Shown: piece by piece, positions 1 through 64,000 of the stretch
How the letters are laid out: each line of letters opens with the position of its first letter
Position numbering within the stretch: the first letter of the stretch is position 1
Sequence record: NC_031934.1
Direction: 5' to 3' (one strand)
DNA: 64,000 nucleotides
Source: Escherichia phage MX01
Notes under the pieces: model-generated
Seen by the model: only the letters and a program-made list of their open reading frames with translations
Database searches by the model: none
Told to the model about the DNA's origin: nothing
Made by a program: the position numbers and the translations under genes

Positions 1-1
1 C

Positions 2-1492
<1,491 letters not shown>

Positions 1493-1521
1493 ACAATAAA
1501 GCATAACCAAGAGGATTCAAA

Positions 1522-3504
1522 ATGGCTTTATTATCACCGGGCATTGAGCTCAAAGAAACGTCCGTACAGAGTACTGTCGTTCGTAACGCAACGGGTCGTG
1601 CAGCGCTGGTTGGTAAATTCCAGTGGGGCCCTGCTTTCCAGGTAACTCAGATTACTAATGAAGTTGAACTGGTCGACTTATTTGGAGGTCCTAATAACGA
1701 AGTTGCCGATTACTTCATGTCGGGTATGAACTTCCTCCAGTATGGTAACGACCTTCGTACTGTTCGTGTTGTTAACCGTGAATTCGCTAAAAACGCATCT
1801 CCGGTAGCAGGTAACGTCCAAACCACTATTACTACTGCAGGTTCTAACTATGCGGTAGGCGATAAAATTAATATCAAATATAACCAGACTGTTGTTGAAT
1901 CTGAAGGTCGTGTAACTTCGGTTGATACCGACGGTAAAATTATGTCGGTGTTTATTCCTACCGGCAAGATTATTTCTTATGCTCGTTCTGTTAACCAATA
2001 TCCAGACCTTGGCGCTGCGTGGACTGCTGAAGTAACTTCTGCCTCTTCAGGTGTTTCTGGTACTATTACTGTCGGTAAAATCGTAACCGATTCCGGTATT
2101 CTGTTGACTGAAGCAGAGAACAGTGAAGAAGCTATTACTTCCCTAGAATTCCAAGCATCTCTTAAACAGTTTGGTATGCCTGGTGTAGTTGCTCTTTATC
2201 CTGGCGAAATTGGTAGTACTCTGGAAGTTGAAATTGTTTCTAAAGCGGCTTATGATGCAGGTTCTACTAAAATGTTGGATATTTATCCAAATGGCGGTAC
2301 TCGTGCTTCTGTAGCTAAAGCGGTATTCAACTACGGACCTCAGACCGATAACCAGTACGCTATTATTGTTCGTCGTGACGGTGCAATCGTAGAATCCGTC
2401 GTACTTTCTACCAAAGAAGGCGAAAAAGACGTTTACGGTAATAACATCTATCTGGATGATTATTTCGCTAAAGGTACTTCGAACTATATCTTCGCTACCT
2501 CGCTGAACTGGCCAGCCGGTTTTAGTGGTATCATTAATCTTATGGGTGGTGTATCTGCTAACGACCAGGTTACTGCAGGTGATTTGATGCAGGGTTGGGA
2601 TTTGTTCGCCGACCGTGAAGCACTCCATATTAACCTTTTGATTGCTGGTGCTGTTGCCGGTGAAGGTGATGAAGTTGCTTCTACCGTCCAGAAACACGTT
2701 GTTAGTATTGCTGATGAACGTCAGGATTGCTTAGCATTTATTTCTCCTCCTAAAGGACTGTTGGTTAACGTTCCATTGACTCGTGCAGTAGATAATCTTA
2801 TCGACTGGCGTACCGGTGCAGGTACTTTCGATGCCAACAACATGAACATTAGCACCACTTATGCTGCTATTGATGGTAACTATAAATATCAGTATGACAA
2901 ATATAATGACGTAAACCGTTGGGTGCCTCTGGCCGCTGATATGGCTGGTTTGTGTGCGCGTACAGATGATGTTTCTCAGCCTTGGATGTCTCCGGCCGGT
3001 TATAACCGTGGTCAGATTCTTAACGTTCTGAAATTGGCAATTGAACCACGTCAAGCTCAACGTGACCGCATGTACCAAGAAGCTATTAACCCGGTTGTCG
3101 GTTTTGCTGGTGGTGATGGATTCGTATTGTTTGGTGATAAGACTGCAACTAAAGTTCCATCTCCGATGGACCACATTAACGTTCGCCGTCTGTTCAACAT
3201 GCTTAAGAAAAATATCGGTGATGCCTCTAAATATAAGCTGTTTGAATTGAACGACAACTTCACTCGTTCAAGCTTCCGTATGGAAGTTTCTCAGTATTTA
3301 GATGGTATTAAGGCACTTGGTGGGATTTATGAAGGACGTGTGGTTTGTGATACTACGGTGAACACCCCTGCGGTTATCGACCGTAATGAGTTTATTGCTA
3401 ATATCTATGTTAAACCTTCTCGTTCTATTAACTACATCACGTTGAACTTCGTCGCAACGAGCACTGGTGCTGATTTTGATGAATTGATTGGACCTTTAGT
3501 ATAA
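1522..3504 (+). CDS. 18: Tail sheath protein gp18
   Basis: 660 aa; N-terminus MALLSPGIELKETSVQSTVVRNATGRAALVGKFQWGP matches T4 gp18; GAGGA RBS upstream; TATAAATA late box at 1485-1492. Confidence 0.97.
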   Translation: MALLSPGIELKETSVQSTVVRNATGRAALVGKFQWGPAFQVTQITNEVELVDLFGGPNNEVADYFMSGMNFLQYGNDLRTVRVVNREFAKNASPVAGNVQTTITTAGSNYAVGDKINIKYNQTVVESEGRVTSVDTDGKIMSVFIPTGKIISYARSVNQYPDLGAAWTAEVTSASSGVSGTITVGKIVTDSGILLTEAENSEEAITSLEFQASLKQFGMPGVVALYPGEIGSTLEVEIVSKAAYDAGSTKMLDIYPNGGTRASVAKAVFNYGPQTDNQYAIIVRRDGAIVESVVLSTKEGEKDVYGNNIYLDDYFAKGTSNYIFATSLNWPAGFSGIINLMGGVSANDQVTAGDLMQGWDLFADREALHINLLIAGAVAGEGDEVASTVQKHVVSIADERQDCLAFISPPKGLLVNVPLTRAVDNLIDWRTGAGTFDANNMNISTTYAAIDGNYKYQYDKYNDVNRWVPLAADMAGLCARTDDVSQPWMSPAGYNRGQILNVLKLAIEPRQAQRDRMYQEAINPVVGFAGGDGFVLFGDKTATKVPSPMDHINVRRLFNMLKKNIGDASKYKLFELNDNFTRSSFRMEVSQYLDGIKALGGIYEGRVVCDTTVNTPAVIDRNEFIANIYVKPSRSINYITLNFVATSTGADFDELIGPLV

Positions 3505-3629
3505 TCTATTATCCCAGGCTGTAATATAAAGAACCTAAAACCATTATACCATGTGTTTGGTTACAGCGTACATCACGTAGAATTGCGCCTGGGATTGATT
3601 ATTCTTTAGGAATATGATTTATCAACTGT

Positions 3630-3637
3630 TATAAATA
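3630..3637 (+). promoter_or_regulatory. Late promoter box TATAAATA upstream of gene 19
   Basis: Exact TATAAATA in 18-19 intergenic region. Confidence 0.6.
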
Positions 3638-3650
3638 AATTAATCAGAAC

Positions 3651-3671
3651 GTTCCTGGTGTGTCCAGGAAC
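3651..3671 (+). promoter_or_regulatory. 5'-UTR hairpin (8-bp stem GTTCCTGG/CCAGGAAC) in gene 19 leader
   Basis: Perfect inverted repeat with 5-nt loop between the late box and the start codon. Confidence 0.5.
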
Positions 3672-3689
3672 TGACTTATGAGGCATCCC

Positions 3690-4181
3690 ATGGAGTTGAC
3701 AGATATCACTCGTGCATTTGAGTCAGGTGACTTTGCACGCCCTAACCTTTTCGAAGTGGAAATTCCATTTCTTGGTAAAAACTTTAGCTTTAAATGTAAA
3801 GCAGCACCTATGCCGGCAGGCATTGTAGAAAAAGTACCGGTTGGCTACATGAACCGTAAAATTAACGTAGCTGGTGACCGTACGTTTGATGATTGGACCA
3901 TTACCATTTATAACGATGATGCACATGACACTCGTCAAGCAATTGTTGATTGGCAGAATCTCTGTCATGGTATGACCAATGAAATCACCGGTGCAGCACC
4001 TGCAGAATATAAGAAACAAGCAGTAGTTCGCCAGTTCCATCGTGACGGCAAGACTGTGACCAAAGAAGTTACAATTTACGGCTTATGGCCTACTAACGTT
4101 GGTGAAGTCCAGATGGATTGGGACAGCAACAACGAGGTAGAAACTTTCGAATCTACGTTCGCTATCGATTGGTGGGAATGA
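3690..4181 (+). CDS. 19: Tail tube protein gp19
   Basis: 163 aa from second in-frame ATG (GAGG RBS 6 nt upstream); TRAFESGDFARPNLFEVEI... and C-terminal region match T4 gp19. Confidence 0.93.
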   Translation: MELTDITRAFESGDFARPNLFEVEIPFLGKNFSFKCKAAPMPAGIVEKVPVGYMNRKINVAGDRTFDDWTITIYNDDAHDTRQAIVDWQNLCHGMTNEITGAAPAEYKKQAVVRQFHRDGKTVTKEVTIYGLWPTNVGEVQMDWDSNNEVETFESTFAIDWWE

Positions 4182-4189
4182 GTATAAAT
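4182..4189 (+). promoter_or_regulatory. Late promoter box TATAAATA upstream of gene 20
   Basis: Exact TATAAATA right after gene 19 stop. Confidence 0.6.
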
Positions 4190-4197
4190 AGAATTAT

Positions 4198-4215
4198 CAA
4201 GGAGCTTCGGCTCCT
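4198..4215 (+). terminator. UUCG-tetraloop hairpin between genes 19 and 20 (AAGGAGC-TTCG-GCTCCTT)
   Basis: 7-bp stem with TTCG loop; likely partial terminator or stabilising 5' hairpin. Confidence 0.5.
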
Positions 4216-4238
4216 TATCCCATTCATCGGAGACTCTA

Positions 4239-5813
4239 ATGGCAAACTTTAATACAATATTAAGTTTTCTTAAGCCATGGGCTAATGAAGACGAAAAAGA
4301 ATATAAACAACAAATTAATAACAATTTAGAGTCTGTCACCGCACCTAAGCTTGATGATGGCGCTCGCGAAATTGAGACACAAGAGCAAAATATTCCTTAT
4401 AATGCTCTTATGCAACAGATGTTTGGTAGTAATGAGCCTGAAGTTAAAAATACCAGGGAACTTATTGATACCTACCGTAATTTAATGAACAACTATGAAG
4501 TCGACAACGCCGTACAGGAAATTGTGTCTGACGCTATTGTCTATGAGGATGATAAAGAAGTAGTTGCATTGAATTTAGACGGGACAGAATTTAGTCAAGC
4601 AATTAAAGATAAAATCTTGGCCGAATTCAGTGAAGTTTTAAACCTTTTAAATTTCCAACGTAAAGGCACTGACCATTTCCAGCGCTGGTATGTAGACTCA
4701 AGAATTTTCTTTCATAAAATTATAAACCCTAAAAAAATGAAAGATGGCGTACAAGAGCTTCGTCGCTTAGACCCACGCCAAGTCCAATATATTCGTGAAA
4801 TCGTTACACGTATGGAAGATGGTGTTAAAGTTGTAGACGGATATCGCGAGTTTTTCGTTTATGATACAGGCCATGAAAGTTATTGCGCTGATGGACGCAT
4901 TTATTCAGCCGGGACTAAAGTTAAAATTCCTCGTGCTGCTGTGGTTTATGCACATTCCGGATTATTAGATTGTTGTGGTAAAAACATCATCGGCTATTTG
5001 CAACGCGCTATTAAGCCTGCAAACCAGCTTAAATTGATGGAAGATGCAATGGTCATCTACCGTATTACCCGTGCTCCTGACCGTCGTGTATTCTATATCG
5101 ATACAGGTAATATGCCTTCACGTAAGGCTGCAGCACAAATGCAACATATCATGAACACGATGAAAAACCGTGTGGTGTATGATGCTTCGACAGGTAAAAT
5201 TAAAAACCAACAACACAATATGTCCATGACTGAAGACTATTGGTTGCAACGTCGTGATGGTAAAGCGGTAACAGAAGTTGATACAATGCCAGGTGCTACT
5301 GGTATGAGTGATATGGATGACGTTCTTTATTTCCGCACAGCACTTTACCGTGCGTTGCGTGTTCCTGAATCACGTATCCCTAGCGAGTCTAATTCTGGTG
5401 TTATGTTTGATGCCGGTACAGCAATCACTCGTGACGAATTAAAATTCTCTAAATGGATTCGTCAACTACAAAACAAATTTGAAGAAATTTTCCTAGACCC
5501 GTTAAAAACAAACCTCATTCTTAAAAAGATTATTACAGAAGATGAGTGGGAAAAGGAAATAAATAATATTAAAGTTACGTTTAACCGTGATAGCTATTTC
5601 AGTGAAATGAAAGATGCTGAAATCATGGAACGCAGAATCAATATGCTAACGATGGCTGAACCATTTATTGGTAAGTATATTTCACATCAAACGGCTATGA
5701 AAGATTTCCTCCAAATGACCGACGAAGAAATTAATCAAGAAGCTAAGCAAATTGAAGAAGAGTCTAAAGAGGCTCGTTTCCAAAACCCAGATGAAGAAGA
5801 AGAGGATTTCTAA
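4239..5813 (+). CDS. 20: Portal vertex protein gp20
   Basis: 524 aa, same length as T4 gp20; position between 19 and 67; late box at 4182-4189. Confidence 0.95.
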
Positions 5814-6058
5814 TGGAAGATTTAATCGAAGCTATTAAATCAAACGACCTCGTAGCAGTTCGTAAAGCAGCAGCCCCGCTTATCGAATCTCGAGTAACCG
5901 CTTTGATTGAAGCCCGTAAAGCAGAAATTGCTCGCTCCGTTATGATTGAAGGCGAAGAAGCTGACGAAGATGACGAAGACGACGAAAAATCCGATAAAGC
6001 AGATAAGAAAGACAAAAAAGAATCTGACGATGCGGATGATGACGAGGACGACGAATAA
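5813..6058 (+). CDS. 67: Prohead core protein gp67
   Basis: 81 aa with highly acidic C-terminal tail (DEDDEDDE...), position between 20 and 68, start overlaps stop of gene 20. Confidence 0.85.
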
Positions 6059-6486
6059 TGTTCCTTATCCCTGATGATTACGAATTAACTCTAGAAAGTG
6101 TAGAGGCCAAAATTCCAGAAGCACAGGGACGTTTTGCTGCTCTTTCTGAAGCGCTCGAGAAAAGCGATATAAATAATCTTGTAGAGAACATGATTGCTGA
6201 AGGCGATATCGAATGTGCTATCGCTCTTGGTTCTTTAAATGAATCAATGGCTCTTAACGAATTTATCGTTAAACACGTTTCCTCTAAAGGTGTGCTTACT
6301 CGTACTAAAGATATTAAAACCCGTCAACGTAACGCATTCCAAACGACAGGTTTATCTAAAGCAAAACGCCGTCAGATTGCTCGTAAAGCATCTAAAACCA
6401 AACGTGCTAACCCGTCTACTCAAGTACGTGCCGAACGTAAGCGTAAGAAAGCCCGTTCTAAACGTAAAGCTTTTGGACTTAACTAA
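6058..6486 (+). CDS. 68: Prohead core protein gp68
   Basis: 142 aa, basic C-terminus, position between 67 and 21, start overlaps upstream stop (TAATG). Confidence 0.85.
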
Positions 6487-7121
6487 TGAAACCTGAATTG
6501 CTCATCGAACATTGGGGACAACCAGGTGAAATTATCGATGGGGTTCCTATGTTGGAATCTCATGATGGAAAAAATTCTGGGCTTGCTCCCGGCCTTTATA
6601 TAGAAGGCATTTTCATGCAAGCAGAGGTAGTTAACCGTAATAAACGCCTTTACCCAAAACCTATTTTGGAAAAAGCCGTTTCTGATTATATGGCAGAACA
6701 GGTTGCTACTAAACAAGCTTTAGGAGAATTAAACCATCCACCTCGTGCTAACGTTGACCCCATGCAAGCTGCTATCATTATTGAAGATATGTGGTGGAAA
6801 GGTAATGATGTTTATGGACGTGCACGTATCATCGAAGGTGACCATGGCCCGGGTGACAAACTAGCTGCAAATATCCGAGCTGGCTGGGTTCCTGGTGTTA
6901 GTTCTCGCGGTCTTGGTTCTTTAACTGAAACCAATAAAGGATATAAGCGTGTAAACGAAGGTTATAAATTAACCGTCGGTGTTGATGCAGTATGGGGACC
7001 ATCTGCTCCTGATGCTTATGTAACTCCAAAGCAAATTACAGAATCACAAACGGTAGAAACCGATACCAGTGCCGATGACGCCTTTATGGCTCTCGCAGAG
7101 GCCATGAAAAAAGCGTTATAA
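6486..7121 (+). CDS. 21: Prohead core scaffold/protease gp21
   Basis: 211 aa (T4 gp21 about 212 aa); position between 68 and 22. Confidence 0.92.
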   Translation: MKPELLIEHWGQPGEIIDGVPMLESHDGKNSGLAPGLYIEGIFMQAEVVNRNKRLYPKPILEKAVSDYMAEQVATKQALGELNHPPRANVDPMQAAIIIEDMWWKGNDVYGRARIIEGDHGPGDKLAANIRAGWVPGVSSRGLGSLTETNKGYKRVNEGYKLTVGVDAVWGPSAPDAYVTPKQITESQTVETDTSADDAFMALAEAMKKAL

Positions 7122-7124
7122 ATA
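7117..7124 (+). promoter_or_regulatory. Late promoter box TATAAATA upstream of gene 22
   Basis: Exact TATAAATA about 28 nt upstream of gene 22 ATG. Confidence 0.6.
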
Positions 7125-7151
7125 TTATTATCTAAACAACAGGACTACAAA

Positions 7152-7967
7152 ATGCTTAAAGAACAACTGATCGCCGAAGCACAGAATATTGATGCTTCCG
7201 TTGCTCTTGATAGTATTTTCGAATCAGTTAATATTTCTCCGGAAGCAAAAGAAACTTTCGGCACTGTATTCGAAGCTACCGTCAAGCAACACGCCGTGAA
7301 ACTGGCTGAATCTCACATCGCTAAAATCGCTGAAAAAGCGGAAGAAGAAGTCGAGAAAAATAAAGAAGAAGCTGAAGAAAAAGCCGATAAGAAAATCCAA
7401 GAAGCTGCCGGTCGTTTCCTTGACCACGTTGCTAAAGAATGGATGGCTGAAAACCAGCTGGCTGTTGATAAAGGTATTAAAGCCGAACTGTTCGAATCCA
7501 TGTTGATGGGTATGAAAGAACTGTTTGTTGAACACAATGTGGTTGTTCCAGAAGAAGCAGTAGATGTTGTTGCTGAAATGGAAGAAGAGCTCCAAGAGCA
7601 GAAAGATGAAACCGCTCGTCTGTTCGAAGAAGTTGGTATGCGCGATGCGTATATTAATTACGTACAGCGTGAAGTTGCTGTTACGGAAGCAACTAAAGAC
7701 CTGACCGAATCTCAAAAAGAAAAAGTCAGTTCTCTGGTAGAAGGCATGGATTATTCCGATGCATTCGGTAAAAAAATTGGCGCTATTGTTGAAATGGTTA
7801 AAGGTCAGTCTGACGTTGGAACCCCAATCACCGAAGCCGCTATAAATAAAAATGTAGACGATGCTGCGGCACTGAATTACATTTCAGAAGCAGTTGAAGA
7901 AAAAGGCGCTAAGCCTACCCTGTCCTTCGCGGACCTGTCTGCAATCGCAGCATCACGAATTTCTTAA
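7152..7967 (+). CDS. 22: Prohead core scaffold protein gp22
   Basis: 271 aa acidic coiled-coil-like protein (EE/KE rich), position before gene 23; late box at 7117-7124. Confidence 0.92.
   Translation: MLKEQLIAEAQNIDASVALDSIFESVNISPEAKETFGTVFEATVKQHAVKLAESHIAKIAEKAEEEVEKNKEEAEEKADKKIQEAAGRFLDHVAKEWMAENQLAVDKGIKAELFESMLMGMKELFVEHNVVVPEEAVDVVAEMEEELQEQKDETARLFEEVGMRDAYINYVQREVAVTEATKDLTESQKEKVSSLVEGMDYSDAFGKKIGAIVEMVKGQSDVGTPITEAAINKNVDDAAALNYISEAVEEKGAKPTLSFADLSAIAASRIS
7841..7848 (+). promoter_or_regulatory. Late promoter box TATAAATA for gene 23 (within 3' end of gene 22)
   Basis: Exact TATAAATA about 140 nt upstream of gene 23. Confidence 0.55.
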
Positions 7968-7988
7968 TTTAATAAGGTTATACAACAC

Positions 7989-9548
7989 ATGAAAAAGAAT
8001 GCATTAGTTCAAAAATGGTCCGCTCTGCTGGAAAACGAAGCCCTTCCTGAAATCGTGGGTGCTTCTAAACAAGCTATCATCGCTAAAATTTTCGAAAACC
8101 AGGAACAAGACATCCTGACTGCCCCGGAATACCGTGATGAAAAAATCTCTGAAGCATTTGGTTCTTTCCTGACCGAAGCTGAAATTGGTGGTGACCACGG
8201 TTATGATGCTACCAATATCGCAGCTGGCCAGACTTCTGGTGCTGTAACTCAGATTGGGCCGGCAGTAATGGGTATGGTTCGTCGTGCTATTCCTCATCTG
8301 ATTGCTTTTGATATTTGTGGTGTTCAGCCTCTGAATAACCCTACCGGCCAGGTATTTGCCCTTCGTGCAGTTTATGGTAAAGACCCTATCGCTGCTGGCG
8401 CTAAAGAAGCTTTCCATCCGATGTATTCTCCGGACTCTATGTTCTCTGGTCAGGGTGCTGCTGAATCTTTCGAAGCACTGGCTGCAAGCAAAGTTCTGGA
8501 AGTTGGTAAAATTTATTCTCACTTCTTCGAAGCTACCGGTGCTGCACACTTCCAGGCAGTTGAAGCCGTAACCGTTGATGCTGCTGCTACTGATGCCGCT
8601 AAACTGGATGTTGCTGTTACCGCTTTGATTGAAGCTGGTAAGTTGGCTGAAATCGCTGAAGGTATGGCTACTTCTATCGCTGAACTTCAGGAAGGCTTTA
8701 ACGGTTCCCAGGATAACCCGTGGAACGAAATGGGCTTCCGCATCGACAAACAAGTTATCGAAGCTAAATCCCGTCAGCTGAAAGCAAGCTATTCTATCGA
8801 ACTGGCACAGGACCTTCGTGCAGTACACGGTATGGATGCAGACGCTGAACTGTCCGGTATCCTTGCTACCGAAATTATGCTCGAAATCAACCGTGAAGTT
8901 ATCGATTGGATTAACTACTCTGCACAGGTTGGTAAATCTGGCCAGACTCAGACCGTTGGTTCTAAAGCTGGTGTGTTTGACTTCCAGGACCCGATTGATA
9001 TCCGTGGTGCTCGTTGGGCCGGTGAGAGCTTTAAAGCCCTTCTGTTCCAGATTGATAAAGAAGCAGCCGAAATCGCTCGTCAGACCGGTCGTGGTGCTGG
9101 TAACTTCATCATCGCTTCCCGTAACGTAGTTAACGTACTGGCTGCAGTTGATACTTCTGTAAGTTATGCAGCTCAAGGTCTGGGTCAAGGTTTCAACGTT
9201 GACACAACCAAAGCAGTATTTGCCGGTGTTCTTGGTGGTAAATATCGCGTTTACATCGACCAGTATGCACGTTCCGATTACTTCACCATCGGTTATAAAG
9301 GCGCTAACGAAATGGACGCAGGTATCTACTACGCTCCGTACGTTGCACTGACCCCGCTGCGTGGTTCCGATCCGAAGAACTTCCAACCGGTAATGGGCTT
9401 CAAAACTCGTTACGGTATCGGTATCAACCCGTTCGCTGACCCGTCTGCACAGGCTCCTACCAAACGTATTCAGAGCGGTATGCCTGACATCGTTAACAGC
9501 CTTGGTCTGAATGGTTACTTTAGACGCGTCTACGTTAAAGGAATTTAA
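7989..9548 (+). CDS. 23: Major capsid protein gp23
   Basis: 519 aa; sequence recognisable as T4 gp23; late box at 7841-7848; strong terminator hairpin downstream. Confidence 0.98.
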   Translation: MKKNALVQKWSALLENEALPEIVGASKQAIIAKIFENQEQDILTAPEYRDEKISEAFGSFLTEAEIGGDHGYDATNIAAGQTSGAVTQIGPAVMGMVRRAIPHLIAFDICGVQPLNNPTGQVFALRAVYGKDPIAAGAKEAFHPMYSPDSMFSGQGAAESFEALAASKVLEVGKIYSHFFEATGAAHFQAVEAVTVDAAATDAAKLDVAVTALIEAGKLAEIAEGMATSIAELQEGFNGSQDNPWNEMGFRIDKQVIEAKSRQLKASYSIELAQDLRAVHGMDADAELSGILATEIMLEINREVIDWINYSAQVGKSGQTQTVGSKAGVFDFQDPIDIRGARWAGESFKALLFQIDKEAAEIARQTGRGAGNFIIASRNVVNVLAAVDTSVSYAAQGLGQGFNVDTTKAVFAGVLGGKYRVYIDQYARSDYFTIGYKGANEMDAGIYYAPYVALTPLRGSDPKNFQPVMGFKTRYGIGINPFADPSAQAPTKRIQSGMPDIVNSLGLNGYFRRVYVKGI

Positions 9549-9578
9549 TGCTTTAACGTTAAAAATACATAACCTTAT

Positions 9579-9596
9579 GGGAGACTTCGGTCTCCC
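9579..9596. terminator. Intrinsic terminator hairpin after gene 23 (GGGAGAC-TTCG-GTCTCCC), bidirectional at convergent junction
   Basis: 7-bp GC-rich stem, TTCG tetraloop, followed by T-rich tract. Confidence 0.8.
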
Positions 9597-9611
9597 ATTC
9601 TTGTTTCTGTA

Positions 9612-9878
9612 CTATGCAATCTTAACTCGGCGGTTGATGATATCACGGAAGTCAATACGATTTTCTTGGATTTTCAGCCAGTTACCGGATTTGTCTTTGG
9701 TATGGGTAGAATATTCGCCGTTCCACCAGAAATCGGTTTCATAAGCCAGAGCTTCGTATTTCTTAACCAATGCATTAACTGCATTACCATTAGGATTGGT
9801 ACCGAATTTTTCTACCAGAGCTTTGATGTCTTTGTCAAGGTTAGAAAGCGTGGTACGGATAAAGTTTAATTTGTTCAT
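9612..9878 (-). CDS. Hypothetical early protein inserted between genes 23 and 24 (start chosen at second ATG, GAGGAG RBS)
   Basis: ORF on opposite strand to flanking late genes; own GTTTAC-N18-TACTATAGAC promoter upstream (9904-9937); terminator hairpin downstream; no recognisable domain. Confidence 0.5.
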   Translation of the reverse strand: MNKLNFIRTTLSNLDKDIKALVEKFGTNPNGNAVNALVKKYEALAYETDFWWNGEYSTHTKDKSGNWLKIQENRIDFRDIINRRVKIA

Positions 9879-9903
9879 TTTTAATCTCCTCATGTTTTGA
9901 TAG

Positions 9904-9937
9904 GTCTATAGTAACACGACGCTTTTTGTGTGTAAAC
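9904..9937 (-). promoter_or_regulatory. Early sigma70-type promoter (GTTTAC-N18-TACTATAGAC) for ORF 9612..9878
   Basis: Minus-strand GTTTAC and TACTATAGAC elements; same -10 core recurs before other minus-strand early genes. Confidence 0.55.
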
Positions 9938-9943
9938 CACTTT

Positions 9944-9951
9944 TATAAATA
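9944..9951 (+). promoter_or_regulatory. Late promoter box TATAAATA upstream of gene 24
   Basis: Exact TATAAATA about 30 nt upstream of gene 24 ATG. Confidence 0.6.
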
Positions 9952-9980
9952 AAATTATATTCTCAATAAGGAAAATAGCA

Positions 9981-11261
9981 ATGGCTAAAATTAACGACCT
10001 TTTAAAAGAGTCGACCACTACTTCGAGTTCTTCGATTGGTCGTCCAAATTTAGTAGCTTTAACCAGAGCTACGACCAAACTGATTTATACCGACCTTGTA
10101 GCTCAGCAGCGTACTAACCAACCTTTGGCTGCTCTATATGGTATCAAATATCTTACAGAAAAAAACGAATTATCTTTCCAGACAGGTGCTACTTATTCTG
10201 GTGCAGTATCCGCTAAAGACCGTGCCACTATCCCAGTTTTCACAGCAGGTGCTGTTTACGCTAAAGATGATTTGTTCCAATTTGAAAACGTAGTTTATAA
10301 AGCTTTGGTAGCAACACCATTTGCCGGTGCTACTGGTGATGAATACGAACAACTTCAAGAAGCTATTGTTAAATTAACCATTCGTATTATGTCTGACGCC
10401 GCACTGACTGAGCGTTTTGAAGGTCCTCAAGAAGTAGATATCTCTGAAGCCAGATTCATCGTTAATAAATGGAACGCTCCGGTTAAATCCCGTAAGTTGA
10501 AGAGTACTGTTACCGTAGAACTGGCTCAAGACCTCGAAGCAAATGGTTTCGATGCCCCTAATTTCTTGGAAGACCTCCTGGCTACTGAAATGGCTGATGA
10601 AATCAACAAAGATATTCTTCAGTCCCTGGTTACGGTTTCCAAGCGTTATAAAGTTGAAGGTTTGTGTGATGATGGCTTAATTGACCTGAGTTATGCTAAC
10701 TCACCGGAAGCTTCTCGCAAGCTTTATGAAATAGTTTGTGAAATGGTTTCTCATATCCAGCGCGCAACCTCTTATACGGCAACTTATGTAGTAGCGAGTA
10801 CTCGCGTAGCCGCTGTTCTGGCTGGTTCCGGATGGTTAAGACACACCCCACAGAACGACAAATATCTTTCTGCAAATGCATACGGATTCCTGGAAAATGG
10901 TTTGCCTGTGTATTGTGATACCAACACGCCAATTGATTATGTTACTGTAGGTGTTAAAGAGGAATTTGGTGGGAAAGAAGCGGTAGGTTCTTTGTTCTAT
11001 GCGCCGTATACAGAAGGCCTTGATTTGGCTGACCCTGAACATGTGGGTACATTTAAAGTGGTCGTTGACCCTGAAAGCCTGCAACCATCTATTGCATTAA
11101 TGGTTCGTTATGCACTGGCTGCTAACCCTTATACGGTTACTGCTGATGATAAACAAGCCCGTATTATTGATGCGACTAATATGGATTTGATGGCGGGACG
11201 TTCTGATATGTCTGTATTGCTTGGTGTGAAACTTCCTAAAGTTTTGACTGAATTAAACTAA
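9981..11261 (+). CDS. 24: Head vertex protein gp24
   Basis: 426 aa (T4 gp24 427 aa), gp23-like fold paralog at expected position; late box at 9944-9951. Confidence 0.95.
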   Translation: MAKINDLLKESTTTSSSSIGRPNLVALTRATTKLIYTDLVAQQRTNQPLAALYGIKYLTEKNELSFQTGATYSGAVSAKDRATIPVFTAGAVYAKDDLFQFENVVYKALVATPFAGATGDEYEQLQEAIVKLTIRIMSDAALTERFEGPQEVDISEARFIVNKWNAPVKSRKLKSTVTVELAQDLEANGFDAPNFLEDLLATEMADEINKDILQSLVTVSKRYKVEGLCDDGLIDLSYANSPEASRKLYEIVCEMVSHIQRATSYTATYVVASTRVAAVLAGSGWLRHTPQNDKYLSANAYGFLENGLPVYCDTNTPIDYVTVGVKEEFGGKEAVGSLFYAPYTEGLDLADPEHVGTFKVVVDPESLQPSIALMVRYALAANPYTVTADDKQARIIDATNMDLMAGRSDMSVLLGVKLPKVLTELN

Positions 11262-11264
11262 CAA

Positions 11265-11286
11265 AAAGGGACCGTAAGGTCCCTTT
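11265..11286. terminator. Bidirectional terminator hairpin between gene 24 and rnlB (AAAGGGACC-GTAA-GGTCCCTTT)
   Basis: 9-bp stem, tetraloop, A/T tracts on both sides. Confidence 0.8.
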
Positions 11287-11291
11287 GTCGT

Positions 11292-12299
11292 TTATTTAGA
11301 TACTAGTTCAATCCATACGTGTCTTAAGGTATCTTTTACGCACTCAACGAGCTGCTTTTTAACTTCAACTGGATTTTCCGCATCAGTTAATTCCAATTCT
11401 TCACGGGTGGCTTCTTCAAGGATATCCTGGACAGTCAAGCCCATTACCTTTCCAAAATCCTTCGGCGATACTTCACCAATCTTACTGATAACGTTGTTAA
11501 TACGGTTAACAGTCACATAATCAGTGAATTGCCACATCAAGTCCATATCGTCTTGGGACAAAACTACAGCAGCCTTAATAGGCTTATCAGACTTTTTCTT
11601 CTCGCTGAATTTAGAGTTCTTACATTTAATCGCCACGCGATTTCCATTAGGAAGCCAGATAGGAGTATCAGGTTTAAGTACAAAGCCTTCAGCCGTGAAT
11701 ACTTTACCTTCTACCTTAGGAATAAAGTCTGTCGAGTTTGCAATAGTTAGGCCCGCGTTATCCACCGCAAAATTATAATCAGGAATAACTGAATCAAAGT
11801 CATTAGGTAATTTAATAAGGTCTTCAAAGCTGCCGGTGGCCAGACATGGAGCTACCTTAAACTTATGGATAATACAGAAGGCTTCCATCAATGTATCGGT
11901 TAGAACAGATTCTGAGCCATCTTCTTTAGTAACTCGGATATCGAACACATAAAAGTCTTTATCGCCGTAGTCCACATTCTTCTGGATACCTGTCCCAGCG
12001 AATTCGCCATAAATCTGGTATGACTGGTAATTAATCGATTCAATTAGATGTTGAACAGATTTAATAGAATCAGCATAGTTCTTAAGTACAATTTCATAGC
12101 CATAGAAATCTTCAGCAGGGAGGATAGGGCCAGTGCGCTTGGCGCATGTGACTGCGTCACGTTCTATGATTAAACTAAAGTTGGTTCCATGAATCTTCTC
12201 ACGTGCCACCCATTCACCACCGGTCAAACCATTAGTACGGAGTTTTTCGATAAACTTACTGTTGTAGTGGTTTTCGAGACTGCTATATTTCTTGAACAT
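11292..12299 (-). CDS. rnlB: RNA ligase 2 (Rnl2)
   Basis: 335 aa; N-terminus [20 protein letters not shown]...[11 protein letters not shown] matches T4 Rnl2 including the nucleotidyltransferase KxHG lysine motif. Confidence 0.95.
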
Positions 12300-12413
12300 A
12301 AATCACCATAATAAATATAATTAAATAGAAGAGCTAGTAGTCTTCTGTCACCAAGCCAAATGGTTTAACGGAAGGACCTAGACCCATTATAACACACCTA
12401 AATTTAAAGCATA

Positions 12414-12623
12414 TTACTTTGAACTAGAACGCGCTTTGCGCCGAACCTTGTTGTTCAATCTTTTACGATAAACAACCTTTTCTTTCGCTTTAAATTTGGC
12501 CTTGGCTTGTTCTACATCAACCCATGCTTTGGCCATATCCTTAGCGGTCCCACCCATTTTTTTAGCAATTTCTATAAAATTCAACCCAGATTCGTGTAAA
12601 AAATGTACTTTAACCTTATCCAT
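12414..12623 (-). CDS. Small basic protein with putative helix-turn-helix (24.x slot)
   Basis: 69 aa; ESGLNFIEIAKKMGGTAKDMAKAW resembles an HTH; lysine/arginine-rich C-terminus; GTTTACA-N17-TAAGAT promoter upstream. Confidence 0.45.
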   Translation of the reverse strand: MDKVKVHFLHESGLNFIEIAKKMGGTAKDMAKAWVDVEQAKAKFKAKEKVVYRKRLNNKVRRKARSSSK

Positions 12624-12707
12624 AACAATTCTCTCGTTGAGTTGGTAAAACCCATCTTAACATAGAATTTTTAACTTGTAAACAGGAATTTTGTACTTTA
12701 ATGCAAA

Positions 12708-12725
12708 ATGGGCCGAAAGGCCCAT
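12708..12725 (-). terminator. Terminator hairpin downstream of hoc (ATGGGCC-GAAA-GGCCCAT)
   Basis: 7-bp stem with GAAA tetraloop just after hoc stop. Confidence 0.65.
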
Positions 12726-12727
12726 AA

Positions 12728-13576
12728 TTAGTAAACGTAATCGTATATAACACCAGCTTCTAAAGCGGTGCGATGAATAATTCGACCATTACGAGATTCT
12801 TGTACATCAACCTCTGAATAGTCGGTAATCATTTTTTGAAGTGTATATCGGTGCAAATAATACGGGCTATCCGGGTCATCTGTTTTCCAGTCTTTGCCTT
12901 CAAGAGTCATTTTCTGGATTTCATCCATAACCCACCAACCAACCCAAATATATGCTGAATTACGAACAGGGAGTGGATGAACGTAAGGTAATTCGCCATC
13001 CGGAACCGGTGCGACTTTAGCCGTGACTGTTACATTACCGGTTTTTGTGACAGTCGCCGGGTTATAATCAGTCGCCGAAACCACAACAGAAACTTCAATA
13101 ACCTGTGAACCTTCAGTGCTTGTATCGATTGCTAGAGTATCCGTGGTGCCAACTACAGGAGAACCGTCTTTCTTCCAAGAATAGGCAAAAGTAGCACCAG
13201 CAGGCGCGCCGACCACATCCGCTTTAAAAGAAGCTGGAGTACCTTCCGGAACATTAATTGATTCTGGGGTTAATGTCACAGAAACACCAGACATAGTTTT
13301 ATTCTGGATAGTTAAAGTCGTCTCAGCTTCAGCAGTTTCCGGTTCGCCGTCCGCTGGTGTAGTTGTTGCAACAACTTTAATAGTCTTGCTGCCTGCTGGA
13401 CCAACAGCAACATAATCCATTGCAGCAGTCACAGAAGATTGAGGAACACCATCAACGGTCCAGACAAATGATTCGGTACCTTCAGCTGCAGCACCGGAAC
13501 CGGTCGCAGTGAAATTGGTTGTTGCTCCAATAACGGCCGTAGCCGCCAAAGGAGCAATATCTACGGTATAAGCCAT
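12728..13576 (-). CDS. hoc: Hoc-like outer capsid decoration protein (short form, two Ig-like repeats)
   Basis: C-terminal WVGWWVMDEIQKMTLEGKDWKTDDPDSPYYLHRYTLQKM matches T4 Hoc capsid-binding domain; N-terminal Ala/Thr/Val-rich Ig-like repeats; 282 aa vs about 376 aa in T4. Confidence 0.88.
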   Translation of the reverse strand: MAYTVDIAPLAATAVIGATTNFTATGSGAAAEGTESFVWTVDGVPQSSVTAAMDYVAVGPAGSKTIKVVATTTPADGEPETAEAETTLTIQNKTMSGVSVTLTPESINVPEGTPASFKADVVGAPAGATFAYSWKKDGSPVVGTTDTLAIDTSTEGSQVIEVSVVVSATDYNPATVTKTGNVTVTAKVAPVPDGELPYVHPLPVRNSAYIWVGWWVMDEIQKMTLEGKDWKTDDPDSPYYLHRYTLQKMITDYSEVDVQESRNGRIIHRTALEAGVIYDYVY

Positions 13577-13585
13577 AATAAACCC

Positions 13586-14257
13586 TTATTTTAAAGTGAC
13601 AAAAGATGAGTTACGAGTTTCTCGTACTAATACTGAACCATTACGATTAATGTAATAAATCAGACTAAATAATGTTTGGTGGGCAGAAGGATGTTGGAAA
13701 GCAGTTGGACGTTCTTTCCAATCTGGAGTCTCAGAAATCCATTGGTAAATCCACCAAGGAACGGTGCAATAACCTGGGTTCTTACCGATAAGCAAAAGAT
13801 TAGGACTGAAGTTTTCAGGTAAAGAGAATACAGGTTTTTCCGATTCAATAACCTTGGCTACGGCCTCTTTGAATTTCTCTTCGACAAATGGGACATCCTC
13901 TTCAATAATCTCTACCTTAGGAAGTTCGGCCACCTCAATGACTTCGACTACAGCCTCAGGAGCATCGAACAGCAGGGTTGCTTCTTCTTTAGCAGGTTCA
14001 GCACCATCAATAAATTCATTAGAACCTGTAAGTTCGTCAGCGGCATCAATCAAATCAGAAATAGACAACCCTTCGGTTTCTGGAAGTGGTTCGTCAGCCA
14101 AGGCTTTAAGACCTTCAGTGATATCGATAATCAAATTATCAAACGAACGGGTTTTCTTAAGTTTTAAACCGAACTGTTCGCCGTATTCGATTAACTTAGC
14201 TTTAGCTTCTTTTTTATCTTCGAGTGCACGAAGCTCTTCAATATATTGAGTATCCAT
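13586..14257 (-). CDS. inh: Inh-like protein (putative inhibitor of prohead protease), assigned mainly by position
   Basis: 223 aa acidic protein directly upstream of hoc and divergent from uvsW as in T4; minus-strand TATAAATA at 14281-14288. Confidence 0.5.
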   Translation of the reverse strand: MDTQYIEELRALEDKKEAKAKLIEYGEQFGLKLKKTRSFDNLIIDITEGLKALADEPLPETEGLSISDLIDAADELTGSNEFIDGAEPAKEEATLLFDAPEAVVEVIEVAELPKVEIIEEDVPFVEEKFKEAVAKVIESEKPVFSLPENFSPNLLLIGKNPGYCTVPWWIYQWISETPDWKERPTAFQHPSAHQTLFSLIYYINRNGSVLVRETRNSSFVTLK

Positions 14258-14266
14258 AATTAGTCT

Positions 14267-14288
14267 CTTGTTGGTGTATAAATATAAC
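14267..14288. promoter_or_regulatory. Divergent late promoter pair: TATAAATA on plus (14267-14274, uvsW) and on minus (14281-14288, inh/hoc)
   Basis: Exact TATAAATA on each strand in the 55-nt divergent intergenic region. Confidence 0.55.
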
Positions 14289-14312
14289 TATATTTATAAC
14301 TGAGAATTACTT

Positions 14313-15809
14313 ATGCAAATTCAAGTACATTTCGATAATTTTAGTCATGTTCGTATTGAGTGTGATGAATCCACATTCTACGAACTCAGAGACTATTTTA
14401 GCTTTGAAGCTGATGGATATAAATTCAACCCTAAATTTCGTTATGGTCAATGGGACGGACGTATTCGCCTTCTGGATTATAATCGTAAACTTCCTTATGG
14501 ATTGGTTCCGCAGATTAAAAAATTCGCTGAACAATTTGAATACTCTCTGTGGATTGACCCACGTATTCTTGAACAGGAAGATATTTCTCGTGAAGATTTT
14601 GACTCATGGGTGGCATCTCAAGAAATTTATTCAGGGTCTACCAAGATTGAGCCCCATTGGTATCAGAATGAAGCCGTATACAACGGCCTGACAAAACGTC
14701 GTGCAATTCTGAATTTACCTACATCCGCAGGTAAATCATTGATTCAGGCGCTCTTGAGTCGATATTACGTTGAGAACTATGAAGGTAAAATCCTTATTCT
14801 GGTTCCTACTACTGCACTCGTTGACCAGATGATTAATGACTTCATCGATTATCGTCTGTTCCCTAAAGCAGCAATGCTGGGTATTCGTTCAGGTACTGCT
14901 CGTGATTCTGATGCAATGATTTACGTTTCGACTTATCAAACTGCTATTAAGCAACCTAAAGAATGGTTTGCTCAGTTTGGTATGTTTATGAACGACGAAT
15001 GCCATTTGGCCACAGGTAAATCAATTTCTACTATCATCGAAGGCCTAACCAACTGTATGTTTAAATTCGGTTTGTCTGGTTCTTTAAAAGATGGTAAAGC
15101 TAATTTAATGCAATATATGGGTTTGTTTGGTGATGTGTTTAAGCCAGTATCCACCTCCCAGTTAATGGAAGAAGGACAGGTTACAGACCTTAAAATCAAC
15201 AGTATTTTCCTTCGATACCCAGACGAATTCACTGTTAAGATGAAAGGTAAAGATTACCAATCAGAAATTAAAGTCATTACTAAGGCTACTCGTCGTAATA
15301 AATGGGTTGCTAATTTAGCTGTTAAACTCGCTAAGAAAGAAGAGAACGTATTCCTGATGTTTAAAAACATCGAACACGGTAAAACTCTTTTTGAAATGGT
15401 TAAAGAGCAACATAAAGAAGTTTATTACGTATCAGGTGAAGTTAATACCGAAACGCGTAATGCTCTGAAAGTAATGGCGGAAAATGGTAAGGGTATTATT
15501 GTTGTGGCAAGTTATGGTGTGTTCTCTACTGGTATTTCCGTTAAGAACCTTCACCACGTTGTATTTGCCCATCCAGTAAAATCTAAAATCATTGTACTCC
15601 AGACAATTGGTCGTGTACTCCGTAAACATGCCTCTAAATCAACAGCACAGGTGTGGGATATCATTGACGACATGGGTGTTAAGCCTAAATCAGCTACGGC
15701 TAAAAAGAAATATGTTCATTTGAACTACGCCCTCAAACACGCTTTAGAACGTATTCAACGTTATGCTGATGAGAAATTTAATTACGTAATGAAACAGGTG
15801 GATTTATGA
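14313..15809 (+). CDS. uvsW: UvsW DNA/RNA helicase
   Basis: 498 aa; Walker A LPTSAGKS, DEAH-like NDECH, helicase C motifs; N-terminus matches T4 UvsW. Confidence 0.95.
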   Translation: MQIQVHFDNFSHVRIECDESTFYELRDYFSFEADGYKFNPKFRYGQWDGRIRLLDYNRKLPYGLVPQIKKFAEQFEYSLWIDPRILEQEDISREDFDSWVASQEIYSGSTKIEPHWYQNEAVYNGLTKRRAILNLPTSAGKSLIQALLSRYYVENYEGKILILVPTTALVDQMINDFIDYRLFPKAAMLGIRSGTARDSDAMIYVSTYQTAIKQPKEWFAQFGMFMNDECHLATGKSISTIIEGLTNCMFKFGLSGSLKDGKANLMQYMGLFGDVFKPVSTSQLMEEGQVTDLKINSIFLRYPDEFTVKMKGKDYQSEIKVITKATRRNKWVANLAVKLAKKEENVFLMFKNIEHGKTLFEMVKEQHKEVYYVSGEVNTETRNALKVMAENGKGIIVVASYGVFSTGISVKNLHHVVFAHPVKSKIIVLQTIGRVLRKHASKSTAQVWDIIDDMGVKPKSATAKKKYVHLNYALKHALERIQRYADEKFNYVMKQVDL

Positions 15810-16033
15810 AAACCTTTAAAGAAGTTATTCAGGAAGCATCTATTGAAAGCTTCATGTCTAAAATTAGTTCTTGTCAGACCATGGACGGTCTGGAGGAATT
15901 GGAGAAGTATTACAAAACTCGTAGTAAGGAAGCCGAACTTCGTGATTCGGATGATATCAGCGTACGCGATGCATTGGCTGGTAAGAGAGCTGAATTGGAG
16001 TCGATGGACGACGAGGAAGAGGAAGATTTCTAA
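15806..16033 (+). CDS. uvsW.1: UvsW.1-like small acidic protein
   Basis: 75 aa, overlaps uvsW stop, acidic C-terminal tail; position as in T4. Confidence 0.8.
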   Translation: MKTFKEVIQEASIESFMSKISSCQTMDGLEELEKYYKTRSKEAELRDSDDISVRDALAGKRAELESMDDEEEEDF

Positions 16034-16041
16034 ACAAAAAA

Positions 16042-16063
16042 GGCCCAACCTTTCGGAAGGGCC
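16042..16063. terminator. Hairpin terminator at convergent junction uvsW.1 / uvsY.-2
   Basis: GGCCC...GGGCC inverted repeat preceded by A-run. Confidence 0.6.
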
Positions 16064-16092
16064 AATAACCATAAATGGCTATACACACTAGA

Positions 16093-16260
16093 CTAAAGTA
16101 GTAATTGGGTTTCGTTCAGCTGTTCTTCAGTGTTTTCCGTAACCGGCAAGCTTTGAACGTAATTATAGCATGAGCCCGGATGAACCGGACCTTTTTCTGT
16201 TTCAACAACCAATGCAGCATCGATTGGAGTTTTACAGACAACGCAAATCTTATCTGACAT
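16093..16260 (-). CDS. Small Cys-containing protein (uvsY.-2 slot); 55 aa, below ORF-track cutoff
   Basis: Hand-translated MSDKICVVCKTPIDAALVVETEKGPVHPGSCYNY...; CxxC plus distal Cys; lies between uvsY and convergent terminator. Confidence 0.4.
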   Translation of the reverse strand: MSDKICVVCKTPIDAALVVETEKGPVHPGSCYNYVQSLPVTENTEEQLNETQLLL

Positions 16261-16288
16261 GATTGTCTCCTTAGTTTAACTTACATAC

Positions 16289-16387
16289 CTATTTATTACT
16301 TGCTAAAGCAGCATTAATGAATTCTTGGAGAAGTTTCATCTTATCGGCATCTACTTTAATGGGTTTGGTATTTTTAGTACGTCTCAT
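16289..16387 (-). CDS. Very small basic ORF (uvsY.-1 slot), 32 aa
   Basis: Hand-translated MRRTKNTKPIKVDADKMKLLQEFINAALASNK; ATG overlaps uvsY stop (TAATG). Confidence 0.3.
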   Translation of the reverse strand: MRRTKNTKPIKVDADKMKLLQEFINAALASNK

Positions 16388-16821
16388 TATTTACCCGCCT
16401 CAAATTGTCTCATCTCATGCATGGTCTTAAGGTTAAAACCACGCGCCTTAATAGCATCAAGTGCTGAACTACAAAAGTCTTGTAATAAAGCCCAATACTG
16501 AATTGATGTGTCGATTTTAATTACACTAGAATCCGCAGCCATAACGGTCTTTAATTCAGATTTCTCATATTGGTCCATACAAACCTCATCACCAGGCTCT
16601 CCACGTCCCGTGTAGAAATCTAATCGCTTCTTAAGTGAGGTCTTTTTCTGGATTTCTAATCTCATTATTTCTTTCTTACAATTCGTATACAGCCTTAGCC
16701 ATTTGCTGTGCAGCAAAACGTTGTTCTGTACTTCGTACTGTAAACGAGTCCCATCAATCTTTAAATCCTCGTCTAATGCGTCCTGGAATGATTCTAACTT
16801 ATATTCAATCTCTTTACTCAT
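16387..16821 (-). CDS. uvsY: UvsY recombination mediator
   Basis: Start set at internal ATG (MSKEIEY..., AGGAAA RBS); sequence matches T4 UvsY (LQYE..NNV.L.SKWL, YEKSELKTV, FEAGK C-terminus). Confidence 0.92.
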   Translation of the reverse strand: MSKEIEYKLESFQDALDEDLKIDGTRLQYEVQNNVLLHSKWLRLYTNCKKEIMRLEIQKKTSLKKRLDFYTGRGEPGDEVCMDQYEKSELKTVMAADSSVIKIDTSIQYWALLQDFCSSALDAIKARGFNLKTMHEMRQFEAGK

Positions 16822-16879
16822 CGCATGTTTCCTGTGTAATAACCATAGGACCATTATACACTATTCATTTGAACAGCAA

Positions 16880-17269
16880 TTAACCACTCTGTGAGAGCTG
16901 GATTCTAATTTGCTCTAATGTATCTGGGTCATCAACAATACTAAACTGAACGGTCACGATAATCGAGTTATCATCGTACACAGGTGTCACACCTACAGCC
17001 AAGGCAGAAATTCTGGGTTCGAAGTTCCGCACAGCGGAAACTATATTACGCTTAATGGTGTCTGTGATTAATGGAGTAATATTCTCAAACAATTGGTTGC
17101 TGATGTCACAACCGAATTCAGGCATAAAAGGGCGTGAACCTTTGCGAGTAGTAATAATGCCTAACAAACTATTTTTTACTGCACGAGCACCTGTAGCTTT
17201 AGCAACGTCTCTATCCCAAGACGTTCTCATCTCAGGGTCTAAATCCGAATACATTTTATTGATATTCAT
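16880..17269 (-). CDS. 25: Baseplate wedge subunit gp25
   Basis: 129 aa; KNSLLGIITTRKGSRPFMPEFGCD...FENITP matches T4 gp25. Confidence 0.93.
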   Translation of the reverse strand: MNINKMYSDLDPEMRTSWDRDVAKATGARAVKNSLLGIITTRKGSRPFMPEFGCDISNQLFENITPLITDTIKRNIVSAVRNFEPRISALAVGVTPVYDDNSIIVTVQFSIVDDPDTLEQIRIQLSQSG

Positions 17270-17892
17270 TACATCACCTTAAAGAACTCTTTAAGTCCCT
17301 CAATAACATGGACGGTATGTTCACCACATTCGCAGGAAATAGGTATGGCCAAAATAGGCTTAGGGGCGACTAGAGCATCATAAACTTCTTTTATGTCTTT
17401 TTCTGTTATCACAGAATAAAGGTCATCAAGTTCCGCATCGCTTAAATCGGAAAGAAAAAGCTTTTCGCCTGCAGAAGTTAAAATATAATCGATACACCCT
17501 GCGACCATCATAGCCCTATTTTTATCTTCAAAGAGTTTAGGATATCTGAAAACAATTTTAAAGTTGCCAAAGTCTTTAATAACATCAGGCTCTTTACCTA
17601 ATGTTGCGCGAGTTAGTGTCATAGGGACAACCTGTGAGCGACCGCAACTACAAACCCACTCACGTTCTATATTCACTTCAGCTAATGAATGGGCCCACAG
17701 GTTTATCACCAGGAGCTCAGATTCTTGCTTGTTTAAATCACGAGCATCTGTGCAATTGGAAATGAGTTCATTGATAAAGGACTCTATTCTGCCTTCTAAT
17801 TTAGCTTGGAGCAAGTCCTTATACTCTCTGAGGGTAAATGCTCTGCATTTTATGGTTTTGTTTTTAATTTTTACGTCAAAAGTATAATTCAT
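17269..17892 (-). CDS. 26: Baseplate hub subunit gp26
   Basis: 207 aa (T4 gp26 208 aa); upstream of 25, divergent from 51; minus-strand late box at 17911-17918. Confidence 0.85.
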   Translation of the reverse strand: MNYTFDVKIKNKTIKCRAFTLREYKDLLQAKLEGRIESFINELISNCTDARDLNKQESELLVINLWAHSLAEVNIEREWVCSCGRSQVVPMTLTRATLGKEPDVIKDFGNFKIVFRYPKLFEDKNRAMMVAGCIDYILTSAGEKLFLSDLSDAELDDLYSVITEKDIKEVYDALVAPKPILAIPISCECGEHTVHVIEGLKEFFKVM

Positions 17893-17910
17893 TGTCTTCT
17901 CCTTTAAGCT

Positions 17911-17922
17911 TATTTATAAATA
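17911..17922. promoter_or_regulatory. Overlapping divergent late promoter boxes (TATTTATAAATA): minus box for 26/25, plus box for 51
   Basis: Palindrome-like TATTTATAAATA contains TATAAATA on both strands in the 51-nt divergent intergenic region. Confidence 0.6.
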
Positions 17923-17943
17923 CATCAATAAGAGGATACCCTT

Positions 17944-18696
17944 ATGGCTAATATAGTACGTTGTGAAATGCCTGACGGAGTCCACCGATTTAAACCTTTT
18001 ACAGTAGCTGATTATCGTGATTTTATTTTGATTCGAAATGACATGAATAATAAATCGCCTGAAGAGCAAAAACAAATTTTAGATGAGTTACTGGAAGAAT
18101 ACTTCGGTGAATATCCTATGTCATGGCGCCCGTATATGTTCATTGAACTTTACACGTCATCACTCGGCAAGACCAAAATTCCTATCCGATACACTTGCAG
18201 TAAGTGTGAAAAGGATAGACAAGTTTTATTCAATTTGAAACAGACCAAGTTAGATAATCCCACAATTGAAGTGGCAGGCTTGAAGCTAACATTCAAATTT
18301 CCGGAAATAGAATATCAAGACAAATCTGAATTGATTTTGAACACCCTCCAAACCGTAGAAGATGAAAACGGAAAATATAATTGGACTGACCTTTCTGAAG
18401 AAGACCAATTAGCGGTAATAGATGCTATAGACTTATCCACTTTAGAGGATATAGTCAAACAAACCAGCCCTATTAATTTCGAACTCAAATATGGATGCTG
18501 CAATCGTAGAACAATTGCGTATACCGATATTTTAGAGGTGTTTAAGCTTATAGTCAATCCAGATGAGATATTTTTATTTTACCAAATAAACCATTTATTG
18601 GTAAAGAACAATTATTCATTAGAAAGCATTATGCAGATGATTCCAATCGAACGCGGTATTGCTTTGTCTTTGGTTGAAAAGGACCTTAAGAAATGA
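17944..18696 (+). CDS. 51: Baseplate hub assembly catalyst gp51
   Basis: 250 aa (T4 gp51 249 aa); position between 26 and 27; late box 17915-17922. Confidence 0.85.
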
Positions 18697-19862
18697 GTTC
18701 AAAAACTATGCAGCGTGAAGGCTTTCCTAATATTAGTATACGCCTTTACGAAGATTATGACGCCTGGTTAGAGCATCGTTTTGTTGAACTAGGCGCGACA
18801 TTTACTACTCTAACAATGCGTGATGGACTTTATGGTAGTAATGAAGGATTGCTTCAGTTTTATGATGCAAAGAACCTTCATACTAAAATGGATGGCGAAC
18901 AGATTATTCAAATTTCTGTTAAGAACGCTAACTCCGAGCGTACCCAGTCAAGAATTTATGGAAGCAAACACTTTGCTGTAGGAGTGGATTCGAAGGGCGA
19001 CAATATCATAACAATACAACTCGCCCCAATCCACTTTTTAGAGAATCTTAAATTTAGTCGTATGTTCTTCCCCAGTGTTCAAGAAACATTAACTGAAATG
19101 ATTGGTGTTATTTATCAAGACCGTCCACTTCTTGCACCCCCATTGAACGGGATAAACGTTTATGTTCCTAATGTTCCTTGGTGTGATTCAATGGACCGTT
19201 ATATGGAATTTGTACGGGAAGTAGGTATGGCCGTTGAATCTGATAAATTTGTATTTGTATGGGAAGATATAGATGGTATTTCTATCATGGACTACGAATT
19301 TATGGTTAATCAAGAGCCAATTAATTTTGTGGTAGGTGAGCCTCGTTTAATAGGCCAATACGTCCAAGATATGGACACTCCTATCGCATTTGATTTTGAA
19401 TGGTTAACTAAAGCCAACCAACATTCCAGAAAACCATATGAAAACGCTACTGTATACGCCCACTCTTTCTTAGACAAAAACGCCACACGAATTACTTTTG
19501 GTGACGGGCAAAACAGTATATTGGTTTCTCGCTCCGGTGGATATTCTGATTATACCTACCGAAACGGTTTTGAAGAAGCCGATAGATTAGTTACTATGGC
19601 CCAATACGATGGATACGCTCATTGTAAGGTATATGGTAACTTTGAACTAACTCCAGGCGATAAGATTAATTTCTATGACCCTAAAAACCAATTCCAGTAC
19701 GATTTTTATGTAGACGAAGTTATTCATGAAGTGAGTAACAATACATCAATTACAAACCTTTATATGTTTACTAATGGTAAGCCTATTAAGATTGAAGAAC
19801 CGCCGAAGGTTAAAAATGAACTTAAAACTGATACTCCCGATCAAGAAAATAACGCTGGGTGA
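18693..19862 (+). CDS. 27: Baseplate hub subunit gp27
   Basis: 389 aa (T4 gp27 391 aa); position. Confidence 0.92.
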
Positions 19863-20343
19863 CAAAGAGATTTCCATTCCTAAATTGGGTCTTAAACACC
19901 AGAAATTGGTTAAAGATGAAAAGGACCCTTACAAGGCCCTCTATATGACAATGGAATCCATTTGTAAAGGACTGTCTGCAGCAGAAACAGATTTTGCTGC
20001 TTTACACCTTTTAGAATTCAACGGACGATTAAAAGAAAAAGTAACTAAAGATGGATTCACATATAATTTAAATGACCTTTATATTTGCCAACGACTTGAA
20101 TTCCAGTTCCAAGGTAAGACATTTAAATTTAAATCACACGAACCATTTCAAACATTTGGTCCTGTTGATAGTGTACTACAATCTCTTTATCTTGGTGATG
20201 ATGTACCAGATTTTCTGGATATGCCTGCCTTTGTTGCTACATGGGCCGACGATATAACTTCTACTGTAGCTATCCCTGGTCCTAATGGTCCTATCAAAGG
20301 ATTGCTTAAAATCATGGATATCTTAAATGAAGAACGAATCTAA
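19816..20343 (+). CDS. 28: Baseplate hub distal subunit gp28 (start at internal ATG matching T4 N-terminus)
   Basis: [34 protein letters not shown] matches T4 gp28 N-terminus (MKLILPIKK...); overlaps end of gene 27. Confidence 0.85.
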
Positions 20344-22063
20344 TCAGAATAGTTTTCGTCGCAATAAACTGATTGAAGAAATGGCTCCTCAGCGTCGTGC
20401 CGAGGCGCTAGCCCAAACTCAGAACGACGAATTAGGAAATATATCAGATGTTTTATCCGATTCCCAGGCGGCGTCTGAATTGCTCTCTGAAGTTGTTGAG
20501 ACAAAGTCTAACCAGATTATTAATTCTGTAGACCGAGTAGACAAAAGCGTCCAAGATGTTGTCGCTGGAACAGAATTAACGGCCGAAGCCATATCAGAAC
20601 AAACCCAACAGTCTAAAGCTCTTTCGGATGCATTAAACGAAAAGATTAATAAGCTTTCTAATATGTTGGAGGCTAAATTTTCTGGTATTTCTATTCCACC
20701 GGAAGGGAGCTCATTAAAGGTTATTGAAGACTCTATTCCTGAAGAACCTAAGGCCGAAACTCCTAAAGTTCCAGCCGTTATTGAAGATGTTCTTCCACCT
20801 GAAGATAATAAACCTGACGCTGAATTTATGCCGGAGCCTCCTAAAAATTCAGATGAAGGTAAAGAAGGTGATAAGACTTCTCTTTCTGGTAAAATTGAAG
20901 CCCTTACTAAAATAACTGAAAAGGGATTTAAAGCTTCTATAGGCGTCGCTGATAGAATTTCAGGCATGCTTTTTAAGTATACCATTACCGCCGCCGCTGA
21001 AGCTGCTAAACTCGCTGCAGGTTTGGTCCTTTTAATATTTGGTATAGATGCCATTCGTGTATACTTCCAATATTTCATGGACCAATTTGAGTCAGGGTGG
21101 AAAGAATTTAACGATAAGTTTAAAGAGTGGGGACCATTACTTGAAGGGTTAATGACATGGGCCAAGAATGCTGAAGCCATGTTTAGTGAAGGGAACTGGT
21201 TAGGTCTGGCCGAAGCTATTATTCGTGGTATGGTCAATCTTACTAAAAATATGGCACAGCTTTTAATGCTTGGTATTTCTAAGTTAATTTCTGCTATTTT
21301 AAGTAAAATACCTGGTATGGGTGATTTGGCTGAAAACGTAGAGGCTTCCGCTTTAATGTCATATCAACAAAATACTGGAGCTACTTTAGATGACGAGGAC
21401 CAAACTAAGATAGCCAAGTACCATGATAGACGTTCTGCCGAGGCTTTAGAAACAGCCGAGAAAATGAATAAGAAGTATAAGGATAAACCTGAGCTTATAA
21501 ACCGGGCAGAGAAATACGGCAATCTTACTAAAGAGCAAGCCGACCAATTACGCGCAGGTGGAATTGACACAAGCTTCCGTGACCTCCCTGAAGAAGAACG
21601 TTTAGAGTATTTCAAGAAACGTGATAAGACCCAAGCTGATATTATTCGTTTGACTCAAACTGCTGATAATATAATGAAGCCTGATTCTAAAGATATCGAA
21701 AATGCTAAAGCATTTAAAGCTGATATCGAGAAACAATTAGCCGACCCTATTATGGCTAAAGGTGGAGCACCGAAGGACCTTAATATCCAACAATTACTTG
21801 ATAAGATGAATAAATCTTTAGAGAAATTTAACGAAGCTGAAAAGCCTAAACCTGCTTCTGTAGCGGAATCTCCTGAAAATACCCAGGTTAAAAAGGTTGA
21901 TGAGCAAATGAGAGCAAAGGAAAATGCTAAATATAGTCAGCAAGCTCCAACTCAAATAAATCAGCAAACGAATATCAAGAAAACGAGTAAGACTAGTTAT
22001 AATTTACCGCCACAGTCTTCTACTCCTGCTCCTGGTATGCGTCAAGCTACTAAAGTTAATTAG
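20327..22063 (+). CDS. 29: Baseplate hub/tail tube length determinator gp29
   Basis: 578 aa (T4 gp29 about 590 aa); position. Confidence 0.9.
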   Translation: MKNESNQNSFRRNKLIEEMAPQRRAEALAQTQNDELGNISDVLSDSQAASELLSEVVETKSNQIINSVDRVDKSVQDVVAGTELTAEAISEQTQQSKALSDALNEKINKLSNMLEAKFSGISIPPEGSSLKVIEDSIPEEPKAETPKVPAVIEDVLPPEDNKPDAEFMPEPPKNSDEGKEGDKTSLSGKIEALTKITEKGFKASIGVADRISGMLFKYTITAAAEAAKLAAGLVLLIFGIDAIRVYFQYFMDQFESGWKEFNDKFKEWGPLLEGLMTWAKNAEAMFSEGNWLGLAEAIIRGMVNLTKNMAQLLMLGISKLISAILSKIPGMGDLAENVEASALMSYQQNTGATLDDEDQTKIAKYHDRRSAEALETAEKMNKKYKDKPELINRAEKYGNLTKEQADQLRAGGIDTSFRDLPEEERLEYFKKRDKTQADIIRLTQTADNIMKPDSKDIENAKAFKADIEKQLADPIMAKGGAPKDLNIQQLLDKMNKSLEKFNEAEKPKPASVAESPENTQVKKVDEQMRAKENAKYSQQAPTQINQQTNIKKTSKTSYNLPPQSSTPAPGMRQATKVN

Positions 22064-22071
22064 GACTAATA

Positions 22072-23160
22072 ATGAAAGCAAAAGAAATTGACATTGATGT
22101 AGCCTCCTTGTTTAAAGGAGGTTCAAAAATCTCCGCGGGTCAATCTAAAACACAAGCAATACAAACCACGGTAACCGCTCAGTATCCTGCTGAGCGGGCA
22201 TCAGGTAATGACACGTCAACAGACATGGTATTAAACGACCTCTATAAAAACGGATTGCTTTTTACCGCATATAATTTTAGCTCTCGTGTATCTCCTGATT
22301 TGCGTAATGACCGATCAAGCCAAATGACTAAAAAGTTTTCAAAGGCCGCTAGTAAACTTACCGGTAATACCGGAGGATTCAGTGCAGTTAAAAACTTGTT
22401 TAGTAATAACTCTAAGGGAGTTAAATTTGACAGCCAAGCTTTGGCAAATATTTTACTCCCACGTTCTAAATCTGATGTGGATTCAGTGTCGCATAAATTT
22501 AACGATGTGGGCGAATCATTGATTACTAAAGGTGGTGGTACTGCTACAGGTATTTTGAGTAACGTGGCAAGTACTGCGGTATTTGGTGCATTGGAATCCG
22601 TGACTAATGGCGTTATGGCAGATTCAGGTGAACAAATATACACCACTGCCCGTAGTATGTACGCTGGCCCGGATAACCGTACTAAGGTATTTACCTGGGA
22701 AATGACCCCACGAAACGCTCAAGACCTTATCCAGATTATTAAAATATATGAAATCTTTAACTATTATTCTTATGGCGAAACAGGCAATTCGGCCTTCGCA
22801 GGCGAATTAAAAGAGAAGATTGATACCTGGTATCGTTCTACGTTTAAAAAAGAAGCTATTGACAAGTTTGACGGTAAGCTATTAGGGGAAAGTATTACAA
22901 GCTTCCTTTCTAATGTTATTGTGGTAAGTAACCCGACCATTTGGTATATCCGAAACTTTGGCGATAGCAGTTCATATGACGGCCGTGAAGATATTTTTGG
23001 CCCATGCCAAATCCAAAGTATACGATTTGATAAAACTCCGGATGGGCATTTTAACGGATTGGCTATTGCTCCTAACTTACCATCTACATTTAGTTTAGAA
23101 GTTACTTTCCGTGAAATTATTACTCTGAACCGTGGCTCACTTTATACGGAAGGATTCTAA
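22072..23160 (+). CDS. 48: Baseplate tail tube cap gp48
   Basis: 362 aa (T4 gp48 364 aa); position. Confidence 0.9.
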   Translation: MKAKEIDIDVASLFKGGSKISAGQSKTQAIQTTVTAQYPAERASGNDTSTDMVLNDLYKNGLLFTAYNFSSRVSPDLRNDRSSQMTKKFSKAASKLTGNTGGFSAVKNLFSNNSKGVKFDSQALANILLPRSKSDVDSVSHKFNDVGESLITKGGGTATGILSNVASTAVFGALESVTNGVMADSGEQIYTTARSMYAGPDNRTKVFTWEMTPRNAQDLIQIIKIYEIFNYYSYGETGNSAFAGELKEKIDTWYRSTFKKEAIDKFDGKLLGESITSFLSNVIVVSNPTIWYIRNFGDSSSYDGREDIFGPCQIQSIRFDKTPDGHFNGLAIAPNLPSTFSLEVTFREIITLNRGSLYTEGF

Positions 23161-24113
23161 TGTATACTTTACAAGAATTTCAGAACCAGGCAATTAATAT
23201 TGACCTGCAGAGGAATAACCTGTTTAGTGTGGTATTTGCTACAGTTCCTTCTTCTAAATCTCAAGCGCTCCTCGACCAGTTCGGTGGAGCCTTATTTAAC
23301 AACATTCCATTGAATACCGATTTGTTTGGTATTACACAAGGAGAGTTGACCCAAGGTGTTACGACATTAGTGACAGCGGGCACTCAGAAGCTCATTCGTA
23401 AGTCAGGCATAAGTAAATATCTGATTGGAGCTATGTCATCCAGGGTTGTGCAGAGCTTACTAGGAGAGTTTGAAGTAGGCACCTATCTAATGGACTTTTT
23501 CAATATGGCTTATCCTACTGCTGGCCTTTTAGTCCATGCTGTTAAAATCCCGGATAATACTTTGAATTATGAAATGGATTTGAACCACAACTCGCCTAAT
23601 ATCAAAATTACCGGAAGAGAATATTCTCCGTTGGTATTAAGCTTCCGTATGGATTCTGAAGCTGCTAACTACCGTGCTTTTAATGATTGGGTCAATAGTG
23701 TCCAAGACCCAATCACACAGTTAAGAGCCTTACCTGAGGATGTTGAAGCCGACATTCAAGTCAACCTTCATTCTCGTAATGGATTACCACATACTGTAGT
23801 AATGCTTAACGGGTGTGTTCCTGTTAGTGTTTCATCGCCTGAATTATCTTATGACGGTGATAACCAAATTGCTTCGTTTGATGTTACATTTGCCTATAGA
23901 AGTGTGCAGACGGGTGCAGTGGGTAAACAGGCCGCTTATGAGTGGTTAGAAGATAAGATTATTAAAGGTATGGCTGGGATAAGTGAGAGTAATTCACTGA
24001 GTTCTTCAGTAGCTAAATTAAGCCGACTTTCAGGAGCTTCTAGTGGATTGACTGGATTGGTTAATACATTTGGTGGGCGTGCTATTAATAACGGAATATC
24101 GAGGTTGTTATAA
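23160..24113 (+). CDS. 54: Baseplate tail tube initiator gp54
   Basis: 317 aa (T4 gp54 320 aa); position; palindromic terminator follows. Confidence 0.9.
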   Translation: MYTLQEFQNQAINIDLQRNNLFSVVFATVPSSKSQALLDQFGGALFNNIPLNTDLFGITQGELTQGVTTLVTAGTQKLIRKSGISKYLIGAMSSRVVQSLLGEFEVGTYLMDFFNMAYPTAGLLVHAVKIPDNTLNYEMDLNHNSPNIKITGREYSPLVLSFRMDSEAANYRAFNDWVNSVQDPITQLRALPEDVEADIQVNLHSRNGLPHTVVMLNGCVPVSVSSPELSYDGDNQIASFDVTFAYRSVQTGAVGKQAAYEWLEDKIIKGMAGISESNSLSSSVAKLSRLSGASSGLTGLVNTFGGRAINNGISRLL

Positions 24114-24120
24114 CAAAAAA

Positions 24121-24138
24121 GGAGAGCATATGCTCTCC
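24121..24138. terminator. Perfect palindromic hairpin GGAGAGCATATGCTCTCC at convergent junction after gene 54
   Basis: 18-nt perfect palindrome flanked by A6 and T3. Confidence 0.75.
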
Positions 24139-24148
24139 TTTAGGGGGT

Positions 24149-24439
24149 TTATTTACGGAACGAAATGAAACCTGCTGCAGTCATTAATGGTTGCTTTTTA
24201 ACAAACACTGTGACTGAAATAGGAGCTTCAGATTCAAGCTGACCAGTCACTACACCATTAAAGATATTTTCAGTTTGTTCTGGATGAGAAAAATTCTCAA
24301 CAGGTCGGATATCAAACTGTTTGTCTTCACCGAAAACTCGACGTAATTCATTACCTACGGCACTGTCAAACACTTCAGAAGCAGGGATAACGTTTTCAAC
24401 TACCAGTTCTTGACCATTAAAACGGAATGCAGATTTCAT
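24149..24439 (-). CDS. Hypothetical protein downstream of the alt array
   Basis: 96-aa ORF with RBS; position corresponds to the alt.-x slots of T4. Confidence 0.5.
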   Translation of the reverse strand: MKSAFRFNGQELVVENVIPASEVFDSAVGNELRRVFGEDKQFDIRPVENFSHPEQTENIFNGVVTGQLESEAPISVTVFVKKQPLMTAAGFISFRK

Positions 24440-24496
24440 AATGTTCTCCTCATGTTTGTGTAAGGTAATAGTACCACATCCTTGTGGTGTTGTAAA

Positions 24497-26620
24497 CTAC
24501 ATTTTGAATTTATTTGATAAAGAAGAGATGTCCAAAGATGCAGCAAGGATTTCCATAGCTTCGTTGCTTTCAGAAACGGATTCATTAACCAAGAATTGAC
24601 TGAATCCATCCATCAGGCGAACTTCACCAGTTTCCATCAAATGGTCACCATCGTAAACAGATTCGCTGAGCTCTGAAGGAGGTGTTACGGTAGCTTCCAT
24701 AAGGTATTTGTGAGATACTCTATCATTCATGGCAAAAGCTGCTACTTTATCAACCTTCAACAATAATCCACGCGGAAGGATAATTTCTGCTTCTTCGGCA
24801 TATTCTGTAAGGTCACCAGGAGCGATAACTTTAACTGCTTCAGCACCTCGAATAACCATACCAATTTCAGCAATTCTATCTGCAGGACCTTCAGGTGCAA
24901 TTGGATTACCAAACTCGTCTTCTTCCCATTCTACCTCTTCATCATCGACTTCACCCACATCAGATGAACTACCGCTAGCCAATTTAAACAACTCATCAGC
25001 GGAGGATAAAGAACCTTCACCACCAACAAAAACGGCTTGGTTGTCGAGGGCCATATAATTTTTACCAAATTCGCCAAAGATGTTAGGCTTTAATGAGGCT
25101 GACACAAAGTTCTTAAAGTAAAATGTTTTGTTATCGATATTATGACGCAGAATTTTGTATGGCAAATCCTGACCACGATACAAAATAGTACCCTTAGGAA
25201 GTTTAATACCCTTAGTAAATGCTGAGTCTAAATCCTTAATCAATTTAATAGCCGTTGTATTGTTTTCGGATTCAGGTTTACCTAAAAGGAACAAGTTCAT
25301 AGGAGCATATTCAGCTGCGCAATATTCAATAATAGCATTGCTTTCGTCTTTGGTTAGGCCCTTAGGTTTAATGAGCTCACCTGAATAAGCATATGCATCA
25401 CTAATAGAATCGTTAATTAGTTTATAAACGGCTTCCATAGCGAAAGCAATTCGGGATGCTTTCTCTGAAGGGGAGCCTTTAAAACGGGTACTCAGGTTAT
25501 TAACAATTTTCTTAATAATATCCAGACTATTGGTTGTATTGATTTGCGAAAGGCCACTTAAAAGTCTATCGACTTCTGTATTAAAAAATGCCATATTATT
25601 AGAGTAAATTTCAAACCCTTGTTTATCTCTATTAGCATAATTTAGTTTAAATTTACTATCAGTCATTAAAGCGTGTGTGAGAGCAATAGTGTATCTAAAG
25701 TTGGCAAGGTCCTCGCTCTTAGATTTAAACTGAGAAGCCTGGCGCATTTTGGTAATAGCACCTTTTTTAAAGTTCTGACTAATCTGTTCAATACCTTCGT
25801 TCTCAGGGCCTTCAGCCGTGTGAACCGGTACAGAAGCTTCAAACTCGTTATAAACCTGCAATTCTTTAGGGGACAAAGTTTCAGGCTCAGCAGTAGAATA
25901 CTGCGCCGCCGCTGCCATACGACGCGAAATCTTAGTACGAGTAATGACAGCCTTATCAGTACGTTTCTCTTCAACTTGTGCAATAGATGCCGCTACGGCT
26001 TCGACCTTACTTACGGCCTGGCCGGTTTTCTTAGAAACATACACTTCGCCAACTTTAGACTCAACTTTAGTATAAAGATCGGCATTAATTTCAGGCATAC
26101 CCTTGATATCTTCAATATTAGCACCACGACGTACTAAAAGAACGTAGGTATGTTTTCCGCTGAATTGGAACATGTCGTCAACAACTTTAAACTTACCACC
26201 GGTACGAGCCATAGCCAAGCGAGCTAATACGCGCTGAACGGTAGGACCTTTACCTTTCATTTTCTTAGTAGGGAAACGGAACAAAACCGCGTCCATTTTA
26301 AGTTTGTTTATTTGTTCATATATGGTATCGAAAATGGTGTTCAGTGTACCGAGTGGATCGGTACCCAAACCACCCTTGAGTTCTGCCGGAGCGCCTTTAG
26401 CAGATAAACTCATTAAGATAACATGGACGTACTTATCACCCGGCTTAACCATTTTAATAGCATCGCCTTCAGACGCGTATGAAACCATACGCGCTACTAA
26501 ATTGTCATTACCAGGAGCATGGACCGCAAAAATCTGCGGTACGCCCGAGCCAGGTTTAAGATTTGTTACTGGGTAATTTTTTTTATCGCTTTTATCAAAA
26601 ACTTCGTTTAAATTTTCCAT
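24497..26620 (-). CDS. alt: Alt-like ADP-ribosyltransferase, paralog 1
   Basis: 707 aa; N-terminal 230 aa conserved with the two neighbours and T4 Alt (PQIF, LSAKG, KLKGGLG, TKVESKVGEVY); C-terminal R-S-E signature YRGQ / FVSASL / EAEIILPRG. Confidence 0.85.
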   Translation of the reverse strand: MENLNEVFDKSDKKNYPVTNLKPGSGVPQIFAVHAPGNDNLVARMVSYASEGDAIKMVKPGDKYVHVILMSLSAKGAPAELKGGLGTDPLGTLNTIFDTIYEQINKLKMDAVLFRFPTKKMKGKGPTVQRVLARLAMARTGGKFKVVDDMFQFSGKHTYVLLVRRGANIEDIKGMPEINADLYTKVESKVGEVYVSKKTGQAVSKVEAVAASIAQVEEKRTDKAVITRTKISRRMAAAAQYSTAEPETLSPKELQVYNEFEASVPVHTAEGPENEGIEQISQNFKKGAITKMRQASQFKSKSEDLANFRYTIALTHALMTDSKFKLNYANRDKQGFEIYSNNMAFFNTEVDRLLSGLSQINTTNSLDIIKKIVNNLSTRFKGSPSEKASRIAFAMEAVYKLINDSISDAYAYSGELIKPKGLTKDESNAIIEYCAAEYAPMNLFLLGKPESENNTTAIKLIKDLDSAFTKGIKLPKGTILYRGQDLPYKILRHNIDNKTFYFKNFVSASLKPNIFGEFGKNYMALDNQAVFVGGEGSLSSADELFKLASGSSSDVGEVDDEEVEWEEDEFGNPIAPEGPADRIAEIGMVIRGAEAVKVIAPGDLTEYAEEAEIILPRGLLLKVDKVAAFAMNDRVSHKYLMEATVTPPSELSESVYDGDHLMETGEVRLMDGFSQFLVNESVSESNEAMEILAASLDISSLSNKFKM

Positions 26621-26623
26621 TAT

Positions 26624-28669
26624 TTACCCTTGGATGAATTTTTCTGGGATTTCGTCAAAATTAATACATGAAGCTAAAATAGGCATTATATCCACCTTGG
26701 TCGATTTGACAAATGAATCAAAAGACACAGGGTTGTCGGTCTCTGTTTCTACACCTTGGTAAACAACCAATTCGCCTGTTTCCATCAATGCATCGCCATC
26801 ATAGATAACCGCATTTTCTGCTAGTTGGTCTGTGGTCTGGATATCTGCTTCCAATAATTTGGTGTTGTAGTTTCCTTTATATGAGGCATCAGTAATTTTA
26901 GTAATCTTAACTGTAGTTCCACGTGGAAGAATAACCTCTTGTTCTGTTGGAGAACCTGACAATTCACCAGGCATAATTACGTTAATAGAGTCTGCACCAG
27001 AAATTTTCCAGCCGATGTTCATCATTGTATTTTCGGAACTCGTCAGCATACTTGGAAGAACAATTTCATTATCGCCTTGGAAAGATGTCCCAGCGCGATA
27101 GTCTTGATGTACTGCTGCCATTGCGACGTTTGATACCCAGCCGCCAAAGATAATTGGCTTAAGGGACGTTGATACATAGTTCCTGAAATAAAACAATTTT
27201 GAGTGTTTGATTTTATCAAAAGTGTTAACATTTAAATATTGCCCACGCCAAAGTGTAATATCAGGTGGCAATTTATGGCCAATTTCAAATGCCGCATCCA
27301 TATCGTTAATTACTTCAATTACACGCTGGCTATCAATGAATTCTGCATCCTCTTCATAATAATTACCCAACAAATAATTATTAACATCGGTATAATATTG
27401 GCCACAATAAGAAGAAATAGCCTCACGCTGCTCATACTCAAATCGATTATCGCTATAACCGGCTGTAAAATGCATAAGACTTTCTGATGCTTCATTAGCA
27501 AAGTCGGTAACAGCAGCACTTATACGTTGAGCATACTCTTGTTCCCAAAGCTCTGCTGCATATTCTGACGCATCCATATTAGGAGGGGCCTCATTCACTT
27601 TTCTTTCGATAAATGCAGCTTTGCGAAGGTTAAGAATCTCTGCACATGATTCGGCAAAAATCTGCATCTGCTTCATACTGCCAACAGGAGCACGTTTAAG
27701 TTCACGATGCATACGGTTAAAAATTGGGTCAGAGTCTTCGACTCGAATTTCTTCTTTCCAAACACCATTTGCTCGCATAGCCGTATCTGCCGCGCGCATA
27801 CGGTCCATAGTATTCGTTTCAGAAGGTCGAACAAAAATTTCTAGTTCTTCATAATCATCGATAAGTTCTGCCGTAGCCGGTCGACTAAACTTAGCAGCTT
27901 CTGCATCAATTTCGTCCCAACCTTCCGGAACTTCATCTCGAGGAGAATACTGGGCTGCGGCCACAGCACGCCTAGAAATCTTGGTAGTAGTAATAACAGC
28001 CTTATCCGTACGTTTTTCTTCGACTGCCGCTATACTAGCAGATAGTGCTTCTATTTTGGTTACTGATTGGCCGGTTTTCTTAGAAACATAAACCTCACCA
28101 ACTTTAGACTCAACCTTAGTGTAAAGGTCTGCATCAATTTCAGGCATACCTTTTATGTCCTCAATATTAGCTTGTTTACGAACCAGTAAAACGTATGTAT
28201 GTTTGCCTGTAAATTGATACATATCATCGACAACTTTAAACTTGCCGCCAGTACGAGCCATCGCCAAACGTGCCAATACACGTTGAACAGTAGGACCCTT
28301 ACCTTTCATTTTCTTGGTAGGGAAGCGGAAAAGAACTGCATCCATTTTAAGTTTATTTACCTGTTCATATACCGTATCGAAAATGGTATTCAATGTACCA
28401 AATGGGTCAGAACCTAACCCACCTTTCAACTCGGCTGGGGTACCCTTAGCAGACAAACTCATTAGAATAACGTGGACATATTTGTCGCCTGGCTTAACCA
28501 TTTTAATAGCGTCTCCTTGAGACGCATAAGATACCATACGAGCAACCAAGTTATCATTACCTGGTGCTTGGATAGAGAAAATCTGTGGAATACCGGAACC
28601 TGGTTTAAGATTTATTACTGGATAGTTTTTAGCGGAATCACTATCAAAAACTTCGTTTAAATTTTCCAT
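26624..28669 (-). CDS. Alt-like ADP-ribosyltransferase, paralog 2
   Basis: 681 aa; same conserved N-terminal domain; R-S-E signature WRGQ / YVSTSL / EQEVILPRG; divergent central region. Confidence 0.85.
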   Translation of the reverse strand: MENLNEVFDSDSAKNYPVINLKPGSGIPQIFSIQAPGNDNLVARMVSYASQGDAIKMVKPGDKYVHVILMSLSAKGTPAELKGGLGSDPFGTLNTIFDTVYEQVNKLKMDAVLFRFPTKKMKGKGPTVQRVLARLAMARTGGKFKVVDDMYQFTGKHTYVLLVRKQANIEDIKGMPEIDADLYTKVESKVGEVYVSKKTGQSVTKIEALSASIAAVEEKRTDKAVITTTKISRRAVAAAQYSPRDEVPEGWDEIDAEAAKFSRPATAELIDDYEELEIFVRPSETNTMDRMRAADTAMRANGVWKEEIRVEDSDPIFNRMHRELKRAPVGSMKQMQIFAESCAEILNLRKAAFIERKVNEAPPNMDASEYAAELWEQEYAQRISAAVTDFANEASESLMHFTAGYSDNRFEYEQREAISSYCGQYYTDVNNYLLGNYYEEDAEFIDSQRVIEVINDMDAAFEIGHKLPPDITLWRGQYLNVNTFDKIKHSKLFYFRNYVSTSLKPIIFGGWVSNVAMAAVHQDYRAGTSFQGDNEIVLPSMLTSSENTMMNIGWKISGADSINVIMPGELSGSPTEQEVILPRGTTVKITKITDASYKGNYNTKLLEADIQTTDQLAENAVIYDGDALMETGELVVYQGVETETDNPVSFDSFVKSTKVDIMPILASCINFDEIPEKFIQG

Positions 28670-28672
28670 TAT

Positions 28673-30757
28673 TTACCCTTGGATGAATTTTTCTGGGATG
28701 TCATAGAGGTCTATGCATGAAGCCAAAAGAGACAGCACATCAACCCGTGTAGATTTAACAAATGAATCAAAAGATACAGGGCTTTCGGAAGTATCGAAAT
28801 CATCTTGATATACGACCAACTCGCCGGTTTCCATTAGTACGTCACCATCATACACCACAGATTCTTGAAGCTCATCTGTTGTCATAACTTCGGCTTGGAT
28901 GAGTTTTGTATTATTAGATGTTGTTCCATCATTATTAGAAGCATCTGTTATTTTATTAACTTTGACCATTAATCCACGTGGTAGAATAACTTCAGCTTCA
29001 GTTGCTATTCCGAGATTTCCTGGATATACAACATTAACTTTATGAGCCCCATCAATCGCCCATCCTATTTGAACTTTAACGTATTCAGGATTTTCTTTAT
29101 ATGCTCTTATTTCATTAGGATTGATAGTTATTCCTTCTTCATTTTTATCGACTGTCAATTCATTGCGAACTTCAGGTTCTAAAAGACCAATACCTGCGTG
29201 GGTAACACCAAAACGTCCGAAAATGATAGGAGTTAATGAAGTAGATACAAAATTTCTAAAATAAAACACTTTATTTTTAACTAGTGCTTCGTATATAGGA
29301 GCAGTCATACTCTGTGCACGATAAACTGTGATGCCTTCTGGTATACGGTCGCCATTTTCAAAAGCAGAATCCAAATTATTAACTGCAGATTCGATATCTT
29401 TTTCACTCATAATCTCATAGTTATGAGGATTGTAACGACCTAAAAGAAGGTTATTTATATCGCCGTATCCAGAGCCACAATATTCTCTGATGCCACGCTT
29501 TTGCGATGGGGTATATTTAGAACCCTCACGAGCAATAGTAATATCAACCATTGAACCACCACCCACACCAGCAAAACTATATACGCGTTTTTTAATGAAT
29601 TTGGTCTTGGCTGCTTTCCACTTGGACTCGGTCAATTCATTCCAGAGGTCATCAGGTTGTCCTTTACGAGTTTTGTTATGCGTAGCCAACCACTCGCCTT
29701 TGTATTCTTCGAAAACGGTATTAATAGCAGAGGCATATTTTTCTAGAGCTTTAACAGATGTCAAAGGTTCGTTTTTGATGGCTGATAGGATTTTCTCTTT
29801 AATTTTCTCTTTGATTTCACCTATACCGTGAAGAGGAAACATTTTATAATCGTAATGCAATTCTTCAGCAGTACCTTCAGCTACTATATTAGCAACCTTA
29901 TTTTTAGCCGCAGGAGAATTGTTATTAGTAACCATTTCCTGGGCCTCAGGGATTAATGGAACTGTTGCCGGTTTATTAAAATCCGCTGCAGTAGCTTCAT
30001 ATTTCTTAAACAATTCACTTTCATTACGATAAGATTCCAATGATTGGCTTGCTGCAATGGCGCGCCTAGAAATCTTAGTCTTGGTTATAACCATTTTATC
30101 AGTGCGACGTTCTTCAACCTTAGCAATACTGCCGGCAATAGCAGTTTCTTTAGTAACCTGCACACCTTCTTTTTTGGAAATATAAACTTCACCGACATCA
30201 GAATCTACCTTAGTATACAATTCAGCATTAATTCCAGGCATACCTTTGATATCTTCGATATCAGCTTGTTTACGGACTACCAGGATGTAAGTATGTTTAC
30301 CGGTAAATTGGTACATAGCCGGAACCACTTTAAAACGTCCACCGGTTTTCTGTGTTACCAAACGTTGGATAATACGTTGAACGATAGGGCCTTGACCTTT
30401 CATTTTCTTGGTAGGAAAACGGAACATCACGGCATCCATACGAAGCTTTTTAACTTGGTCATAAACCACATCAAAAATAGTATTAATCGCATCTACAGGA
30501 GTAGGGCCAAGGCCACCTTTAAGTTCGGCTGGAGTACCTTTAGCTGAAAGGCTCATAAGGATAACGTGGGCATATTTATCACCCATTTTAACTTGTTTAA
30601 TAGCATCACCTTCAGAAGCGTAGGATACCATACGAGCAACTAATTGGGACTCTGCATCGCCAATCTTCCAAATCTGGGGTACTTTAAGTTTTGGGTTCAA
30701 GTTTACTGTAGGCAGAGTGCCTTCGGACTCAAACACTTCATTTAATTGTTCGGTCAT
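28673..30757 (-). CDS. Alt-like ADP-ribosyltransferase, paralog 3
   Basis: 694 aa; same conserved N-terminal domain; R-S-E signature YRAQ / FVSTSL / EAEVILPRG; C-terminal tail shared with paralog 2. Confidence 0.85.
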   Translation of the reverse strand: MTEQLNEVFESEGTLPTVNLNPKLKVPQIWKIGDAESQLVARMVSYASEGDAIKQVKMGDKYAHVILMSLSAKGTPAELKGGLGPTPVDAINTIFDVVYDQVKKLRMDAVMFRFPTKKMKGQGPIVQRIIQRLVTQKTGGRFKVVPAMYQFTGKHTYILVVRKQADIEDIKGMPGINAELYTKVDSDVGEVYISKKEGVQVTKETAIAGSIAKVEERRTDKMVITKTKISRRAIAASQSLESYRNESELFKKYEATAADFNKPATVPLIPEAQEMVTNNNSPAAKNKVANIVAEGTAEELHYDYKMFPLHGIGEIKEKIKEKILSAIKNEPLTSVKALEKYASAINTVFEEYKGEWLATHNKTRKGQPDDLWNELTESKWKAAKTKFIKKRVYSFAGVGGGSMVDITIAREGSKYTPSQKRGIREYCGSGYGDINNLLLGRYNPHNYEIMSEKDIESAVNNLDSAFENGDRIPEGITVYRAQSMTAPIYEALVKNKVFYFRNFVSTSLTPIIFGRFGVTHAGIGLLEPEVRNELTVDKNEEGITINPNEIRAYKENPEYVKVQIGWAIDGAHKVNVVYPGNLGIATEAEVILPRGLMVKVNKITDASNNDGTTSNNTKLIQAEVMTTDELQESVVYDGDVLMETGELVVYQDDFDTSESPVSFDSFVKSTRVDVLSLLASCIDLYDIPEKFIQG

Positions 30758-30793
30758 AATAATTCCTCTTTAATAACCTTATTTATGCCAGAA

Positions 30794-30809
30794 AAGGCCC
30801 GAAGGCCTT
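30794..30809 (-). terminator. Hairpin AAGGCC-CGAA-GGCCTT upstream of alt paralog 3
   Basis: 6-bp stem with tetraloop in the only sizeable gap flanking the alt array. Confidence 0.45.
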
Positions 30810-31032
30810 AAAGTGGTAGCAACGTACGGTATACTTCAAATTTAGGACCCTTTTCATAGCGGTCGAAATTATCTTTAAAATCAGCGAATGCGATTTCATT
30901 TTCAAATTCAAGGACAATTTGGGACACTGCAGTGGAGACATCCCCACCTTCTTTATATCCAATAACCACGGTTTCTAAATAAGCTTTCATATTATAGTCC
31001 AGTTTGAGACCAATCACCAAATACATCTTCAA
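30808..31032 (-). CDS. Hypothetical small protein between alt array and ligase
   Basis: 74-aa ORF; overlaps ligase 3' end by about 40 nt and a terminator hairpin, so boundaries uncertain. Confidence 0.35.
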   Translation of the reverse strand: MKMYLVIGLKLDYNMKAYLETVVIGYKEGGDVSTAVSQIVLEFENEIAFADFKDNFDRYEKGPKFEVYRTLLPL

Positions 31033-32515
31033 ATGTATCAGCTTCTGTTTTATCGAAACGCCAACCTTTAATGATTGGAAGGAAAATACCTACAGTATCG
31101 GTACGTCCTTTAGAATGAACCCAACCATTACATTCACAGTCAGCAATACGTCCAATCAACTTACCTTCACGAGCTTGTTTCATAAGAAGTTCACGGTCTA
31201 AATCAGGACGGTCTTCCAATGGAATCAATACTTTTTTACCTGATTTATCTTTCTTATGGGTGGTATCTTTAAAGCCTGAACCACAGTCGCTTGTAATTCG
31301 ACGACAACGTGATACCAACTCGACACCACCTAGCTTGTTAGGGTCCTTCGAGTGTTCATAATAACCCACCACTTCTAAAGCAATATCGATTACTTCTTTG
31401 AACTTGATAAGATTCTTAGAACGACGGTTTTCCCAGTAGGAGTCCATGTTCTTAAGGATAATGCCTTCCAGACCCTGGTCGACATATTTCTTATAAACGA
31501 CTTTAGCTTCTTCAAGATTATTAACCCACCGGTTTTCGATAGCTTCAACACGCGTTGTACCATGCAATACGACATTATGAGCAACCATAAGTTCTAAGGC
31601 TGTAAAGCGTACATCATACTTATCGCCTTTAATTTTACCTTCGGAATATACGACATCCAATGGGACATAATCCCATGCCTGTAATACCATACCAGCGGCT
31701 TCAGTAGCCGAAATAGTTCCTTGAAGAGCTTTGTTAGCCAAGCCATTTGACGTAGAACGATTGGCGACAGTTTGGAATTCCTTAGCCTTACTTAATTCAG
31801 GAAGTTCCTCGTCAAACATACTAAACAAATCATTAGATGCTTTAGGTTCTACCTTAGGAGTATGGTAAACTAATTCGCCATCAATCATAACGCCATTAGG
31901 ATGGCGTTGTCGAGCTTCTTCGGTCATGGCCATTAATTCAGCCGCCAAAAGATTAAGCCCTTGATATTCGTTACCACCACGAGTAAGGAATGTCACACCA
32001 TCGTTACGAACTTCGGCAAAACAACGAGCACCATCAGCTTTTAATTGAGCAAACGCTGGCCATTTAATATTTTTCTTAATCAAAGCTTCATCATAAGAAC
32101 TCGCCAACATCTGCGGTTGTTCAGGGATTAAACCTTTCCAAACCTTGTTAGCAATAGAAATCGATGCACCACATTCAAGGTCGCGCATCATTACACGACG
32201 TAATACCTCGGCATCCGGGGCCTTAGCATCAGCAATGATTTGAGCCAGTTCTTCAATAGCCGCATTACCCGTAATCTTACGTGTGGCTAATGTGAATTCA
32301 GCGAAATCAAGAAGGTCTTCAAGAGTAATCATACCAAAGGATTGAGATGTAAATCCAGGTTCTGGCCACTTTTTAATACCGTAGTTCAGACGACGGGTAT
32401 AAGCCATACGATAAACACGTTTCAGAAGCTCATTGTCCTTTTCACGAGCAATAATGGCTTCTTTAGCTTTAGTAGAATCAATAGCAGCAATTTCGTTTAA
32501 AATATCTAAAATCAT
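30992..32515 (-). CDS. 30: ATP-dependent DNA ligase gp30
   Basis: Start at internal ATG (MILDILNEI..., GAGGTGA RBS) matching T4 ligase N-terminus MILKILNEI; KADGARC adenylation motif; 507 aa. Confidence 0.95.
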   Translation of the reverse strand: MILDILNEIAAIDSTKAKEAIIAREKDNELLKRVYRMAYTRRLNYGIKKWPEPGFTSQSFGMITLEDLLDFAEFTLATRKITGNAAIEELAQIIADAKAPDAEVLRRVMMRDLECGASISIANKVWKGLIPEQPQMLASSYDEALIKKNIKWPAFAQLKADGARCFAEVRNDGVTFLTRGGNEYQGLNLLAAELMAMTEEARQRHPNGVMIDGELVYHTPKVEPKASNDLFSMFDEELPELSKAKEFQTVANRSTSNGLANKALQGTISATEAAGMVLQAWDYVPLDVVYSEGKIKGDKYDVRFTALELMVAHNVVLHGTTRVEAIENRWVNNLEEAKVVYKKYVDQGLEGIILKNMDSYWENRRSKNLIKFKEVIDIALEVVGYYEHSKDPNKLGGVELVSRCRRITSDCGSGFKDTTHKKDKSGKKVLIPLEDRPDLDRELLMKQAREGKLIGRIADCECNGWVHSKGRTDTVGIFLPIIKGWRFDKTEADTFEDVFGDWSQTGL

Positions 32516-32525
32516 AATCACCTCA

Positions 32526-32804
32526 TTAGTCATGGATTCTATTATAAGCCACATCAGCCAAAAGCAAGTCTAATCGCTTATGATAAGAGAACACAAATCT
32601 CATTCGCCCATCAGATTTGAACTTGGACATAAAGTGGACATAAATGAATCCCTGTTCGACGCATTCGCGCCAAACAGGATGGTCTTTAGCCGGATTTACA
32701 TCAAATGAGTAATCATGATTCACATGACGAATAAACTGGTTTACATGACCATAATCCATTGTAGTGGTAGGACCATAGTCTGAAATTGTATGAACTACAA
32801 ACAT
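32526..32804 (-). CDS. Hypothetical protein (30.1 slot)
   Basis: Start at internal ATG with GAGG RBS; no recognised domain. Confidence 0.5.
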   Translation of the reverse strand: MFVVHTISDYGPTTTMDYGHVNQFIRHVNHDYSFDVNPAKDHPVWRECVEQGFIYVHFMSKFKSDGRMRFVFSYHKRLDLLLADVAYNRIHD

Positions 32805-32805
32805 A

Positions 32806-33444
32806 TTAACCTCGAGCAATCCATTCAACTGCGGCATTATTACGAAGGGATTCGATTGCTGCGATATCGTCCCATGAATTAACCTTTACGGCTAAATTAG
32901 GTTTAAAGTCACGTTCACCACGAGCTAACCAATAAACTTGGATATCCATGAGAACATTAGATGCAGCATCACAGTGGTGAGCCAAATCATCAACATAAAA
33001 CTTAATACGTTTACCGTACGTATTTTTAGCTCTTATGAAGAGGTCTTCTTTTGATTCTGAATGACCACACATCAGAATCTCCTTGAATGCGCCAGGGAAC
33101 AAAGCATTCAAATTGAATTGTCTATTCAGCAGTGCATCAATTGAGTCGCCTAGCGCAGTCACGGCTACAAAATCGAAGTCTTTTTTGAGCTTGTTGATAT
33201 GTTTTAATGCGTCCATGTAAGGAGACAGATAACGAATAAAATCTGACTGATTGTACTTCTCGATTAAACGAGCGCCTAATTCATTATCACAATTAAACAG
33301 CTCACCAGGAGATAAGAAACGTTCGTCCTGAATCATATTCAAAATATGTTCTAAAGGCAAATTATATTTCTGTGCGAAATAAGGCAAGCCGGACTGCCAA
33401 CTTAAACATACTCCATCGATATCTGTTAAGATAACTGGTTTCAT
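32806..33444 (-). CDS. HAD-superfamily hydrolase-like protein (possible 5'(3')-deoxyribonucleotidase-type)
   Basis: 212 aa; N-terminal LTDIDGV (DxDG motif I of HAD phosphatases). Confidence 0.5.
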   Translation of the reverse strand: MKPVILTDIDGVCLSWQSGLPYFAQKYNLPLEHILNMIQDERFLSPGELFNCDNELGARLIEKYNQSDFIRYLSPYMDALKHINKLKKDFDFVAVTALGDSIDALLNRQFNLNALFPGAFKEILMCGHSESKEDLFIRAKNTYGKRIKFYVDDLAHHCDAASNVLMDIQVYWLARGERDFKPNLAVKVNSWDDIAAIESLRNNAAVEWIARG

Positions 33445-33908
33445 AATAAATCTCTCAATTTGTTTAGGATGTCGATAAACTCTTTTTCAGTTAGTATTGT
33501 ATCACATTCTGTAAGGTGGCTCGCCATCGAATGCTTTAAAACTTTGCCCTTTGTAGCTTGTAATGCGTCGCGGAATCCTTTGTTTTGGAGCGCTGCTTCA
33601 AAATATGCATTTGTATACAACTCTTTCCATGATGTAGAGTATCTTGAAAAGGGAATTCCAAGCCAGAAAAGCGTCCCACGGTCCGCAGCTCTTGCATAAG
33701 CTCTTCCAGTTTGTTGTGCGGCCAGACCGGACATCCTAAATATACGTTTTTGTTGTTCATGATTTCTCACCTTACACCCTTGGAGGAATCCTTCGAGTCC
33801 ACCAAATTGGATACCATCCATAACGAAAGGCCATTTAGCAAAGTTACTTAATGCACACGATGGCCACGGAAAATTACTTCTGATTTCTAACTCAGACATC
33901 TTTGACAC
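33441..33908 (-). CDS. NADAR/YbiA-like domain protein
   Basis: 155 aa; LSNFAKWPFVMDGIQFGGLEGFLQGCK matches the FSNFA.WP...DG...E..FQ core of the YbiA/NADAR family as I recall it. Confidence 0.6.
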   Translation of the reverse strand: MSKMSELEIRSNFPWPSCALSNFAKWPFVMDGIQFGGLEGFLQGCKVRNHEQQKRIFRMSGLAAQQTGRAYARAADRGTLFWLGIPFSRYSTSWKELYTNAYFEAALQNKGFRDALQATKGKVLKHSMASHLTECDTILTEKEFIDILNKLRDLL

Positions 33909-34104
33909 TTATAATTTCGACATCAGCCCAATGCCCGTAACCAGGCAGACGGTCTTCAATAGATAATCCGCCATCAGATTTCAGCATTTTAATTGTTTTA
34001 GTATATGGTTCATCTTGCGGATGCACAGGAGATAAATCAGTTACACGATAAGTCACTTCGACCATTTCCGTACCTAATAATTTCTGAATCAATTTCTTAA
34101 CCAT
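33892..34104 (-). CDS. Hypothetical protein
   Basis: 70-aa ORF in 30.x operon, overlapping upstream stop. Confidence 0.4.
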   Translation of the reverse strand: MVKKLIQKLLGTEMVEVTYRVTDLSPVHPQDEPYTKTIKMLKSDGGLSIEDRLPGYGHWADVEIISVKDV

Positions 34105-34105
34105 A

Positions 34106-34300
34106 TTATCCTCGCTTTAAACATTTGATTACAGACAGTTCACCACCCGTGCGAACATCTTCAGTTCCATCGACCCATAGGACGGTGTAGGCTTCTTTAA
34201 TAGTAACATTACCTAATTTAAAAGCAGGTAGAACCTTTGAAATCATTCCAGGAATACCTACACCTTTTAGCTGAACAGTTTGTGATAAGAATAGTTGCAT
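34106..34300 (-). CDS. Hypothetical protein
   Basis: 64-aa ORF tightly packed in 30.x operon. Confidence 0.35.
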   Translation of the reverse strand: MQLFLSQTVQLKGVGIPGMISKVLPAFKLGNVTIKEAYTVLWVDGTEDVRTGGELSVIKCLKRG

Positions 34301-34587
34301 TAGAACCTCATCTGAAAGCCATGTGATTTAACATTACCGCCGTAGATGTCAGACGTATTGACTTCACGGGCAGCGCTCGGGTCGATATTGATATCATGGT
34401 TGAGCTTAGTGATTGCTAGGGTATCACGACCATTAACAGTACGGAATTCTACCGGGCATACAACATCGGCGTAAGCCTTAATAGATTCACGAGTGGGCTG
34501 TTTGTCGGCAGGAACGTCTTTACCCGCTTTAGAGAAAACAACTTCACAGAAATTTTTACGAGTATCGAAATAAGTGGTCATAAACAT
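34300..34587 (-). CDS. Hypothetical protein
   Basis: 95-aa ORF, start overlaps downstream stop. Confidence 0.45.
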   Translation of the reverse strand: MFMTTYFDTRKNFCEVVFSKAGKDVPADKQPTRESIKAYADVVCPVEFRTVNGRDTLAITKLNHDINIDPSAAREVNTSDIYGGNVKSHGFQMRF

Positions 34588-34627
34588 AATATTTTCCTCA
34601 AAGGGGCCGAAGCCTCCATTTTTAAGA

Positions 34628-34993
34628 TTAGATATCGAATTCGTTCAGAACTACATCAAAGATTGCTTCCAGGTGTTCAGGTTTAGCTCGGTTGCTCAGG
34701 ATGTGACGAATCCAAGTTTTAACCAGAAGCTTACGATTAACACCGTTCCAGCAAGGATGGGTACCTAAATCACGTTGACGGAAATCATCATCTAAAGCGA
34801 TTTTAAAAGTAGAACCTTCCATTGTGATTGAAACCGTAATACCATTTTCAAAGCGCATATAAACGTAGTTAGGAGTCATGCACTGTTCGATTTCGCACAC
34901 CGCGCCGTTGTTGTGTTTCCACAGGCAAATAACTTCAGAAGAACCAGCGATACCGTTAGAAACATATTTACGTTCGAAGTTGATGTAGTTCAT
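34628..34993 (-). CDS. Hypothetical protein with duplicated promoter/leader cassette
   Basis: 121 aa; 39-nt 5' leader identical to that of ORF 35067..35399. Confidence 0.55.
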   Translation of the reverse strand: MNYINFERKYVSNGIAGSSEVICLWKHNNGAVCEIEQCMTPNYVYMRFENGITVSITMEGSTFKIALDDDFRQRDLGTHPCWNGVNRKLLVKTWIRHILSNRAKPEHLEAIFDVVLNEFDI

Positions 34994-35054
34994 TTTATTC
35001 TCCAGTTTGTTTTCGTATTATTTGGTACAGGTCTATAATAACACAACCTGTACC
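34991..35054 (-). promoter_or_regulatory. Early promoter/leader cassette copy A with inverted repeat GGTACAGG/CCTGTACC flanking -10 (PeSL-like)
   Basis: 39-nt leader identical to copy B; 8-bp inverted repeat arms at 35024-35031 and 35047-35054. Confidence 0.6.
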
Positions 35055-35066
35055 AAAGTAAAACAT

Positions 35067-35399
35067 TTATTTCACAACATTCCAATTTTTCATATCAAGT
35101 TTACCAACTTTTTTCATCTGAGCAATCAGACGTTCAGCGCGTGTACGGGCATTAACATAATAGAATTCACCATTTTTGTTTTCTTCAATACGACCAGTAA
35201 TTACAGTTTTCAGTTCATAAATCCAACCTGTAAAGAAGTTGTGAAGCTCGATGGTGAACGTGAAATCAGTACCCGTACCTTCAGTTGTTTCAACTTCGAT
35301 GATATCACCTTCAACTGCAGTCAGGACCCACATGGTTTCTTGATATCCGCCGTTGAAACATTTAGCTTTAACAGATGCATTCAGATTTACAGTTTTCAT
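35067..35399 (-). CDS. Hypothetical protein with duplicated promoter/leader cassette
   Basis: 110 aa; identical leader GTACCAAATAATACGAAAACAAACTGGAGAATAAAATG. Confidence 0.55.
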   Translation of the reverse strand: MKTVNLNASVKAKCFNGGYQETMWVLTAVEGDIIEVETTEGTGTDFTFTIELHNFFTGWIYELKTVITGRIEENKNGEFYYVNARTRAERLIAQMKKVGKLDMKNWNVVK

Positions 35400-35470
35400 T
35401 TTATTCTCCAGTTTGTTTTCGTATTATTTGGTACATGTCTATAGTATCATGCCTACCGGAGATGTACACC
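35397..35470 (-). promoter_or_regulatory. Early promoter/leader cassette copy B
   Basis: Identical 39-nt leader CATTTTATTCTCCAGTTTGTTTTCGTATTATTTGGTACA (plus strand) and TACTATAGAC -10. Confidence 0.6.
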
Positions 35471-35495
35471 ATTTTTTAAAGATTTAGAAACAAAA

Positions 35496-35517
35496 ATGGG
35501 ACTCCGAAGAGTCCCAT
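35496..35517 (-). terminator. Terminator hairpin ATGGGACTC-CGAA-GAGTCCCAT
   Basis: 9-bp stem, tetraloop, T-tract on the minus strand; downstream of the small basic ORF. Confidence 0.7.
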
Positions 35518-35522
35518 AACTT

Positions 35523-35684
35523 ATGCCTGAGGCTTACCAAAGCAAGCAGCATCTGCACGCAATACTGCACGAGCACGAGCTTGAAGCTTATCAACTACCT
35601 GATTGATACGCTTGTTGGACGCACGCTTGTAACCAGCGCGTTTAGAGGTACCGTCAACTACTTTAACTTCTTTCTTAGCCATTT
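35523..35684 (-). CDS. Small basic protein (53 aa), below ORF-track cutoff
   Basis: Hand-translated MAKKEVKVVDGTSKRAGYKRASNKRINQVVDKLQARARAVLRADAACFGKPQA; followed by a tetraloop terminator on the minus strand. Confidence 0.4.
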
Positions 35685-35949
35685 TAAATCTCTTAAATTA
35701 GAATGCAGGACTTATTGGCGTTGCCTGCGCAAGCCCTCAAGGGGAACATAGGTTTCGGATATTTAACGACAGGATAACCATAAACCTCGTCATCATACCA
35801 ACCACGACTTAGACAGATAACCTTTTTCTGACGCGTGATAGTACAAAATACATTCAAGAGGTACACCGTAAAATTGTCGGGGCGGTACTTCTAAAACATA
35901 CCGATTCGTAAATCGATAATCAGACAATTCGACGGCTCCTCGATTTAAC

Positions 35950-36198
35950 TTACTTCAGGGTAATAATAAAATGACGTACTGCTTTACGAGCTGCTGAAGC
36001 CAAAGGCTTAGAAAATTTCAGTTCATCTTTAGCTTCCAGTTCAGCAGCCAGAGTAGCCTGTGCTGGGTTCAGATGTTTGAAATAACGCAGGATTTCCAGT
36101 GCTTCGGCTTCAACATCAATAGATGCACCGTAGTTTTCGTGACCGTTGTTCCAAGCGTTGCGTTGCAGTTCAAGAGCGTGATTCAGATGTTTGTTCAT
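35950..36198 (-). CDS. rIII: rIII lysis inhibition accessory protein
   Basis: 82 aa, same length as T4 rIII; position adjacent to gene 31. Confidence 0.8.
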   Translation of the reverse strand: MNKHLNHALELQRNAWNNGHENYGASIDVEAEALEILRYFKHLNPAQATLAAELEAKDELKFSKPLASAARKAVRHFIITLK

Positions 36199-36336
36199 TT
36201 TAGTTTCTCAATTCGAGATAAAGATTGGCGAGCACGTTCGTCTCAGTATTTCCAGCTGAGTTGTATCTCGCCGTATGGAAGAGGCTAACCCCATACACCA
36301 ACCGAAGTTCTGTATGACATCAACCTCTTCGTAATT

Positions 36337-36660
36337 TTATTTATACAGGCAAGGAATTGCTTTATAATGACAGGTAACGAATTTTTGTTTAATTTCTTTA
36401 GGTTGTTTAATACCTAATGCAACCAACGGATGAGGCACGTTAGCAATCTTACCCACAGGAAGTGGAGTCAAATCACCTACTTCACAAAAATCTTCAGGGA
36501 CATCAGGTCCTACAGAATAAATTTCACAAAGTTCAGGGATTTCACCTTGATGAAGTTTGCCAATAACGATACCAGATGCAGTAGTTTCTTCATCGCCAGC
36601 TTGTTTTGGTTCGGAAACGAGAATAACATATTCTCCGACCGCTTTAATAGGAAGTTCCAT
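36337..36660 (-). CDS. 31: Co-chaperonin gp31 (GroES analogue)
   Basis: [28 protein letters not shown]...[23 protein letters not shown] closely matches T4 gp31. Confidence 0.95.
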
Positions 36661-36718
36661 ATTTAATCCATATTGTTTTGTTGATAGATTAATAATAACA
36701 CGCTATTCTTAAAGCATA

Positions 36719-37018
36719 TTACAGGACAAGCAGAGTTTCGGTCTGAAGGCCGTTAACAGAAATCAGCTTATCGAAACGGAATGAACGCCAATCATTAACC
36801 TTGGTATCAAATACTCTGATATAATTAACAGGTTCTTTATTGGCTTCCGGCCCAGGGGCCTGGACTTCTTTATACGGAAGCAGGTCTAAGTCACGGGTAC
36901 AAGTCATGCGACGGGCACTACCATCGGCTTTTTCAAACAGGACTTCGTGAAAACCAACAGACAAAATAGTCTTGACTTTTTCACGGAGACGAATTGTTTC
37001 TTGTTCAGTTAAAATCAT
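36719..37018 (-). CDS. Hypothetical protein (31.x slot)
   Basis: 99-aa ORF with RBS. Confidence 0.5.
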   Translation of the reverse strand: MILTEQETIRLREKVKTILSVGFHEVLFEKADGSARRMTCTRDLDLLPYKEVQAPGPEANKEPVNYIRVFDTKVNDWRSFRFDKLISVNGLQTETLLVL

Positions 37019-37020
37019 AA

Positions 37021-37254
37021 TTATTCCAGAATAGTTTTGATAGTGGTTGCGTTACGCTCTTTTAGAGCTCTTAATAGGTTATGACAATTATCAAGAATAG
37101 GCACCGTTTTATATTTCATTTCGGCGCGAACCCAATCAGATTTATAGTACGATTTCCATCGAGAGAAAAAGTACTTTTTATATTCTACTGAATAGGCTAC
37201 TAAGCTTTCACCTTTTGAGTTCAGACCTGAAAATTTAACTAGACGAAATTTCAT
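37021..37254 (-). CDS. Hypothetical protein (31.x slot)
   Basis: 77-aa ORF. Confidence 0.45.
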   Translation of the reverse strand: MKFRLVKFSGLNSKGESLVAYSVEYKKYFFSRWKSYYKSDWVRAEMKYKTVPILDNCHNLLRALKERNATTIKTILE

Positions 37255-37799
37255 TATTCACCACAATAGTTTTGAATTGATTCCCAGTTCAGAGAACGGA
37301 GACCTGTACGATTATACTGGATAACTTCTATGCCTGATTCACGGAGGATATCGTCCCATCCTTCAGGATTTCGGTCATATAGCTCAGCATAAACCAATGT
37401 TTTAATTCCAGACTGCGCAATAGACTTAGCACAATCTGCACATGGAGATAACGTCACGTACATCGTAGCGCCGTCAATAGAACTTCCGGTACGAGCTGCA
37501 AACAAAATGGCATTCAGTTCAGCATGGATTTCATTTTTGGATGACCATGCTGCATGAGCCATACGGTGTTCTTTAAGAAGAACGGATTTGTGCGACATCC
37601 GCGCTGGGTCATACACAACACGGGTCCAGTCTTGTTCCACAGCGTGGTCACAACAGTTAACACCACCGGATGGTGAACCGTTATACCCTGTAGAAATAAT
37701 GCGGCCATTCTTTTCAATAACCGCGCCCACTTTCCATGAACAACATTTTGATTCCTGAGAAATCAGATATGCAATCTGAAGGTATGTGCTTGCTTTCAT
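37254..37799 (-). CDS. cd: dCMP deaminase
   Basis: 181 aa; HAELNAILFAA and PCADC zinc-binding cytidine/dCMP deaminase motifs. Confidence 0.93.
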   Translation of the reverse strand: MKASTYLQIAYLISQESKCCSWKVGAVIEKNGRIISTGYNGSPSGGVNCCDHAVEQDWTRVVYDPARMSHKSVLLKEHRMAHAAWSSKNEIHAELNAILFAARTGSSIDGATMYVTLSPCADCAKSIAQSGIKTLVYAELYDRNPEGWDDILRESGIEVIQYNRTGLRSLNWESIQNYCGE

Positions 37800-38029
37800 T
37801 CTATGAACACTCGCTGCGCTTCGACCAGACCATCAGAACCAAGTTTCAACTGGGTAATCTGGCCGCCATTTTTAGGATTAACGATAACCAATACCGCACG
37901 TGGTGATTCCTGAATTACTCGCAGAGTTGCGTCAGGAAAACGTACAGAAACCTTATTAATCAGGGCCTGAGCAAATTCTTTAACTTTAACTTGGAACTGC
38001 TCTACAGTAATAGGTTGTTCGCTCAGCAT
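37796..38029 (-). CDS. Hypothetical protein (cd.x slot)
   Basis: 77-aa ORF overlapping cd start. Confidence 0.45.
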   Translation of the reverse strand: MLSEQPITVEQFQVKVKEFAQALINKVSVRFPDATLRVIQESPRAVLVIVNPKNGGQITQLKLGSDGLVEAQRVFIE

Positions 38030-38583
38030 TAGATGCTCTCCAACTTAAGTTGTTTGGTAGTGGTAGCTTGGGTAATGTCGCCTTTAACAATATAACACAC
38101 TTGTTGGAACGACTTAGTCAAAAGCTCTTCAGCCTGACGATCGGCTTGTTCCTTTGTGTTATGGCGAGAATGAACTTCAATCTTACCATTTTTAACAATA
38201 AGCACTTTCCAATCAGCCGGAGTTTTAATAGGTTTGATTTCAGGGTTCTGGAAAACTAACTGCACTTCTTTAGGGTCTACCACTTCAATAAAGTATTCGA
38301 ATTCATGGCTAAAAAAGCCCGCTGAATTAAAAAGAACACTATTTGCATCGTCAGGATTACCTGTGATTTTGCTCAGGTCGATAAACATCATCTCGTCATA
38401 TACACGAATTCGGCTTACACGTTCATGACCATTATGATAATCAATTTCAACTTCAAACGGATTCATACCCACATACTTAGCAAAAGCTGTATTGAGGCCA
38501 TAAGCACCGTTATTAGTGAATTTGTTTTTAGTGTATTCACCAACGAACTTGTAAAACTTACGCTCTTCAAAGAACTGGCTCAT
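38029..38583 (-). CDS. Hypothetical protein (start set at internal ATG with GAGGAA RBS)
   Basis: 184 aa; promoter embedded in 9-bp inverted repeat immediately upstream. Confidence 0.5.
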   Translation of the reverse strand: MSQFFEERKFYKFVGEYTKNKFTNNGAYGLNTAFAKYVGMNPFEVEIDYHNGHERVSRIRVYDEMMFIDLSKITGNPDDANSVLFNSAGFFSHEFEYFIEVVDPKEVQLVFQNPEIKPIKTPADWKVLIVKNGKIEVHSRHNTKEQADRQAEELLTKSFQQVCYIVKGDITQATTTKQLKLESI

Positions 38584-38604
38584 TTCGATTTCCTCATTTG
38601 TTTC

Positions 38605-38632
38605 GGTAGGACTACTATACCACAGTCCTACC
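38605..38632 (-). promoter_or_regulatory. Early promoter embedded in 9-bp inverted repeat GGTAGGACT/AGTCCTACC (PeSL-like)
   Basis: Minus-strand GTTTAC-N18-TATAGT with perfect 9-bp arms flanking the -10. Confidence 0.55.
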
Positions 38633-38645
38633 ATAGTGTAAACAC

Positions 38646-38924
38646 TTAAATTGCTTCGACAACTACCGTTTGTTTCTGGAAATCCATTTTGCATGAAATA
38701 GCCAAAATGTGGTTATCAATTTTAAATGGAACGATTGCAAATGCTGCACCGGGCGTGAGTTGAACAGTGATTGCATCAACTGCATCCGGGAACATGATTT
38801 CCAGAATAGCAGACAAACGACCGTGCACTTTTAGTTCAGTCGACACGTCGACGCTTTCGTATAGATAATCAGATACAATCTGACTAAAAACTACTTTAAC
38901 AATTTCAGAATAAGTAGGGAACAT
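38646..38924 (-). CDS. Hypothetical protein
   Basis: 92-aa ORF. Confidence 0.45.
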   Translation of the reverse strand: MFPTYSEIVKVVFSQIVSDYLYESVDVSTELKVHGRLSAILEIMFPDAVDAITVQLTPGAAFAIVPFKIDNHILAISCKMDFQKQTVVVEAI

Positions 38925-38931
38925 AATTACC

Positions 38932-39147
38932 TCAGTGTACTGTATGGACCTTCACGTTAACAATAAACCGGTCAACGACTTCAGTCAGAGGAACAAACTC
39001 AACATAGTACTCGCCTTTGTAACGTTCATTGAGGTCATTACGAAGGGCCGCTAGTGAGTTAATGAGGGTAGGAGACATATTCTGACCTACCAGTTTCTGA
39101 AGCTCTTTATAAGCTTCTTCTTCAACTTCGTGGTGTTTGTTATACAT
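38932..39147 (-). CDS. Hypothetical protein (start at internal ATG, GGAAGA RBS)
   Basis: 71 aa; longer reading frame overlaps upstream gene. Confidence 0.4.
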   Translation of the reverse strand: MYNKHHEVEEEAYKELQKLVGQNMSPTLINSLAALRNDLNERYKGEYYVEFVPLTEVVDRFIVNVKVHTVH

Positions 39148-39336
39148 AATGTTCTTCCAAGAAGGCAAGGAGTTCAGGAGCGGATTTAAAAATACCACCA
39201 TCGACCTTGTCTTCATCTTTATAGTCCATAACATCCAGGCCAATACGTCCATCAGTTAAAGGCCATACGCCGAAGAAAAAGCATTTACGTTTTTCAATTT
39301 CTTCGATTGTACGAAAAATCTTTTCGATATTATTCA

Positions 39337-39337
<1 letters not shown>
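39140..39337 (-). CDS. Hypothetical protein
   Basis: 65-aa ORF directly downstream of pseT. Confidence 0.4.
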
Positions 39338-40540
<1,203 letters not shown>

Positions 40541-40544
<4 letters not shown>

Positions 40545-41059
40545 ACACCAAGTTCCTTATAAAGTTCTTCACGGCAAGTTTTAAGGGTTTTACCCGATTC
40601 GTAAGCAACACTTTCAGGAACATCGCCAAGGGTTACTGCGGATTGCATTTGACCGTGACGTTTAGCCGCGTATTCAAAACTTTTCACTAGCTCACGAATA
40701 CGTTCTTTTTCATTATATTCTTCAATGAATTCAGGGTATTCCCAAACCGGACGCATCATACGATACCACTGTTGGATGGTGATATAATTACTTCCATCCA
40801 AATTAATAATCTGCGAAGGCTCAATAGACCCTGGAGCATAAAAAGTTACCTGTCTTACTACATCAATACCGTCCACAATAGCCCAAGCAAAATCGAAAGT
40901 TGCCTTCTTTTCAATTGGCGTGCTTGCACAGGACCCTAGCTTAAGGAGCTTTTGTAATGCAGGAGATTTGACACCTGAAATGTATTCAGGCTTAGCCACA
41001 AAACTGTTATCACGTAAAGTCATAATAATTTCCTCAATTTTTATAATCCGTAGGAGCAT
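40541..41059 (-). CDS. Hypothetical protein (pseT.x slot)
   Basis: 172-aa ORF; true start may be internal. Confidence 0.5.
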
Positions 41060-41190
41060 TATACTCCGCTCCCAAGAGTTTGTAAACTACTTTCCAAAAA
41101 TACCATTTATACACATGCTAAGCACGATTCCAAAACAAAAGCATGTAAAGCCAAATAGAATGACATCCGACCCATCGATACAAGACTCAA

Positions 41191-41481
41191 TCATTTGCAC
41201 TTCTCCTCTTTTAGTCCGGAACGATAATAACATAACATAGATTTCTGGTCTTGTACATATCTTTTTACGTCATTCAACCAAATACGATGTTCTTGGGAAT
41301 CTTCAAATGGCATTCCAACCCAAGCTTTACCATCGATTACCTTAACCTGCCATTTAACATTATGTTTGGCAATAGGTTGTGGCCATGAAGGATGTAGTTG
41401 TTGCTTAGGCACTACAGGGATGTCCTGGGCACATCCAACTAACAAGCCAATAGATAATACTACCACAGATAATTTAATCAT
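41191..41481 (-). CDS. Putative o-spanin (Rz1-like outer membrane lipoprotein)
   Basis: 96 aa; signal peptide with lipobox LLVGC; immediately downstream of i-spanin candidate. Confidence 0.7.
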   Translation of the reverse strand: MIKLSVVVLSIGLLVGCAQDIPVVPKQQLHPSWPQPIAKHNVKWQVKVIDGKAWVGMPFEDSQEHRIWLNDVKRYVQDQKSMLCYYRSGLKEEKCK

Positions 41482-41831
41482 TCTGTAATGCTCCTGAAGT
41501 CTTCTGTAAAGGAATCGAAGGACTTGTTGATTTGTTTTTCGACCAATCCTGGCTTACTTGCCACCACGTGCGCCTTCTTCGAATCTTTACGGAGCTTTTC
41601 ATTTTCTACCTTAATTTTATCCATTCGGGCATTCATTTCAGTAGTACGGAATTCAATATCAGAGTATTGGCCACGTAGGTCATCTACGGCTTCGGCATTC
41701 TGTTTGGCCGTTTGCTGGGTTGTTTTCAGTTCTTCAGTAAGGGTATCAATACGGCTTGATTGATACGAAATAAAACCGTAAGCACCTACTGCAATGGCTC
41801 CAGCTAAAAGGTAAATACTTAATTTAGACAT
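41478..41831 (-). CDS. Putative i-spanin (Rz-like)
   Basis: 117 aa; N-terminal transmembrane helix (IYLLAGAIAVGAYGFI) followed by coiled-coil-like periplasmic region. Confidence 0.7.
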   Translation of the reverse strand: MSKLSIYLLAGAIAVGAYGFISYQSSRIDTLTEELKTTQQTAKQNAEAVDDLRGQYSDIEFRTTEMNARMDKIKVENEKLRKDSKKAHVVASKPGLVEKQINKSFDSFTEDFRSITE

Positions 41832-42319
41832 TTGGTAATAATCTCGATGATGTCATCACGTGACAGGGAATTAATAAGAACCGTTTTAGGATTTTCGCAC
41901 TGAATTTTGTACGTTTCGAACATAAAACACAATTCTTCAGCGGTATGGTAAGGACTTGAAATGCCAAGGCGATTAAACTTGTCGCTTAATGGGTCACAAA
42001 TCAAATAGAAAGTGATGCCTGAGATTTTGACATTAGGTTGACTAATATTAATGAACACCTCGGCATCATACTTGGAAAGGTTGTTTTGGAGAAACTCAAC
42101 CATAGAGTTGACGGCTTCAGGCATGGCTTCACGCTTTTCTTCTGCATAACGGGTAGAGTATTCTTTTTGCTTGATTTTCTTTTTAGCATTTTTAGCTAAA
42201 GTGACACGAAGATCGGTCAGGTAACCTACTGCACGAGAACCTTTAAAAACTTGGATGCCGTCAGTAGAGTCACCAAAAGCCTTAACAACCATTTCGTTAG
42301 TAATCATTTGCATATTCAT
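41819..42319 (-). CDS. alc: Alc-like protein (assigned by position and size)
   Basis: 166 aa (T4 Alc 167 aa) between spanins and rnlA; early promoter in inverted repeat upstream. Confidence 0.5.
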   Translation of the reverse strand: MNMQMITNEMVVKAFGDSTDGIQVFKGSRAVGYLTDLRVTLAKNAKKKIKQKEYSTRYAEEKREAMPEAVNSMVEFLQNNLSKYDAEVFINISQPNVKISGITFYLICDPLSDKFNRLGISSPYHTAEELCFMFETYKIQCENPKTVLINSLSRDDIIEIITKCLN

Positions 42320-42327
42320 TTTGTTTT

Positions 42328-42370
42328 CTCCTCATTAGTTGGTAAGTCTATACTAACACGTCATGAGGAG
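42328..42370 (-). promoter_or_regulatory. Early promoter for alc-like gene with 8-bp inverted repeat CTCCTCAT/ATGAGGAG; downstream arm contains the RBS
   Basis: Minus-strand GTTTAC ... TAGTAT; inverted repeat arms at 42328-42335 and 42363-42370. Confidence 0.55.
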
Positions 42371-42377
42371 ATGTAAA

Positions 42378-43526
42378 CTACTCTACCACAATTTCTTTCA
42401 AATATTTTTCAGGGATTTGGGCCTTATGATTTTTCAAGAACACAGAGTTAATCTGGTCCATGACCGTATCATAATTAATACCGCCTACGTACGCCTGCAT
42501 AAGAATAGAGAACAACCCTGGGAAGTCCTTAAGGATTAATTGACCTGTAACGGCATAGTCTTTACGGTCACGTCCCTTGAGTTGGGAATATGCTGCTTCC
42601 AACAAAGCCAATGATTGTTCTAGGTAATCTAAATGGATACGTTCGAAGGCATCGATTTTCTCGATAGCAAACGAATCCGTACTGAACAGACCACGAAGGT
42701 CATCAGTTCCGCCAGCCACTACAACTTCAAACAAACGTTCGTTATTGTTAATGGAATCTTTGGTATGATGCAGTGCACTGTACCATGCAGTTTTGAGTTT
42801 AAAGAACGTACCATCTTTAAGTACAAAGATGAAACCTTCAATACCCTCTTGTTTACGGATGTTTTCTACGAAATCACCCTCAGAGAGGTCATAGCTTTCA
42901 ACCAAATGCTTACGCAGGGCGCCATCTTTAAACAATTCAGCATACGGAATATATTCACCCGTTTCATTATTACGAACGTTTAACAGGATGAGGTTTGTTT
43001 CTTGGTAAGCCAACACGATACGGTTGGTAGGTGCAACATATTCAAGGTTGCAGGTATACCCGGCTTTGGTGATTTCTTCTAGACGTGCGGCAAAAGCCTC
43101 GTTCTCAGGGAGACGAAGGAAACGTAAAGAATCATGCACCATTGATGAATGGATAGAGCCTTTAGATTTAACAGAAAGATACTGACGGTCCATGAATGTA
43201 GAAATCAGAGAACCATCTTCCTTAGCCATTACGAGGTCGATATTTTCCGGCGACAAATCTAGACCGATAGTCATAGGGTTTTCGTCAAGGTTAAAGAACT
43301 TTTGCATAGGACGAGCAGCAATACGTACTGGACCTTTCTCGTCCATTTCAAACATAATGCCTCGACACTCTAGTGCGCCGTCTTCCAACCAATCACTGTA
43401 CGATGCATAGTTATAACTAAAGATGCGATAGTTGACTCCTAGCGCACTCTGAAAGTCTTTAAAGAAGAACTTAGATTTAGTCGAGTTTTTAACCAGGGCC
43501 ATTAAGTTATCATATAATTCAATCAT
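42378..43526 (-). CDS. rnlA: RNA ligase 1
   Basis: 382 aa; YRIFSYNYASYSDWLEDGALECRGIMFEMD matches T4 Rnl1. Confidence 0.95.
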   Translation of the reverse strand: MIELYDNLMALVKNSTKSKFFFKDFQSALGVNYRIFSYNYASYSDWLEDGALECRGIMFEMDEKGPVRIAARPMQKFFNLDENPMTIGLDLSPENIDLVMAKEDGSLISTFMDRQYLSVKSKGSIHSSMVHDSLRFLRLPENEAFAARLEEITKAGYTCNLEYVAPTNRIVLAYQETNLILLNVRNNETGEYIPYAELFKDGALRKHLVESYDLSEGDFVENIRKQEGIEGFIFVLKDGTFFKLKTAWYSALHHTKDSINNNERLFEVVVAGGTDDLRGLFSTDSFAIEKIDAFERIHLDYLEQSLALLEAAYSQLKGRDRKDYAVTGQLILKDFPGLFSILMQAYVGGINYDTVMDQINSVFLKNHKAQIPEKYLKEIVVE

Positions 43527-43529
43527 TGC

Positions 43530-43967
43530 TTATCCTTTTAATCGGTGTTGGGTATTCCAAGGTGGATTAAATTTCTTTATGAACATTGGCTCTTCAAGAG
43601 ACATGGTCTCAACCGACATAGTTCCAAGTTCGTTAGTCATCGACAGATTAAAGCACTGCCGTGCATAGAACTCTACCTTTTTACCTGCCATTAATGCTTC
43701 ATGAATCAGAATGGACTTGGTCGAATCCGACGTTTGGTCCTTACGATTAATAGCGGTTCGGTAGTAGTTGATGCGCTTACGAAGATTTTTAGTCTTCCCA
43801 ATGTAGACTAGTATATCATCAACCGCTATAGCATATATGACATTTTGTTTATTTGGTACTGTGAGTGGAGCTATGGTGGCGTCATCTTGGAGTTCTAGGG
43901 TGACGTACTTGATAAAGCTAAATTCGTCTGCGATTTCTTTCATAGCAATAAGGGGCCGAAGCCCCAT
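43530..43967 (-). CDS. denA: Endonuclease II (GIY-YIG family)
   Basis: 145 aa; VIYAIAVDDILVYIGKT GIY-YIG-like motif; position between rnlA and nrdB. Confidence 0.8.
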   Translation of the reverse strand: MGLRPLIAMKEIADEFSFIKYVTLELQDDATIAPLTVPNKQNVIYAIAVDDILVYIGKTKNLRKRINYYRTAINRKDQTSDSTKSILIHEALMAGKKVEFYARQCFNLSMTNELGTMSVETMSLEEPMFIKKFNPPWNTQHRLKG

Positions 43968-43970
43968 TCC

Positions 43971-45179
43971 TTAAAAATATTTCTTGTACGATGCCATTAC
44001 TTTTTCATCGACATCGTTATCAATTTGTGCTACAAGGTAAGAACTGATTTCCACTTCCTGAGGAGCAGCCTGTACAGCATCAGAGTTCAGGTATTCACGA
44101 ATCCAAGGATACGGATGGCGGGCAGGGGCATCAGTAATAGGACATGGTAAGCCACATTGCTTCATACGAGAAACTGTCAGGTAATCGACAAAAGCACCCA
44201 TGTTCTGAGTATTTAATCCAGGGCAAGTACCGTCTTTGAACAGGTGAGCGGCCCATTCTTTTTCTTGTCGGTTAACTTCCATGAAAATATCAACTGCTTC
44301 TTGTTCGCACTCTTGGGCAATTTTAACCCATTCGTCGCCATCAGTACCAAGTTGAAGCTGACGAATAATGTACTGAGTACCCTTGAGGTGGAGCTGTTCA
44401 TCACGTGCAATGAACTTCATAATCTTGGCATTACCTTCCATTATTTCCATGTTTTTGTGGAAGTTAAAGGTACATGCGAAAGATACGTAAAAACGAATAG
44501 CTTCCAATGCGTTGATTACATGAAGGCAAAGGTAAAGGGATTTCATTAGCTCACGCTTCCAATACATCTCATGCTCAATAGCATCTTCAATATCGTCTTC
44601 GTCTGCATTAATTTCTTTTTGGTATTCGATATCAGCTTTAGCATTCTGCCAATAGCGAGTTTTCTCAATAACGTCGTCGTAATAACGACCAATAGATTCA
44701 GCACGTTTCATGATAGCGTCATCTAACAGAATTTCATCAAATACCTTTGACGGGTCTGTATAGAGGTTACGCATGATATGGGTATATGAACGAGAGTGAA
44801 TAGTCTCACTAAAGGTCCATGTAGCCACCCATGTATCAAGGCTAGGGTCTGAAATCAAGGCTTGGAGTGCAGCAGAAGGAGCACGTCCCTGGATACTATC
44901 CAGAAGTGATTGATACTTCAGGTTATTGGTAAAAATATTTTGTTGGAACTGTGGAAGCTTATTAAATTGAGCGCCGTCCATCATCAAGTTAACTTCCTCG
45001 GGTCTCCAAAAAAATCCGAGTTGCTTTTCACAGAGTTCTTCAAATACTTTATGGCGCTGGATGTCATAACGGGCCAATCCTAATCCTGAACCAAAGAACA
45101 TCGGTTCGGCTAAAACATCAACTGGGGTGGTATTAAAAACTGTAGACATGTTATTCTCATTTGTTAGTGACTCATCCAT
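43971..45179 (-). CDS. nrdB: Ribonucleotide reductase small subunit, uninterrupted
   Basis: 402 aa contiguous ORF of class Ia R2 type; position. Confidence 0.93.
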   Translation of the reverse strand: MDESLTNENNMSTVFNTTPVDVLAEPMFFGSGLGLARYDIQRHKVFEELCEKQLGFFWRPEEVNLMMDGAQFNKLPQFQQNIFTNNLKYQSLLDSIQGRAPSAALQALISDPSLDTWVATWTFSETIHSRSYTHIMRNLYTDPSKVFDEILLDDAIMKRAESIGRYYDDVIEKTRYWQNAKADIEYQKEINADEDDIEDAIEHEMYWKRELMKSLYLCLHVINALEAIRFYVSFACTFNFHKNMEIMEGNAKIMKFIARDEQLHLKGTQYIIRQLQLGTDGDEWVKIAQECEQEAVDIFMEVNRQEKEWAAHLFKDGTCPGLNTQNMGAFVDYLTVSRMKQCGLPCPITDAPARHPYPWIREYLNSDAVQAAPQEVEISSYLVAQIDNDVDEKVMASYKKYF

Positions 45180-45202
45180 GAGTCAATTATAATCAGATTT
45201 TA

Positions 45203-47458
45203 TTAAAGCTTACAAGCTGCACAATCGTCGGCTTTAGGAGTTTCGATTTCATAGTCATCAGTACCAGAGCCATCACGGGTATTATGATAGTAAAGGTTCT
45301 TACCACCGTAGTACCAGAAATACAGCAGGTCATCAAGCATTACCGACATCGGAACTTTTCCTTTTGGAAAAATCTGTGGGTCATAATATGTATTCGCTGA
45401 TGCCGATTGACACACCCATTTCAACGCTATTGCCACTTGGGTAAGATAAGGTTTATTACCTTTCTTAGCAAGAGACCAAGCATAATCGTAGAGCCCTTGG
45501 TTATGTTCTACATTAGGAACTACCTGACGGAAGTTACCTTCTTTAGATTCTTTAATACTTACCGGACCACGTGGAGGTTCGATACCGTTTGTAGAGTTGG
45601 AAACCTGGCTGCTTGATTCACACGGCATAAGTGCTGATAATGTGCTATTACGGATGCCATGTTTAGCCAAGTCTTCCCGCAACGACGTCCAGTCACAAAC
45701 ATAGTTAGGGGCTGCGATTTGGTCAATCTTTTTATTGTACCAGTCGATAGGTAATTCGCCTCGAGACCATTTAGTGTCTGAATAATACTCGCAATGTCCT
45801 TTTTCTTCGGCCAGCTTGATGGATGCTCGGATAAGTCCATATTGTAATCTCTCAAACAGTTCGTGAGTTAAATCGTTAGCGTCTTCATAAGAAGCAAAGT
45901 TGCTTGCCAACCAAGCAGCGTAGTTCGTAACACCAACACCCAGGTTACGACGTTTCTTAGCCTTCAGAGCTTCAGGAACAGGATAATCTTGATAGTCCAA
46001 CAGGTTATCAAGTGCACGTACTTGTACTTCAGCCAGCTCGTTGATTTTGTCTTGGTCCTGCCAATCGAAGTTATCCAATACGAATGCAGACAACGTACAC
46101 AAACCAATTTCAGCGTCAGGACTATTCACGTCAGTAGTCGGGATAGCAATTTCACAACACAAGTTGCTCTGACGAATAGGAGCTTTTTCACGAATAAATG
46201 GTGTGAAGTTGTTAGTGTTATCAACGAACTGAGGATAAATTCGTGCAGTGCCTGAACGTTCAGTCATGAACAATTCAAAAAGGTCACGTGCCTTAATACG
46301 TTTCTTACGAATACTAGGGTCTTTTTCTGCGGCTTCATACAATTCACGGAAACGGTCTTGGTCTTCGAAATAAGAATAATAAAGCTCACCACTCATTTCA
46401 TGAGGACTAAACAGGGTAATATAATCATTTTTACCGAAACGTTCCATCATCAGGTCGTTCAACTGGATTCCGTAGTCCATATGACGAATACGGTTCTCAT
46501 CGACACCCTTGTTGTTTTTCAGAACGAGCAGATTTTCAACTTCCAAATGCCAAATAGGATAATAAGCAGTAGCAGCGCCGCCACGGATTCCACCTTGTGA
46601 ACATGATTTAACAGCAGTCTGGAAATGTTTCCAGAATGGAATAACACCGGTATGCTTGACTTCGCCCATGCCAATACGAGAACCTTCAGCACGAATCATA
46701 CCAACGTTGATACCAATACCTGCACGTTTAGAAATGTATTCAATTATTGAGTTAGCAGTTTTGTTAATAGATTTCAGCGAGTCGCCGGCTTCAATAACCA
46801 CACAAGAACTAAATTGACGGGTTGGTGTACGTGCTCCAGCCATAATAGGAGTAGGCAATGAAACCTGACGAGTACTTACAGCATCATAAAAACGAATAAT
46901 ATGTGCTAAACGATTACCTGGCTCTTCTTGGTGCAACGCCATACCAATACACATAATAGCGAACTGAGGAGTTTCGTAGATTTTACCGGTTGTTTTATCT
47001 TTAACCAGATATTTCTCTTTCAGCTGCATTGCGCCGGCGTAGGTCAATTCAAAGTCACGTTCATGCTTGATATGAGATTCTAAGAAAGTAATTTCTTCTG
47101 CAGAATATCGAGACAACAATTCAGGGTCATATTTACCTTCGTTAACACAATAGGAAATATGGTCGATAAAACTACGCGGTTCAAACTGGCCGTAAACTTC
47201 TTTACGAAGAGCAAACATCAATTGCTTTGCGGCAACATACTGATAGTCAGGTTCTTCAACCGAGATAAGGTTGGCTGCTACCTTAACAGTCAGATTCTGG
47301 ATATCTTTGGTAGTCATACCGTCACGAAGATGAGATTTGATTTCTTCGTATAATTCATAGGGGTCGATTTGGGTTCCTTCACAGCCCCAAGTCAGAACTT
47401 TAATAATTTTTTGTGCGTCAAAATCTTGGGATACACCACTACTTTTTTGTACTTGCAT
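45203..47458 (-). CDS. nrdA: Ribonucleotide reductase large subunit
   Basis: 751 aa (T4 NrdA 754 aa); class Ia R1. Confidence 0.96.
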   Translation of the reverse strand: MQVQKSSGVSQDFDAQKIIKVLTWGCEGTQIDPYELYEEIKSHLRDGMTTKDIQNLTVKVAANLISVEEPDYQYVAAKQLMFALRKEVYGQFEPRSFIDHISYCVNEGKYDPELLSRYSAEEITFLESHIKHERDFELTYAGAMQLKEKYLVKDKTTGKIYETPQFAIMCIGMALHQEEPGNRLAHIIRFYDAVSTRQVSLPTPIMAGARTPTRQFSSCVVIEAGDSLKSINKTANSIIEYISKRAGIGINVGMIRAEGSRIGMGEVKHTGVIPFWKHFQTAVKSCSQGGIRGGAATAYYPIWHLEVENLLVLKNNKGVDENRIRHMDYGIQLNDLMMERFGKNDYITLFSPHEMSGELYYSYFEDQDRFRELYEAAEKDPSIRKKRIKARDLFELFMTERSGTARIYPQFVDNTNNFTPFIREKAPIRQSNLCCEIAIPTTDVNSPDAEIGLCTLSAFVLDNFDWQDQDKINELAEVQVRALDNLLDYQDYPVPEALKAKKRRNLGVGVTNYAAWLASNFASYEDANDLTHELFERLQYGLIRASIKLAEEKGHCEYYSDTKWSRGELPIDWYNKKIDQIAAPNYVCDWTSLREDLAKHGIRNSTLSALMPCESSSQVSNSTNGIEPPRGPVSIKESKEGNFRQVVPNVEHNQGLYDYAWSLAKKGNKPYLTQVAIALKWVCQSASANTYYDPQIFPKGKVPMSVMLDDLLYFWYYGGKNLYYHNTRDGSGTDDYEIETPKADDCAACKL

Positions 47459-47586
47459 AATTTCCTCAATATGTTAGGTTCTACAATTATTCTATCATAG
47501 AACCTGTTAAGCATGGACTGATATTTATAGAATGAAATTCAGTCCGACCATAATAACCAAAAACAGAGTACAGATTATTTGAATTT

Positions 47587-49272
<1,686 letters not shown>

Positions 49273-49279
49273 TTTATTC

Positions 49280-49320
49280 TCCTTAGTTGATAAGGCTATA
49301 GTATCACTACCATAGCCTGG
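49280..49320 (-). promoter_or_regulatory. Early promoter cassette (GTTTAC-N18-TACTAT) with inverted repeat AGGCTAT/ATAGCCT
   Basis: Arms at 49293-49299 and 49312-49318 flank the -10. Confidence 0.55.
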
Positions 49321-49327
49321 TGTAAAC

Positions 49328-49573
49328 TTATTTTTGAATTAAGCCCATATAAAATTTAGCGTCTTCCGGGTGCATACCGTCACAATACTCGTAAGCCATA
49401 AAGCGGGTAAGGTCTTCAAGAGGACCTTGGACTTCAATTTGCATACTACAGAATTGAGTATCTTTAATATGGGTCATAACTAAAGAAGGATAACGATTAC
49501 GGATAACTTCGTAAGTGTATTCAAAATCAACGATATCAATATTAACCTTAGCCATTTTATTTTCCTCACTCAT
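49328..49573 (-). CDS. Hypothetical protein (frd.x slot)
   Basis: 81 aa; early promoter cassette upstream. Confidence 0.5.
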
Positions 49574-49574
49574 T

Positions 49575-49620
49575 AGTTGATAGGTCTATAGTATCATGTT
49601 TAAAGGCGTTGTAAACATTT
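49575..49620 (-). promoter_or_regulatory. Early promoter cassette, near-identical to copy at 50290-50335
   Basis: Shared about 60-nt sequence TTAGTTGATAGGTCTATAGTATCATGTTTAAAGG..TTGTAAAC (plus strand). Confidence 0.55.
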
Positions 49621-49879
49621 ATTTTTGAATTTTATCAAGCCATTTACCAAGTTTAATCATTTCTTTGGTAGCTTTTTCCATACTTCTAAATTTAACCAGT
49701 AAAGGTTGGGCATCAACACCCATAACTAAGGTGGTTACAAGACTATGTTCACCTACAAGCCATAATGAATAAGTTTGGATATCGAGCCCGTAATTTCGGT
49801 CTTTATGAACTCGTACACCCATCACTTCAAATTTCTCACTGGCTTTTTCTACTGCATCCAGGAAATCATCTTTAGTCAT
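49619..49879 (-). CDS. Hypothetical protein (frd.x slot; start at internal ATG)
   Basis: 86 aa from MTKDDFLDAV; upstream gene stop 1 nt away. Confidence 0.45.
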   Translation of the reverse strand: MTKDDFLDAVEKASEKFEVMGVRVHKDRNYGLDIQTYSLWLVGEHSLVTTLVMGVDAQPLLVKFRSMEKATKEMIKLGKWLDKIQK

Positions 49880-49880
49880 A

Positions 49881-50270
49881 TTAGGCCTTAAAAGTTTTTT
49901 GCAAAAGTTCAATGATTTGGTCAACGTTCTGTTCGGTGACAATGCAATGGATTTGAGTCACACCGGCCTTAGCAATAGGCTCATCGATTTCTTTATCTTC
50001 CACAACATATTCACAGAAGCAATAGAACTCATCTTCATGCAACTCAAAATAATTTGGCACCAACCCAAATGCATTATAAATCTCGCCGTTAGCACATTCG
50101 ATTTCAGTCACAAATTTGTCGCCATCCATAGTCAACATATCCTTTACTTCAAACCAACCTCCGTTGTCTTGGATAAGGTCGACCATGCTTTTATTATTTT
50201 CATATTCGTCCATTTCAATAAAGTCTTTAATGCATTCAGGACGAAGTTCATAAGTTTTACCGATTTCCAT
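49881..50270 (-). CDS. Hypothetical acidic protein (frd.x slot)
   Basis: 129 aa; early promoter cassette upstream. Confidence 0.5.
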   Translation of the reverse strand: MEIGKTYELRPECIKDFIEMDEYENNKSMVDLIQDNGGWFEVKDMLTMDGDKFVTEIECANGEIYNAFGLVPNYFELHEDEFYCFCEYVVEDKEIDEPIAKAGVTQIHCIVTEQNVDQIIELLQKTFKA

Positions 50271-50289
50271 TTTATTTCCTCATCTATTA

Positions 50290-50335
50290 GTTGATAGGTC
50301 TATAGTATCATGTTTAAAGGTATTGTAAACCATTA
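50290..50335 (-). promoter_or_regulatory. Early promoter cassette, near-identical to copy at 49575-49620
   Basis: Same GTTTACAA-N-TACTATAGACCTATCAACTAAT core on minus strand. Confidence 0.55.
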
Positions 50336-50346
50336 AATGCCAAAAA

Positions 50347-50366
50347 GGGAAGACCGAAGTCTTCCC
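50347..50366 (-). terminator. Terminator hairpin downstream of gene 32 (GGGAAGAC-CGAA-GTCTTCCC)
   Basis: 8-bp stem with tetraloop, followed by T5 on the minus strand. Confidence 0.8.
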
Positions 50367-50382
50367 ATTATAAATCAATAAC

Positions 50383-51294
50383 TTATAGACCCGCTAACAG
50401 GTCGTCCAGACCATCGTCATCAGAAGGACTTACTGACGGCTCAGGAGTAGTGGAACGAGTCGGTGTAGATGGTTTGGAGTCATATGCATCAAGGTCTGCA
50501 CTGAATGCGTCCAGGTCATCACCAATCTTATCAGCGGCTGCAGAAGCTTTAGCGGCAGCACCACCAAGAGCAGCTGTACCAACAACTTTCTTAAACTTAG
50601 CTTCGTTAGTTTCGAATGATTTGAAATCGAGCAGTTTAGAAAGGTCGTGCATTTCTTCCATCAATTTAGCTTGGTAAGCTTCATCATTGATGTTAGGAAT
50701 TTCAGACTGACCCATGAATTTGGAATCGTCGTAGTTCTTGAAGTCGCCAACTTTCTTAGATTTCAGTACGAAGTTCGCACCATCAAACGGACATGTTACG
50801 TCAACCGGCACTTCACCAATATCAGTATCAACTTCAACCATCTGGTTGATTTTATCCATAATTTTCTGACCGAAACGGAATTTAAACACTTTACCTTCGT
50901 TAGCAGGCACTGCACTGTCCTTAATAACAAGGATGTTAGCCCAGAAGGAAGTTTTACGTTTCATCAGTTTGTATTCGGCATTATTAGTATTAAAGGTATC
51001 ATTCTGGTTCATGTATTTACATACAGGACATGAATCGAAATCACCATGAGTAGACGTACATGATTCGATATACCACTGACCATTTTTCTTAAAACCATGG
51101 TTAACAAGCTTAATGAATGGGGATGGATTAGCTTCGTTTTTCGAAGGAAGGAATCGAATAACTGCGGTTCCTACGCCATTGTCATCTTTCAATTTCCATT
51201 CGGATTTGTCATCAGACGAGAAAGAAGAGCCACCTTTCATTGCAGACAGTTGAGCAGCAAGTTCAGCAGGATTACGGCGTTTAAACATAGACAT
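50383..51294 (-). CDS. 32: Single-stranded DNA-binding protein gp32
   Basis: 303 aa; [12 protein letters not shown]..., RFLPSK, zinc-binding Cys/His region, acidic C-terminal tail; matches T4 gp32. Confidence 0.97.
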
Positions 51295-51369
51295 ATTATT
51301 TACCTTATTTGATATATTTAATAAATTTATTAACAGTTGTTGTTATCACGTTTACCTTGATAACTAGGT
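51295..51369 (-). promoter_or_regulatory. Putative gp32 autogenous translational operator: unstructured AU-rich leader plus upstream H-type pseudoknot candidate
   Basis: Minus-strand ACCT-a-GTTATCA-AGGT-aaacg-TGATAAC (interleaved stems) followed by about 40 nt of A/U-rich sequence up to the start codon. Confidence 0.5.
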
Positions 51370-51392
51370 TTTGAAGATGAAGTAATTATATA

Positions 51393-52037
51393 TCACTTCG
51401 AATAAAGCATTTTCAACTTAATGAATTCAGGGTCATCATTAGGAACCCAACCCTCATTAAATTGTTTAATCATACTCTTTGATGTAGTTTCACTAACATT
51501 TATACCAGAGTTAATGAGACGCCTCCATCCACAAGCTCTTCCACTAGAATTAATTATACAATAATTAGTATAAGCAATATCACTAAGCATCCAATCTAAA
51601 GGGTTTGCTCTAGAAGTTTTCCAAGGACGGTAATCAGGTTGATTCATATAGTTAGCAGCTTTCATATGGGCTCTAACTTCAGGACGTTTGGCTGGGTGAG
51701 TGCATCCAAAGACTCCAAATCCGCCACCGGCATAAACCAAATTAAAATAATCATCATTATCTCTAGCTTGAACTTCCAATTGTTCTGAACGTTCAATATT
51801 AATAACAATATCAAATGGCGTTATAGCCAAAATTTCAACAATAGGTTTTTCTTCTTCGATGGCCTCTTTAAATCTTGATTGCTCGCAAGAGGTCCAATAC
51901 TCTTTACCTTTACAGTCAATAATCACGCCATTTTCAAAAGTACAATTAGTTTTAGAACCTATGTACGAAAACGGCTTAATATTATTAGCCTGACGATTAA
52001 GCCAAGTCATTTTATAAACTATATTCAAAATTTGCAA
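51393..52037 (-). CDS. Hypothetical protein in the gene 32/59 junction (segG slot)
   Basis: 214 aa; no GIY-YIG/HNH motif recognised; start overlaps gene 59 stop. Confidence 0.5.
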   Translation of the reverse strand: MQILNIVYKMTWLNRQANNIKPFSYIGSKTNCTFENGVIIDCKGKEYWTSCEQSRFKEAIEEEKPIVEILAITPFDIVINIERSEQLEVQARDNDDYFNLVYAGGGFGVFGCTHPAKRPEVRAHMKAANYMNQPDYRPWKTSRANPLDWMLSDIAYTNYCIINSSGRACGWRRLINSGINVSETTSKSMIKQFNEGWVPNDDPEFIKLKMLYSK

Positions 52038-52678
52038 CCCTTAATTGTTTCAATGAACAATTTACGAGCTTCTAAATTATCGATTATAAGAATTTTCTTA
52101 TAAGCATTTAATTTAGTCGAATACTTAGACCATACTAAATCGTTGGTCTGTTCATCATGTTTATCAATTATATCCATAAATGAATCAAGCAAAATAAACG
52201 TTTCGAATGAAATAACATTCGATTGAAGGAGCTTAAAAATATAGCTCGAGTTAACTTTTTTATTATAATCAAAAATTTCAGAAAGCGATTGAACTTCCAC
52301 TTTCTTACTGAAATAATAAATGTTTTTGATATCATCCTCAAAAACTTGTTTTATTCTTTTAAGTCTACCGATATATTCTCGGTAAAAGACTAAGGCGTCA
52401 GCATCACTGATGTCGCCAATCCATGCGTCTTGGTTAGCTACCAAGTTACTCATGAAAATAAGAGCAAGCTCTTTCAAAGTGTATTTATCACTCAATTTCT
52501 CAAAGAAATATTTGTCACGACGTTTTTGGTAAGCCGTATCAGAGATTCGCATGACCCAGTTATATTTTATAACGTCGTATTTGGCATTGAAGTGATGTTT
52601 GAGCATTAAGTATAGTGAATATACGCTCTTACCATTCACCATACGGTTATTGTTTGGTGGCATGCGAATCTTAATCAT
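52025..52678 (-). CDS. 59: gp59 helicase loader
   Basis: 217 aa; near-identical to T4 gp59 as recalled. Confidence 0.95.
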   Translation of the reverse strand: MIKIRMPPNNNRMVNGKSVYSLYLMLKHHFNAKYDVIKYNWVMRISDTAYQKRRDKYFFEKLSDKYTLKELALIFMSNLVANQDAWIGDISDADALVFYREYIGRLKRIKQVFEDDIKNIYYFSKKVEVQSLSEIFDYNKKVNSSYIFKLLQSNVISFETFILLDSFMDIIDKHDEQTNDLVWSKYSTKLNAYKKILIIDNLEARKLFIETIKGCKF

Positions 52679-52977
52679 AACAAGAAATCCAGGGTATTAG
52701 TCTTTTGCGTTCGGGCCATTGAAGGTCGAAGCAAGTTATCATCAATGGCCTCGTTCATAATTTTATCAATAATTCCTGCAGGCAAATAACGAGCAAAGTT
52801 ACCTTCAGGAATGCTGTTCTCTTCCAACCATGCGGTAGCCGCTTCGAGGTAACTACAACCTTCAGCCTCAACAAAGGCCTCAATATCAAGACCATTCTGT
52901 TGTTTGTTTACCAATACATGGACAGGTTCGGAAGCGGTATTAACCGCTCCATCAAAATCATTCAAAGATTGTGTCAT
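52675..52977 (-). CDS. 33: gp33 late transcription co-activator
   Basis: 100 aa; C-terminal ...TNTLDFLL hydrophobic clamp-binding tail; position. Confidence 0.78.
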   Translation of the reverse strand: MTQSLNDFDGAVNTASEPVHVLVNKQQNGLDIEAFVEAEGCSYLEAATAWLEENSIPEGNFARYLPAGIIDKIMNEAIDDNLLRPSMARTQKTNTLDFLL

Positions 52978-53236
52978 ACAGTTCTACCACTTCAGTTTTT
53001 TCGTCTTCGAAACGTTCACGAGTGCCTTTATGGTACAGGGAGAACAGTTGGTTAAACATTTTACCGTCTACACCAAGTTCAGTCTTAGCACGGTCTTTGA
53101 TATCTTTAATTTCGTCACCGTAAGCTTCCATTTTTAATTTAGTATCGGAAGCAGACTTAATCAGTTGTGCCAATGTATTACCATGTTCTTCTTGATTGAA
53201 TTCAACTTTCACTTTTTCTTTAGCCATTATATTCAC
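52958..53236 (-). CDS. dsbA: DsbA-like dsDNA-binding protein
   Basis: 92 aa; position between 33 and rnh. Confidence 0.65.
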   Translation of the reverse strand: MNIMAKEKVKVEFNQEEHGNTLAQLIKSASDTKLKMEAYGDEIKDIKDRAKTELGVDGKMFNQLFSLYHKGTRERFEDEKTEVVELYDTIFE

Positions 53237-53237
53237 C

Positions 53238-54185
53238 TTAATAAAAATCAGCTACTGTAGCGGTTAGTTTAGACAAACCAGATTTAACGAAATAAGGATA
53301 AACTTTAGATTTCGAAGGTTTGTTATACGTATTATATCTTTCAGTAATTAAAGCAACAATATCATCTGGAATAAAGTCCATATCAATTAAGATTTGGTTT
53401 TCACAGAAACGTTCATATTGTTCTTCAGTAAGAAGTGTTTTAATTATATCATGGTCGTAATAATTAAGAGCAATTGCTTCAAGTTCCTTGGCACGAGTGC
53501 TAGGAGTACGTTCGCCTTCAACCATCGTCAACCAGTAATCACCACGAACTTTAATACTCGCGACGTTATCCTTGCGGTCGCCTTTAACAACCTTAGTTAC
53601 ACAATCCAATAATGAATCGCCAGATTTTGTTTTGACGAATTTTTTCTGCATTGGAGACCATTGTTTTACCCCAGGGAATTTATGGAGTTGGGTAAAGTCA
53701 CCATCCGAAGAACCGATCATAACAGGATGGCCTAAAGTTGTAAGGATACGGGTTAAAACAGCAATATGGTCGTCAGCTTCGATTGTATCGATATTCATAA
53801 CAATATAAGGCATGTTTTGTTCCAGTTCATCAACAATAATATGCATTGCTGTGAATAAACCTTCCCAATCAAATGGTGATTCGTCACGTGCCTTAGCACG
53901 GTTTTTCTTATAATAAGGTGAATAGCGACGACGCCAATAACCTGATTTAGAGTTATCAACACAAATAACCAGTTGGTTGTAACCTTGTTTACGGAAGTCT
54001 TTAATGTTTTTCTTAATTGAATTCAACACGAGGTGTCGAAGCATTGCTGTAGTTACTTTAGGAAATCCAGCATTCTCACCAAACTCTTGGAAAGCTGCAG
54101 CCATAATGATTTGGCTGAAATCTAGGAGTAAAAATCCATCTTTTTGTTGGTCTTCTTCAGGAAGTAAAAAATCTAAATCGTTCAT
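53238..54185 (-). CDS. rnh: RNase H (5'-3' exonuclease / flap endonuclease)
   Basis: 315 aa; CIDNSKSGYWRR, EADDHIAVL, SSDGDFTQLHK motifs as in T4 RNase H. Confidence 0.95.
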   Translation of the reverse strand: MNDLDFLLPEEDQQKDGFLLLDFSQIIMAAAFQEFGENAGFPKVTTAMLRHLVLNSIKKNIKDFRKQGYNQLVICVDNSKSGYWRRRYSPYYKKNRAKARDESPFDWEGLFTAMHIIVDELEQNMPYIVMNIDTIEADDHIAVLTRILTTLGHPVMIGSSDGDFTQLHKFPGVKQWSPMQKKFVKTKSGDSLLDCVTKVVKGDRKDNVASIKVRGDYWLTMVEGERTPSTRAKELEAIALNYYDHDIIKTLLTEEQYERFCENQILIDMDFIPDDIVALITERYNTYNKPSKSKVYPYFVKSGLSKLTATVADFY

Positions 54186-54252
54186 ATGAACCTCTGTTCA
54201 AGTAGTTGAGAGGTCCATTATATCATGGGTTTTAAGGAAGTAAACATCTTGC

Positions 54253-54260
54253 TATAAATA
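54253..54260 (+). promoter_or_regulatory. Late promoter box TATAAATA upstream of gene 34
   Basis: Exact TATAAATA about 33 nt upstream of gene 34 ATG. Confidence 0.6.
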
Positions 54261-54292
54261 GTTCTATACCCTGAAAACGAAAAGGAAATAAA

Positions 54293-57200
54293 ATGGCCGA
54301 TATTTTAAAACCTGCCTTCCGTGCTACATCCGGACTCGATGCTGCAGGCGAGAAAGTTATCAATGTTGCCAAAGCCGATTACAATGTATTAGACGACGGC
54401 GTCAACGTTGAATTCTTTATAGATGAGAACACCATCCAGGCGTACGACGAGACGCGTGGATATAAGAAAGGGTTTGCAGTAATCCATGACCAACGTATCT
54501 GGGTTGCTCAGCGTGATATCGATGCTCCGGCAGGAACCTTTACACCAGGTTATTGGACAGCAACTCGTACCGACCCTAAGTGGATTACCGTAGCGTCTCC
54601 TACACGCCAACTGGCTTCCGGTGAATATATTGCGGTGGATTCCGCTGCTAGCTTTACTACATTTACCCTGCCTCCTAACCCTACAGATGGCGATACCGTT
54701 GTAATTAAAGATATTGGTGGACGTGTCGGTTATAATGAAATCAAGGTCCAATCTAGTTCTGCACCTGGTGCCGGTAACCAGAAAATTGTTCGTTTTGGTA
54801 ATCAGTTCTCTGAAACCCTGATAACCAAACCATTTTCTTATAACATGCTTATCTTTGCTAACCGTCTTTGGCATTTCTGGGAAGCAGGTAACGAAGAACG
54901 TGGTATCCGTGTAGAACCTAACACCGCTCAGTTCCAATCACAAGCCGGTGATAACGTTTTACGTCGTTATACTTCAGGTGCAGTAATTAAATTTACTCTT
55001 CCTAAGTATGCAAACCAGGGTGATATGATTAAAACCGTTGATATTGATGGTTTAGGAAGTAAGTTCCACTTAATCGTCGAAACATTTGATGCTTCGTCTT
55101 CATTAGGTAAGCTTGGTCAGCATAGCATGGAATTCCGTACCTCCGGTGATGGATTCTTCGTTTATAACTCTAACGAAAAATTATGGTATGTTTGGGACGG
55201 CGACCGTCAAACTCGTTTACGCGTAATTCGTGACGATGTTGAGCTCTTGGCTAATGAAAGTGTCATTGTTTTTGGTCCTAATAATACAACGCCGCAGACG
55301 ATTAATATCACATTACCTACAGGTGTAGCCCAGGGTGATGTAGTTAAGATTGCTCTGAACTATCTCCGTAAAGCTCAGACGGTAAATATTAAGGCTGCTG
55401 TAGGAGATAAAATTGCTTCATCTGTCCAGCTGCTTCAATTCCCTAAACGTTCGGAATATCCGCCAGAAACCGAATGGGTATTGAATGATGTACTGACCTT
55501 TAATGGTAATATAAGTTATACTCCGGTTATTGAACTGAGTTATATCGAAGACACCACTATAGGTGGCAAATATTGGGTTGTTGCTCAGAACGTTCCTACT
55601 ATAGAACGTGTAGATTCTAAAGATGATTTAACTCGTGCTCGTTTAGGTGTTATTGCCCTTGCGTCCCAGACTCAAGCAAACGTTGACCACGAAAATAATC
55701 CTGAGAAAGAACTTGCAATTACTCCACAGACTTTAGCTAATCGTGTAGCGACTGAATCTCGTCGTGGTATTGCTCGTATTGCTACTACTGCTCAGGTGAA
55801 CCAGGACACAACCTTCGCATTCCAGGACGATTTGATTATTTCTCCTAAGAAATTAAACGAACGTACTGCAACCGAAACTCGTCGTGGTGTTGCTGAAATT
55901 GCTACGCAAGTTGAAACTAACACGGGTACAGATGATACTACAATCATCACTCCTAAGAAGCTACAAGCACGCCAGGGTTCGGAAAGTCTTTCAGGTATTG
56001 TAACATATACCTCTACTGTAGGAACCACTCCTGCGACTGCTAGAGACACTGTAGGTACTAACGTTTATAATAAGAACGTTGGCAATTTGGTTATTTCTCC
56101 TAAAGCTCTCGACCAGTATAAAGCTACCCAAGTTCAACAGGGTACAGTATATCTTTCTAACCAATCTGAAGTTAACGCAGGTCAAACTGCAAGTGGATTT
56201 GCCAACAGTGCTGTTTCTCCGGAAACATTACATGCTCGTGTGGCTCTTGATACTCGTACAGGGTTAATTGAAATTGCTACGCAAGCAGAGACTGATACTG
56301 GAACAGATTATACTCGTGCGGTAACGCCTAAAACGTTAAATGATAGGAAAGCTACGGAAGGATTGACTGGTATTGCTAGAATTGCAACACAGGTAGAATT
56401 TGATGCTGGTACGTTAGATAATGTTATTTCAACTCCGTTGAAAGTTAAAACACGTTTTAATGATACTGCTAGAACTTCTGTCTCAGCAGCCAGTGGTTTG
56501 GTTGAATCAGGAACCTTATGGAACCATTATACACTAGATATTAGAGAAGCAAATGAGACACAACGTGGTACTGCTCGCCTGGCGACCCAGACCGAAGTCA
56601 ACGTTGGTACCGATGATAAAACTATCATCACTCCTTTGAAATTGCATTCTAAAAAATCTACTGAAAGTTCTGAAGGTATTATTCGTGTTGCAACGAATAC
56701 CGAAACAACCGCAGGAACTTCTAAAGTTCTGGCTGTAAGCCCTTCTGGTTTAAAATATGTAGTACAGACCGAAACCACTTGGGAAGCTACTGCCCTTCGT
56801 CGCGGATTTGTTAAACTAACCGAAGGTGCTTTAACCTATTCAGGAAATAAAGTTACTGGTTCTGGTGTTAAATTTAACTCAGGTACAGGCCTTTACGAGA
56901 ACGACGATACTGTTCTGAACGCAGCTAACTACCCTAAAACAGGTTATGCTGTTTCATCTTACGAGATGAATAAAACTTTACAGAACTTTTTACCTATAAA
57001 TGCTACGGCAGTGAACTCCGAGAAATTGGATGGCCTAGATTCACTTCAGTTCATTCGTAGAGACGTCGACCAAACGGTTAATGGTTCTTTAACGTTGACA
57101 AAACAATTGAACCTGGCAGCTCCTCTGGTGTCTTCTAGTACGGCTAATATTACCGGCAACACTATTTTAGGTTCTCTAGAAGTAACTGGAAATTCTACTT

Positions 57201-58342
57201 TTAAAAATGATGTATCTGTTAGCTCAGGTAAATCTATTAAATTTGTAGGGCCCCAGTCAGGTGCAGGTACTTGGAACTCTCAAGGTGATACTTTAGCTCC
57301 GATTTTTGCCGAGATAAATTCGACCCCAGATGCCAAGTTCCATCCTATTGTTAAACAACGTTTAGGGCAAGGTACGTTCTCTTTAGGCACTGTAAATGAT
57401 GGAACTCGTGATTTTAAAATACATTATCTTCCATCGCCGGGTTCTTTAGAATCTTTCTACTGGACCTTTAATACGACCGGTGACTTTGCTGTTAATAGTG
57501 GTTCTATTAGTATTTCCAAGAACGCTAATATCACAGGTACAACTACTTCTAACGGTGTTTCTACAACCACACTAAATGCTTCTGCTCTGTCTTCGTTGCA
57601 AAACGTAACTACTTCAGGTACTATCGTTTCTACCGGACAGGTATCTGCAAATAATGGTTTGGTTGCTCAAAAATACGTTCGTTCTGTTGGTGTTAAACCT
57701 ACATTAGCATCGCAGGTTCCTACTGCAGAAACAGTTGGCTTCTGGTCTGTTGATATCAATGATTCGGCCACATTTAACCTGTTCCCAGGTTATTGGACGA
57801 TGAAAACGAAACGTCAGGTTAATATTGACACGGTCCAAACTAAACCTGCTGGTGTTTCTGATGAGATATGGAATGCTTCTGGTTGGTTAACAGAAACGGG
57901 TGCATTTAGTTCTCCGGCTATTCGTTATCGTAACGAAGACGGTAGTTTTGGTGACGAAGTTCTCGGTACATCAGGTCAGAAATTACGTGGTACTTGGTTT
58001 GATTATTCTGTTCGTGATAAGGAAGTTAAATATCCTGGTACGTTAACCCAGTTTGGTAATACTCTGGATTCATGTTATCAGGATTGGGTGTGCTATCCTA
58101 CAGGATTGAATGGTGGTACTATTCGTTATACACGTACCTGGCAGAAAAATAAAAACGCATGGACTACGTTCTCTATGGTCTATACCGCAGATAACCCTCC
58201 TTCTGCGGAAGAGGTTGGTGCATTGCCTGCTGATAACGCTACAATGGGTAACATTACAATCCTTGATTGGTTACGTATTGGTAACGTTCGTATTATTCCT
58301 GACCCAGTCACTAAATCCGTTAAGTTTGAGTGGATTGAATAA
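54293..58342 (+). CDS. 34: Long tail fibre proximal subunit gp34
   Basis: 1349 aa; internal degenerate fibre repeats; late box 54253-54260; followed by 35-36-37. Confidence 0.95.
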   Translation: MADILKPAFRATSGLDAAGEKVINVAKADYNVLDDGVNVEFFIDENTIQAYDETRGYKKGFAVIHDQRIWVAQRDIDAPAGTFTPGYWTATRTDPKWITVASPTRQLASGEYIAVDSAASFTTFTLPPNPTDGDTVVIKDIGGRVGYNEIKVQSSSAPGAGNQKIVRFGNQFSETLITKPFSYNMLIFANRLWHFWEAGNEERGIRVEPNTAQFQSQAGDNVLRRYTSGAVIKFTLPKYANQGDMIKTVDIDGLGSKFHLIVETFDASSSLGKLGQHSMEFRTSGDGFFVYNSNEKLWYVWDGDRQTRLRVIRDDVELLANESVIVFGPNNTTPQTINITLPTGVAQGDVVKIALNYLRKAQTVNIKAAVGDKIASSVQLLQFPKRSEYPPETEWVLNDVLTFNGNISYTPVIELSYIEDTTIGGKYWVVAQNVPTIERVDSKDDLTRARLGVIALASQTQANVDHENNPEKELAITPQTLANRVATESRRGIARIATTAQVNQDTTFAFQDDLIISPKKLNERTATETRRGVAEIATQVETNTGTDDTTIITPKKLQARQGSESLSGIVTYTSTVGTTPATARDTVGTNVYNKNVGNLVISPKALDQYKATQVQQGTVYLSNQSEVNAGQTASGFANSAVSPETLHARVALDTRTGLIEIATQAETDTGTDYTRAVTPKTLNDRKATEGLTGIARIATQVEFDAGTLDNVISTPLKVKTRFNDTARTSVSAASGLVESGTLWNHYTLDIREANETQRGTARLATQTEVNVGTDDKTIITPLKLHSKKSTESSEGIIRVATNTETTAGTSKVLAVSPSGLKYVVQTETTWEATALRRGFVKLTEGALTYSGNKVTGSGVKFNSGTGLYENDDTVLNAANYPKTGYAVSSYEMNKTLQNFLPINATAVNSEKLDGLDSLQFIRRDVDQTVNGSLTLTKQLNLAAPLVSSSTANITGNTILGSLEVTGNSTFKNDVSVSSGKSIKFVGPQSGAGTWNSQGDTLAPIFAEINSTPDAKFHPIVKQRLGQGTFSLGTVNDGTRDFKIHYLPSPGSLESFYWTFNTTGDFAVNSGSISISKNANITGTTTSNGVSTTTLNASALSSLQNVTTSGTIVSTGQVSANNGLVAQKYVRSVGVKPTLASQVPTAETVGFWSVDINDSATFNLFPGYWTMKTKRQVNIDTVQTKPAGVSDEIWNASGWLTETGAFSSPAIRYRNEDGSFGDEVLGTSGQKLRGTWFDYSVRDKEVKYPGTLTQFGNTLDSCYQDWVCYPTGLNGGTIRYTRTWQKNKNAWTTFSMVYTADNPPSAEEVGALPADNATMGNITILDWLRIGNVRIIPDPVTKSVKFEWIE
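55720..56830 (+). repeat. Degenerate in-frame tandem repeats within gene 34
   Basis: Recurring peptide unit E(S/T)RRG(I/V)A(R/E)IAT...(V/T)(N/D)xGTDDTTIITPKKL, at least six copies. Confidence 0.5.
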
Positions 58343-58350
58343 GAGGTATT

Positions 58351-59472
58351 ATGGAAAGATTTATGGCAGAATTTGGACAAGGATATGTCCAGGTTCCTAC
58401 ATTATCTGAAAACAATGCTGTAAGGTATAAACTTAGTATAGCGGGTAGTTGTACTAAGTCTACCACAAAAGCATATGTTAAATTTCAAGATGGGGACTTC
58501 GGTCCCCAGAATTTTCAAAATGGATTAAACCTTATAGAAATCGATGTTAGTGCTGAACCCAAAATAGTGGCTAACAAAACTTATAGTTTTACAAAAGATT
58601 TTGATGTTATCTCTGAAGCTTTTATAACGTATATAAATTCTATACCAGCCAATAGAATAGTTTGTTTAGTATCTTCTGGTAGATTAAATGCTTCACAAAA
58701 ACTTATCGATTGGTTCCGTGCAGCAGGAAGTACCGCATTTCCATCTAAATGGCTAATAGACCGCTTCGAGCCGTCTTATTCGGCATTTTATGTTTCAGGA
58801 AGGAATACCATAGTAATGGAACATGTGCTTTATAATGATGGGGTGTTTGTCGAAGATGTTTCTACTCCATTAGAAGTGGTATTTGATGATATCAGCGACG
58901 TCGGTGGTACAGGATATCCTGTCAGAATTGTTGAAGACGAAAGCACTTATCTAAGCAATGATGGAGATGAAATTAAGCGATTTCCTACCGAATCTCCTAC
59001 CACCCCATTAACAGATTATAATATGAAACCAGGTGAATTCTTTTACCTTAAGTTTCAATTAATGTGCGACCAAGCTTTAAAAGATGTCGGGACCTCTCAG
59101 ATGTCTGTTAGATTTTTTAATGCCTCAGGTGCTTTAACCGGGACAGTTAATATGGACGTTCCTTCCAACGTTCCTGCTGGTGCATGGATGACATTTGAAC
59201 GGGTTGTAATGGTTCCTGAAGGTACTACAGACTTTACCCTTTATGCCAGAAAAACAGCTTCGGCCGGACAAGGTGGAGTTCGAAATGTTATGTTCGGTGA
59301 GATATCTGAATCAGAACCTCAGCCAAAACCTGCTGAATTTGGTGTTAACGGTATTCGTATGAACTTTGGTACGGAAACTAAAAATATGGGTACTACCATA
59401 GCCCAGCTATATGATAAAACAGGCACTAAACCTGGTCAGGTTTGGGTCGCTGAATTTAGAGAAAAATATTAA
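58351..59472 (+). CDS. 35: Long tail fibre hinge protein gp35
   Basis: 373 aa (T4 gp35 372 aa); position. Confidence 0.9.
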   Translation: MERFMAEFGQGYVQVPTLSENNAVRYKLSIAGSCTKSTTKAYVKFQDGDFGPQNFQNGLNLIEIDVSAEPKIVANKTYSFTKDFDVISEAFITYINSIPANRIVCLVSSGRLNASQKLIDWFRAAGSTAFPSKWLIDRFEPSYSAFYVSGRNTIVMEHVLYNDGVFVEDVSTPLEVVFDDISDVGGTGYPVRIVEDESTYLSNDGDEIKRFPTESPTTPLTDYNMKPGEFFYLKFQLMCDQALKDVGTSQMSVRFFNASGALTGTVNMDVPSNVPAGAWMTFERVVMVPEGTTDFTLYARKTASAGQGGVRNVMFGEISESEPQPKPAEFGVNGIRMNFGTETKNMGTTIAQLYDKTGTKPGQVWVAEFREKY

Positions 59473-59546
59473 GGAACCTTCGGGTTCCTTTTTCGTTTTT
59501 ACAGCCATAAATATATAAAAGGCTATAACTCCCAAAGGAAACTCAA

Positions 59547-60194
59547 ATGGCAGATTTAAAATTAGGTTCTACAGCAGGAGGTTCGGTATTATGGCACCAA
59601 GGTAATTTTCCCTTAACGCCTGTATCAAATGACCTTCTTTACAAAACATATAAAGTTTACACCGAATATAATAAACCACAAGCCACTGATAACGATTTTG
59701 TTTCAAAAGCAAATGGTGGTAATTATAAGAATAACGTGTATTTTGAAAAAGGGCTGACCTTTAATGATACTAATGGATACGGTATTAAATTAGGAGCAAG
59801 AACTGGCGGAGCACCGTTCACGGCTTCTTTCCGTATTAAAGGCGCTTTTGGATATGAAACGGAAGACGGTACTCCGTTCATGATATTCAACCCAAGTACA
59901 GTAGTAGGTGCTAAACGCCTTACAGTAATGGGTGATTCATTATTCCGTCAAGTTTATGACGAATCAGGTCGTGTATTCAGCCCAGGCAACACCCCTACTA
60001 AAGCTCAAGTAGGATTATCGTTAGTAGATAACGCAAAACAGGTCCAAATAAATAATACTAACATGCAAACAATGACCGGGGTACTTGCTGCTCCTAACTT
60101 TATTTCGCTGAATCCGGCCTCTGACGCAGGACACGTTCCTCGTTTTGACCAGATTGTTATTAAAGATTCTATTCAAGATTTTGGTTATTATTAA
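59547..60194 (+). CDS. 36: Long tail fibre distal connector gp36
   Basis: 215 aa; position. Confidence 0.9.
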   Translation: MADLKLGSTAGGSVLWHQGNFPLTPVSNDLLYKTYKVYTEYNKPQATDNDFVSKANGGNYKNNVYFEKGLTFNDTNGYGIKLGARTGGAPFTASFRIKGAFGYETEDGTPFMIFNPSTVVGAKRLTVMGDSLFRQVYDESGRVFSPGNTPTKAQVGLSLVDNAKQVQINNTNMQTMTGVLAAPNFISLNPASDAGHVPRFDQIVIKDSIQDFGYY

Positions 60195-60202
60195 GAGGCA
60201 TT

Positions 60203-63200
60203 ATGGCTACTTTAAAGCAAATCCAATTTAAAAGAAGTAAAGTGGCCGGTGTACGTCCAACACCGGCCCAGTTGGCTGAAGGCGAACTGGCTATTAACTT
60301 AAAGGACCGTTTACTTTTTACTAAAGACGATACTGGAGCGATTATCGACCTTGGCTTTGCTAAAGGTGGTAATATCGATGGTAACGTTATCCATAAAGGA
60401 AATTACACCCAAACCGGTAATTATACTATAGCCGGAGCCATTTCACAAACGTCCGGACATTTTACTACTACTGGTAATATAACAGCAACCGGTGATATTA
60501 CTGCAAAAGCCCGTTTAATGACAGATAACGGTGAAGTTCTTGTACGAGGTACAGGAACTACTCATGTTCGATTCCAGGATTTGGCTGATGCTCGCGAAAG
60601 AGGTATAATTTATTCTCAAAACCGTGCTGGGGATACCAAGCAAATCTTGAACGTTCGTGTCCAGGATTATACTAATTCGACATCTAATATTTTTGCATTC
60701 AACGGCGACGGTTTATTTTATGCTCCGTCTATTTCTGGTGGAACATCAATAAAATCTCCAGTAATTTATACTAATACCGTTAATACTGATAGTAAGAAGA
60801 TTGGTGATTACGATATATCTTCATTAGCAAATAACACTCCATTTGCAGAAGGCGAAACGGCTATTAACCACCTCCGTGTTATGCGAAATGCTGTAGGAGC
60901 AGGTATTTTCCACGAAGTTAATGTTAATGACGGAATAACCTGGTATTCCGGAGATGGCTTAGACACTTATCTTTGGTCGTTTACCTGGTCCGGTGGATTG
61001 AAAGCAGGTCATTCTATTTCTGTAGGTCTTCCAGGTGGTTCTAAAGGATATTCTGAATTAGGAACTGCATCAATTGCTCTTGGCGATAATGACACCGGGT
61101 TAAAATGGCATCAGGATGGATATTATTTCAGCGTTAATAACGGCACGAGAACTTTCCTGTACAGCCCCGCAGAAACCACCAGTCTTAGAAAAATGGTTAT
61201 GGGTTATTCTGTAAACGGTACCGATTTAACCACTCCTCCGGTGGAAAACTATGCATTAGCCACTGTTGTTACTTACCATGATAATAACGCGGTAGGTGAC
61301 GGCCAAACTCTTTTAGGTTATTATCAAGGTGGTAATTATCACCACTATTTCCGTGGTAAAGGTACTACAAACGTTAACACTGCTGGCGGTTTGTTAGTTA
61401 CTCCTGGTAATATTGATGTTGTTGGTGGTTCGGTTAATATTGATGGCCGTAACAACGCTTCGACTCTTTTGTTCAGAGGAAATACAACAGGAAGTAGTTC
61501 AGTTGATAATATGACTATCAGCGTTTGGGGTGACACTTTTAATACGGTAGGTGGTTCTCGTAAAAACGTAATGGAAACATCTGATGCTACCGGCTGGATG
61601 CATTATATTCAACGAACTACAGCAGGTAAAGTCGAATCCTATTTAAATGGTTCCATGAATGTAATTGAAGGATTGACTGTAGTAAAAAATGCTACATTTG
61701 ACGGTACAATCAGCGCAGCCGGTGGAATCGCGACAAATGCTGTAAATGGTCTTCGTATTTGGAACGACGACTACGGTGCTATTTTCCGCCGTTCTGAAAA
61801 TGGCCTTCATATTATTCCTACCGAGTTTGGACAAGGTAAAACCGGAAATATCGGACCACTTCGCCCATTTAGTATAGCTTTAGATACAGGTAAGGTTAAT
61901 ATTCCTGATTTACAGTCAAGATACAATACGATCACTGCGAACGGCTATATTAAATTTGTTGGCCATGGTGCAGGCGCTGGTGGTTATGACATTCAATATG
62001 CTCAAGCGGCTCCTATTTTCCAGGAAATTGATGATGACGCAGTAAGTAAATATTATCCTATTGTTAAACAGAAGTTTTTAAACAGTAAAGCTGTTTGGTC
62101 TTTAGGTACTGAAATAGAATCTGGTACATTCGTTATTCATCATCTGAAAGAAGATGGTTCACAAGGCCATACGTCTCGTTTTAATCAAGACGGTACTGTT
62201 AACTTCCCGGATAATGTTCTGGTCGACGGTGATATTAACATGAAAGGCGTGATGACTTTTGATGCCGGACGTTTAGGATCACGAGATTATTTTAAATTTA
62301 ACCATTGGGGTGATAGTAATAATGCTCGTGATAACATCATCCAGTTAGAAGATAGTCAAGGCGCCCATTTTTCCACTGAACGTACTTTAGCGACAGGTGC
62401 AATTAAAACTCGTTTCTTTGGCGAAACATTCACTGATGGTACATTATACCTAAATCAGATGAATAATAGCTCTGAAGGATTCTCTATTAATAATTGGGGA
62501 AATTCAGAAGTTGGTCGCGCGGCAGTGATGGAAGTCAGTGATTCCAAAGGTTATCACTTCTATACGGAACGCAGGACAGATAACAGTTTGGCGTTTGATG
62601 TTGCTGGCAATTTTACTACGCATGGACCTAGCGGAATAACCATCAAAAACTCAACTGGCGCTCGCCACATCTGGTTTAAAGATGATAGCGATGCAGAAAA
62701 GGCTGTTATCTGGGCTACAGATGAGGGTATTTTACATATTCGCAATAATCATGGGGGTTCATTTAGTCATCACTTCCAGGGCGCAATGATTAAAGTGGGA
62801 GAGCGTGTTCCTTATGCCGGAGATCAAGGGCTTATTCGCGGTGAAGTTTCTGGTGGTGCATGGGTAGACTGGCGAGAGCGCCCGGCTGGTATTCTCTTAG
62901 ATTGTCAGGATTCACAAAACCAAGCATATTCAATTTGGAAAGCAGTTCATTGGGGTTCTGATTATCTTGCGACAATGGGTGTTCATGCTGGCGGTGGTAA
63001 CGCTACCGTAATGATGCATATGAACAAAGGCGGCTGGTATTCATGGGCTGCAAATGGTGATTTCACATCTAGTGCTTCTGTATATTGTAACGACGTTTAT
63101 ATTCGTTCTGACCGTCGTCTGAAAATTAACGTTGAAGACTACGAAGAAAATGCGGTAGATAAGGTAAATAAACTAAAAGTTAAAACCTACGATAAAGTTA

Positions 63201-63460
63201 AGTCTCTTTCTGACCGAGAAGTCATCGCACATGATATTGGTATTATCGCGCAGGATTTACAAGAAATTTTACCGGAAGCTGTTAGCACTTCTAATGTCGG
63301 ATCTCTTGATAACCCAGAAGAAATTTTAACAATTTCTAACTCTGCTGTGAACGCGCTTTTAATTAAGGCCATTCAGGAAATGAGTGAAGAAATTAAAGAA
63401 TTGAAAACGCCTCTCTTTACTAAAATTGCTCGCAAAATTGGTAAATACTTTAAATTCTAA
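60203..63460 (+). CDS. 37: Long tail fibre distal subunit gp37 with C-terminal intramolecular chaperone-like domain
   Basis: 1085 aa; C-terminal ~120 aa (SDRRLKINVEDY...AHDIGIIAQDLQEILPEAV...) resembles autoproteolytic fibre chaperone domains. Confidence 0.93.
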   Translation: MATLKQIQFKRSKVAGVRPTPAQLAEGELAINLKDRLLFTKDDTGAIIDLGFAKGGNIDGNVIHKGNYTQTGNYTIAGAISQTSGHFTTTGNITATGDITAKARLMTDNGEVLVRGTGTTHVRFQDLADARERGIIYSQNRAGDTKQILNVRVQDYTNSTSNIFAFNGDGLFYAPSISGGTSIKSPVIYTNTVNTDSKKIGDYDISSLANNTPFAEGETAINHLRVMRNAVGAGIFHEVNVNDGITWYSGDGLDTYLWSFTWSGGLKAGHSISVGLPGGSKGYSELGTASIALGDNDTGLKWHQDGYYFSVNNGTRTFLYSPAETTSLRKMVMGYSVNGTDLTTPPVENYALATVVTYHDNNAVGDGQTLLGYYQGGNYHHYFRGKGTTNVNTAGGLLVTPGNIDVVGGSVNIDGRNNASTLLFRGNTTGSSSVDNMTISVWGDTFNTVGGSRKNVMETSDATGWMHYIQRTTAGKVESYLNGSMNVIEGLTVVKNATFDGTISAAGGIATNAVNGLRIWNDDYGAIFRRSENGLHIIPTEFGQGKTGNIGPLRPFSIALDTGKVNIPDLQSRYNTITANGYIKFVGHGAGAGGYDIQYAQAAPIFQEIDDDAVSKYYPIVKQKFLNSKAVWSLGTEIESGTFVIHHLKEDGSQGHTSRFNQDGTVNFPDNVLVDGDINMKGVMTFDAGRLGSRDYFKFNHWGDSNNARDNIIQLEDSQGAHFSTERTLATGAIKTRFFGETFTDGTLYLNQMNNSSEGFSINNWGNSEVGRAAVMEVSDSKGYHFYTERRTDNSLAFDVAGNFTTHGPSGITIKNSTGARHIWFKDDSDAEKAVIWATDEGILHIRNNHGGSFSHHFQGAMIKVGERVPYAGDQGLIRGEVSGGAWVDWRERPAGILLDCQDSQNQAYSIWKAVHWGSDYLATMGVHAGGGNATVMMHMNKGGWYSWAANGDFTSSASVYCNDVYIRSDRRLKINVEDYEENAVDKVNKLKVKTYDKVKSLSDREVIAHDIGIIAQDLQEILPEAVSTSNVGSLDNPEEILTISNSAVNALLIKAIQEMSEEIKELKTPLFTKIARKIGKYFKF

Positions 63461-63464
63461 TAAC

Positions 63465-63481
63465 AAGGGGCATTGCCCCTT
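63465..63481 (+). terminator. Short hairpin AAGGGGC-ATT-GCCCCTT between genes 37 and 38
   Basis: 7-bp stem directly after gene 37 stop and before gene 38 RBS. Confidence 0.45.
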
Positions 63482-63493
63482 TGGAGATAAATT

Positions 63494-64000
63494 ATGGCAG
63501 TAGTTGGAGTTCCTGGCTGGATTGGAAGTTCAGCCGTAAATGAAACGGGTCAGCGCTGGATGAGTCAAGCAGCTGGTCAATTAAGATTGGGTGTTCCTTG
63601 CTGGATGAGTCAATTTGCAGGTCGCTCAAGAGAAATTATTCATACACTTGGAGCAGACCATAACTTCAATGGTCAATGGTTCCGAGACCGCTGCTTTGAA
63701 GCAGGCAGTGCACCTATAGTGTTTAATATCACAGGTGATTTGGTATCTTACGACCGTAATGTTCCATTGTTCTTTATGAATGCCGACACACCTAATGAAT
63801 ATGTCAATTTGACTATTCATGGAGGCGTGCATATGTGGGGCCGAGGCGGCCACGGCGGATGGACTCATTCAGGTGGCGACGGTAACGGTCAATGGGGTGG
63901 TGATTGTATAGTCAACCATATAGGTAATAGACTACGTATTTGGAACTATGGGGTTATCTGTGGCGGTGGCGGTGGCGGTGGTGGCATTGCGTATCGTCCT
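63494..64000 (+). CDS. 38: gp38 adhesin (T2-type receptor-recognition protein), 3'-truncated at window edge
   Basis: Hand-translated [63 protein letters not shown]... with glycine-rich motifs ([16 protein letters not shown]). Confidence 0.9.

Follow-up and report, generated by a model that had tools for sequence, protein, structure and literature searches.

What a small gene on the strand opposite to the major capsid and capsid vertex genes of a T4-like phage is for, and what places it under transcription there, are the questions raised by the interval between genes 23 and 24. The window, i.e., the whole stretch of 64,000 nucleotides that was analysed, contains the head-gene block of such a phage, with genes 21, 22, 23 (plus strand) and 24 (plus strand), and beyond gene 24 it carries rnlB, a small ORF, hoc and inh, all of them on the minus strand. 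The closest public records belong to Dhakavirus (AnYang, classified as Dhakavirus anyang, KIT01, C6, and fDHCT2), with 95-96% identity over 9400-10100, and the phage is a virulent member of the Tevenvirinae (Dhakavirus, AnYang-like) whose gp23 is 84% identical to that of T4. The features of the locus are the following:

7989..9548, plus strand: gene 23, major capsid protein (519-aa ORF; matching records say major capsid or head protein)
9577..9598, no strand assigned: stem-loop ATGGGAGAC-UUCG-GUCUCCCAU, predicted intrinsic terminator of gene 23 on the plus strand (terminator scan)
9612..9878 including the stop, minus strand: 88-aa ORF, PHROG 6003 (E 2e-49, dN/dS, AlphaFold)
9612..9635, minus strand: 3' end of the ORF, candidate empty homing site, adjoining the point of endonuclease insertion in relatives
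9886..9891, minus strand: Shine-Dalgarno (SD) sequence GAGGAG, 7 nt upstream of the ATG at 9878 (read from the sequence)
9897..9916, minus strand: extended -10 TG-T-TACTAT plus initial transcribed element AGACCTATCAA (hexamer 9913-9908)
9931..9937, minus strand: -35 element GTTTACA of a T4-early-type promoter (scan, motif class, alignment)
9944-9951, plus strand: TATAAATA, late promoter of gene 24, lying back-to-back with the early one
9981..11261, plus strand: gene 24, capsid vertex protein (426-aa ORF; matching records say capsid or head vertex protein)

The late promoter motif TATAAATA is present in 17 copies in the window, against 6.3 expected, and the copy preceding gene 24 lies 6 nt from the -35 hexamer of the opposite strand and approximately 30 nt from the gene 24 ATG. 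It is kept in every locus aligned in this study and also in the phages in which the slot between genes 23 and 24 is empty. An earlier reading made from the letters of the window (the sequence-only reading) had placed the 88-aa gene back-to-back with this late promoter, in agreement with these distances. At the other end of the interval, the hairpin begins 13 nt past the stop of the minus-strand ORF, folds with -18.2 kcal/mol on the plus strand and -19 kcal/mol on the minus strand (z about -5 to -5.6), is followed by a T-rich tail on the plus strand, and has an equivalent in RB14 and Mexia, two phages with an empty slot. The sequence that comes after it on the minus strand is AUAAGGUUAUG, which contains no U-run; a U-run is present after the hairpin on the ORF strand in VR7, and the Gaprivervirus hairpin is a good bidirectional terminator. 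With regard to the insulation of the ORF by the gene 23 terminator, proposed in the sequence-only reading, the hairpin is stable and is a canonical terminator for gene 23 but has no T-run on the ORF strand in this phage. In addition, the Rfam search over 9400-10100 returned only a sub-threshold match to PhrS (17.6 vs. 37 bits).

Early-type promoter of the antisense gene

The early promoters of T4 have a -35 element GTTTAC(A), a spacer of 17+/-1 nt and a -10 element TAnnnT with an upstream TG, and they are preceded by A/T-rich sequence. Each of these was found ahead of the ORF, i.e., the -35 element, the spacer, the TG/-10 element and the A/T-rich stretch, TTTTATTTATAAAAGTG, upstream of the -35. 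In the scan, TTTACA begins at 9936 and is separated by 17 nt from TACTAT, which ends at 9908 and has the TG of an extended -10; the start site is predicted near 9899-9902. The promoter had been described in the sequence-only reading as GTTTAC-N18-TACTAT, which is the same site shifted by one base. It must be noted that a generic sigma-70 scan of the 700-nt region gave 2 sites vs. 1.9 expected, without enrichment. By contrast, the class-specific motif GTTTAC-N16-18-TAnnAT was found nine times in the 64-kb window, always on the minus strand, vs. 0.85 expected, and all nine members precede an ATG, most of them with a recognisable SD. The 20-mer TGnTACTATAGACCTATCAA, comprising the extended -10 and the initial transcribed sequence, occurs in 5 copies vs. 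0.02 expected, every one of them upstream of a minus-strand SD and ATG. Given that this 20-mer recurs five times, the promoter is one of several copies of a regulatory unit that is repeated in the phage.

The region from the ORF ATG to the gene 24 ATG was aligned for ten loci, from Dhakavirus, Gaprivervirus, Mosigvirus, Tequatrovirus (T4) and two metagenome contigs. The conserved blocks in these ten loci were the gene 24 ribosome-binding site (RBS), TATAAATA, (G)TTTACA, TG-n-TAyTAT and GGAG-ATG. TTTACA was invariant in nine of the ten, including T4 upstream of segD, and was replaced by TGTACA in contig P0019ctg, while the promoter spacer, of 16-17 nt, varied freely. Fixed hexamers around a variable spacer are the footprint that would be expected of a functional sigma-70 promoter. 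The significance of the promoter thus comes from its class-specific motif and its cross-genus footprint, and not from the generic scan. As judged from sequence, it is a member of the early-promoter class of this genome and is conserved across genera.

The sequence-only reading had stated that this slot holds segD in T4, and segD was indeed found there, on the minus strand. Upstream of it are ATTTACA, a 17-nt spacer ending in TGA, and TATTAT, located directly behind the late promoter of gene 24. Their register matches that of the promoter in the window, and the 5'UTR is similar. A review published in 2010 indicated that no segD-specific promoter could be found and that the transcript was probably vanishingly low (PMC2988022), and in the supplement of a time-resolved omics study segD RNA was early and the protein middle, SegD peptides being quantified (PMC9697503). 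The location of T4 segD behind a conserved early-type promoter agrees with this early RNA and with the detected protein (PMC9697503), and such a promoter would correct a statement in the T4 homing-endonuclease literature. These segD data are the sole experimental evidence on early transcription of the slot and extend to the window only through homology (PMC9697503). In the phage studied here, transcription from the ORF promoter would be expected from its promoter class and from the case of T4 segD.

Coding constraint and predicted fold of the 88-aa product

The ORF was listed as 9612..9893 (minus strand), with 93 aa from an upstream ATG at 9893, and the 88-aa form begins at the ATG at 9878-9876; public annotations are divided between the two starts. 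We consider the 88-aa start to be correct since its N-terminus is invariant in the family (M1, K3, F6), the SD lies at 7 nt and the upstream ATG is unconserved in other genera. The GGAG of the SD is conserved across all aligned family loci. The length of 88 aa given in the sequence-only reading is therefore preferred to 93 aa on account of the SD and of the family-wide conservation of the N-terminus. Among Dhakavirus-type alleles, dN/dS ranged from 0.03 to 0.13, with dS up to 0.79 and dN not above 0.057 (within-genus dN/dS of approximately 0.06). The ORF is a genuine gene that codes for a protein, and the purifying selection acting on it is strong.

The protein has 10.3 kDa and is basic (pI 9.5), and a pI of approximately 9.5 was found in all clades examined. 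AlphaFold2, run with a 19-sequence alignment, gave a model with pLDDT 92.1 and pTM 0.76, whose elements (H3-25, H31-48, E52-61, E67-71, H77-87) form a helix-helix-beta-hairpin-helix. The same topology was predicted for the Mosigvirus-type homologue, which is 31-32% identical (pLDDT 93.9), and a TM of 0.90 was obtained on superposition with an independent model, that of BFVD for the homologue from the Acinetobacter phage. The positions invariant in the family are M1, K3, F6, N30-G31-N32, A45, and Q71, of which N30-G31-N32 would form the loop and N-cap joining helices 1 and 2. The Trp/Tyr-rich segment pointed out from the sequence is present and corresponds to the beta-hairpin of the predicted fold. 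According to these models, the product folds confidently as a compact helix-helix-beta-hairpin-helix domain without detectable relatives of known function.

The absence of a recognisable domain, also anticipated in the sequence-only reading, was borne out by a best Pfam E of 0.12 and by nothing useful in NCBIfam or PADLOC. With the protein and all 19 family members, Pfam returned only sub-threshold noise (DUF5380 with E 0.075-0.12, DUF4859, Ca_bind_SSO6904); NCBIfam gave a single meaningless match of 12.7 bits, and PADLOC searched with the 88-aa protein gave none. The best match of the PDB sequence profile (E 0.12) was to designed three-helix bundles. The protein showed neither a GIY-YIG or other nuclease motif or match, nor sequence or fold similarity to a characterised anti-defence inhibitor, and it has no paralogues within the window. 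A split-endonuclease origin of the ORF was considered and rejected. Literature searches found no paper on this ORF, and the peptide was absent from the supplements of one accessory-gene screen.

Slot polymorphism and SegD-type homing

In a tblastn search of 50,697 phage records, the window protein matched 129 records and a Mosigvirus-type query matched 238, and about 240 phage records carry the gene with the label hypothetical. Relative to the protein of the window, identity was 92-100% in Dhakavirus, approximately 61-65% in Gaprivervirus (VR7, SP18) and approximately 31-35% for the native Mosigvirus type. The only non-T-even phage found by tblastn was Acinetobacter phage ABPH49, with a homologue 41% identical. 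Proteins 100% identical to that of the window are annotated in AnYang, KIT01, and C6 and are also encoded in the unannotated record Ec2-ASingh. A family HMM run against 1.84 billion cluster representatives gave just nine matches, about five of which are genuine full-length members, and on this account the family is considered small and phage-restricted. Three candidate relatives were rejected: P0025 and P0026 are long repetitive proteins matched over a short stretch, and P0023 looks like a chimeric metagenome ORF.

All the T-even and T-even-like contigs examined have the gene on the opposite strand between genes 23 and 24. Long one-strand arrays of small ORFs of unknown function surround the homologue in ABPH49 and in two metagenome contigs related to it. 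Both metagenome contigs have a sigma-70-like site approximately 50 nt upstream of it, and in ABPH49 the sole upstream site of this type is approximately 255 nt away with a terminator-like hairpin between. This non-T-even context is typical of early-region architecture. When the window was compared with Mosigvirus TU01, identity was 31% for the ORF vs. 83% for gp23 and 67% for gp24; on these figures, the ORF diverges much faster between genera than its two neighbours.

The comparison of the 23/24 intergenic content across relatives, which had been proposed together with the sequence-only reading, was carried out by distant blastn, for which the flanking sequences of genes 23 and 24 served as queries, and revealed four slot states, i.e., empty, ORF, segD, and ORF plus segD. 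The slot is empty in RB14 and many other Tequatrovirus phages as well as in Klebsiella phage Mexia and its relatives, where the spacer of approximately 82 nt consists only of the terminator hairpin and TATAAATA, with neither GTAAAC nor an antisense promoter (RB14, Mexia). The ORF alone occupies the 432-nt spacer of the window, segD alone the 812 nt of T4, and both genes are present in IME08 and mobillu. Since the empty slots lack both the promoter and the ORF, these behave as one insertable unit, and since many T4-type phages have an empty slot or segD alone, the cassette is dispensable for these phages as a group. The empty slots of RB14 and Mexia support the view, taken in the sequence-only reading, of an accessory gene inserted antisense between two late genes. 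The insertion is neither recent nor unique, the ORF being long-standing in Dhakavirus, Gaprivervirus, and Mosigvirus. No flanking direct or inverted repeats suggesting transposition were found.

The window has no SegD-like or GIY-YIG ORF between 9548 and 9981; such genes are present in relatives only. Among the 85 records with a Dhakavirus-type ORF 3' end, an ORF-endonuclease junction was found in 38, and the other 47 are without endonuclease. In mobillu and IME08, the endonuclease ATG lies 3-4 nt after the ORF stop, so that the gene would be co-transcribed from the ORF promoter. The endonuclease of these relatives shows, along its full length, 58% identity to T4 SegD, and it has a weak match to the Pfam family SegE_GIY-YIG. 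In mobillu, a Mosigvirus, identity to TU01 is at least 98% across gene 24 and the promoter; within the ORF 5'UTR the sequence switches to a segment with 97% identity to the window ORF plus the endonuclease gene, and it reverts to the TU01 type approximately 30 nt inside gene 23. The native Mosigvirus allele has thereby been replaced by a 31%-identical Dhakavirus allele. The donor patch, of approximately 1 kb, bears the signature of homing with co-conversion of flanking markers, and a transplanted Dhakavirus ORF plus endonuclease patch of about the same size (~1 kb) is found in some Mosigvirus genomes. A SegD-type GIY-YIG homing endonuclease, whose gene is frequently located right after the ORF, has carried the ORF between genera.

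As regards the target of this enzyme, the endonuclease-carrying alleles show seven clustered, mostly synonymous changes in the last ~20 nt of the ORF, and alignments between endonuclease-free and endonuclease-carrying alleles break 10-19 nt before the ORF stop. The clustering of these seven changes at the 3' end of the ORF suggests that, in endonuclease-free genomes, the recognition site of the SegD-like enzyme overlaps approximately 9600-9635 of the window.

Function of the product

The explanation that we favour, and that on balance probably holds as a whole, is that of an antisense early accessory cassette whose product is directed at the host or a competitor and which is subject to SegD-type homing. 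The cassette is self-contained, with a sigma-70-type T4-early promoter, a short 5'UTR, a strong RBS and the 88-codon ORF, and its transcription by host RNA polymerase would take place within minutes of the onset of infection. The protein, which is small and basic, may act stoichiometrically by binding a macromolecule of the host or of a competing element, as an accessory factor in host takeover or counter-defence and not as a component of the virion or of replication. The hairpin after gene 23 would limit, perhaps incompletely, read-through into antisense gene 23, and in endonuclease-free phages the 3' end of the ORF together with the spacer beyond it could serve as the homing site for SegD-like enzymes. 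The 88-aa product is most likely a non-essential early protein acting on the host. A host or competitor target is the likeliest because of the patchy distribution, the early-region context in an unrelated lineage, the intergenus divergence and the association with a mobile endonuclease. The explanation stays generic because profile, PDB, Rfam, paralogue, and literature searches gave no functional lead. A more specific version, in which the protein would be the founding member of a family with a new fold, consisting of early effectors by which a host defence or an essential factor of the host is neutralised, with particular alleles actively spread by SegD-type homing, is possible but doubtful; if true, it would represent endonuclease-driven dissemination of a counter-defence gene among T-even genera.

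Three observations run against the host-directed reading. The peptide is missing from the supplements of the accessory-gene screen mentioned above, purifying selection as strong as that found within the genus (dN/dS ~0.06) is not what an ongoing arms race would leave, although intergenus divergence is large, and the conserved basic pI (~9.5) suits phage-directed nucleic-acid binding equally well. The protein might accordingly be a small basic regulator or chaperone of early phage transcription or of RNA or DNA metabolism, as its predicted helical architecture with a protruding beta-hairpin would allow. The same within-genus selection is in line with such a role, and the 31%-identical alleles seem able to replace each other in Mosigvirus backbones, as would suit a conserved phage or universal target. 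We nevertheless regard this as unlikely, given the lack of similarity to any DNA- or RNA-binding fold or family, the absence of the gene from most Tequatrovirus and Klebsiella T4-like phages having the same core machinery, and its presence in an unrelated Acinetobacter myovirus lineage. Alternatively, the ORF could be tied to the homing endonuclease, as a landing pad, as a protective or regulatory partner of SegD, or as a hitch-hiker containing the homing site. Where present, the endonuclease always begins 3-4 nt past the ORF stop behind a promoter common to both genes, the ORF 3' end is recoded in the alleles carrying it, and the ORF has been co-converted across genera. However, 47 of the 85 Dhakavirus-type copies and the sampled Mosigvirus-type (TU01) and Gaprivervirus loci are without the enzyme, as are the surroundings of the Acinetobacter-type homologues; T4 SegD occurs without the ORF; and hitch-hiking alone leaves the dN/dS of ~0.06 unexplained, all of which makes this relationship distinctly improbable as the reason for the gene.

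The antisense transcription might itself be what is selected, as an 'anti-late' RNA or as a promoter or insulator silencing genes 23 and 24 early in infection, with the ORF as secondary cargo. The empty-slot phages manage without any antisense promoter, the bidirectional terminator of Gaprivervirus would stop the antisense RNA, and the ORF shows strong protein-level constraint and a confident predicted fold; this possibility is thus very slight, even though the promoter register is constant whatever the cargo (ORF, ORF plus segD, or segD alone in T4) and the lack of a U-run on the ORF strand of the hairpin makes read-through into antisense gene 23 plausible in this phage. In all T-even members the gene is flanked by those of the major capsid and vertex proteins, a position that would also suit an accessory factor of capsid assembly, sited there because it acts on these proteins. 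This we consider highly improbable, and a capsid-related role was rejected on the grounds of the opposite strand and the early instead of late promoter, of the patchy presence (the gene is absent from many phages with ~84-97% identical gp23), and of the context in the other phage lineage, where the homologue lies among early-type small ORFs far from capsid genes. All these rivals are less well supported than the host-directed reading, and the role in capsid assembly is the weakest of them.

Comparison with known systems

PHROG 6003, JS98 orf173, and VR7ORF190c are members of the same family over the full length and are annotated as hypothetical proteins; the PHROG 6003 match (E 2.2e-49) aligns residues 1-88 with positions 1-88 of the 90 in the profile. 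The finding was correctly read and is real, but it concerns an ordinary accessory gene whose identical proteins are already deposited as hypothetical. The locus is thus one more uncharacterised small early gene of a T4-like phage, to which the endonuclease co-conversion and the promoter of T4 segD add modest interest. It is also a compact test case, i.e., a cassette of one dispensable gene whose promoter is defined and whose predicted fold is new and confident. Natural isogenic-like variants exist (empty, ORF, segD, and ORF plus segD), together with a documented cross-genus allele replacement, so that a host-range or defence phenotype could be easily tested, and the locus can be used for mapping the SegD target site.

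The term moron was coined for temperate phages (the Hendrix/Juhala concept), and its application to this gene in the sequence-only reading is partly justified. As in a moron, genes that are adjacent in relatives are separated by an additional gene, which has a promoter of its own, shows presence/absence polymorphism and is bounded by a terminator hairpin. Nevertheless, the part of the concept linked to temperate phages does not apply, as the phage is virulent, with neither expression from a repressed prophage nor a role in lysogenic conversion, and the terminator is common with gene 23 and non-canonical on the ORF strand. With the T4 segD locus, the window has in common the slot, the antisense orientation, the promoter register and the similar 5'UTR, and a SegD orthologue lies directly behind the 88-aa ORF in IME08, mobillu, and 36 other records; the window, however, has no endonuclease gene and T4 has no 88-aa ORF.

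The closest established concept is that of the early-promoter/ORFan cassettes of T4-type phages known as PeSL (PMC2839356). These promoter-early stem-loops were defined in RB49/phi1 and not in Dhakavirus (Arbiol et al., 2010; PMC2839356). As in PeSL, a strong sigma-70-like early promoter with A/T-rich upstream sequence directly precedes a small gene of unknown function, near-identical copies of the promoter unit recur around the genome, and there is presence/absence polymorphism among close relatives. The locus differs in having no built-in stem-loop: 9895-9945 (minus strand) of the window folds with -6.7 kcal/mol (z -0.68), 44 of 200 shuffles folding as well, and the sole hairpin, that of the gene 23 terminator, is located at the end of the ORF away from the promoter. 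It differs also in that its mobility is better explained by endonuclease homing than by the recombination between promoter repeats.

Endonuclease-linked exchange in the slot between genes 23 and 24

Comparison with window 9520-9900 revealed that mobillu, a Mosigvirus, harbors a Dhakavirus-type patch of about 1 kb (L006, ~2470-3500) in a backbone that otherwise resembles that of the Mosigvirus TU01. The patch spans the 88-aa ORF, a SegD-like endonuclease gene, a terminator and the 3'-terminal ~30 nt of gene 23, and it has replaced the native Mosigvirus allele, which is 31% identical. Such a replacement is the signature of homing co-conversion across genera. In addition, over the final ~20 nt of the ORF, the endonuclease-carrying alleles of IME08 (L002) and mobillu showed a cluster of seven differences from the window, most of them synonymous. 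Window 9612-9635 (minus strand) in the endonuclease-free phage is therefore a candidate recognition or cleavage site for a SegD-like enzyme.

The adjacent gene 24 (window 9981-11261) was present as a single copy, as in AnYang and fDHCT2, while tandem, diverged duplicates were found in IME08, VR7 and two metagenome contigs (comparison with L002 4251-6815, L003 and L009). The window gene was only 68 and 52% identical to 24a and 24b of IME08, respectively, beside a gp23 identity of 97%. Copy number and low identity thus indicate that the vertex-protein locus is a mosaic.

Start codon and distant relatives of the ORF

The start codon (window 9876-9893) is inconsistently annotated in public records, giving a protein of 93 aa in AnYang, IME08 and Bp7 and of 88 aa in JS98, VR5, fDHCT2 and mobillu. 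Both conservation and the position of the Shine-Dalgarno (SD) sequence favour the 88-aa form.

Outside the T-even phages, the sole homologues were located in Acinetobacter phage ABPH49 (L004 4001-4267) and in loci L013 and L014. There, they lie among small unknown ORFs that form long arrays on a single strand of myovirus-like genomes of ~150 kb. The Dhakavirus type was closer to the ABPH49 protein (41%) than to the Mosigvirus type (32%), which hints at horizontal transfer between unrelated phages. Among the profile matches, P0023 (160 aa, metagenome) resembled the ORF almost perfectly over 32 aa (KALVKKYETMAYATDFWWNGEYSTHTKD), whereas the sequence joined to this segment was unrelated; the protein is probably a chimera produced by assembly or gene calling. 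Two long repetitive proteins, P0025 and P0026, were rejected as spurious matches.

Promoters in the window and upstream of T4 segD

Eight more early-type promoters were identified, all of them on the minus strand. Each is followed by an ATG, and an SD can be recognised at most of them.

Further early-type promoters (GTTTAC-N16-18-TAnnAT)
12654-12683, minus
24468-24497, minus
41058-41087, minus
42350-42378, minus
49298-49327, minus
49588-49616, minus
50302-50330, minus
54217-54245, minus

In half of them (4/8), the 20-mer TGnTACTATAGACCTATCAA recurred almost unchanged; as a repeated promoter/5'UTR unit, it could be a substrate for recombination. Separately, TATAAATA late-promoter motifs occurred on both strands, back-to-back or overlapping, at 14277-14298 and 17911-17922, suggesting divergent late promoters at these two intergenic sites.

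In T4, segD was described as lacking a promoter in a 2010 review (PMC2988022); a 2022 omics supplement classed its RNA as early and reported detection of the SegD protein (PMC9697503). The T4 gene is preceded by ATTTACA-N17(..TGA)-TATTAT (L008, NC_000866, 3233-3324, minus strand), a promoter-like site that immediately follows the late promoter of gene 24 and occupies the same register as the early promoter of the window.

Follow-up and report, generated by a model that had tools for sequence, protein, structure and literature searches.

The alt locus of Escherichia phage MX01, a Dhakavirus and JS98-like T-even coliphage, holds a genuine array of three intact and probably functional genes, whose products belong to the Alt family of ADP-ribosyltransferases (ARTs) and have intact catalytic residues. 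We put at about 60% the probability that these are three functional, late-made, head-packaged and injected arginine ARTs with different targets, in an array that evolves by cassette exchange. Related phages already have annotated copies of these genes, so the array is not novel as such but a typical representative of a known family. What is new is the behaviour of the locus as a cassette site, in which the conserved N-terminal domain and the C-propeptide flank swappable central-plus-catalytic modules.

Within the 64,000-nucleotide window analysed, the open reading frame list gives three minus-strand alt genes between 24497 and 30757 (694, 681 and 707 aa) with gaps of 3 nt each, and the coordinates, strand, lengths and gaps agree exactly with those of the first-pass annotation (Table 1). 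The array lies between alt.1/ligase and alt.-3/gene 54, syntenic with T4. Direct repeats of 147-300 nt (64-84% identity) link the genes, including a repeat (D3) of 147 nt and 84% identity at the alt-1/alt-2 junction. Upstream, a hairpin (GGCCTTCGGGCC at 30796-30807) with a T run ends the ligase/alt.1 transcript, followed by a box (CATAAATA at 30780-30787) that is one mismatch from the T4 late-promoter consensus, and by GAGG at 30765-30768 ahead of the alt-1 ATG. The equivalent place in T4 is occupied by this hairpin and an exact TATAAATA late promoter. The three genes are probably co-transcribed and translationally coupled.

Table 1. Features of the MX01 alt locus (positions in the window)
Feature	Position	Strand	Remarks
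alt-1, 694 aa	28673..30757	-	First in array; ORF; "cassette A"; positional and sequence orthologue of T4 alt
alt-2, 681 aa	26624..28669	-	Extra middle gene; mosaic; "cassette C"
alt-3, 707 aa	24497..26620	-	Last in array; ORF; "cassette D"
alt-1/alt-2 junction	28670..28672	-	3 nt; stop TAA + ATA + ATG; AAGGG 7 nt upstream of ATG
alt-2/alt-3 junction	26621..26623	-	3 nt, TAA ATA ATG; sequence duplicate of alt-1/alt-2 junction
alt.-3 homologue, 96 aa, DUF5498	24149..24439	-	Neighbour, outside Alt family; last gene before convergent terminator
Convergent terminator	24118-24141		After alt.-3 homologue
Sigma-70/T4-early-like promoter	24468-24496		Of alt.-3 homologue
Array upstream control region	30780..30807	-	Hairpin + T run, late-promoter-like box
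Alt-1 N-terminal domain, aa 1-232	30062..30757	-	Ends at KISRR; includes 7-aa N-propeptide
Alt-2 N-terminal domain, aa 1-234	27968..28669	-	Includes 6-aa N-propeptide; recombination anchor
Alt-3 N-terminal domain, aa 1-234	25919..26620	-	Includes 6-aa N-propeptide; recombination anchor
Alt-1 catalytic triad region	28991..29323	-	R480 in YRAQ 29312-29323; STS505-507 29237-29245; E587-A-E589 28991-28999
Alt-2 catalytic triad region	26936..27250	-	R475 in WRGQ 27239-27250; STS500-502 27164-27172; E576-Q-E578 26936-26944
Alt-3 catalytic triad region	24785..25180	-	R482 in YRGQ 25169-25180; S507-A-S509 25094-25102; E610-A-E612 24785-24793
Acidic 35-aa insertion, Alt-3 ART aa 551-585, SSSDVGEVDDEEVEWEEDEFGNPIAPEGPADRIAE	24866..24970	-	Between S-x-S and ExE; from alignments
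Alt-1 N-propeptide MTEQLNE, 7 aa	30737-30757	-	L-N-E homologous to T4 ITE-6 gp21 site (PMC5694885)
Alt-2 N-propeptide MENLNE, 6 aa	28652-28669	-	
Alt-3 N-propeptide MENLNE, 6 aa	26603-26620	-	
Alt-1 C-propeptide, 62 aa	28676..28861	-	After L-Q-E632; acidic, pI 4.05; homologous to T4 Alt 63-aa propeptide
Alt-2 C-propeptide, 63 aa	26627..26815	-	After L-A-E618; 68% identical to Alt-1 propeptide
Alt-3 C-propeptide, 54 aa	24500..24661	-	After L-S-E653; different class; 37-39% identity to other two

The three proteins have a common layout of a 6-7-residue N-propeptide, a conserved, Alt-specific N domain of ~230 aa, a helical centre, an ART domain and an acidic C-propeptide of ~55-63 aa. Over the N-terminal ~240 aa, identity is 88% between Alt-2 and Alt-3, and 66-69% between either of these and Alt-1. 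The shared N-terminal domain proposed earlier is real (66-88% identity), but the motifs quoted for it are not uniform: Alt-1 reads PQIW, not PQIF, and also TKVDSDVGEVYISKKEG, and Alt-3 reads KISRRM. At 50% identity this domain groups into no more than ~70 clusters, and its partner is nearly always an ART. The central domain is the fast-diverging part, and its earlier description as unalignable by eye is fair, with pairwise identity of only 12-18%. Nevertheless, the three central regions are homologous, each matching phrog_802 positions ~240-430 (E 1e-19 to 1e-28). They are all-helical in the Alt-2 and Alt-3 models, and the computed pI is 9.45 for Alt-1 and 8.6 for Alt-3, with an acidic centre in Alt-2 (4.69).

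All three proteins match PF03496 (ADPrib_exo_Tox) well above cut-off and far beyond chance (E = 9e-36, 2e-21 and 4e-17 for Alt-1, Alt-2 and Alt-3), the Alt-3 match falling in two stretches because of its acidic insertion. The R-S-E signature recognised by the first-pass annotation is indeed intact in each (YRAQ479/STS505/EAE587; WRGQ474/STS500/EQE576; YRGQ481/SAS507/EAE610), Alt-3 carrying S-A-S, not S-T-S. The R, S-x-S and ExE columns are invariant in an alignment of T4 Alt, JS98 and MX01, and among 65 homologues both ExE glutamates and the first serine are invariant (S507, E610 and E612 of Alt-3), with at least 90% conservation of the arginine. T4 Alt loses its activity when the ExE glutamate is mutated (E577A; PMC11404850); the numbering there differs by one residue because of an MM start. 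ExE is a typical feature of protein ARTs with arginine specificity (PMC8120803), and its presence therefore suggests that the MX01 Alts are arginine-specific. Pairwise identity between the catalytic domains is 33-39%. Structure prediction bore out the expected ART fold, of C3/Vis/VIP2 type, in both modelled proteins, Alt-2 (mean pLDDT 88-90 in ten-residue blocks around the catalytic residues) and Alt-3 (AF2 pLDDT 78.1; best Foldseek matches Vis/C3, probability 1.0), and the closest structural neighbours are Vis, C3, iota and VIP2. In the Alt-3 model, pLDDT falls below 50 at residues 552-565 and 573-578 of the insertion, suggesting a disordered loop.

Cleavage of T4 Alt at ITE-6 and at LTE-619, the latter removing a 63-aa C-propeptide, leaves a product of 68.2 kDa (PMC5694885). 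The L/I-x-E sites at both ends, where the T4 prohead protease trims Alt, are kept in all three MX01 proteins; the L and E of the Alt-1 C-terminal motif are invariant between T4, JS98 and MX01, and E618 of Alt-2 is invariant among 65 sequences. The Alt-3 C-propeptide is closest to that of the HP3 downstream alt (64%). Predicted mature forms comprise residues 8-632 of Alt-1 (69.4 kDa, pI 8.85), 7-618 of Alt-2 (68.4 kDa, pI 5.24) and 7-653 of Alt-3 (71.2 kDa, pI 6.52). The same rule run on T4 Alt returns 68.2 kDa, which validates the site mapping. All three retain the features that mark T4 Alt for packaging and processing, and by motif homology the Dhakavirus Alts would be packaged, cleaved and active.

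All three genes are under strong purifying selection, with dN/dS of 0.03-0.11 for every gene (alt-1, 0.056-0.073; alt-3, 0.03-0.065) and at most 0.17 in any module. Values for the ART modules are 0-0.08, and the Alt-3 ART+tail module has zero non-synonymous changes relative to KIT01 and WG01. Conservation is highest in the N domain and propeptides rather than in the ART domain.

The Alt-1 cassette is ~81% identical in nucleotides to alt of Shfl2/T2-type Tequatroviruses and is the counterpart of IME08 "alta" and the WG01 middle gene. Nucleotides 720-1080 of alt-2 are 90-96% identical to Gaprivervirus SP18 altB over 360 nt, compared with ~50% for its N domain, and Alt-2 is 85% (central) and 76% (ART) identical to SP18 "altb"; alt-2 is a mosaic gene. 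Alt-3 is the counterpart of JS98 "altb", is 46/59/64% identical (central/ART/tail) to the HP3 downstream alt, and by sequence falls in the paralogue class of the second alt of Tequatroviruses. In WG01, JS98 and E005 the downstream gene begins with ~180-340 nt that are Alt-2-like, the remainder in WG01 being 99-100% Alt-3-like. Allelic cassettes A and B lie between near-identical N and tail modules.

All three genes are annotated at ~96% identity in C6, QL01, AnYang and fDHCT2, with QL01 and AnYang matching the entire array at this level in nucleotides, and KIT01 has alt-2 and alt-3 in common with MX01. Per protein module, the MX01 Alts are 93-100% identical to those of C6, as are Alt-2 and Alt-3 to those of KIT01. 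Three alt genes occur in ~18 of 42 Dhakavirus records in two different arrangements: the middle gene alt-2 is present in 10 of the 42, and another three-gene arrangement in 8 others. The MX01-type array is conserved in 8 independent isolates, and alt-3 is found in every Dhakavirus record (42 records at >=90% identity). Arrangements found are A-C-D (MX01), B-C-D, E-A-D, A-D and B-D. The earlier view that T4 has a single alt and that the triplication is lineage-specific is not supported in that form. Two genes are the norm in Tequatrovirus, in which ~400 records have an intact second tandem alt, and both JS98-type phages and Gaprivervirus have two; T4 is the exception because its second copy, directly downstream of alt with the same 3-nt junction, is only a frameshifted relic (alt.-1/alt.-2). 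Only alt-2, the middle gene, is restricted to a sub-lineage. Nor do close relatives universally carry the same three genes, as copy number varies among them. In vB_EcoM_005 the Alt-3 orthologue lacks the ExE segment, so that this paralogue is dispensable at least sometimes, or the record is erroneous. In the papers searched, no discussion of such alt arrays was found beyond gene tables.

In the most likely mechanism, a single promoter upstream of alt-1 would drive late transcription of the three alt genes, their translation would be coupled, and the proteins would be built into the prohead core, where the gp21 prohead protease would trim both ends at L/I-x-E sites. Injected with the DNA, the Alts would within seconds of infection attach single ADP-ribose groups to arginines of host proteins. 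The T4-like Alt would target RNA polymerase alpha, and the others different proteins, possibly defence proteins (MazF-type toxins). As a point against a clean division of targets among the paralogues, T4 Alt is itself non-essential and promiscuous. Known T4 Alt targets include RNA polymerase alpha R265 and MazF R84 among ~27 proteins altogether (PMC2988021, PMC8120803). Since the cleavage sites are kept and purifying selection is strong, the MX01 Alts are most likely enzymes that are packaged in the head and injected, act specifically on arginine and differ in the regions by which they recognise targets. In contrast to the conserved delivery parts, the central (12-18%) and catalytic (33-39%) modules differ among the three, also in charge, and different host targets are therefore most likely, with a possible role in counter-defence. 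The "diversified set of injected effectors" of the first-pass annotation is the best reading in view of the intact ART residues, divergent modules, processing hallmarks and purifying selection. Points against this explanation are the one-mismatch box, the S-A-S motif and disordered 35-aa acidic loop in the Alt-3 ART domain, and the ExE loss in vB_EcoM_005.

Alternatively, all three may share one main target, Arg265 of RNA polymerase alpha, along with the usual set of promiscuous targets, the extra copies raising the injected dose or covering host variants, host inhibitors of ADP-ribosylation or hydrolases that remove it. Such redundancy among phage ARTs has a precedent in T4 Alt and ModA, which have alpha R265 as a common substrate (PMC2988021); ExE is kept in all three Alts, implying arginine specificity, and a copy number of 2 or 3 among close relatives suggests that no paralogue beyond two is required. 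Nevertheless, redundancy is unlikely given the low identity of the catalytic and central domains and their opposite net charge, the antiquity of the paralogue classes, which are kept distinct across genera, and the strong purifying selection on each divergent module, unexpected for simple dosage copies. It is improbable that one or two Alts serve mainly as structural or core "filler" proteins of the head that affect DNA packaging density or ejection, with enzyme activity secondary or lost, as neither the catalytic glutamates nor the first serine vary in the three genes and 65 homologues (arginine >=90%), ART-module dN/dS is very low, with no amino acid change in Alt-3 ART+tail relative to KIT01 and WG01, and the ART fold is modelled at high confidence. 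This is despite the fact that each head core contains ~40 copies of Alt (PMC9958956), that T4 alt- mutants package more DNA (PMC3012670), that the N domain and propeptides are better conserved than the ART, and that the vB_EcoM_005 orthologue lacks ExE.

Ranking just below this is the slim prospect that at least one Alt ADP-ribosylates RNA or DNA, or RNAylates with NAD-capped RNA. T4 ModB, a same-clade paralogue, attaches NAD-capped RNA to proteins (bioRxiv 10.1101/2021.06.04.446905 / PMC10468400), some R-S-E ARTs, such as Scabin and SCO5461, act on nucleic acids (PMC8120803), and Alt-1 and Alt-3 have basic central domains that could bind nucleic acid; however, the best structural neighbours (Vis, C3, iota, VIP2) are protein-arginine/protein-targeting toxins, and ExE typically marks protein ARTs that are specific for arginine (PMC8120803). 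Recent functionless duplication, or misassembly of a repeated gene, might be suspected from the direct repeats and duplicated junctions. It is effectively refuted by repeats of only 64-84% identity, completely different cassettes, the same array in 8 independently sequenced phages, and intact ORFs under purifying selection.

The MX01 Alts have the same full-length domain order as T4 gpAlt at 34-49% identity (Alt-1, 49%), and share R/S-x-S/ExE, genomic position, the upstream hairpin with a late-promoter-like box, and the N- and C-terminal gp21 motifs (PMC5694885). They differ in having three intact genes rather than one and a relic, in central domains only 16-36% identical to that of T4, in the acidic centre of Alt-2 and in the acidic loop and S-A-S of Alt-3. 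Two-gene arrays are annotated in JS98/IME08 and SP18 (altA-altB) and in Tequatrovirus HP3/RB3/PST, and Dhakavirus three-gene arrays in C6/QL01/AnYang/KIT01 and WG01/LQ5; MX01, one more isolate of the A-C-D type, shows no essential difference from these annotated arrays. C3-like and binary toxins (Vis, C3bot, iota Ia, VIP2, CDTa, Certhrax; PF03496) share the catalytic fold and motif set, but are secreted bacterial proteins with other delivery domains and only 12-22% identity, in contrast to delivery via phage head and tail.

T4 Ip1-Ip3 are the best precedent for several injected paralogues with one target each: they are multiple head-packaged, gp21-processed, injected, non-essential proteins from variable loci, the ip loci being hyperplastic, and each inhibits a different GmrSD nuclease (PMC12373910). 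They differ in being small proteins that inhibit stoichiometrically and carry a capsid-targeting peptide of ~10 aa, whereas the Alts are ~70 kDa enzymes with a conserved 230-aa N domain and two propeptides, and have no sequence relationship to them. Polymorphic toxins and MuF-fused effectors likewise combine a conserved N-terminal delivery-associated module with fast-exchanged effectors and boundary recombination (PMC5512222, PMC9503650), but the Alt N domain is not MuF and is joined almost always to an ART, not to diverse toxin types. At the alt locus, recombination between homologous sequences, both inside the conserved N domain and at its KISRR boundary, would alter the copy number and content of the array by swapping, inserting or deleting whole effector cassettes, also between phage genera.

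The three alt genes of the window (alt-1, alt-2 and alt-3 in transcription order, products Alt-1 to Alt-3) are located at the conserved T4 alt site, between gene 30/alt.1 and alt.-3/gene 54. The first-pass annotation had described three consecutive minus-strand open reading frames, and both their positions and their spacing are borne out. The array is flanked on its 5' side by DNA ligase (gene 30) and alt.1 and on its 3' side by alt.-3, beyond which the baseplate genes 54, 48 and 29 run in the opposite, convergent orientation. Neighbouring alt genes are separated by exactly 3 nt (TAA-ATA-ATG at both junctions), and the ~50 nt spanning the alt-1/alt-2 and alt-2/alt-3 junctions are near-identical duplicates.

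Features of the alt locus in the window, with predicted processing sites and mature products of the three Alt proteins
Feature	Coordinates	Strand	Description	N-terminal site	C-terminal site	Predicted mature mass (kDa)	pI
alt-1	28673-30757	-	694 aa ORF	LNE-7	LQE-632	69.4	8.85
alt-2	26624-28669	-	681 aa ORF	LNE-6	LAE-618	68.4	5.24
alt-3	24497-26620	-	707 aa ORF	LNE-6	LSE-653	71.2	6.52
alt.1	30808-31032	-	ORF as mechanically called; TTG start overlapping ligase gene
Late-promoter box	29452-29459	-	perfect TATAAATA within alt-1, ~780 nt upstream of alt-2 start
alt.-3 promoter-like	24468-24496	-	TTTACA-17-TACTAT with TG extension; sigma-70/T4-early-like
alt.-3	24149-24439	-	alt.-3 homologue, 96 aa, DUF5498/phrog_1739
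alt.-3 terminator	24118-24141	-	strong terminator

Between the alt.1 stop codon and alt-1 there is a hairpin, GGCCTTCGGGCC, with a T run, followed by CATAAATA, a 7/8 match to the late promoter TATAAATA, and then by a GAGG Shine-Dalgarno sequence. T4 has an identical hairpin at the equivalent site, but its late promoter is a perfect TATAAATA, whereas the box in the window is imperfect. Each internal ATG (alt-2 and alt-3) is preceded by AAGGG and, given also the 3-nt gaps, the three genes probably form one late, translationally coupled unit. The late-promoter box is enriched across the window as a whole, with 17 occurrences observed against 6.3 expected. The alt.1 start is probably the ATG at 30990, since the Pfam 'Phage_blade' match is confined to residues 15-74 of the called frame and most relatives annotate a protein of 56-62 aa. 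At the other end of the array, C-terminal read-through extensions of T4 Alt.-3 have been shown to allow phage escape from the CmdTAC defence system (PMC11618068); the alt.-3 protein of the window is of the same length.

Module-wise comparison of the three proteins delimits four modules: an Alt-specific N domain ending at KISRR (residues ~1-240, 66-88% identity among the three), a helical central domain (~241-425, 12-18%), an ADP-ribosyltransferase (ART) domain (~426-625, 33-39%) and a tail comprising the last 54-63 aa (37-68%). The N domain and the helical central region are collinear with T4 Alt in full-length alignment. The N domain matches positions 1-237 of the Alt profile phrog_802 with E = 7e-121, and the central regions match positions ~240-430 with E values of 1e-19 to 1e-28. 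The central regions had been called mutually unalignable in the first-pass annotation, which is fair as a description of their pairwise identity, but they are homologous at the profile level and all helical; their origin as unrelated insertions is ruled out, as all three match one stretch of the profile. They differ strongly in charge, with pI values of 9.45 (Alt-1), 4.69 (Alt-2) and 8.6 (Alt-3), and the ART domain of Alt-3 contains an acidic disordered loop of 35 residues.

All three proteins carry the complete R-S-E signature (catalytic Arg, S-x-S, ExE), as originally proposed. These residues align with those of T4 Alt, and Pfam PF03496 (ADPrib_exo_Tox) is matched far above threshold, with E = 9e-36, 2e-21 and 4e-17 for Alt-1, Alt-2 and Alt-3. 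Most of the motif strings quoted earlier are exact, except that Alt-3 reads S-A-S and KISRRM and Alt-1 reads PQIW. Among 65 diverse homologues, both glutamates and the first serine are invariant and the arginine is at least 90% conserved. Mutation E577A abolishes the activity of T4 Alt (PMC11404850), and the ExE glutamate of the window proteins corresponds to this residue, a one-residue offset in numbering being due to an upstream Met. AlphaFold models of Alt-2 (pLDDT 79.9, pTM 0.70) and Alt-3 (pLDDT 78.1, pTM 0.71), built with good confidence from the 65-sequence alignment, recover the ART fold, and Alt-1 has the strongest Pfam match of the three. Searches by sequence for Alt-1 and with an N-domain profile found no solved structure of an Alt protein.

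The R-S-E catalytic domain is common to the Alts and to the clostridial toxins VIP2, iota Ia, C2I and C3. Nevertheless, clostridial binary toxins have a secretion signal and a duplicated, ART-like N-terminal adaptor for a pore-forming B component, whereas in the Alt-2 and Alt-3 models the ART domain is preceded by an all-helical region and by an N domain of a different alpha/beta fold. Structural matches to two-domain toxins span just ~200-250 residues (TMt ~0.3). The alt products share the toxin fold without being members of the clostridial binary or C3-like toxins.

In T4 heads, mass spectrometry has shown that the prohead protease gp21 cuts Alt after ITE-6 and LTE-619 (PMC5694885; summarised in PMC9026906), with loss of 6 N-terminal and 63 C-terminal residues to give a mature protein of 68.2 kDa (PMC5694885). 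Applied to the T4 Alt sequence, these cuts give a computed mass of exactly 68.2 kDa. Each of the three window proteins has homologous motifs of the gp21 type, L-N-E near the N-terminus and L-x-E near the C-terminus, with L and E invariant, and the Glu of the C-terminal site is invariant in the 65 homologues.

Selection has been acting on each of the genes. Relative to orthologues in the relatives C6, KIT01, IME08, WG01, JS98 and dhaeg, dN/dS is 0.03-0.11 per gene and stays low throughout the modules, the central domain (0.03-0.17) among them, showing that all three paralogues are maintained by purifying selection. An assembly artefact or a recent dead duplication was rejected on these values, on the 64-84% identity of the repeats and on the presence of the array in 8 independent genomes. 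In vB_EcoM_005 (MK295203, 3001-5025), the Alt-3 orthologue is of 674 aa and is without a 33-aa segment holding ExE and ILPRG (…TEYAEATVTPP…); either the copy was inactivated in nature or the record contains an error of sequencing or assembly.

T4 Alt is present at ~40 copies per head and is injected with the DNA (PMC9958956, PMC9026906). The residues that it modifies by mono-ADP-ribosylation include Arg265 in one of the RNA polymerase alpha subunits and Arg84 of MazF, within a total of about 27 proteins (PMC2988021, PMC8120803). Of the three, Alt-1 appears nearest to T4 Alt in function. Since all three paralogues retain the delivery chassis, the cleavage motifs and the arginine-type ExE active site and remain under purifying selection, the array is best explained as encoding three co-packaged, injected arginine ADP-ribosyltransferases, which would differ in substrate preference. 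Redundancy, or a dosage effect of having three Alts, fits less well beside central domains of 12-18% identity and divergent charge; a mainly structural role also fits less well, with the catalytic residues intact in every copy, and so does the use of unconventional substrates. The closest conceptual precedent for three injected enzymes with different preferences is the T4 set of Ip1, Ip2 and Ip3, three injected proteins each of which inhibits a different GmrSD nuclease (PMC12373910).

The window belongs to a Dhakavirus, a JS98-like T-even coliphage, and Escherichia phage C6 comes closest to it, with 96% identity across the whole 6.3 kb. From a single alt gene in T4, the triplication had been thought lineage-specific, which proves wrong in detail. 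In the T4 record, alt.-1/alt.-2 is described as a decayed duplicate of the beginning of alt; this relic (NC_000866, 4066-4451) begins 3 nt past the alt stop, is frameshifted and covers residues 1-117. In HP3, with a first alt that shares 96-100% identity with that of T4, an intact second alt (NC_041919, 6062-8119, 685 aa) occupies the same position and has the N-terminus seen in the T4 relic. A second alt of this kind is found in ~400 records, mostly of Tequatrovirus, so that laboratory T4 is without an Alt paralogue present in most of its relatives. The HP3 second-alt cassette is of the same class as that of Alt-3 (46/59/64% identity), and a two-gene array of a T4-Alt class and an Alt-3 class is thus common to Tequatrovirus and Dhakavirus and probably ancestral to both, with T4 as the exception. 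The taxonomy line of the HP3 record reads 'Rosemountvirus', yet its alt locus is T4-like, and the field is probably wrong.

Central and ART modules can be grouped together as cassettes A to E, with Alt-1 carrying A, Alt-2 carrying C and Alt-3 carrying D. The Alt-3 cassette is present in 42 of 42 Dhakavirus records and the Alt-2 cassette in 10; in 8 others (including WG01, LQ5 and ABTNLS3) there is a different extra gene in front of the array, of 631 aa and without the YDGDxLMETGE tail. The arrays found are A-C-D (the window and C6), B-C-D (KIT01), E-A-D, A-D and B-D. QL01, AnYang and fDHCT2 align with the entire 6.3-kb array at ~96% and therefore are A-C-D too.

Sliding-window nucleotide identity shows that Alt-2 is a mosaic. 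Its first 350 nt are 92-97% identical to the N domain of the WG01 downstream gene (in JS98 and E005 this holds for the first ~180 nt), nt ~350-700 resemble a diverged Dhakavirus N domain (~80%), and altB of the Gaprivervirus SP18 is matched at 90-96% over nt 720-1080 and at 67-84% over nt 1080-1860, followed by a C-propeptide ~70% identical to that of Alt-1. Over the N domain, by contrast, SP18 altB shares just ~50% nucleotide and 41% protein identity with Alt-2. The single downstream alt of WG01 is Alt-2-like up to nt ~340 and turns 99-100% Alt-3-like at nt 361, a junction that bears the marks of crossing-over between the N-domain repeats of neighbouring alt genes. The Alt-2 cassette was either gained or lost in such an event, the breakpoint pattern alone fitting both. 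The first-position cassettes A and B are 36%/61% identical (central/ART) and lie between N and tail modules sharing 94-98% identity. Cassette A has ~81% nucleotide identity with the alt of Shfl2/T2-type Tequatroviruses, and its match to T4's own alt covers just 10% of the length. The Alt-2 mosaic, the WG01 footprint and the A/B swap together suggest that the conserved delivery modules serve as anchor points for recombination, by which effector modules move within and between genera.

The Alt N domain was found at 1813 places in 1200 phage records. Among 1.84 billion representatives its profile returns nearly only Alt-like proteins, in only 70 clusters, which does not support a general delivery module for many effector types; 6 of the 10 atypical or most distant clusters scanned still match an ART domain. 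Two rare metagenomic outliers, P0177 (541 aa) and P0174 (1142 aa), have an Alt-type N domain and C-terminal parts without a Pfam match. R/STS/ExE is not recognisable in P0177, P0174 may hold degenerate ART-like repeats, and it is possible that both are Alt chassis carrying other cargo. With hmmscan, no credible Pfam match to the N domain was obtained even at E <= 10. Precomputed annotation lists PF26846 as a second Pfam family on every Alt homologue, and hmmscans of the local Pfam copy gave no match of PF26846 to Alt proteins.

A bolder proposal, to which we would give odds well short of even, is that the T-even alt locus is a modular effector-cassette site. The N domain and the two propeptides would be a generic head-delivery chassis, doubling as recombination anchors, and the helical central and ART modules a swappable warhead, each class ADP-ribosylating a different host protein, with some of these targets in anti-phage defence. 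Dhakavirus and Gaprivervirus alone contain at least five warhead classes. More speculative still, the conserved N domain may hold a binding site for a nucleotide or a CoA-type ligand, or may carry a second activity; its matches to the GNAT fold are weak but repeated, and it has a conserved K-x-x-G-x-G loop between strand and helix.

Alt is a textbook phage enzyme injected with the DNA, non-essential and with a role that is still vague. The three-gene array falls within this known family, and its close relatives already have the genes annotated. In GenBank most copies are named Alt-like or RNA polymerase ADP-ribosyltransferases, and in some records hypothetical proteins. In the literature on multi-copy alt (JS98, Dhakavirus, QL01, WG01, altA-altB) we found gene tables only and no discussion. 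The present analysis adds the placement of the T4 cleavage sites on all three paralogues, their purifying selection, paralogue classes that cross genera, and recombination with cassette exchange. Annotating every copy as an 'RNA polymerase ADP-ribosylase' probably over-assigns function. Current understanding is not overturned by the array and the practical consequences are modest, in that laboratory strains of T4 give too narrow a picture of the Alt repertoire in nature. Phages with two or three diverged, maintained Alts nevertheless provide a ready-made comparative system, in which the same delivery parts are joined to different presumed target-recognition and catalytic modules. Comparison of these natural Alts could reveal what governs the choice of substrate and whether injected ARTs serve in counter-defence. 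The importance of the array would be greater if the paralogues proved to have distinct, defence-related targets, and, were the effector-cassette proposal true, the Alt repertoire would help to set which hosts a phage takes over, as with Ip1-3 and the GmrSD nucleases.

Follow-up and report, generated by a model that had tools for sequence, protein, structure and literature searches.

The locus studied here occupies positions 32806-33908 of a 64,000-nucleotide stretch of Escherichia phage MX01 (NC_031934.1), and this whole stretch is called the window below. MX01 is a T4-like coliphage, and the 2.5 kb around the locus are 98-99% identical to Enterobacteria phage IME281 and to phages Bp7, QL01, and WG01. 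The gene order at the locus is that of the 30.x cluster of T4, with a NADAR gene placed between its neighbors 30.4 and 30.2. Two overlapping open reading frames had been reported in the initial annotation, at 32806..33444 and 33441..33908, and both are indeed present on the minus strand with an overlap of 4 nt, in which the ATG of gene 30.2 (33444-33442) overlaps the TGA of gene 30.3 (33443-33441) to form the tetranucleotide ATGA. Such an ATGA stop/start overlap is an arrangement typical of translational coupling. In T4, genes 30.3 and 30.2 share an identical 4-nt overlap, and the same is found in 14 of the 80 viral loci surveyed in this work, nearly all of them from close T4/JS98-type relatives.

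The end of the NADAR reading frame at 33441 stands as initially annotated, but its start had to be revised. Position 33908 is a GTG, the mechanical first start of the frame, and would add three residues to the product of the ATG at 33899. The product of ATG 33899 begins with MSELEIR..., as T4 gp30.3 and most homologs do, and this start also restores the 8-nt overlap with gene 30.4 that is seen in T4. Residue numbers are therefore counted from ATG 33899, and the GTG numbering is higher by three (Glu36 = Glu39). A scan for promoters and terminators between 30700 and 37000 found fewer promoter-like sites than in shuffled sequences and no signal that would set 30.3 apart from 30.2. The features of the locus and of the neighboring Alt-type genes are collected in Table 1.

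Table 1. Positions in the MX01 window of the two genes of the locus, their predicted functional residues, and the neighboring Alt-type genes.
Feature	Position	Strand	Remarks
Three tandem Alt-type ADP-ribosyltransferase paralogs	24497-26620, 26624-28669, 28673-30757	minus	PF03496
Gene 30.2, predicted HAD-superfamily phosphatase with helical cap domain	32806..33444	minus	212 aa
HAD motif IV, Asp152-Asp153, predicted Mg2+ ligands	32986..32991	minus	Invariant in homologs; end of strand 147-152
HAD motif III, Lys132	33049..33051	minus	Invariant in 38 homologs and in distant members
HAD motif II, Thr96	33157..33159	minus	T96 at least 90% conserved, A97 invariant; end of strand 91-96
HAD motif I, D8-I-D10, predicted nucleophile Asp and acid/base Asp at +2	33415..33423	minus	D8, D10, and G11 invariant in 38 homologs
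ATGA overlap (30.3 stop / 30.2 start)	33441..33444	minus	4 nt; read from the sequence
Gene 30.3 / adfN, phage-type NADAR, predicted DNA guanine ADP-ribosylglycohydrolase	33441..33899	minus	152 aa; ATG 33899
NADAR C-terminal helix codons, residues 138-151	33444..33485	minus	Model helix 141-154 in GTG numbering
His123 codon, replaces the last-strand Glu/Asp of NADARs	33531..33533	minus	Invariant in family
Lys43 codon, predicted phosphate-binding catalytic residue, equivalent to T4 AdfN K43	33771..33773	minus	Nearly invariant; aligned to YbiA Lys
Glu36 codon, predicted catalytic residue, equivalent to T4 AdfN E36	33792..33794	minus	Invariant in family; aligned to YbiA Glu

The product of the upstream gene, gp30.3, matched the Pfam family PF08010 (Bacteriophage protein GP30.3, Phage_30_3) with an E value of 4e-64 (215 bits, cut-off 36) over profile positions 2-138 of 138, and it is 85% identical to T4 gp30.3 over the full 152 residues, without gaps to the last residue. 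In the literature, PF08010 counts as the phage-encoded branch of the NADAR superfamily (PMC11543638, PMC11125620). The Pfam NADAR model PF08719 gave no match to the MX01 protein at E <= 0.1, TIGR02464 gave 13.9 bits against a cut-off of 73.7 (E 0.049), and a comparison of the single sequence with E. coli YbiA was marginal (E 0.18). Because the YbiA and TIGR02464 matches were marginal and PF08719 was silent, the NADAR assignment was tested independently. Distant relatives of gp30.3 reached 17-21 bits with PF08719, which is below its cut-off of 35.1. When profiles of the gp30.3 family were run against the sequences of the PDB, YbiA was the sole significant match (E 8.8e-4 and 1.7e-4), and in these profile alignments the Glu and Lys of the gp30.3 family line up with their catalytic counterparts in YbiA. 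An AlphaFold2 model of MX01 gp30.3 (pLDDT 89.9, pTM 0.84) confirmed the NADAR fold.

Membership in the YbiA/NADAR family, which the initial annotation had proposed, is thus borne out by the PF08010 match, the YbiA profile match, the fold, and the catalytic residues. The motif by which the family had been recognized, an FSNFA-WP...DG...E core, is present in the upstream open reading frame as LSNFAKWPFVMDGIQFGGLEGF (with LSNFAKWPFVMDG...LEGF), but its first residue is L and not F in MX01, FSNFA being the version found in E. coli YbiA. The open reading frame 33441..33899 is the ortholog of T4 gene 30.3 (adfN) and encodes a minimal NADAR-fold enzyme. The alternative-frame open reading frame 30.3' of T4 was considered as a second coding layer and rejected; it is open in MX01, but its conservation is 61%, versus 85% for the main frame, and it is closed in divergent relatives.

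Residue conservation was examined in an alignment of the gp30.3 family that extends down to 36% identity. A loss of conserved catalytic residues, which would speak against the assignment, was not seen, Glu36, Lys43, and His123 all being kept. The catalytic Glu and Lys of PnNADAR are E43 and K50, and their T4 counterparts are E36 and K43. His123, within the sequence LKHS, is shared by all 12 diverse members compared, and in the model it comes immediately after the last beta strand (residues 123-125 in GTG numbering); a His in place of the last-strand Glu/Asp is a hallmark of the phage NADARs (PMC11543638, PMC11125620). The C-terminal helix is intact in MX01, both in the model and in the ungapped alignment with T4. 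In the inactive allele of phage RB69 this region is missing, and a 15-residue truncation lowers activity (PMC11825919).

The downstream product, gp30.2, matched the phage protein family phrog_420 with an E value of 1.5e-70, and its 212 residues are 74% identical to T4 gp30.2 (278 aa) over residues 1-191. The HAD phosphatase motif I that had been noted in this frame as LTDIDGV is present (MKPVILTDIDGVCLSW), and the remaining three HAD motifs as well as the fold were confirmed. In a model predicted from an alignment in which the T4 row was left out (pLDDT 95), the protein adopts the Rossmann-like HAD core fold, motifs II, III, and IV are each found where expected, at the end of a core strand, and a helical cap with helices in residues 16-86 is inserted between motifs I and II. 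An exhaustive profile search showed that the family comprises 1247 representative clusters, and D8, D10, R108, K132, and D153 are invariant in 49 distant members with 20-35% identity. The second Asp of HAD motif I goes with phosphoryl transfer rather than with dehalogenation, and HAD caps accompany small-molecule substrates, the Pnkp-type HAD domain being uncapped. The gene is the ortholog of T4 gene 30.2, and we infer that its product is a HAD-superfamily phosphomonoesterase that depends on Mg2+ and carries a helical cap.

The substrate class of gp30.2 was approached through its distant relatives. Among the 49 distant members, NT5C was the most common Pfam match (18 members, best E 4e-10), followed by the generic HAD models PF00702 and PF13419, which matched 12 and 11 members, respectively. 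MX01 gp30.2 itself matched neither PF00702 nor PF13419, and with the NT5C model PF06941 it reached 13.4 bits against a cut-off of 24.8 (E 0.074). Searches of the PDB with the single sequence and with a profile yielded a marginal deoxyribonucleotidase match only (E 0.25 and 0.056). Assignment of gp30.2 to NT5C was rejected, its PF06941 score being sub-threshold and its structure scores indistinguishable from those with other capped HADs. Nine longer proteins of the gp30.2 family carry no informative partner domain. In a literature search we found no publication on gp30.2 and no biochemical data for any gp30.2 protein, other matches to "30.2" being journal volume numbers. Given the cap and the distant kinship to the 5'(3')-deoxyribonucleotidases, the substrate of gp30.2 would be small and phosphorylated, and probably a nucleotide; because NT5C stays below threshold and the structural comparison fits NT5C and other capped HADs alike, this substrate class is proposed tentatively.

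The profile searches that had been suggested for both genes, against NADAR/DUF1768 and against HAD, therefore gave a divided outcome: PF08010 matched at the E value given above, and the thresholds of PF08719, TIGR02464, PF00702, and PF13419 were not reached. Because PF08719 and the generic HAD models are silent and TIGR02464 and NT5C are sub-threshold, our assignments come from family profiles, structure, and literature.

For gp30.3, the literature is extensive. Schuller et al. (2023) reported that NADARs reverse the guanine ADP-ribosylation made by DarT1 and named the phage His branch (PMC11543638). In the work of Cihlova et al. (2024), purified T4 NADAR (gp30.3) stripped guanine-linked ADP-ribose from DNA in vitro, but uninfected cells were not protected by it against DarT1 (PMC11125620). 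Johannesman et al. (2025) identified gene 30.3 as the determinant by which T-even phages resist DarTG1, and they renamed it adfN; in their work adfN was necessary for DarTG1 resistance and was sufficient in RB69, a phage with a frameshifted gp30.3 allele that was rescued by ectopic AdfN, the T4 AdfN variants E36A and K43A and a C-terminal truncation had reduced activity, and purified T4 AdfN alone removed ADP-ribose from DarT1-modified DNA in vitro (PMC11825919). A 2026 paper described the T4 NADAR as active on guanine-linked and inactive on cytosine-linked ADP-ribose, and NADARs are documented to act on guanine-linked ADP-ribose in DNA or RNA, some non-phage NADARs also acting on cytosine-linked ADP-ribose (PMC12945103).

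The initial annotation had suggested that a NADAR enzyme could reverse DarT-type ADP-ribosylation of phage DNA, and for the 85%-identical T4 AdfN this has been shown (PMC11825919). Both the NADAR assignment and the DarT hypothesis for 30.3 are correct and already in the literature. As judged from sequence, the T4 activity and the anti-DarTG1 role would carry over to MX01 gp30.3, the basis being 85% identity and the conserved catalytic residues. In the predicted mechanism, host DarT1, the toxin of the DarTG1 system, would ADP-ribosylate replicating phage DNA, gp30.3 would hydrolyze the N-glycosidic bond that joins ADP-ribose to guanine N2 in that DNA, and removal of the adduct would allow phage replication to continue. 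No DarT1 gene was found beside the MX01 NADAR gene, the nearby ADP-ribosyltransferases being of the Alt type (PF03496), and PADLOC gave no hits. Like the T4 gene, the MX01 NADAR gene is thus an antitoxin-like orphan.

Comparison with the closest known systems places the MX01 gene next to T4 adfN. It has the same place between 30.4 and 30.2, the same 8-nt and 4-nt overlaps, and its product keeps Glu36, Lys43, the phage-type His123, and the C-terminal helix. It differs from T4 AdfN by 23 substitutions and belongs to a phage of a different T4-like group (closest to IME281, Bp7, and QL01). Unlike the NADAR antitoxins of the DarG1 type that are associated with DarT1 (Geobacter lovleyi, PDB 8bat; E. 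coli C7), the phage protein is a bare core without an N-terminal extension, it has His in place of the catalytic Asp of DarG1, and its gene is not beside a DarT toxin gene; also unlike these antitoxins, the T4 phage NADAR is no antitoxin in uninfected cells. E. coli YbiA (PDB 2b3w; TIGR02464/PF08719) shares 21% identity and has a Glu as its last-strand residue. YbiA is a housekeeping N-glycosidase of riboflavin intermediates. MX01 gp30.2 resembles T4 gp30.2 (phrog_420) in its position and in its overlap with 30.3, and its HAD motif residues lie within the T4-alignable region, but it has no counterpart of the Pro/Asn/Tyr-rich C-terminal tail of about 85 residues. With the NT5C 5'(3')-deoxyribonucleotidases (cdN/mdN, PDB 2jao and 6g2n; 3bwv), gp30.2 shares 13-18% identity, and other capped HAD phosphatases and dehalogenases fit its structure as well as NT5C does.

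To learn whether 30.3 and 30.2 form a functional pair, we surveyed 80 viral contigs with a gp30.3-type NADAR and examined the neighbors within 4 kb. A gp30.2-type HAD was found within this distance in 20 of the 80 loci and was absent from 60, and the genes directly downstream of the NADAR gene fell into 45 unrelated clusters. In Klebsiella phages of the genus Jiaodavirus, the 30.x cluster has 30.2 beside 30.1, the ligase gene, and Alt, without 30.3, and the NADAR gene is found apart from 30.2, inside a tRNA gene cluster (KPV15 genome). Phages outside the Straboviridae that encode this NADAR (Agrobacterium, Caulobacter, and Brevundimonas phages) have no HAD neighbor, and in the Caulobacter and Brevundimonas phages the NADAR gene lies one small open reading frame away from an RNA ligase gene. 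A KVP40-like Vibrio phage has, amid other flanking genes, a NADAR gene overlapping the gene for a different, short HAD of the NT5C family (PF06941, E 1e-8), which hints at a recurrent association. Across phage genomes, the two genes have almost the same genus-level distribution (1509 against 1446 records).

A conserved NADAR-HAD operon was rejected on the survey of 80 loci together with the separation in Jiaodavirus. The NADAR/HAD pair of the initial annotation accordingly holds as a positional pair in one lineage and does not hold as a conserved two-enzyme module. The pairing of 30.3 and 30.2 is better described as inherited, lineage-specific synteny, and the evidence against a functional pair is stronger than the evidence for it. 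Given the inherited T4-type gene order, 30.3 and 30.2 would be co-transcribed and possibly translationally coupled.

The same inherited order bears on the Alt-type genes. Three open reading frames of 707, 681, and 694 aa in the window match PF03496 (E 3.9e-17, 2e-21, and 8.8e-36), and the nearest of them ends 2.7 kb from the NADAR gene on the same strand, in agreement with the alt paralogs that the initial annotation had placed about 3 kb away and had combined with the NADAR into a set of writers and a putative eraser or processor of ADP-ribosylation. Alt modifies arginine residues of host proteins. The proximity of NADAR and Alt is ordinary T4 gene order, and on our analysis a main role of the NADAR as eraser for the neighboring Alt enzymes would carry low weight.

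Taken together, our results very probably describe a locus in which gene 30.3 is adfN and acts in guanine de-ADP-ribosylation against DarT1, gene 30.2 encodes a HAD phosphomonoesterase, and the two genes act independently. For gp30.3, the main alternative is that its principal role concerns soluble ADP-ribose immune signals, or the reversal or editing of the phage's own ADP-ribosyltransferase marks (those of the Alt paralogs or of ModA/ModB). The short distance to three Alt genes on the same strand would suit this, as would the work of Iyer et al. (2022), in which the T4-like NADARs are early genes encoded alongside ADP-ribosyltransferases and soluble ADP-ribose derivatives are the favored substrates (PMC9503650); NADARs also strip guanine-ADP-ribose from RNA (PMC12945103), and the Caulobacter-type jumbo phages carry a NADAR beside an RNA ligase. 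We nevertheless consider such a main role unlikely, since T4 genetics show that DarTG1 resistance requires adfN, whose product removes the DNA adducts made by DarT1 (PMC11825919), and since reported NADAR substrates are base-linked ADP-ribose on nucleic acids (PMC12945103), whereas the target of Alt is protein arginine. Term searches of PMC11543638 found no NADAR test on protein-linked ADP-ribose. The proximity to alt, being T4 gene order, is lost by the NADAR gene of Jiaodavirus. Databases contain many gp30.3 genes that are disrupted, truncated, or fused, so that the MX01 gene might be an inactive allele like that of RB69, leaving the locus without a counter-defense function; with a full-length gene, ungapped against T4 to the last residue, and with E36, K43, H123, and the C-terminal helix kept, we regard this as extremely improbable.

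A different set of alternatives concerns gp30.2. AdfN is fully effective in T-even infections only, from which an additional T-even potentiating factor has been postulated (PMC11825919), and this observation, together with the failure of T4 AdfN to rescue uninfected cells, suggests that a further phage factor may be needed. In a two-enzyme module, gp30.2 might be that factor, or it might process the released ADP-ribose or a phosphorylated derivative. The 4-nt gene overlap in MX01, T4, and 14 viral loci, the near-identical genus-level distribution of the two genes, and the short NT5C-type HAD that overlaps a NADAR gene in the KVP40-like phage despite its other flanks are all consistent with such a module, and RB69, which is rescued by ectopic AdfN, falls within the phage group that carries 30.2. 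However, in three-quarters of the surveyed loci no gp30.2-type HAD is encoded within 4 kb of the NADAR, and what follows the NADAR gene varies greatly among these loci. In Jiaodavirus the NADAR gene and 30.2 belong to separate clusters, and the NADARs outside the Straboviridae are without a HAD neighbor. Because both genes are near-universal in T4-like phages, their co-occurrence is confounded by ancestry. Purified AdfN works alone in vitro, in none of the nine longer gp30.2-family members is the HAD fused to an ADP-ribose-related domain, and gp30.2 is just one of roughly 100 T4 genes without assigned function. We therefore hold the module to be quite improbable, and we give the same slim chance to gp30.2 being the T-even factor for AdfN or a second counter-defense enzyme that dephosphorylates an ADP-ribose- or nucleotide-derived product. 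Slightly less probable still is that gp30.2 is a nucleic-acid end-processing 3'-phosphatase, similar to the HAD domain of T4 polynucleotide kinase, that prepares nicks for the ligase encoded by gene 30. Gene 30.2 does lie two genes upstream of the ligase gene in every T4-like arrangement seen, Jiaodavirus included, and one distant family member has a weak match to PF25109 (HAD_PNKP), but the gp30.2 model has the helical cap that Pnkp-type domains do not have, and NT5C, not PNKP, is the most common Pfam match among its relatives. Most likely, then, gp30.3 and gp30.2 do not depend on one another in their action, nor does either depend on the Alt ADP-ribosyltransferases encoded nearby.

Most of what the locus encodes is known biology, AdfN having been characterized in T4 and its HAD partner being a conserved enzyme of a familiar kind. 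The practical gain lies in annotation, since gene 30.3 is still listed as "hypothetical protein" in the closest GenBank records. MX01 carries an intact copy of AdfN, the protein that enables T-even phages to multiply in bacteria defended by DarTG1, and an intact adfN helps to predict the host range of MX01 with respect to E. coli strains that bear DarTG1. The potentially new part of the locus is whether 30.3 and 30.2 form a functional pair, and nothing else. gp30.2 is a very widespread, predicted catalytic HAD of T4-like phages whose gene directly follows adfN in a lineage with a postulated AdfN helper, and a possible contribution of gp30.2 to the infection-specific activity of AdfN is a lead that bears on the published question of the helper factor. 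If it proved true, 30.3 and 30.2 would constitute a two-step detoxification cassette in phages of the T4, JS98, and RB69 types.

Two phages, CcrColossus of Caulobacter (L003 6001-7956) and Domovoi of Brevundimonas (L005 6001-8054), have an RNA ligase gene downstream of the gp30.3-type NADAR gene, with one small ORF between them, and a nucleotidyltransferase gene nearby, a context that is RNA-repair-like and differs from that in T4. In a KVP40-like Vibrio phage (L004 6001-6952), the NADAR gene shares 14 nt with an overlapping gene for a short HAD of the NT5C family (167 aa), after which gp47/gp46-like nuclease genes are found; this arrangement is an independent-looking second NADAR-HAD juxtaposition, besides the T4-type one. 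The Jiaodavirus 30.x cluster, as seen in Klebsiella phage Mineola (L086), has the order 30.5-like gene, small ORF, 30.2, 30.1, ligase, and Alt, and 30.3 is absent from it. The Jiaodavirus NADAR gene (KPV15, L087 3501-3950) was found in the middle of a tRNA gene cluster.

The predicted HAD-type phosphatase gp30.2 of T4 (L001 7475-8311, 278 aa) carries a Pro/Asn/Tyr-rich C-terminal tail of about 85 residues, whereas gp30.2 of the window (32806-33444, 212 aa) lacks it. Homologues of gp30.2 form two size classes, of 260-347 aa with the tail and of about 200-220 aa without it, and in the tailed proteins a conserved GIEYL.N.PT-like stretch often makes up the terminal part. At the position of the three Alt paralogs of the window, T4 encodes a single alt gene and the remnants alt.-1 and alt.-2.

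For 30.3, 30.1, and the ligase gene, the starts assigned by mechanical ORF calling lie beyond the likely true starts.

Coordinates of start codons and additional features in the window
Feature	Position	Strand	Description
Gene 30.3 start	33899-33908		GTG 33908 by ORF calling; ATG 33899 by homology
Gene 30.1 start	32804-32837		ATG 32837 by ORF calling; probable start ATG 32804, directly after the 30.2 stop
Ligase start	~32515-32554		Called ORF has ~13 extra codons before the T4-like start MILDILNEIA
30.3'-equivalent ORF	33536-33760	-	74 aa, open frame inside 30.3; same ORF annotated as 30.3' in T4
Alt-type ADP-ribosyltransferase paralogs	24497-30757	-	Three in tandem, full-length; 707, 681, and 694 aa

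Comparing the window with T4, amino acid identity is 61% for the 30.3' frame and 85% for the main frame of 30.3, and divergent gp30.3 genes do not keep the 30.3' frame open. Given this lower conservation and the closed frame in divergent genes, no sign of selection on the 30.3' frame is seen. The T4 NADAR construct has been described as "gp30.3; residues 1-208" (Toxins 2024, methods, PMC11125620), whereas gp30.3 in the T4 record (L001 8308-8766) has 152 residues.

Many gp30.3 genes in the databases (homologues P0013-P0022 and H55, the latter from Escherichia phage vB_EcoM-RPN226) are truncated or fused to adjacent genes, such as 30.7 or DUF-type ORFs. This suggests that adfN is often deleted or disrupted among natural T4-like phages, as in RB69.

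Follow-up and report, generated by a model that had tools for sequence, protein, structure and literature searches.

Identical leaders in two predicted early expression cassettes upstream of genes 30.8 and 30.7 of Escherichia phage MX01

Introduction

Why do two neighboring early genes that encode unrelated proteins begin with the same leader? The question is raised by genes 30.8 and 30.7 of Escherichia phage MX01, which lie within the window analyzed here (the whole stretch of DNA under study, 64,000 nt). The window was found to be 96-98% identical to phages of the JS98 group, and by this measure the genome carrying the repeat belongs to a JS98-like T4-type phage (Dhakavirus). Gene names were taken from the annotation of JS98 and T4. 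An initial annotation of the sequence had proposed that the duplicated promoter/leader pattern fits the promoter-early-stem-loop (PeSL) modules of T4-like phages, which consist of an AT-rich stretch, a T4-type early promoter, a stem-loop, an SD sequence and an ATG (PMC2839356; PMC4122927). The PeSL stem-loop falls into five positional subclasses, and the preferred setting of the modules is hyperplastic regions beside ORFans or genes that differ between relatives. Close relatives are expected to differ by indels or replacements whose breakpoints fall in the modules, and recombination between flanking copies to produce deletions or mini-circles.

Results

The shared leader and the genes it precedes

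The 39-nt minus-strand string TGTACCAAATAATACGAAAACAAACTGGAGAATAAAATG was found exactly twice in the window, at positions 34991-35029 (copy A) and 35397-35435 (copy B), and no repeat of this length was obtained in 100 shuffles. These 39 nt, including the RBS and ATG, had been reported in the initial annotation as identical in front of both ORFs; this was confirmed, the real extent being 41 nt because two further bases past the ATG are identical (Table 1). When three mismatches were allowed, the match ran upstream through TATAGAC, giving copies of 55 nt with 95% identity (34989-35043 and 35395-35449) located 406 bp apart. At its 3' end each copy carries the SD and start codon of the downstream gene (GGAGAATAAAATG in both), the ATG of copy A starting gene 30.7 and that of copy B starting gene 30.8.

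No third copy of the leader was found in the window. Six IMG/VR genomes matched the leader pattern TATAGACNTGTACCAAATAATAC, and each contained exactly two copies and none more, at a spacing of 406 or 443 bp; no match to the pattern was found in metagenome contigs. The reading of the repeat as a chance match or an assembly artefact, which retains virtually no probability, is already refuted by the shuffles and by the presence of the same copy pair in dozens of independently sequenced Dhakavirus genomes.

Table 1. Features around the two leader copies of MX01 (positions in the window).
Feature	Position	Strand	Basis or details
Gene 30.9, 53 aa, upstream neighbor	35521..35682	-	ORF; JS98 orthologue annotated gp30.9; phrog_1427 match
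Intrinsic terminator after 30.9, ATGGGACTC-TTCG-GAGTCCCAT then TTTTTGTTT	35487..35517	-	Terminator scan; inverted repeat; fPS-90 annotation
Cassette B promoter P30.8 (predicted)	35441..35482	-	Consensus regex match; sequence; fPS-90 orthologous site
Cassette B shared leader, 41 nt, equal to copy A	35395..35435	-	GGAGAATAAAA 35409-35399; ATG 35399-35397
Gene 30.8, 110-aa allele	35067..35399	-	ORF; Pfam PF06019 (Phage_30_8), E=4.6e-47
Cassette A promoter P30.7 (predicted)	35035..35062	-	Sigma-70 scan; regex match; fPS-90 orthologous site
12-bp perfect hairpin TTTGGTACAGGT/ACCTGTACCAAA	35021..35057	-	Encloses P30.7 -10
Cassette A shared leader, 41 nt	34989..35029	-	GGAGAATAAAA 35003-34993; ATG 34993-34991
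Gene 30.7, 121 aa	34628..34993	-	ORF; Pfam PF06919 (Phage_T4_Gp30_7), E=1.5e-51
GC-rich UUCG hairpin GAGGCTTCGGCCCC, between 30.7 and 30.6	34603..34616	-	Sequence; scan call on opposite strand

The proteins encoded downstream of the two copies fell into different Pfam families and gave a BLASTP E value of 1.2 against each other, which bears out the earlier claim that they are unrelated. gp30.8 was present in 994 phage records and gp30.7 in 993; with each found in approximately 990 records, both are conserved early genes and not ORFans. gp30.7 was highly conserved, with more than 90% identity across the genera of E. coli T-even phages, and gp30.8 was strongly divergent, with identities from 98% down to 37%. 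The order of the early cluster in MX01 was rIII-30.9-30.8-30.7-30.6...30, and the arrangement rIII-30.9-30.8-30.7-30.6 was kept in four genera.

Predicted early promoters and RegB/S1 sites

The early promoter consensus of T4/PST-type phages is TTTACW-N17-TAYWAT (PMC4122927), and early promoters have been described in terms of UP, -35, TGn and -10 elements (PMC2988021). In P30.8, an A-rich UP-like tract (TTTAAAAAAT) was followed by the -35 hexamer TGTACA (35468-35463), a 16-nt spacer, and TGn with the -10 hexamer TACTAT (35446-35441). In P30.7, the -35 hexamer TTTACT (35062-35057) was followed by a 16-nt spacer and by TGn with the -10 hexamer TATTAT (35040-35035). The -35 hexamer of copy B has one mismatch to the consensus, and both spacers measure 16 nt compared to 17 by the hexamer definition used. 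The element GTTTAC...TA(C/T)TATAGAC, which had been proposed to precede each copy, was indeed present before copy A but not before copy B, where the -35 region reads GTGTAC. The pattern T[TG]TAC[AT]-N15-17-TAYWAT gave nine matches in the window compared to 1.3 expected, all on the minus (early-transcribed) strand, two of them being the cassettes. The annotation of fPS-90 contains predicted early promoters at both orthologous sites, as well as a terminator after 30.9. Judged from these sequence features, P30.8 and P30.7 are probably active promoters.

The T4 consensus for efficient cleavage by the RegB/S1 endoribonuclease is GGAGAAUAAAA (PMC1702504). Both cassettes contain the exact 11-nt GGAGAAUAAAA directly before the AUG, where it also serves as the SD; functional constraint therefore applies to the final 11 nt of the leader. 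The pattern GGAGRAYARAA had only three matches in the window, all in minus-strand SD-ATG contexts and two of them in the cassettes, and folds predicted for the copy A leader left the RegB/S1 segment unpaired. The cassettes resemble the RegB/S1 targets of T4 early mRNAs (PMC1702504) in having an exact consensus as the SD within a predicted unstructured A-rich leader; they differ in that the sites are here predicted from sequence and that regB lies beyond the window, its annotation coming solely from the close relative JS98, where it falls outside the part that matches the window. In T4, the 30.7 early transcript is a known RegB target that is cleaved at the GGAG of its SD (PMC9409239). RegB would be expected to cleave both mRNAs in MX01 as well.

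Stem-loops associated with the two cassettes

In cassette B, the 9-bp hairpin after gene 30.9 (35517-35496) together with TTTTTGTTT agrees with the definition of an intrinsic terminator as a GC-rich hairpin with a U-tract, and it is located 28 nt upstream of the -35 hexamer. The same terminator-plus-promoter layout was found in VR20, RB51 and Serratia 92A1. The 30.9 terminator serves as the stem-loop part of cassette B, in a PeSL layout of the PST/T4 type. Copy B itself has a weak inverted repeat (9 bp at 89%). A pairing between its spacer and SD (UCUCCGGU/ACUGGAGA) was part of the MFE structure; this candidate was rejected, with a z score of -1.5 and no conservation in RB69-type cassettes. 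No promoter follows the UUCG hairpin between 30.7 and 30.6.

Copy A has a hairpin of its own, with arms at 35046-35057 and 35021-35032 and a loop of 13 nt, the 3' arm overlapping the predicted transcription start and the beginning of the shared leader. The inverted repeat had been described as perfect, bracketing the -10 and 8 bp long; it is perfect and does bracket the -10, but its length is 12 bp. RNA folding, which had been suggested as a check, supported the copy A hairpin (-18.8 kcal/mol; z scores of -4.1 to -6.0, with 0-1 shuffles as good) but not the repeat of copy B (z of approximately -1 to -1.6). In 31 distinct regions upstream of 30.7 from several genera, a hairpin was found at the same position with approximately seven different arm sequences, and the structure itself is therefore under selection. 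All nine P30.7 sequences that were folded, including that of MX01, gave z scores of -4.0 to -6.8, and none of 200 shuffles was as good. Among the internal pairs of strict stems, to which the counts were confined, four were non-Watson-Crick, all of them G.T on the mRNA-sense strand, and there were no A.C-interrupted stems. The same A.C versus G.T strand test with permissive extension of the arms was dropped, because spurious outer extensions dominated its totals. The same hairpin is present at P30.7 of T4 itself, together with GGAGAAUAAAA. In phages of the Karamvirus/CC31 type, the SD/RegB site itself forms the 3' arm, and L063 has a compensatory variant; this pairing with the SD makes sense at the RNA level only. 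Such hairpins accompany only three or four of the nine early promoters of the window. No Rfam 15 family reached threshold, the only match being mir-12 by chance (19.9 compared to 55 bits, E=0.9).

Termination, in the strict PeSL sense, is one role that the copy A hairpin might have: by stopping transcripts from P30.8 it would create two monocistronic units. The stability of the hairpin and its position in the intergenic gap are consistent with this, and in one case a PeSL stem-loop of RB49/phi1 lowered the expression of downstream lacZ to the same degree as rrnB T1 (PMC2839356). However, the stem is followed by UAAUACGAAAAC in MX01 and, across the genera, by AAUAAUACG, AACAAGG and similar sequences, with no U-tract in any genus; the scan that called the 30.9 terminator made no call here; and the CC31-type equivalent, with a loop of 25-31 nt and pairing with the SD, looks like translational masking. 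A terminator is thus unlikely and, in the absence of a U-tract, the role of the hairpin as an attenuator or insulator is a conjecture. Still less probable, indeed very much so, is that the inverted repeat acts as DNA, either as an operator for a dimeric phage or host protein or as a cruciform exposing a single-stranded -10. Such a role would suit a repeat centered on the -10 with a loop that is essentially the TGn/-10 element, and the mechanism of T4 early promoter shut-off has been stated to be unknown (PMC2988021). In contrast, the arms are wholly different between genera while pairing is kept, which is the signature of a nucleic-acid structure and not of a protein site; the four internal G.T pairs would be A.C on the other strand, which disfavors a symmetrical cruciform or palindromic operator; and in the CC31-type variant the pairing partner is the SD, 30 nt downstream.

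An RNA-level role is compatible with the position of the arms. Since the 5' arm lies in the promoter spacer and the 3' arm at the transcription start, only read-through RNA can fold the P30.7 hairpin. On such RNA the hairpin would insulate the 30.7 unit from upstream transcription, through attenuation, as a processing or 3'-end barrier, or, in some genera, through SD masking; for cassette B, the true terminator after 30.9 would provide the insulation. Tentatively, and with a chance well below even, the P30.7 hairpin may be an ancient, positively maintained RNA switch that tells read-through transcripts from locally started ones. The 5' arm occupies the spacer and the 3' arm either +1 or, in certain genera, the SD/RegB site; such a switch would control translation, RegB access or decay for one transcript class only.

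Exchange of gene 30.8 alleles

In approximately 10 Dhakavirus isolates, a divergent 122-aa allele of 30.8 was found between the same cassettes, with 443-bp spacing; it is 38% identical to the 110-aa allele at the protein level. Compared to IME341, the window was 97-100% identical down to 35409, 33-77% identical in 35408-35059, and 96-100% identical from 35058. The crossover intervals, ACTGGAGAATAAAATGAAAA and TTTACTTTGGTACAGGTT, both lie within cassette blocks of 20 and 18 nt, the left breakpoint being the RegB/SD/ATG block and the right breakpoint the -35/5' hairpin-arm block.

Phages C6 and TH57 have an extra ORF immediately before cassette B, in the interval that separates the 30.9 terminator from P30.8; the insertion point in C6 is between the T-run of the terminator and the UP region of P30.8. 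The C-terminal half of the C6 extra ORF matched the C-terminal part of a 204-aa ORF that occupies the 30.6 slot in ST0-type Mosigviruses. Its assignment as a gp30.4 paralogue was rejected (BLASTP E=4.0 and 0.43).

A synthetic 605-nt junction, consisting of 30.9, cassette B and 30.7, was searched by BLAST against 50,697 phage records. Neither a 30.8-deletion junction nor a duplication of 30.8 was found among the 60 best phage records, in the six IMG/VR genomes or in metagenomes. All 60 best matches were split into two or three aligned segments that together extended over 1011 bp or more, and gene 30.8 is therefore present in each; among approximately 1000 phage records, no genome with loss or gain of this intervening gene was found. 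The comparison of gene content in relatives that had been suggested thus revealed variation at the cassettes, as the 30.8 swap and the extra ORF beside cassette B, but no absence of 30.8. Of the modular shuffling and gain or loss of the intervening gene that had been proposed, allele exchange bounded by the cassettes was borne out and deletion was not. The crossovers documented here took place between orthologous cassettes of different phages and not between copies A and B. In mixed infections, the 20-nt RegB/SD/ATG block and the 18-nt -35/5'-arm block would act as crossover points, so that the intervening ORF would be passed on as a module. General homologous recombination between diverged phages would itself place breakpoints at conserved blocks, and the cassettes need not be specialized recombination sites.

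Probable homogenization of the leaders in Dhakavirus

Within a genome, leaders A and B were 100% identical in Dhakavirus compared to 82% in RB69, 74% in VR20 and 63% in RB51, which points to recent homogenization by recombination. In Tequatrovirus, nothing beyond the SD/RegB block is common to the leaders of 30.8 and 30.7 (63% identity), and the 41-nt identity is specific to Dhakavirus. Copy B of IME341 shares the C of copy A, there is a single mismatch in IME281 and QL01, and the SD of copy A is different in VR5 and PSD9; among isolates, the length of the tract varies like that of a conversion tract. The Dhakavirus leader was 80-87% identical to several candidate ancestors, which did not discriminate transfer from A to B from transfer from B to A. 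Because no A x B recombinant was found, we infer intragenomic recombination between the copies from the homogenization of their sequences only.

The identity could also have been produced by selection for one optimal 5' UTR that co-regulates both genes, with no recombination between the copies; selection could act via translation efficiency, RegB/S1, RegA or another RNA-binding factor. Both genes have the same final 15 nt (GGAGAATAAAATGAA) in every T-even genus examined, and a third gene of the window shares them (49268-49282); this part, which contains the RegB/S1 consensus, is clearly held by function. In contrast, the 26 nt upstream of GGAG vary freely between genera, and also between both genes in RB69, VR20 and RB51 (63-82%), and nothing specific is required upstream of GGAG (Durand et al., PMC1702504). 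The identity also reaches the -10/+1 region (TATAGAC), over a length that depends on the isolate in the manner of a conversion tract. Selection without recombination is accordingly an improbable explanation of the identical leaders. The reading preferred here is that the 26 leader bases upstream of GGAG became identical through recent non-reciprocal recombination in the Dhakavirus lineage and not through functional constraint; the route may have been gene conversion or, following the PeSL model, excision with later re-integration.

Discussion

Taken as a whole, it is likely that P30.8 and P30.7 are two T4-type early transcription/translation-initiation cassettes in a conserved early cluster of a Dhakavirus phage. 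Each cassette would consist of a strong sigma-70 early promoter (UP-like A-tract, -35, TGn and -10), an A-rich leader of approximately 30 nt, and GGAGAAUAAAA-UG. Because GGAGAAUAAAA-UG is both an SD and a perfect RegB/S1 site, both early mRNAs would be translatable at once and then inactivated together.

The proposed fit to PeSL modules was borne out for the anatomy of both copies, each of which has all the parts within an intergenic gap of approximately 70-120 bp. Copy B contains TTTCTAAATCTTTAAAAAAT and copy A contains GTGAAATAAAT, including the TAA stop of 30.8; both have a sigma-70-like early promoter, a stem-loop in or next to the promoter, and an SD with start codon, and the breakpoints fall in the cassettes. 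Copy A belongs to the published subclass in which the stem-loop overlaps the -10, and copy B follows the PST/T4 layout, in which a terminator hairpin lies just upstream of the promoter. As in PeSLs, near-identical copies flank a small ORF, and replacement or insertion in relatives occurs exactly at the cassettes. Unlike the ORFans of hyperplastic regions, the flanked genes are conserved in approximately 1000 Tevenvirinae-type records (approximately 990 for 30.8 and 30.7) with their order kept, and yet gp30.8 is allele-swapped and an extra ORF occurs at cassette B. The locus also differs from PeSLs in that the flanked ORF was found neither excised nor inserted in the genomes compared, among which deletions from recombination between the flanking copies were likewise absent, and in that the copy A hairpin is AT-rich with no U-tract, whereas the stems assayed in RB49/phi1 are of the Gn-loop-Cn kind. 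The 30.8/30.7 site is absent from the main text of the 2014 PeSL paper, the sole text searched (PMC4122927).

The T4 region upstream of the ligase gene 30 is the same locus with the same genes. Truncaite et al. 2006 (Virology 344:378) reportedly found that a terminator, an early promoter, a stem-loop and RegB sites are conserved there among 16 phages. Translation of the T4 genes e, soc, 49 and I-TevI is masked according to the start site: read-through RNA sequesters the SD in a hairpin, and transcripts that begin inside the hairpin leave it free; these known cases of masking involve late or middle promoters, not early ones. The P30.7 hairpin is similar in that its 5' arm lies upstream of the transcription start and, in CC31/Karamvirus phages, its 3' arm is the SD itself. 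It differs in that the MX01 hairpin ends approximately 25 nt before the SD and does not mask it, and in that the promoter is early.

The promoters, the RegB site and the PeSL concept have all been published already, and current understanding is unchanged: the locus is a clean example of a known T4 regulatory module and involves no new mechanism. Since the stem-loop has been kept as a structure across genera, the function of the hairpin is testable with compensatory mutants. If the RNA switch proposed above were true, the 'SL' of many PeSLs would be a discriminator and not a terminator, and the occurrence of approximately seven unrelated arm sequences at a single orthologous site in several genera of enterobacterial T4-like phages would make an unusually clean case, by covariation, for an RNA element embedded in a promoter. 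The locus resolves at base level how T4-type phages exchange a fast-evolving early gene, the swapped segment, with alleles only 38% identical, being bounded by two regulatory blocks of 18-20 nt. For the PeSL and "linker" view of modular evolution, it provides a supporting example that is cleaner than most of those published.

Two early cassettes with identical leaders

The region was 96-98% identical to that of JS98-group T4-type phages (genus Dhakavirus), and the minus-strand gene order near the cassettes, named from JS98 and T4 annotation, was rIII, 30.9, 30.8, 30.7, 30.6 ... ligase gene 30, with the order of the cluster unchanged across four genera. The products gp30.8 and gp30.7 were found in 994 and 993 phage records, respectively, and are unrelated proteins (E=1.2), as the initial annotation had stated. 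The 39-nt string reported before both genes was present exactly twice in the window, with no occurrence expected by chance, and the identity extends to 41 nt, through ATGAA. The full repeat (family D9) is 55 nt with three mismatches, at a copy spacing of 406 bp. The duplicated cassette is confirmed and slightly extended.

The GTTTAC -35 element ascribed to each copy was found in copy A, preceding 30.7 (P30.7), whereas copy B, preceding 30.8 (P30.8), has GTGTAC. Both copies matched the T4/PST early-promoter consensus TTTACW...TAYWAT (Comeau et al., PMC4122927), with TGn in each; the window contains nine such matches compared to 1.3 expected, all on the early-transcribed minus strand. The record of Tequatrovirus fPS-90 carries depositor-predicted early promoters at both orthologous sites and a terminator after 30.9.

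A second early promoter/leader family, GTTTAC...GATACTATAGACCTATCAACTAAT...GAGGA...ATG, was also present; its best pair was 86% identical over 66 nt, 714 bp apart. Three tandem paralogous alt-like ORFs, compared to the single alt adjoining gene 30 in T4, account for repeat families D1-D3 (64-84% identity; copies spaced by 2049 and 2094 bp).

Features of the cassette region and of related elements in the window
Feature	Coordinates	Strand	Details
gp30.8	35067-35399	minus	Pfam Phage_30_8, E=5e-47
gp30.7	34628-34993	minus	Pfam Phage_T4_Gp30_7, E=2e-51
Terminator after 30.9			ATGGGACTC-TTCG-GAGTCCCAT + T-run; textbook form; copy B 28 nt downstream
Hairpin arm, E. coli T-evens, T4 itself included			TGGTACAGG
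Hairpin arm, Erwinia Winklervirus			GGTGAGAGTC
Hairpin arm, Klebsiella Marfavirus			GGTGTAGGAGTA
Hairpin arm, Serratia 92A1			GTGAGATAACA
Hairpin arm, loci L059 and L066			GCTGATTGAGTGTG
Hairpin arm, Roth68 and L062			TTGGGTGGT
Promoter	49298-49326	minus	AGGCTAT/ATAGCCT encloses -10, z -3.3
Promoter	41058-41086	minus	GGGAGC/GCTCC encloses -10, z -2.5
Promoter	24496		hairpin within spacer, z -2.0
Second cassette family, best pair	49556-49621, 50270-50335
Second cassette family, other members	49275-49307, 42318-42383, 9885-9917
RegB/SD block of the cassette at 49326	49268-49282		exact GGAGAATAAAATGAA
Three alt-like ORFs	24497-30757	minus	~2 kb each; 707, 681, 694 aa; each with ADP-ribosyltransferase domain PF03496
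Extra 118-aa proline-rich ORF, C6	L026 822-1178		window equivalent ~35485-35490
Extra 118-aa proline-rich ORF, TH57	L069 1301-1657		window equivalent ~35485-35490
204-aa ORF, 30.6 slot of ST0-type Mosigviruses	L068 1108-1722
Mosaic stretch between rIII and 30.9	35796-35950		non-coding or small ORF
Gene 30.5 region	34106-34300		compared with RB69 (L002 1990-2491)

Origin of the leader identity

The 11 nt directly before the AUG in both copies, GGAGAAUAAAA, match letter for letter the sequence needed for efficient RegB/S1 cleavage in T4 (Durand et al., PMC1702504), which makes this portion of the shared leader a known kind of functional site, a predicted RegB/S1 target. The degenerate form GGAGRAYARAA matched the window only three times, always in minus-strand SD-AUG contexts, and two of the matches are the cassettes. 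In T4, the early mRNA of 30.7 is known to be cleaved by RegB within its SD (PMC9409239), and regB is encoded by JS98. Since no specific information is required upstream of GGAG for cleavage (PMC1702504), the other 26 identical bases are unexplained by RegB.

When the 30.8 and 30.7 leaders were compared within single genomes, they were 100% identical in Dhakavirus, 82% in RB69, 74% in VR20 and 63% in RB51. P30.8 of Dhakavirus and Mosigvirus has TATAGAC-N-TGTACCA and the leader in common with P30.7, while that of Tequatrovirus and Gaprivervirus is a different promoter sharing only the SD/RegB block. The length of the identical tract also differed among Dhakavirus isolates: copy B of IME341 has the C of copy A at the sole mismatch position, so that 49 nt are identical; a single leader mismatch separates the copies in IME281 and QL01; and in VR5 and PSD9 the SD segment of copy A differs. 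This tract variation, together with the lower identity in other genera, has the hallmarks of recombination that was recurrent, recent and non-reciprocal (concerted evolution), and not of functional conservation, as read from sequence comparison. Comparison of the leaders with candidate ancestors did not discriminate the direction of transfer (A to B or B to A).

A hairpin embedded in P30.7

The inverted repeat bracketing the copy A -10, described as a perfect 8 bp, is in fact a perfect 12 bp (TTTGGTACAGGT / ACCTGTACCAAA), with a 13-nt loop containing TGn-TATTAT. It folded far better than shuffled sequences (z -4.1 to -6.0); the copy B inverted repeat was not significant. Among 31 distinct upstream regions of 30.7 orthologues, gathered from INPHARED and IMG/VR, nearly all had a 9-15-bp inverted repeat beginning in the promoter spacer and closing just past the -10, with arm sequences unrelated from group to group. 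Eight foreign representatives and the window P30.7 segment gave z -4.0 to -6.8, and none of 200 shuffles was as good. Of the window's nine early promoters, no more than three or four had such a hairpin.

In the Karamvirus/CC31-type loci (L029, L048, L049, L063, L064, L065), the spacer CTCCGTTGTAT pairs with the SD/RegB site ATACAACGGAG approximately 30 nt downstream, and L063 carries a fully compensated variant (CTCCGAGGTTTGT / ATAAACCTCGGAG). In these phages the 30.7 SD would be masked in read-through RNA but not in transcripts that begin at P30.7. All four internal non-Watson-Crick pairs were G.T on the mRNA-sense strand. Three features jointly favor selection on the structure within read-through RNA over a protein operator or a cruciform: G.T pairs on the sense strand, the variant that pairs with the SD, and a 5' arm lying before the predicted start. 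A U-tract after the hairpin was absent in every genus compared, so by this feature it is not a canonical terminator. On read-through RNA the hairpin may act by attenuation, as a 3'-end barrier or, in some genera, by SD/RegB masking.

Allele exchange at the cassette boundaries

The identical leaders had been proposed to allow the gene between them to be gained or lost by recombination. No loss or gain of 30.8 was seen: a synthetic deletion junction was unmatched in the best 60 phage records, and all six IMG/VR genomes carrying the leader have two copies. Comparison of relatives revealed allele replacement and rare ORF insertion instead. Approximately ten Dhakavirus isolates, including IME08, IME341, PSD9, PSD2002, dhaeg, CLB_P2, ABTNLsp5, Ec2-ASingh and C6, have a 443-bp copy spacing and a 122-aa 30.8 allele with only 38% protein identity to the 110-aa allele of the window. 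Identity between the window and IME341 was 97-100% down to 35409, 33-77% over 35408-35059 and 96-100% from 35058 on, and over the low-identity stretch IME341 is similar to VR20 (Gaprivervirus). The crossovers are placed within ACTGGAGAATAAAATGAAAA on the left (RegB/SD/ATG block) and within TTTACTTTGGTACAGGTT on the right (-35 and 5' hairpin arm). PSD9 has a second mosaic patch extending into 30.7.

The inserted ORF is 118 aa long, has a UUCG-loop terminator of its own and lies in the gap separating the 30.9 terminator from the P30.8 UP region. Full length, it was found only in C6 (Dhakavirus) and TH57 (Gaprivervirus) among approximately 1000 records; it had no Pfam match, and its C-terminal half shares 61-67% identity with the C-terminal part of the 204-aa ORF found in the 30.6 slot of ST0-type Mosigviruses.

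The stretch between rIII and 30.9, less than 1 kb from the cassettes, is a further exchange patch; 35832-35796 aligned to JS98 at 15-22% identity, yet at 100% to PSD9, VR20 and RB69. Gene 30.5, in the same early cluster but not at a promoter cassette, is carried by the window, JS98, VR20 and T4 and missing from RB69.

Comparison with PeSL cassettes

The cassettes are alike in anatomy and behavior to the promoter-early-stem-loop (PeSL) cassettes of T4-type phages (Arbiol et al., PMC2839356; Comeau et al., PMC4122927): copy A corresponds to the published subclass in which the stem-loop overlaps the -10, and copy B to the PST/T4 layout, where the stem-loop closely precedes the promoter. Unlike PeSLs, they flank conserved genes and not ORFans, the hairpin lacks a terminator tail, and the sequence comparison gave no evidence of excision or mini-circles. 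Moreover, the exchanges documented here involve orthologous cassettes from different phages, an outcome that ordinary homologous recombination of diverged genomes would also give wherever a patch is conserved. The PeSL interpretation finds partial support: the structure and the role as a boundary of exchange agree with it, but gain or loss of the gene between the copies does not.

Truncaite et al. 2006 worked on this locus in T4 and its relatives, as cited in PMC9409239 and PMC1702504. The 30.8/30.7 site is not mentioned in the main text of the 2014 PeSL paper (PMC4122927), and no Rfam family covers the cassette element. What stands out most among these findings is that the arms of the promoter-embedded hairpin covary across genera.
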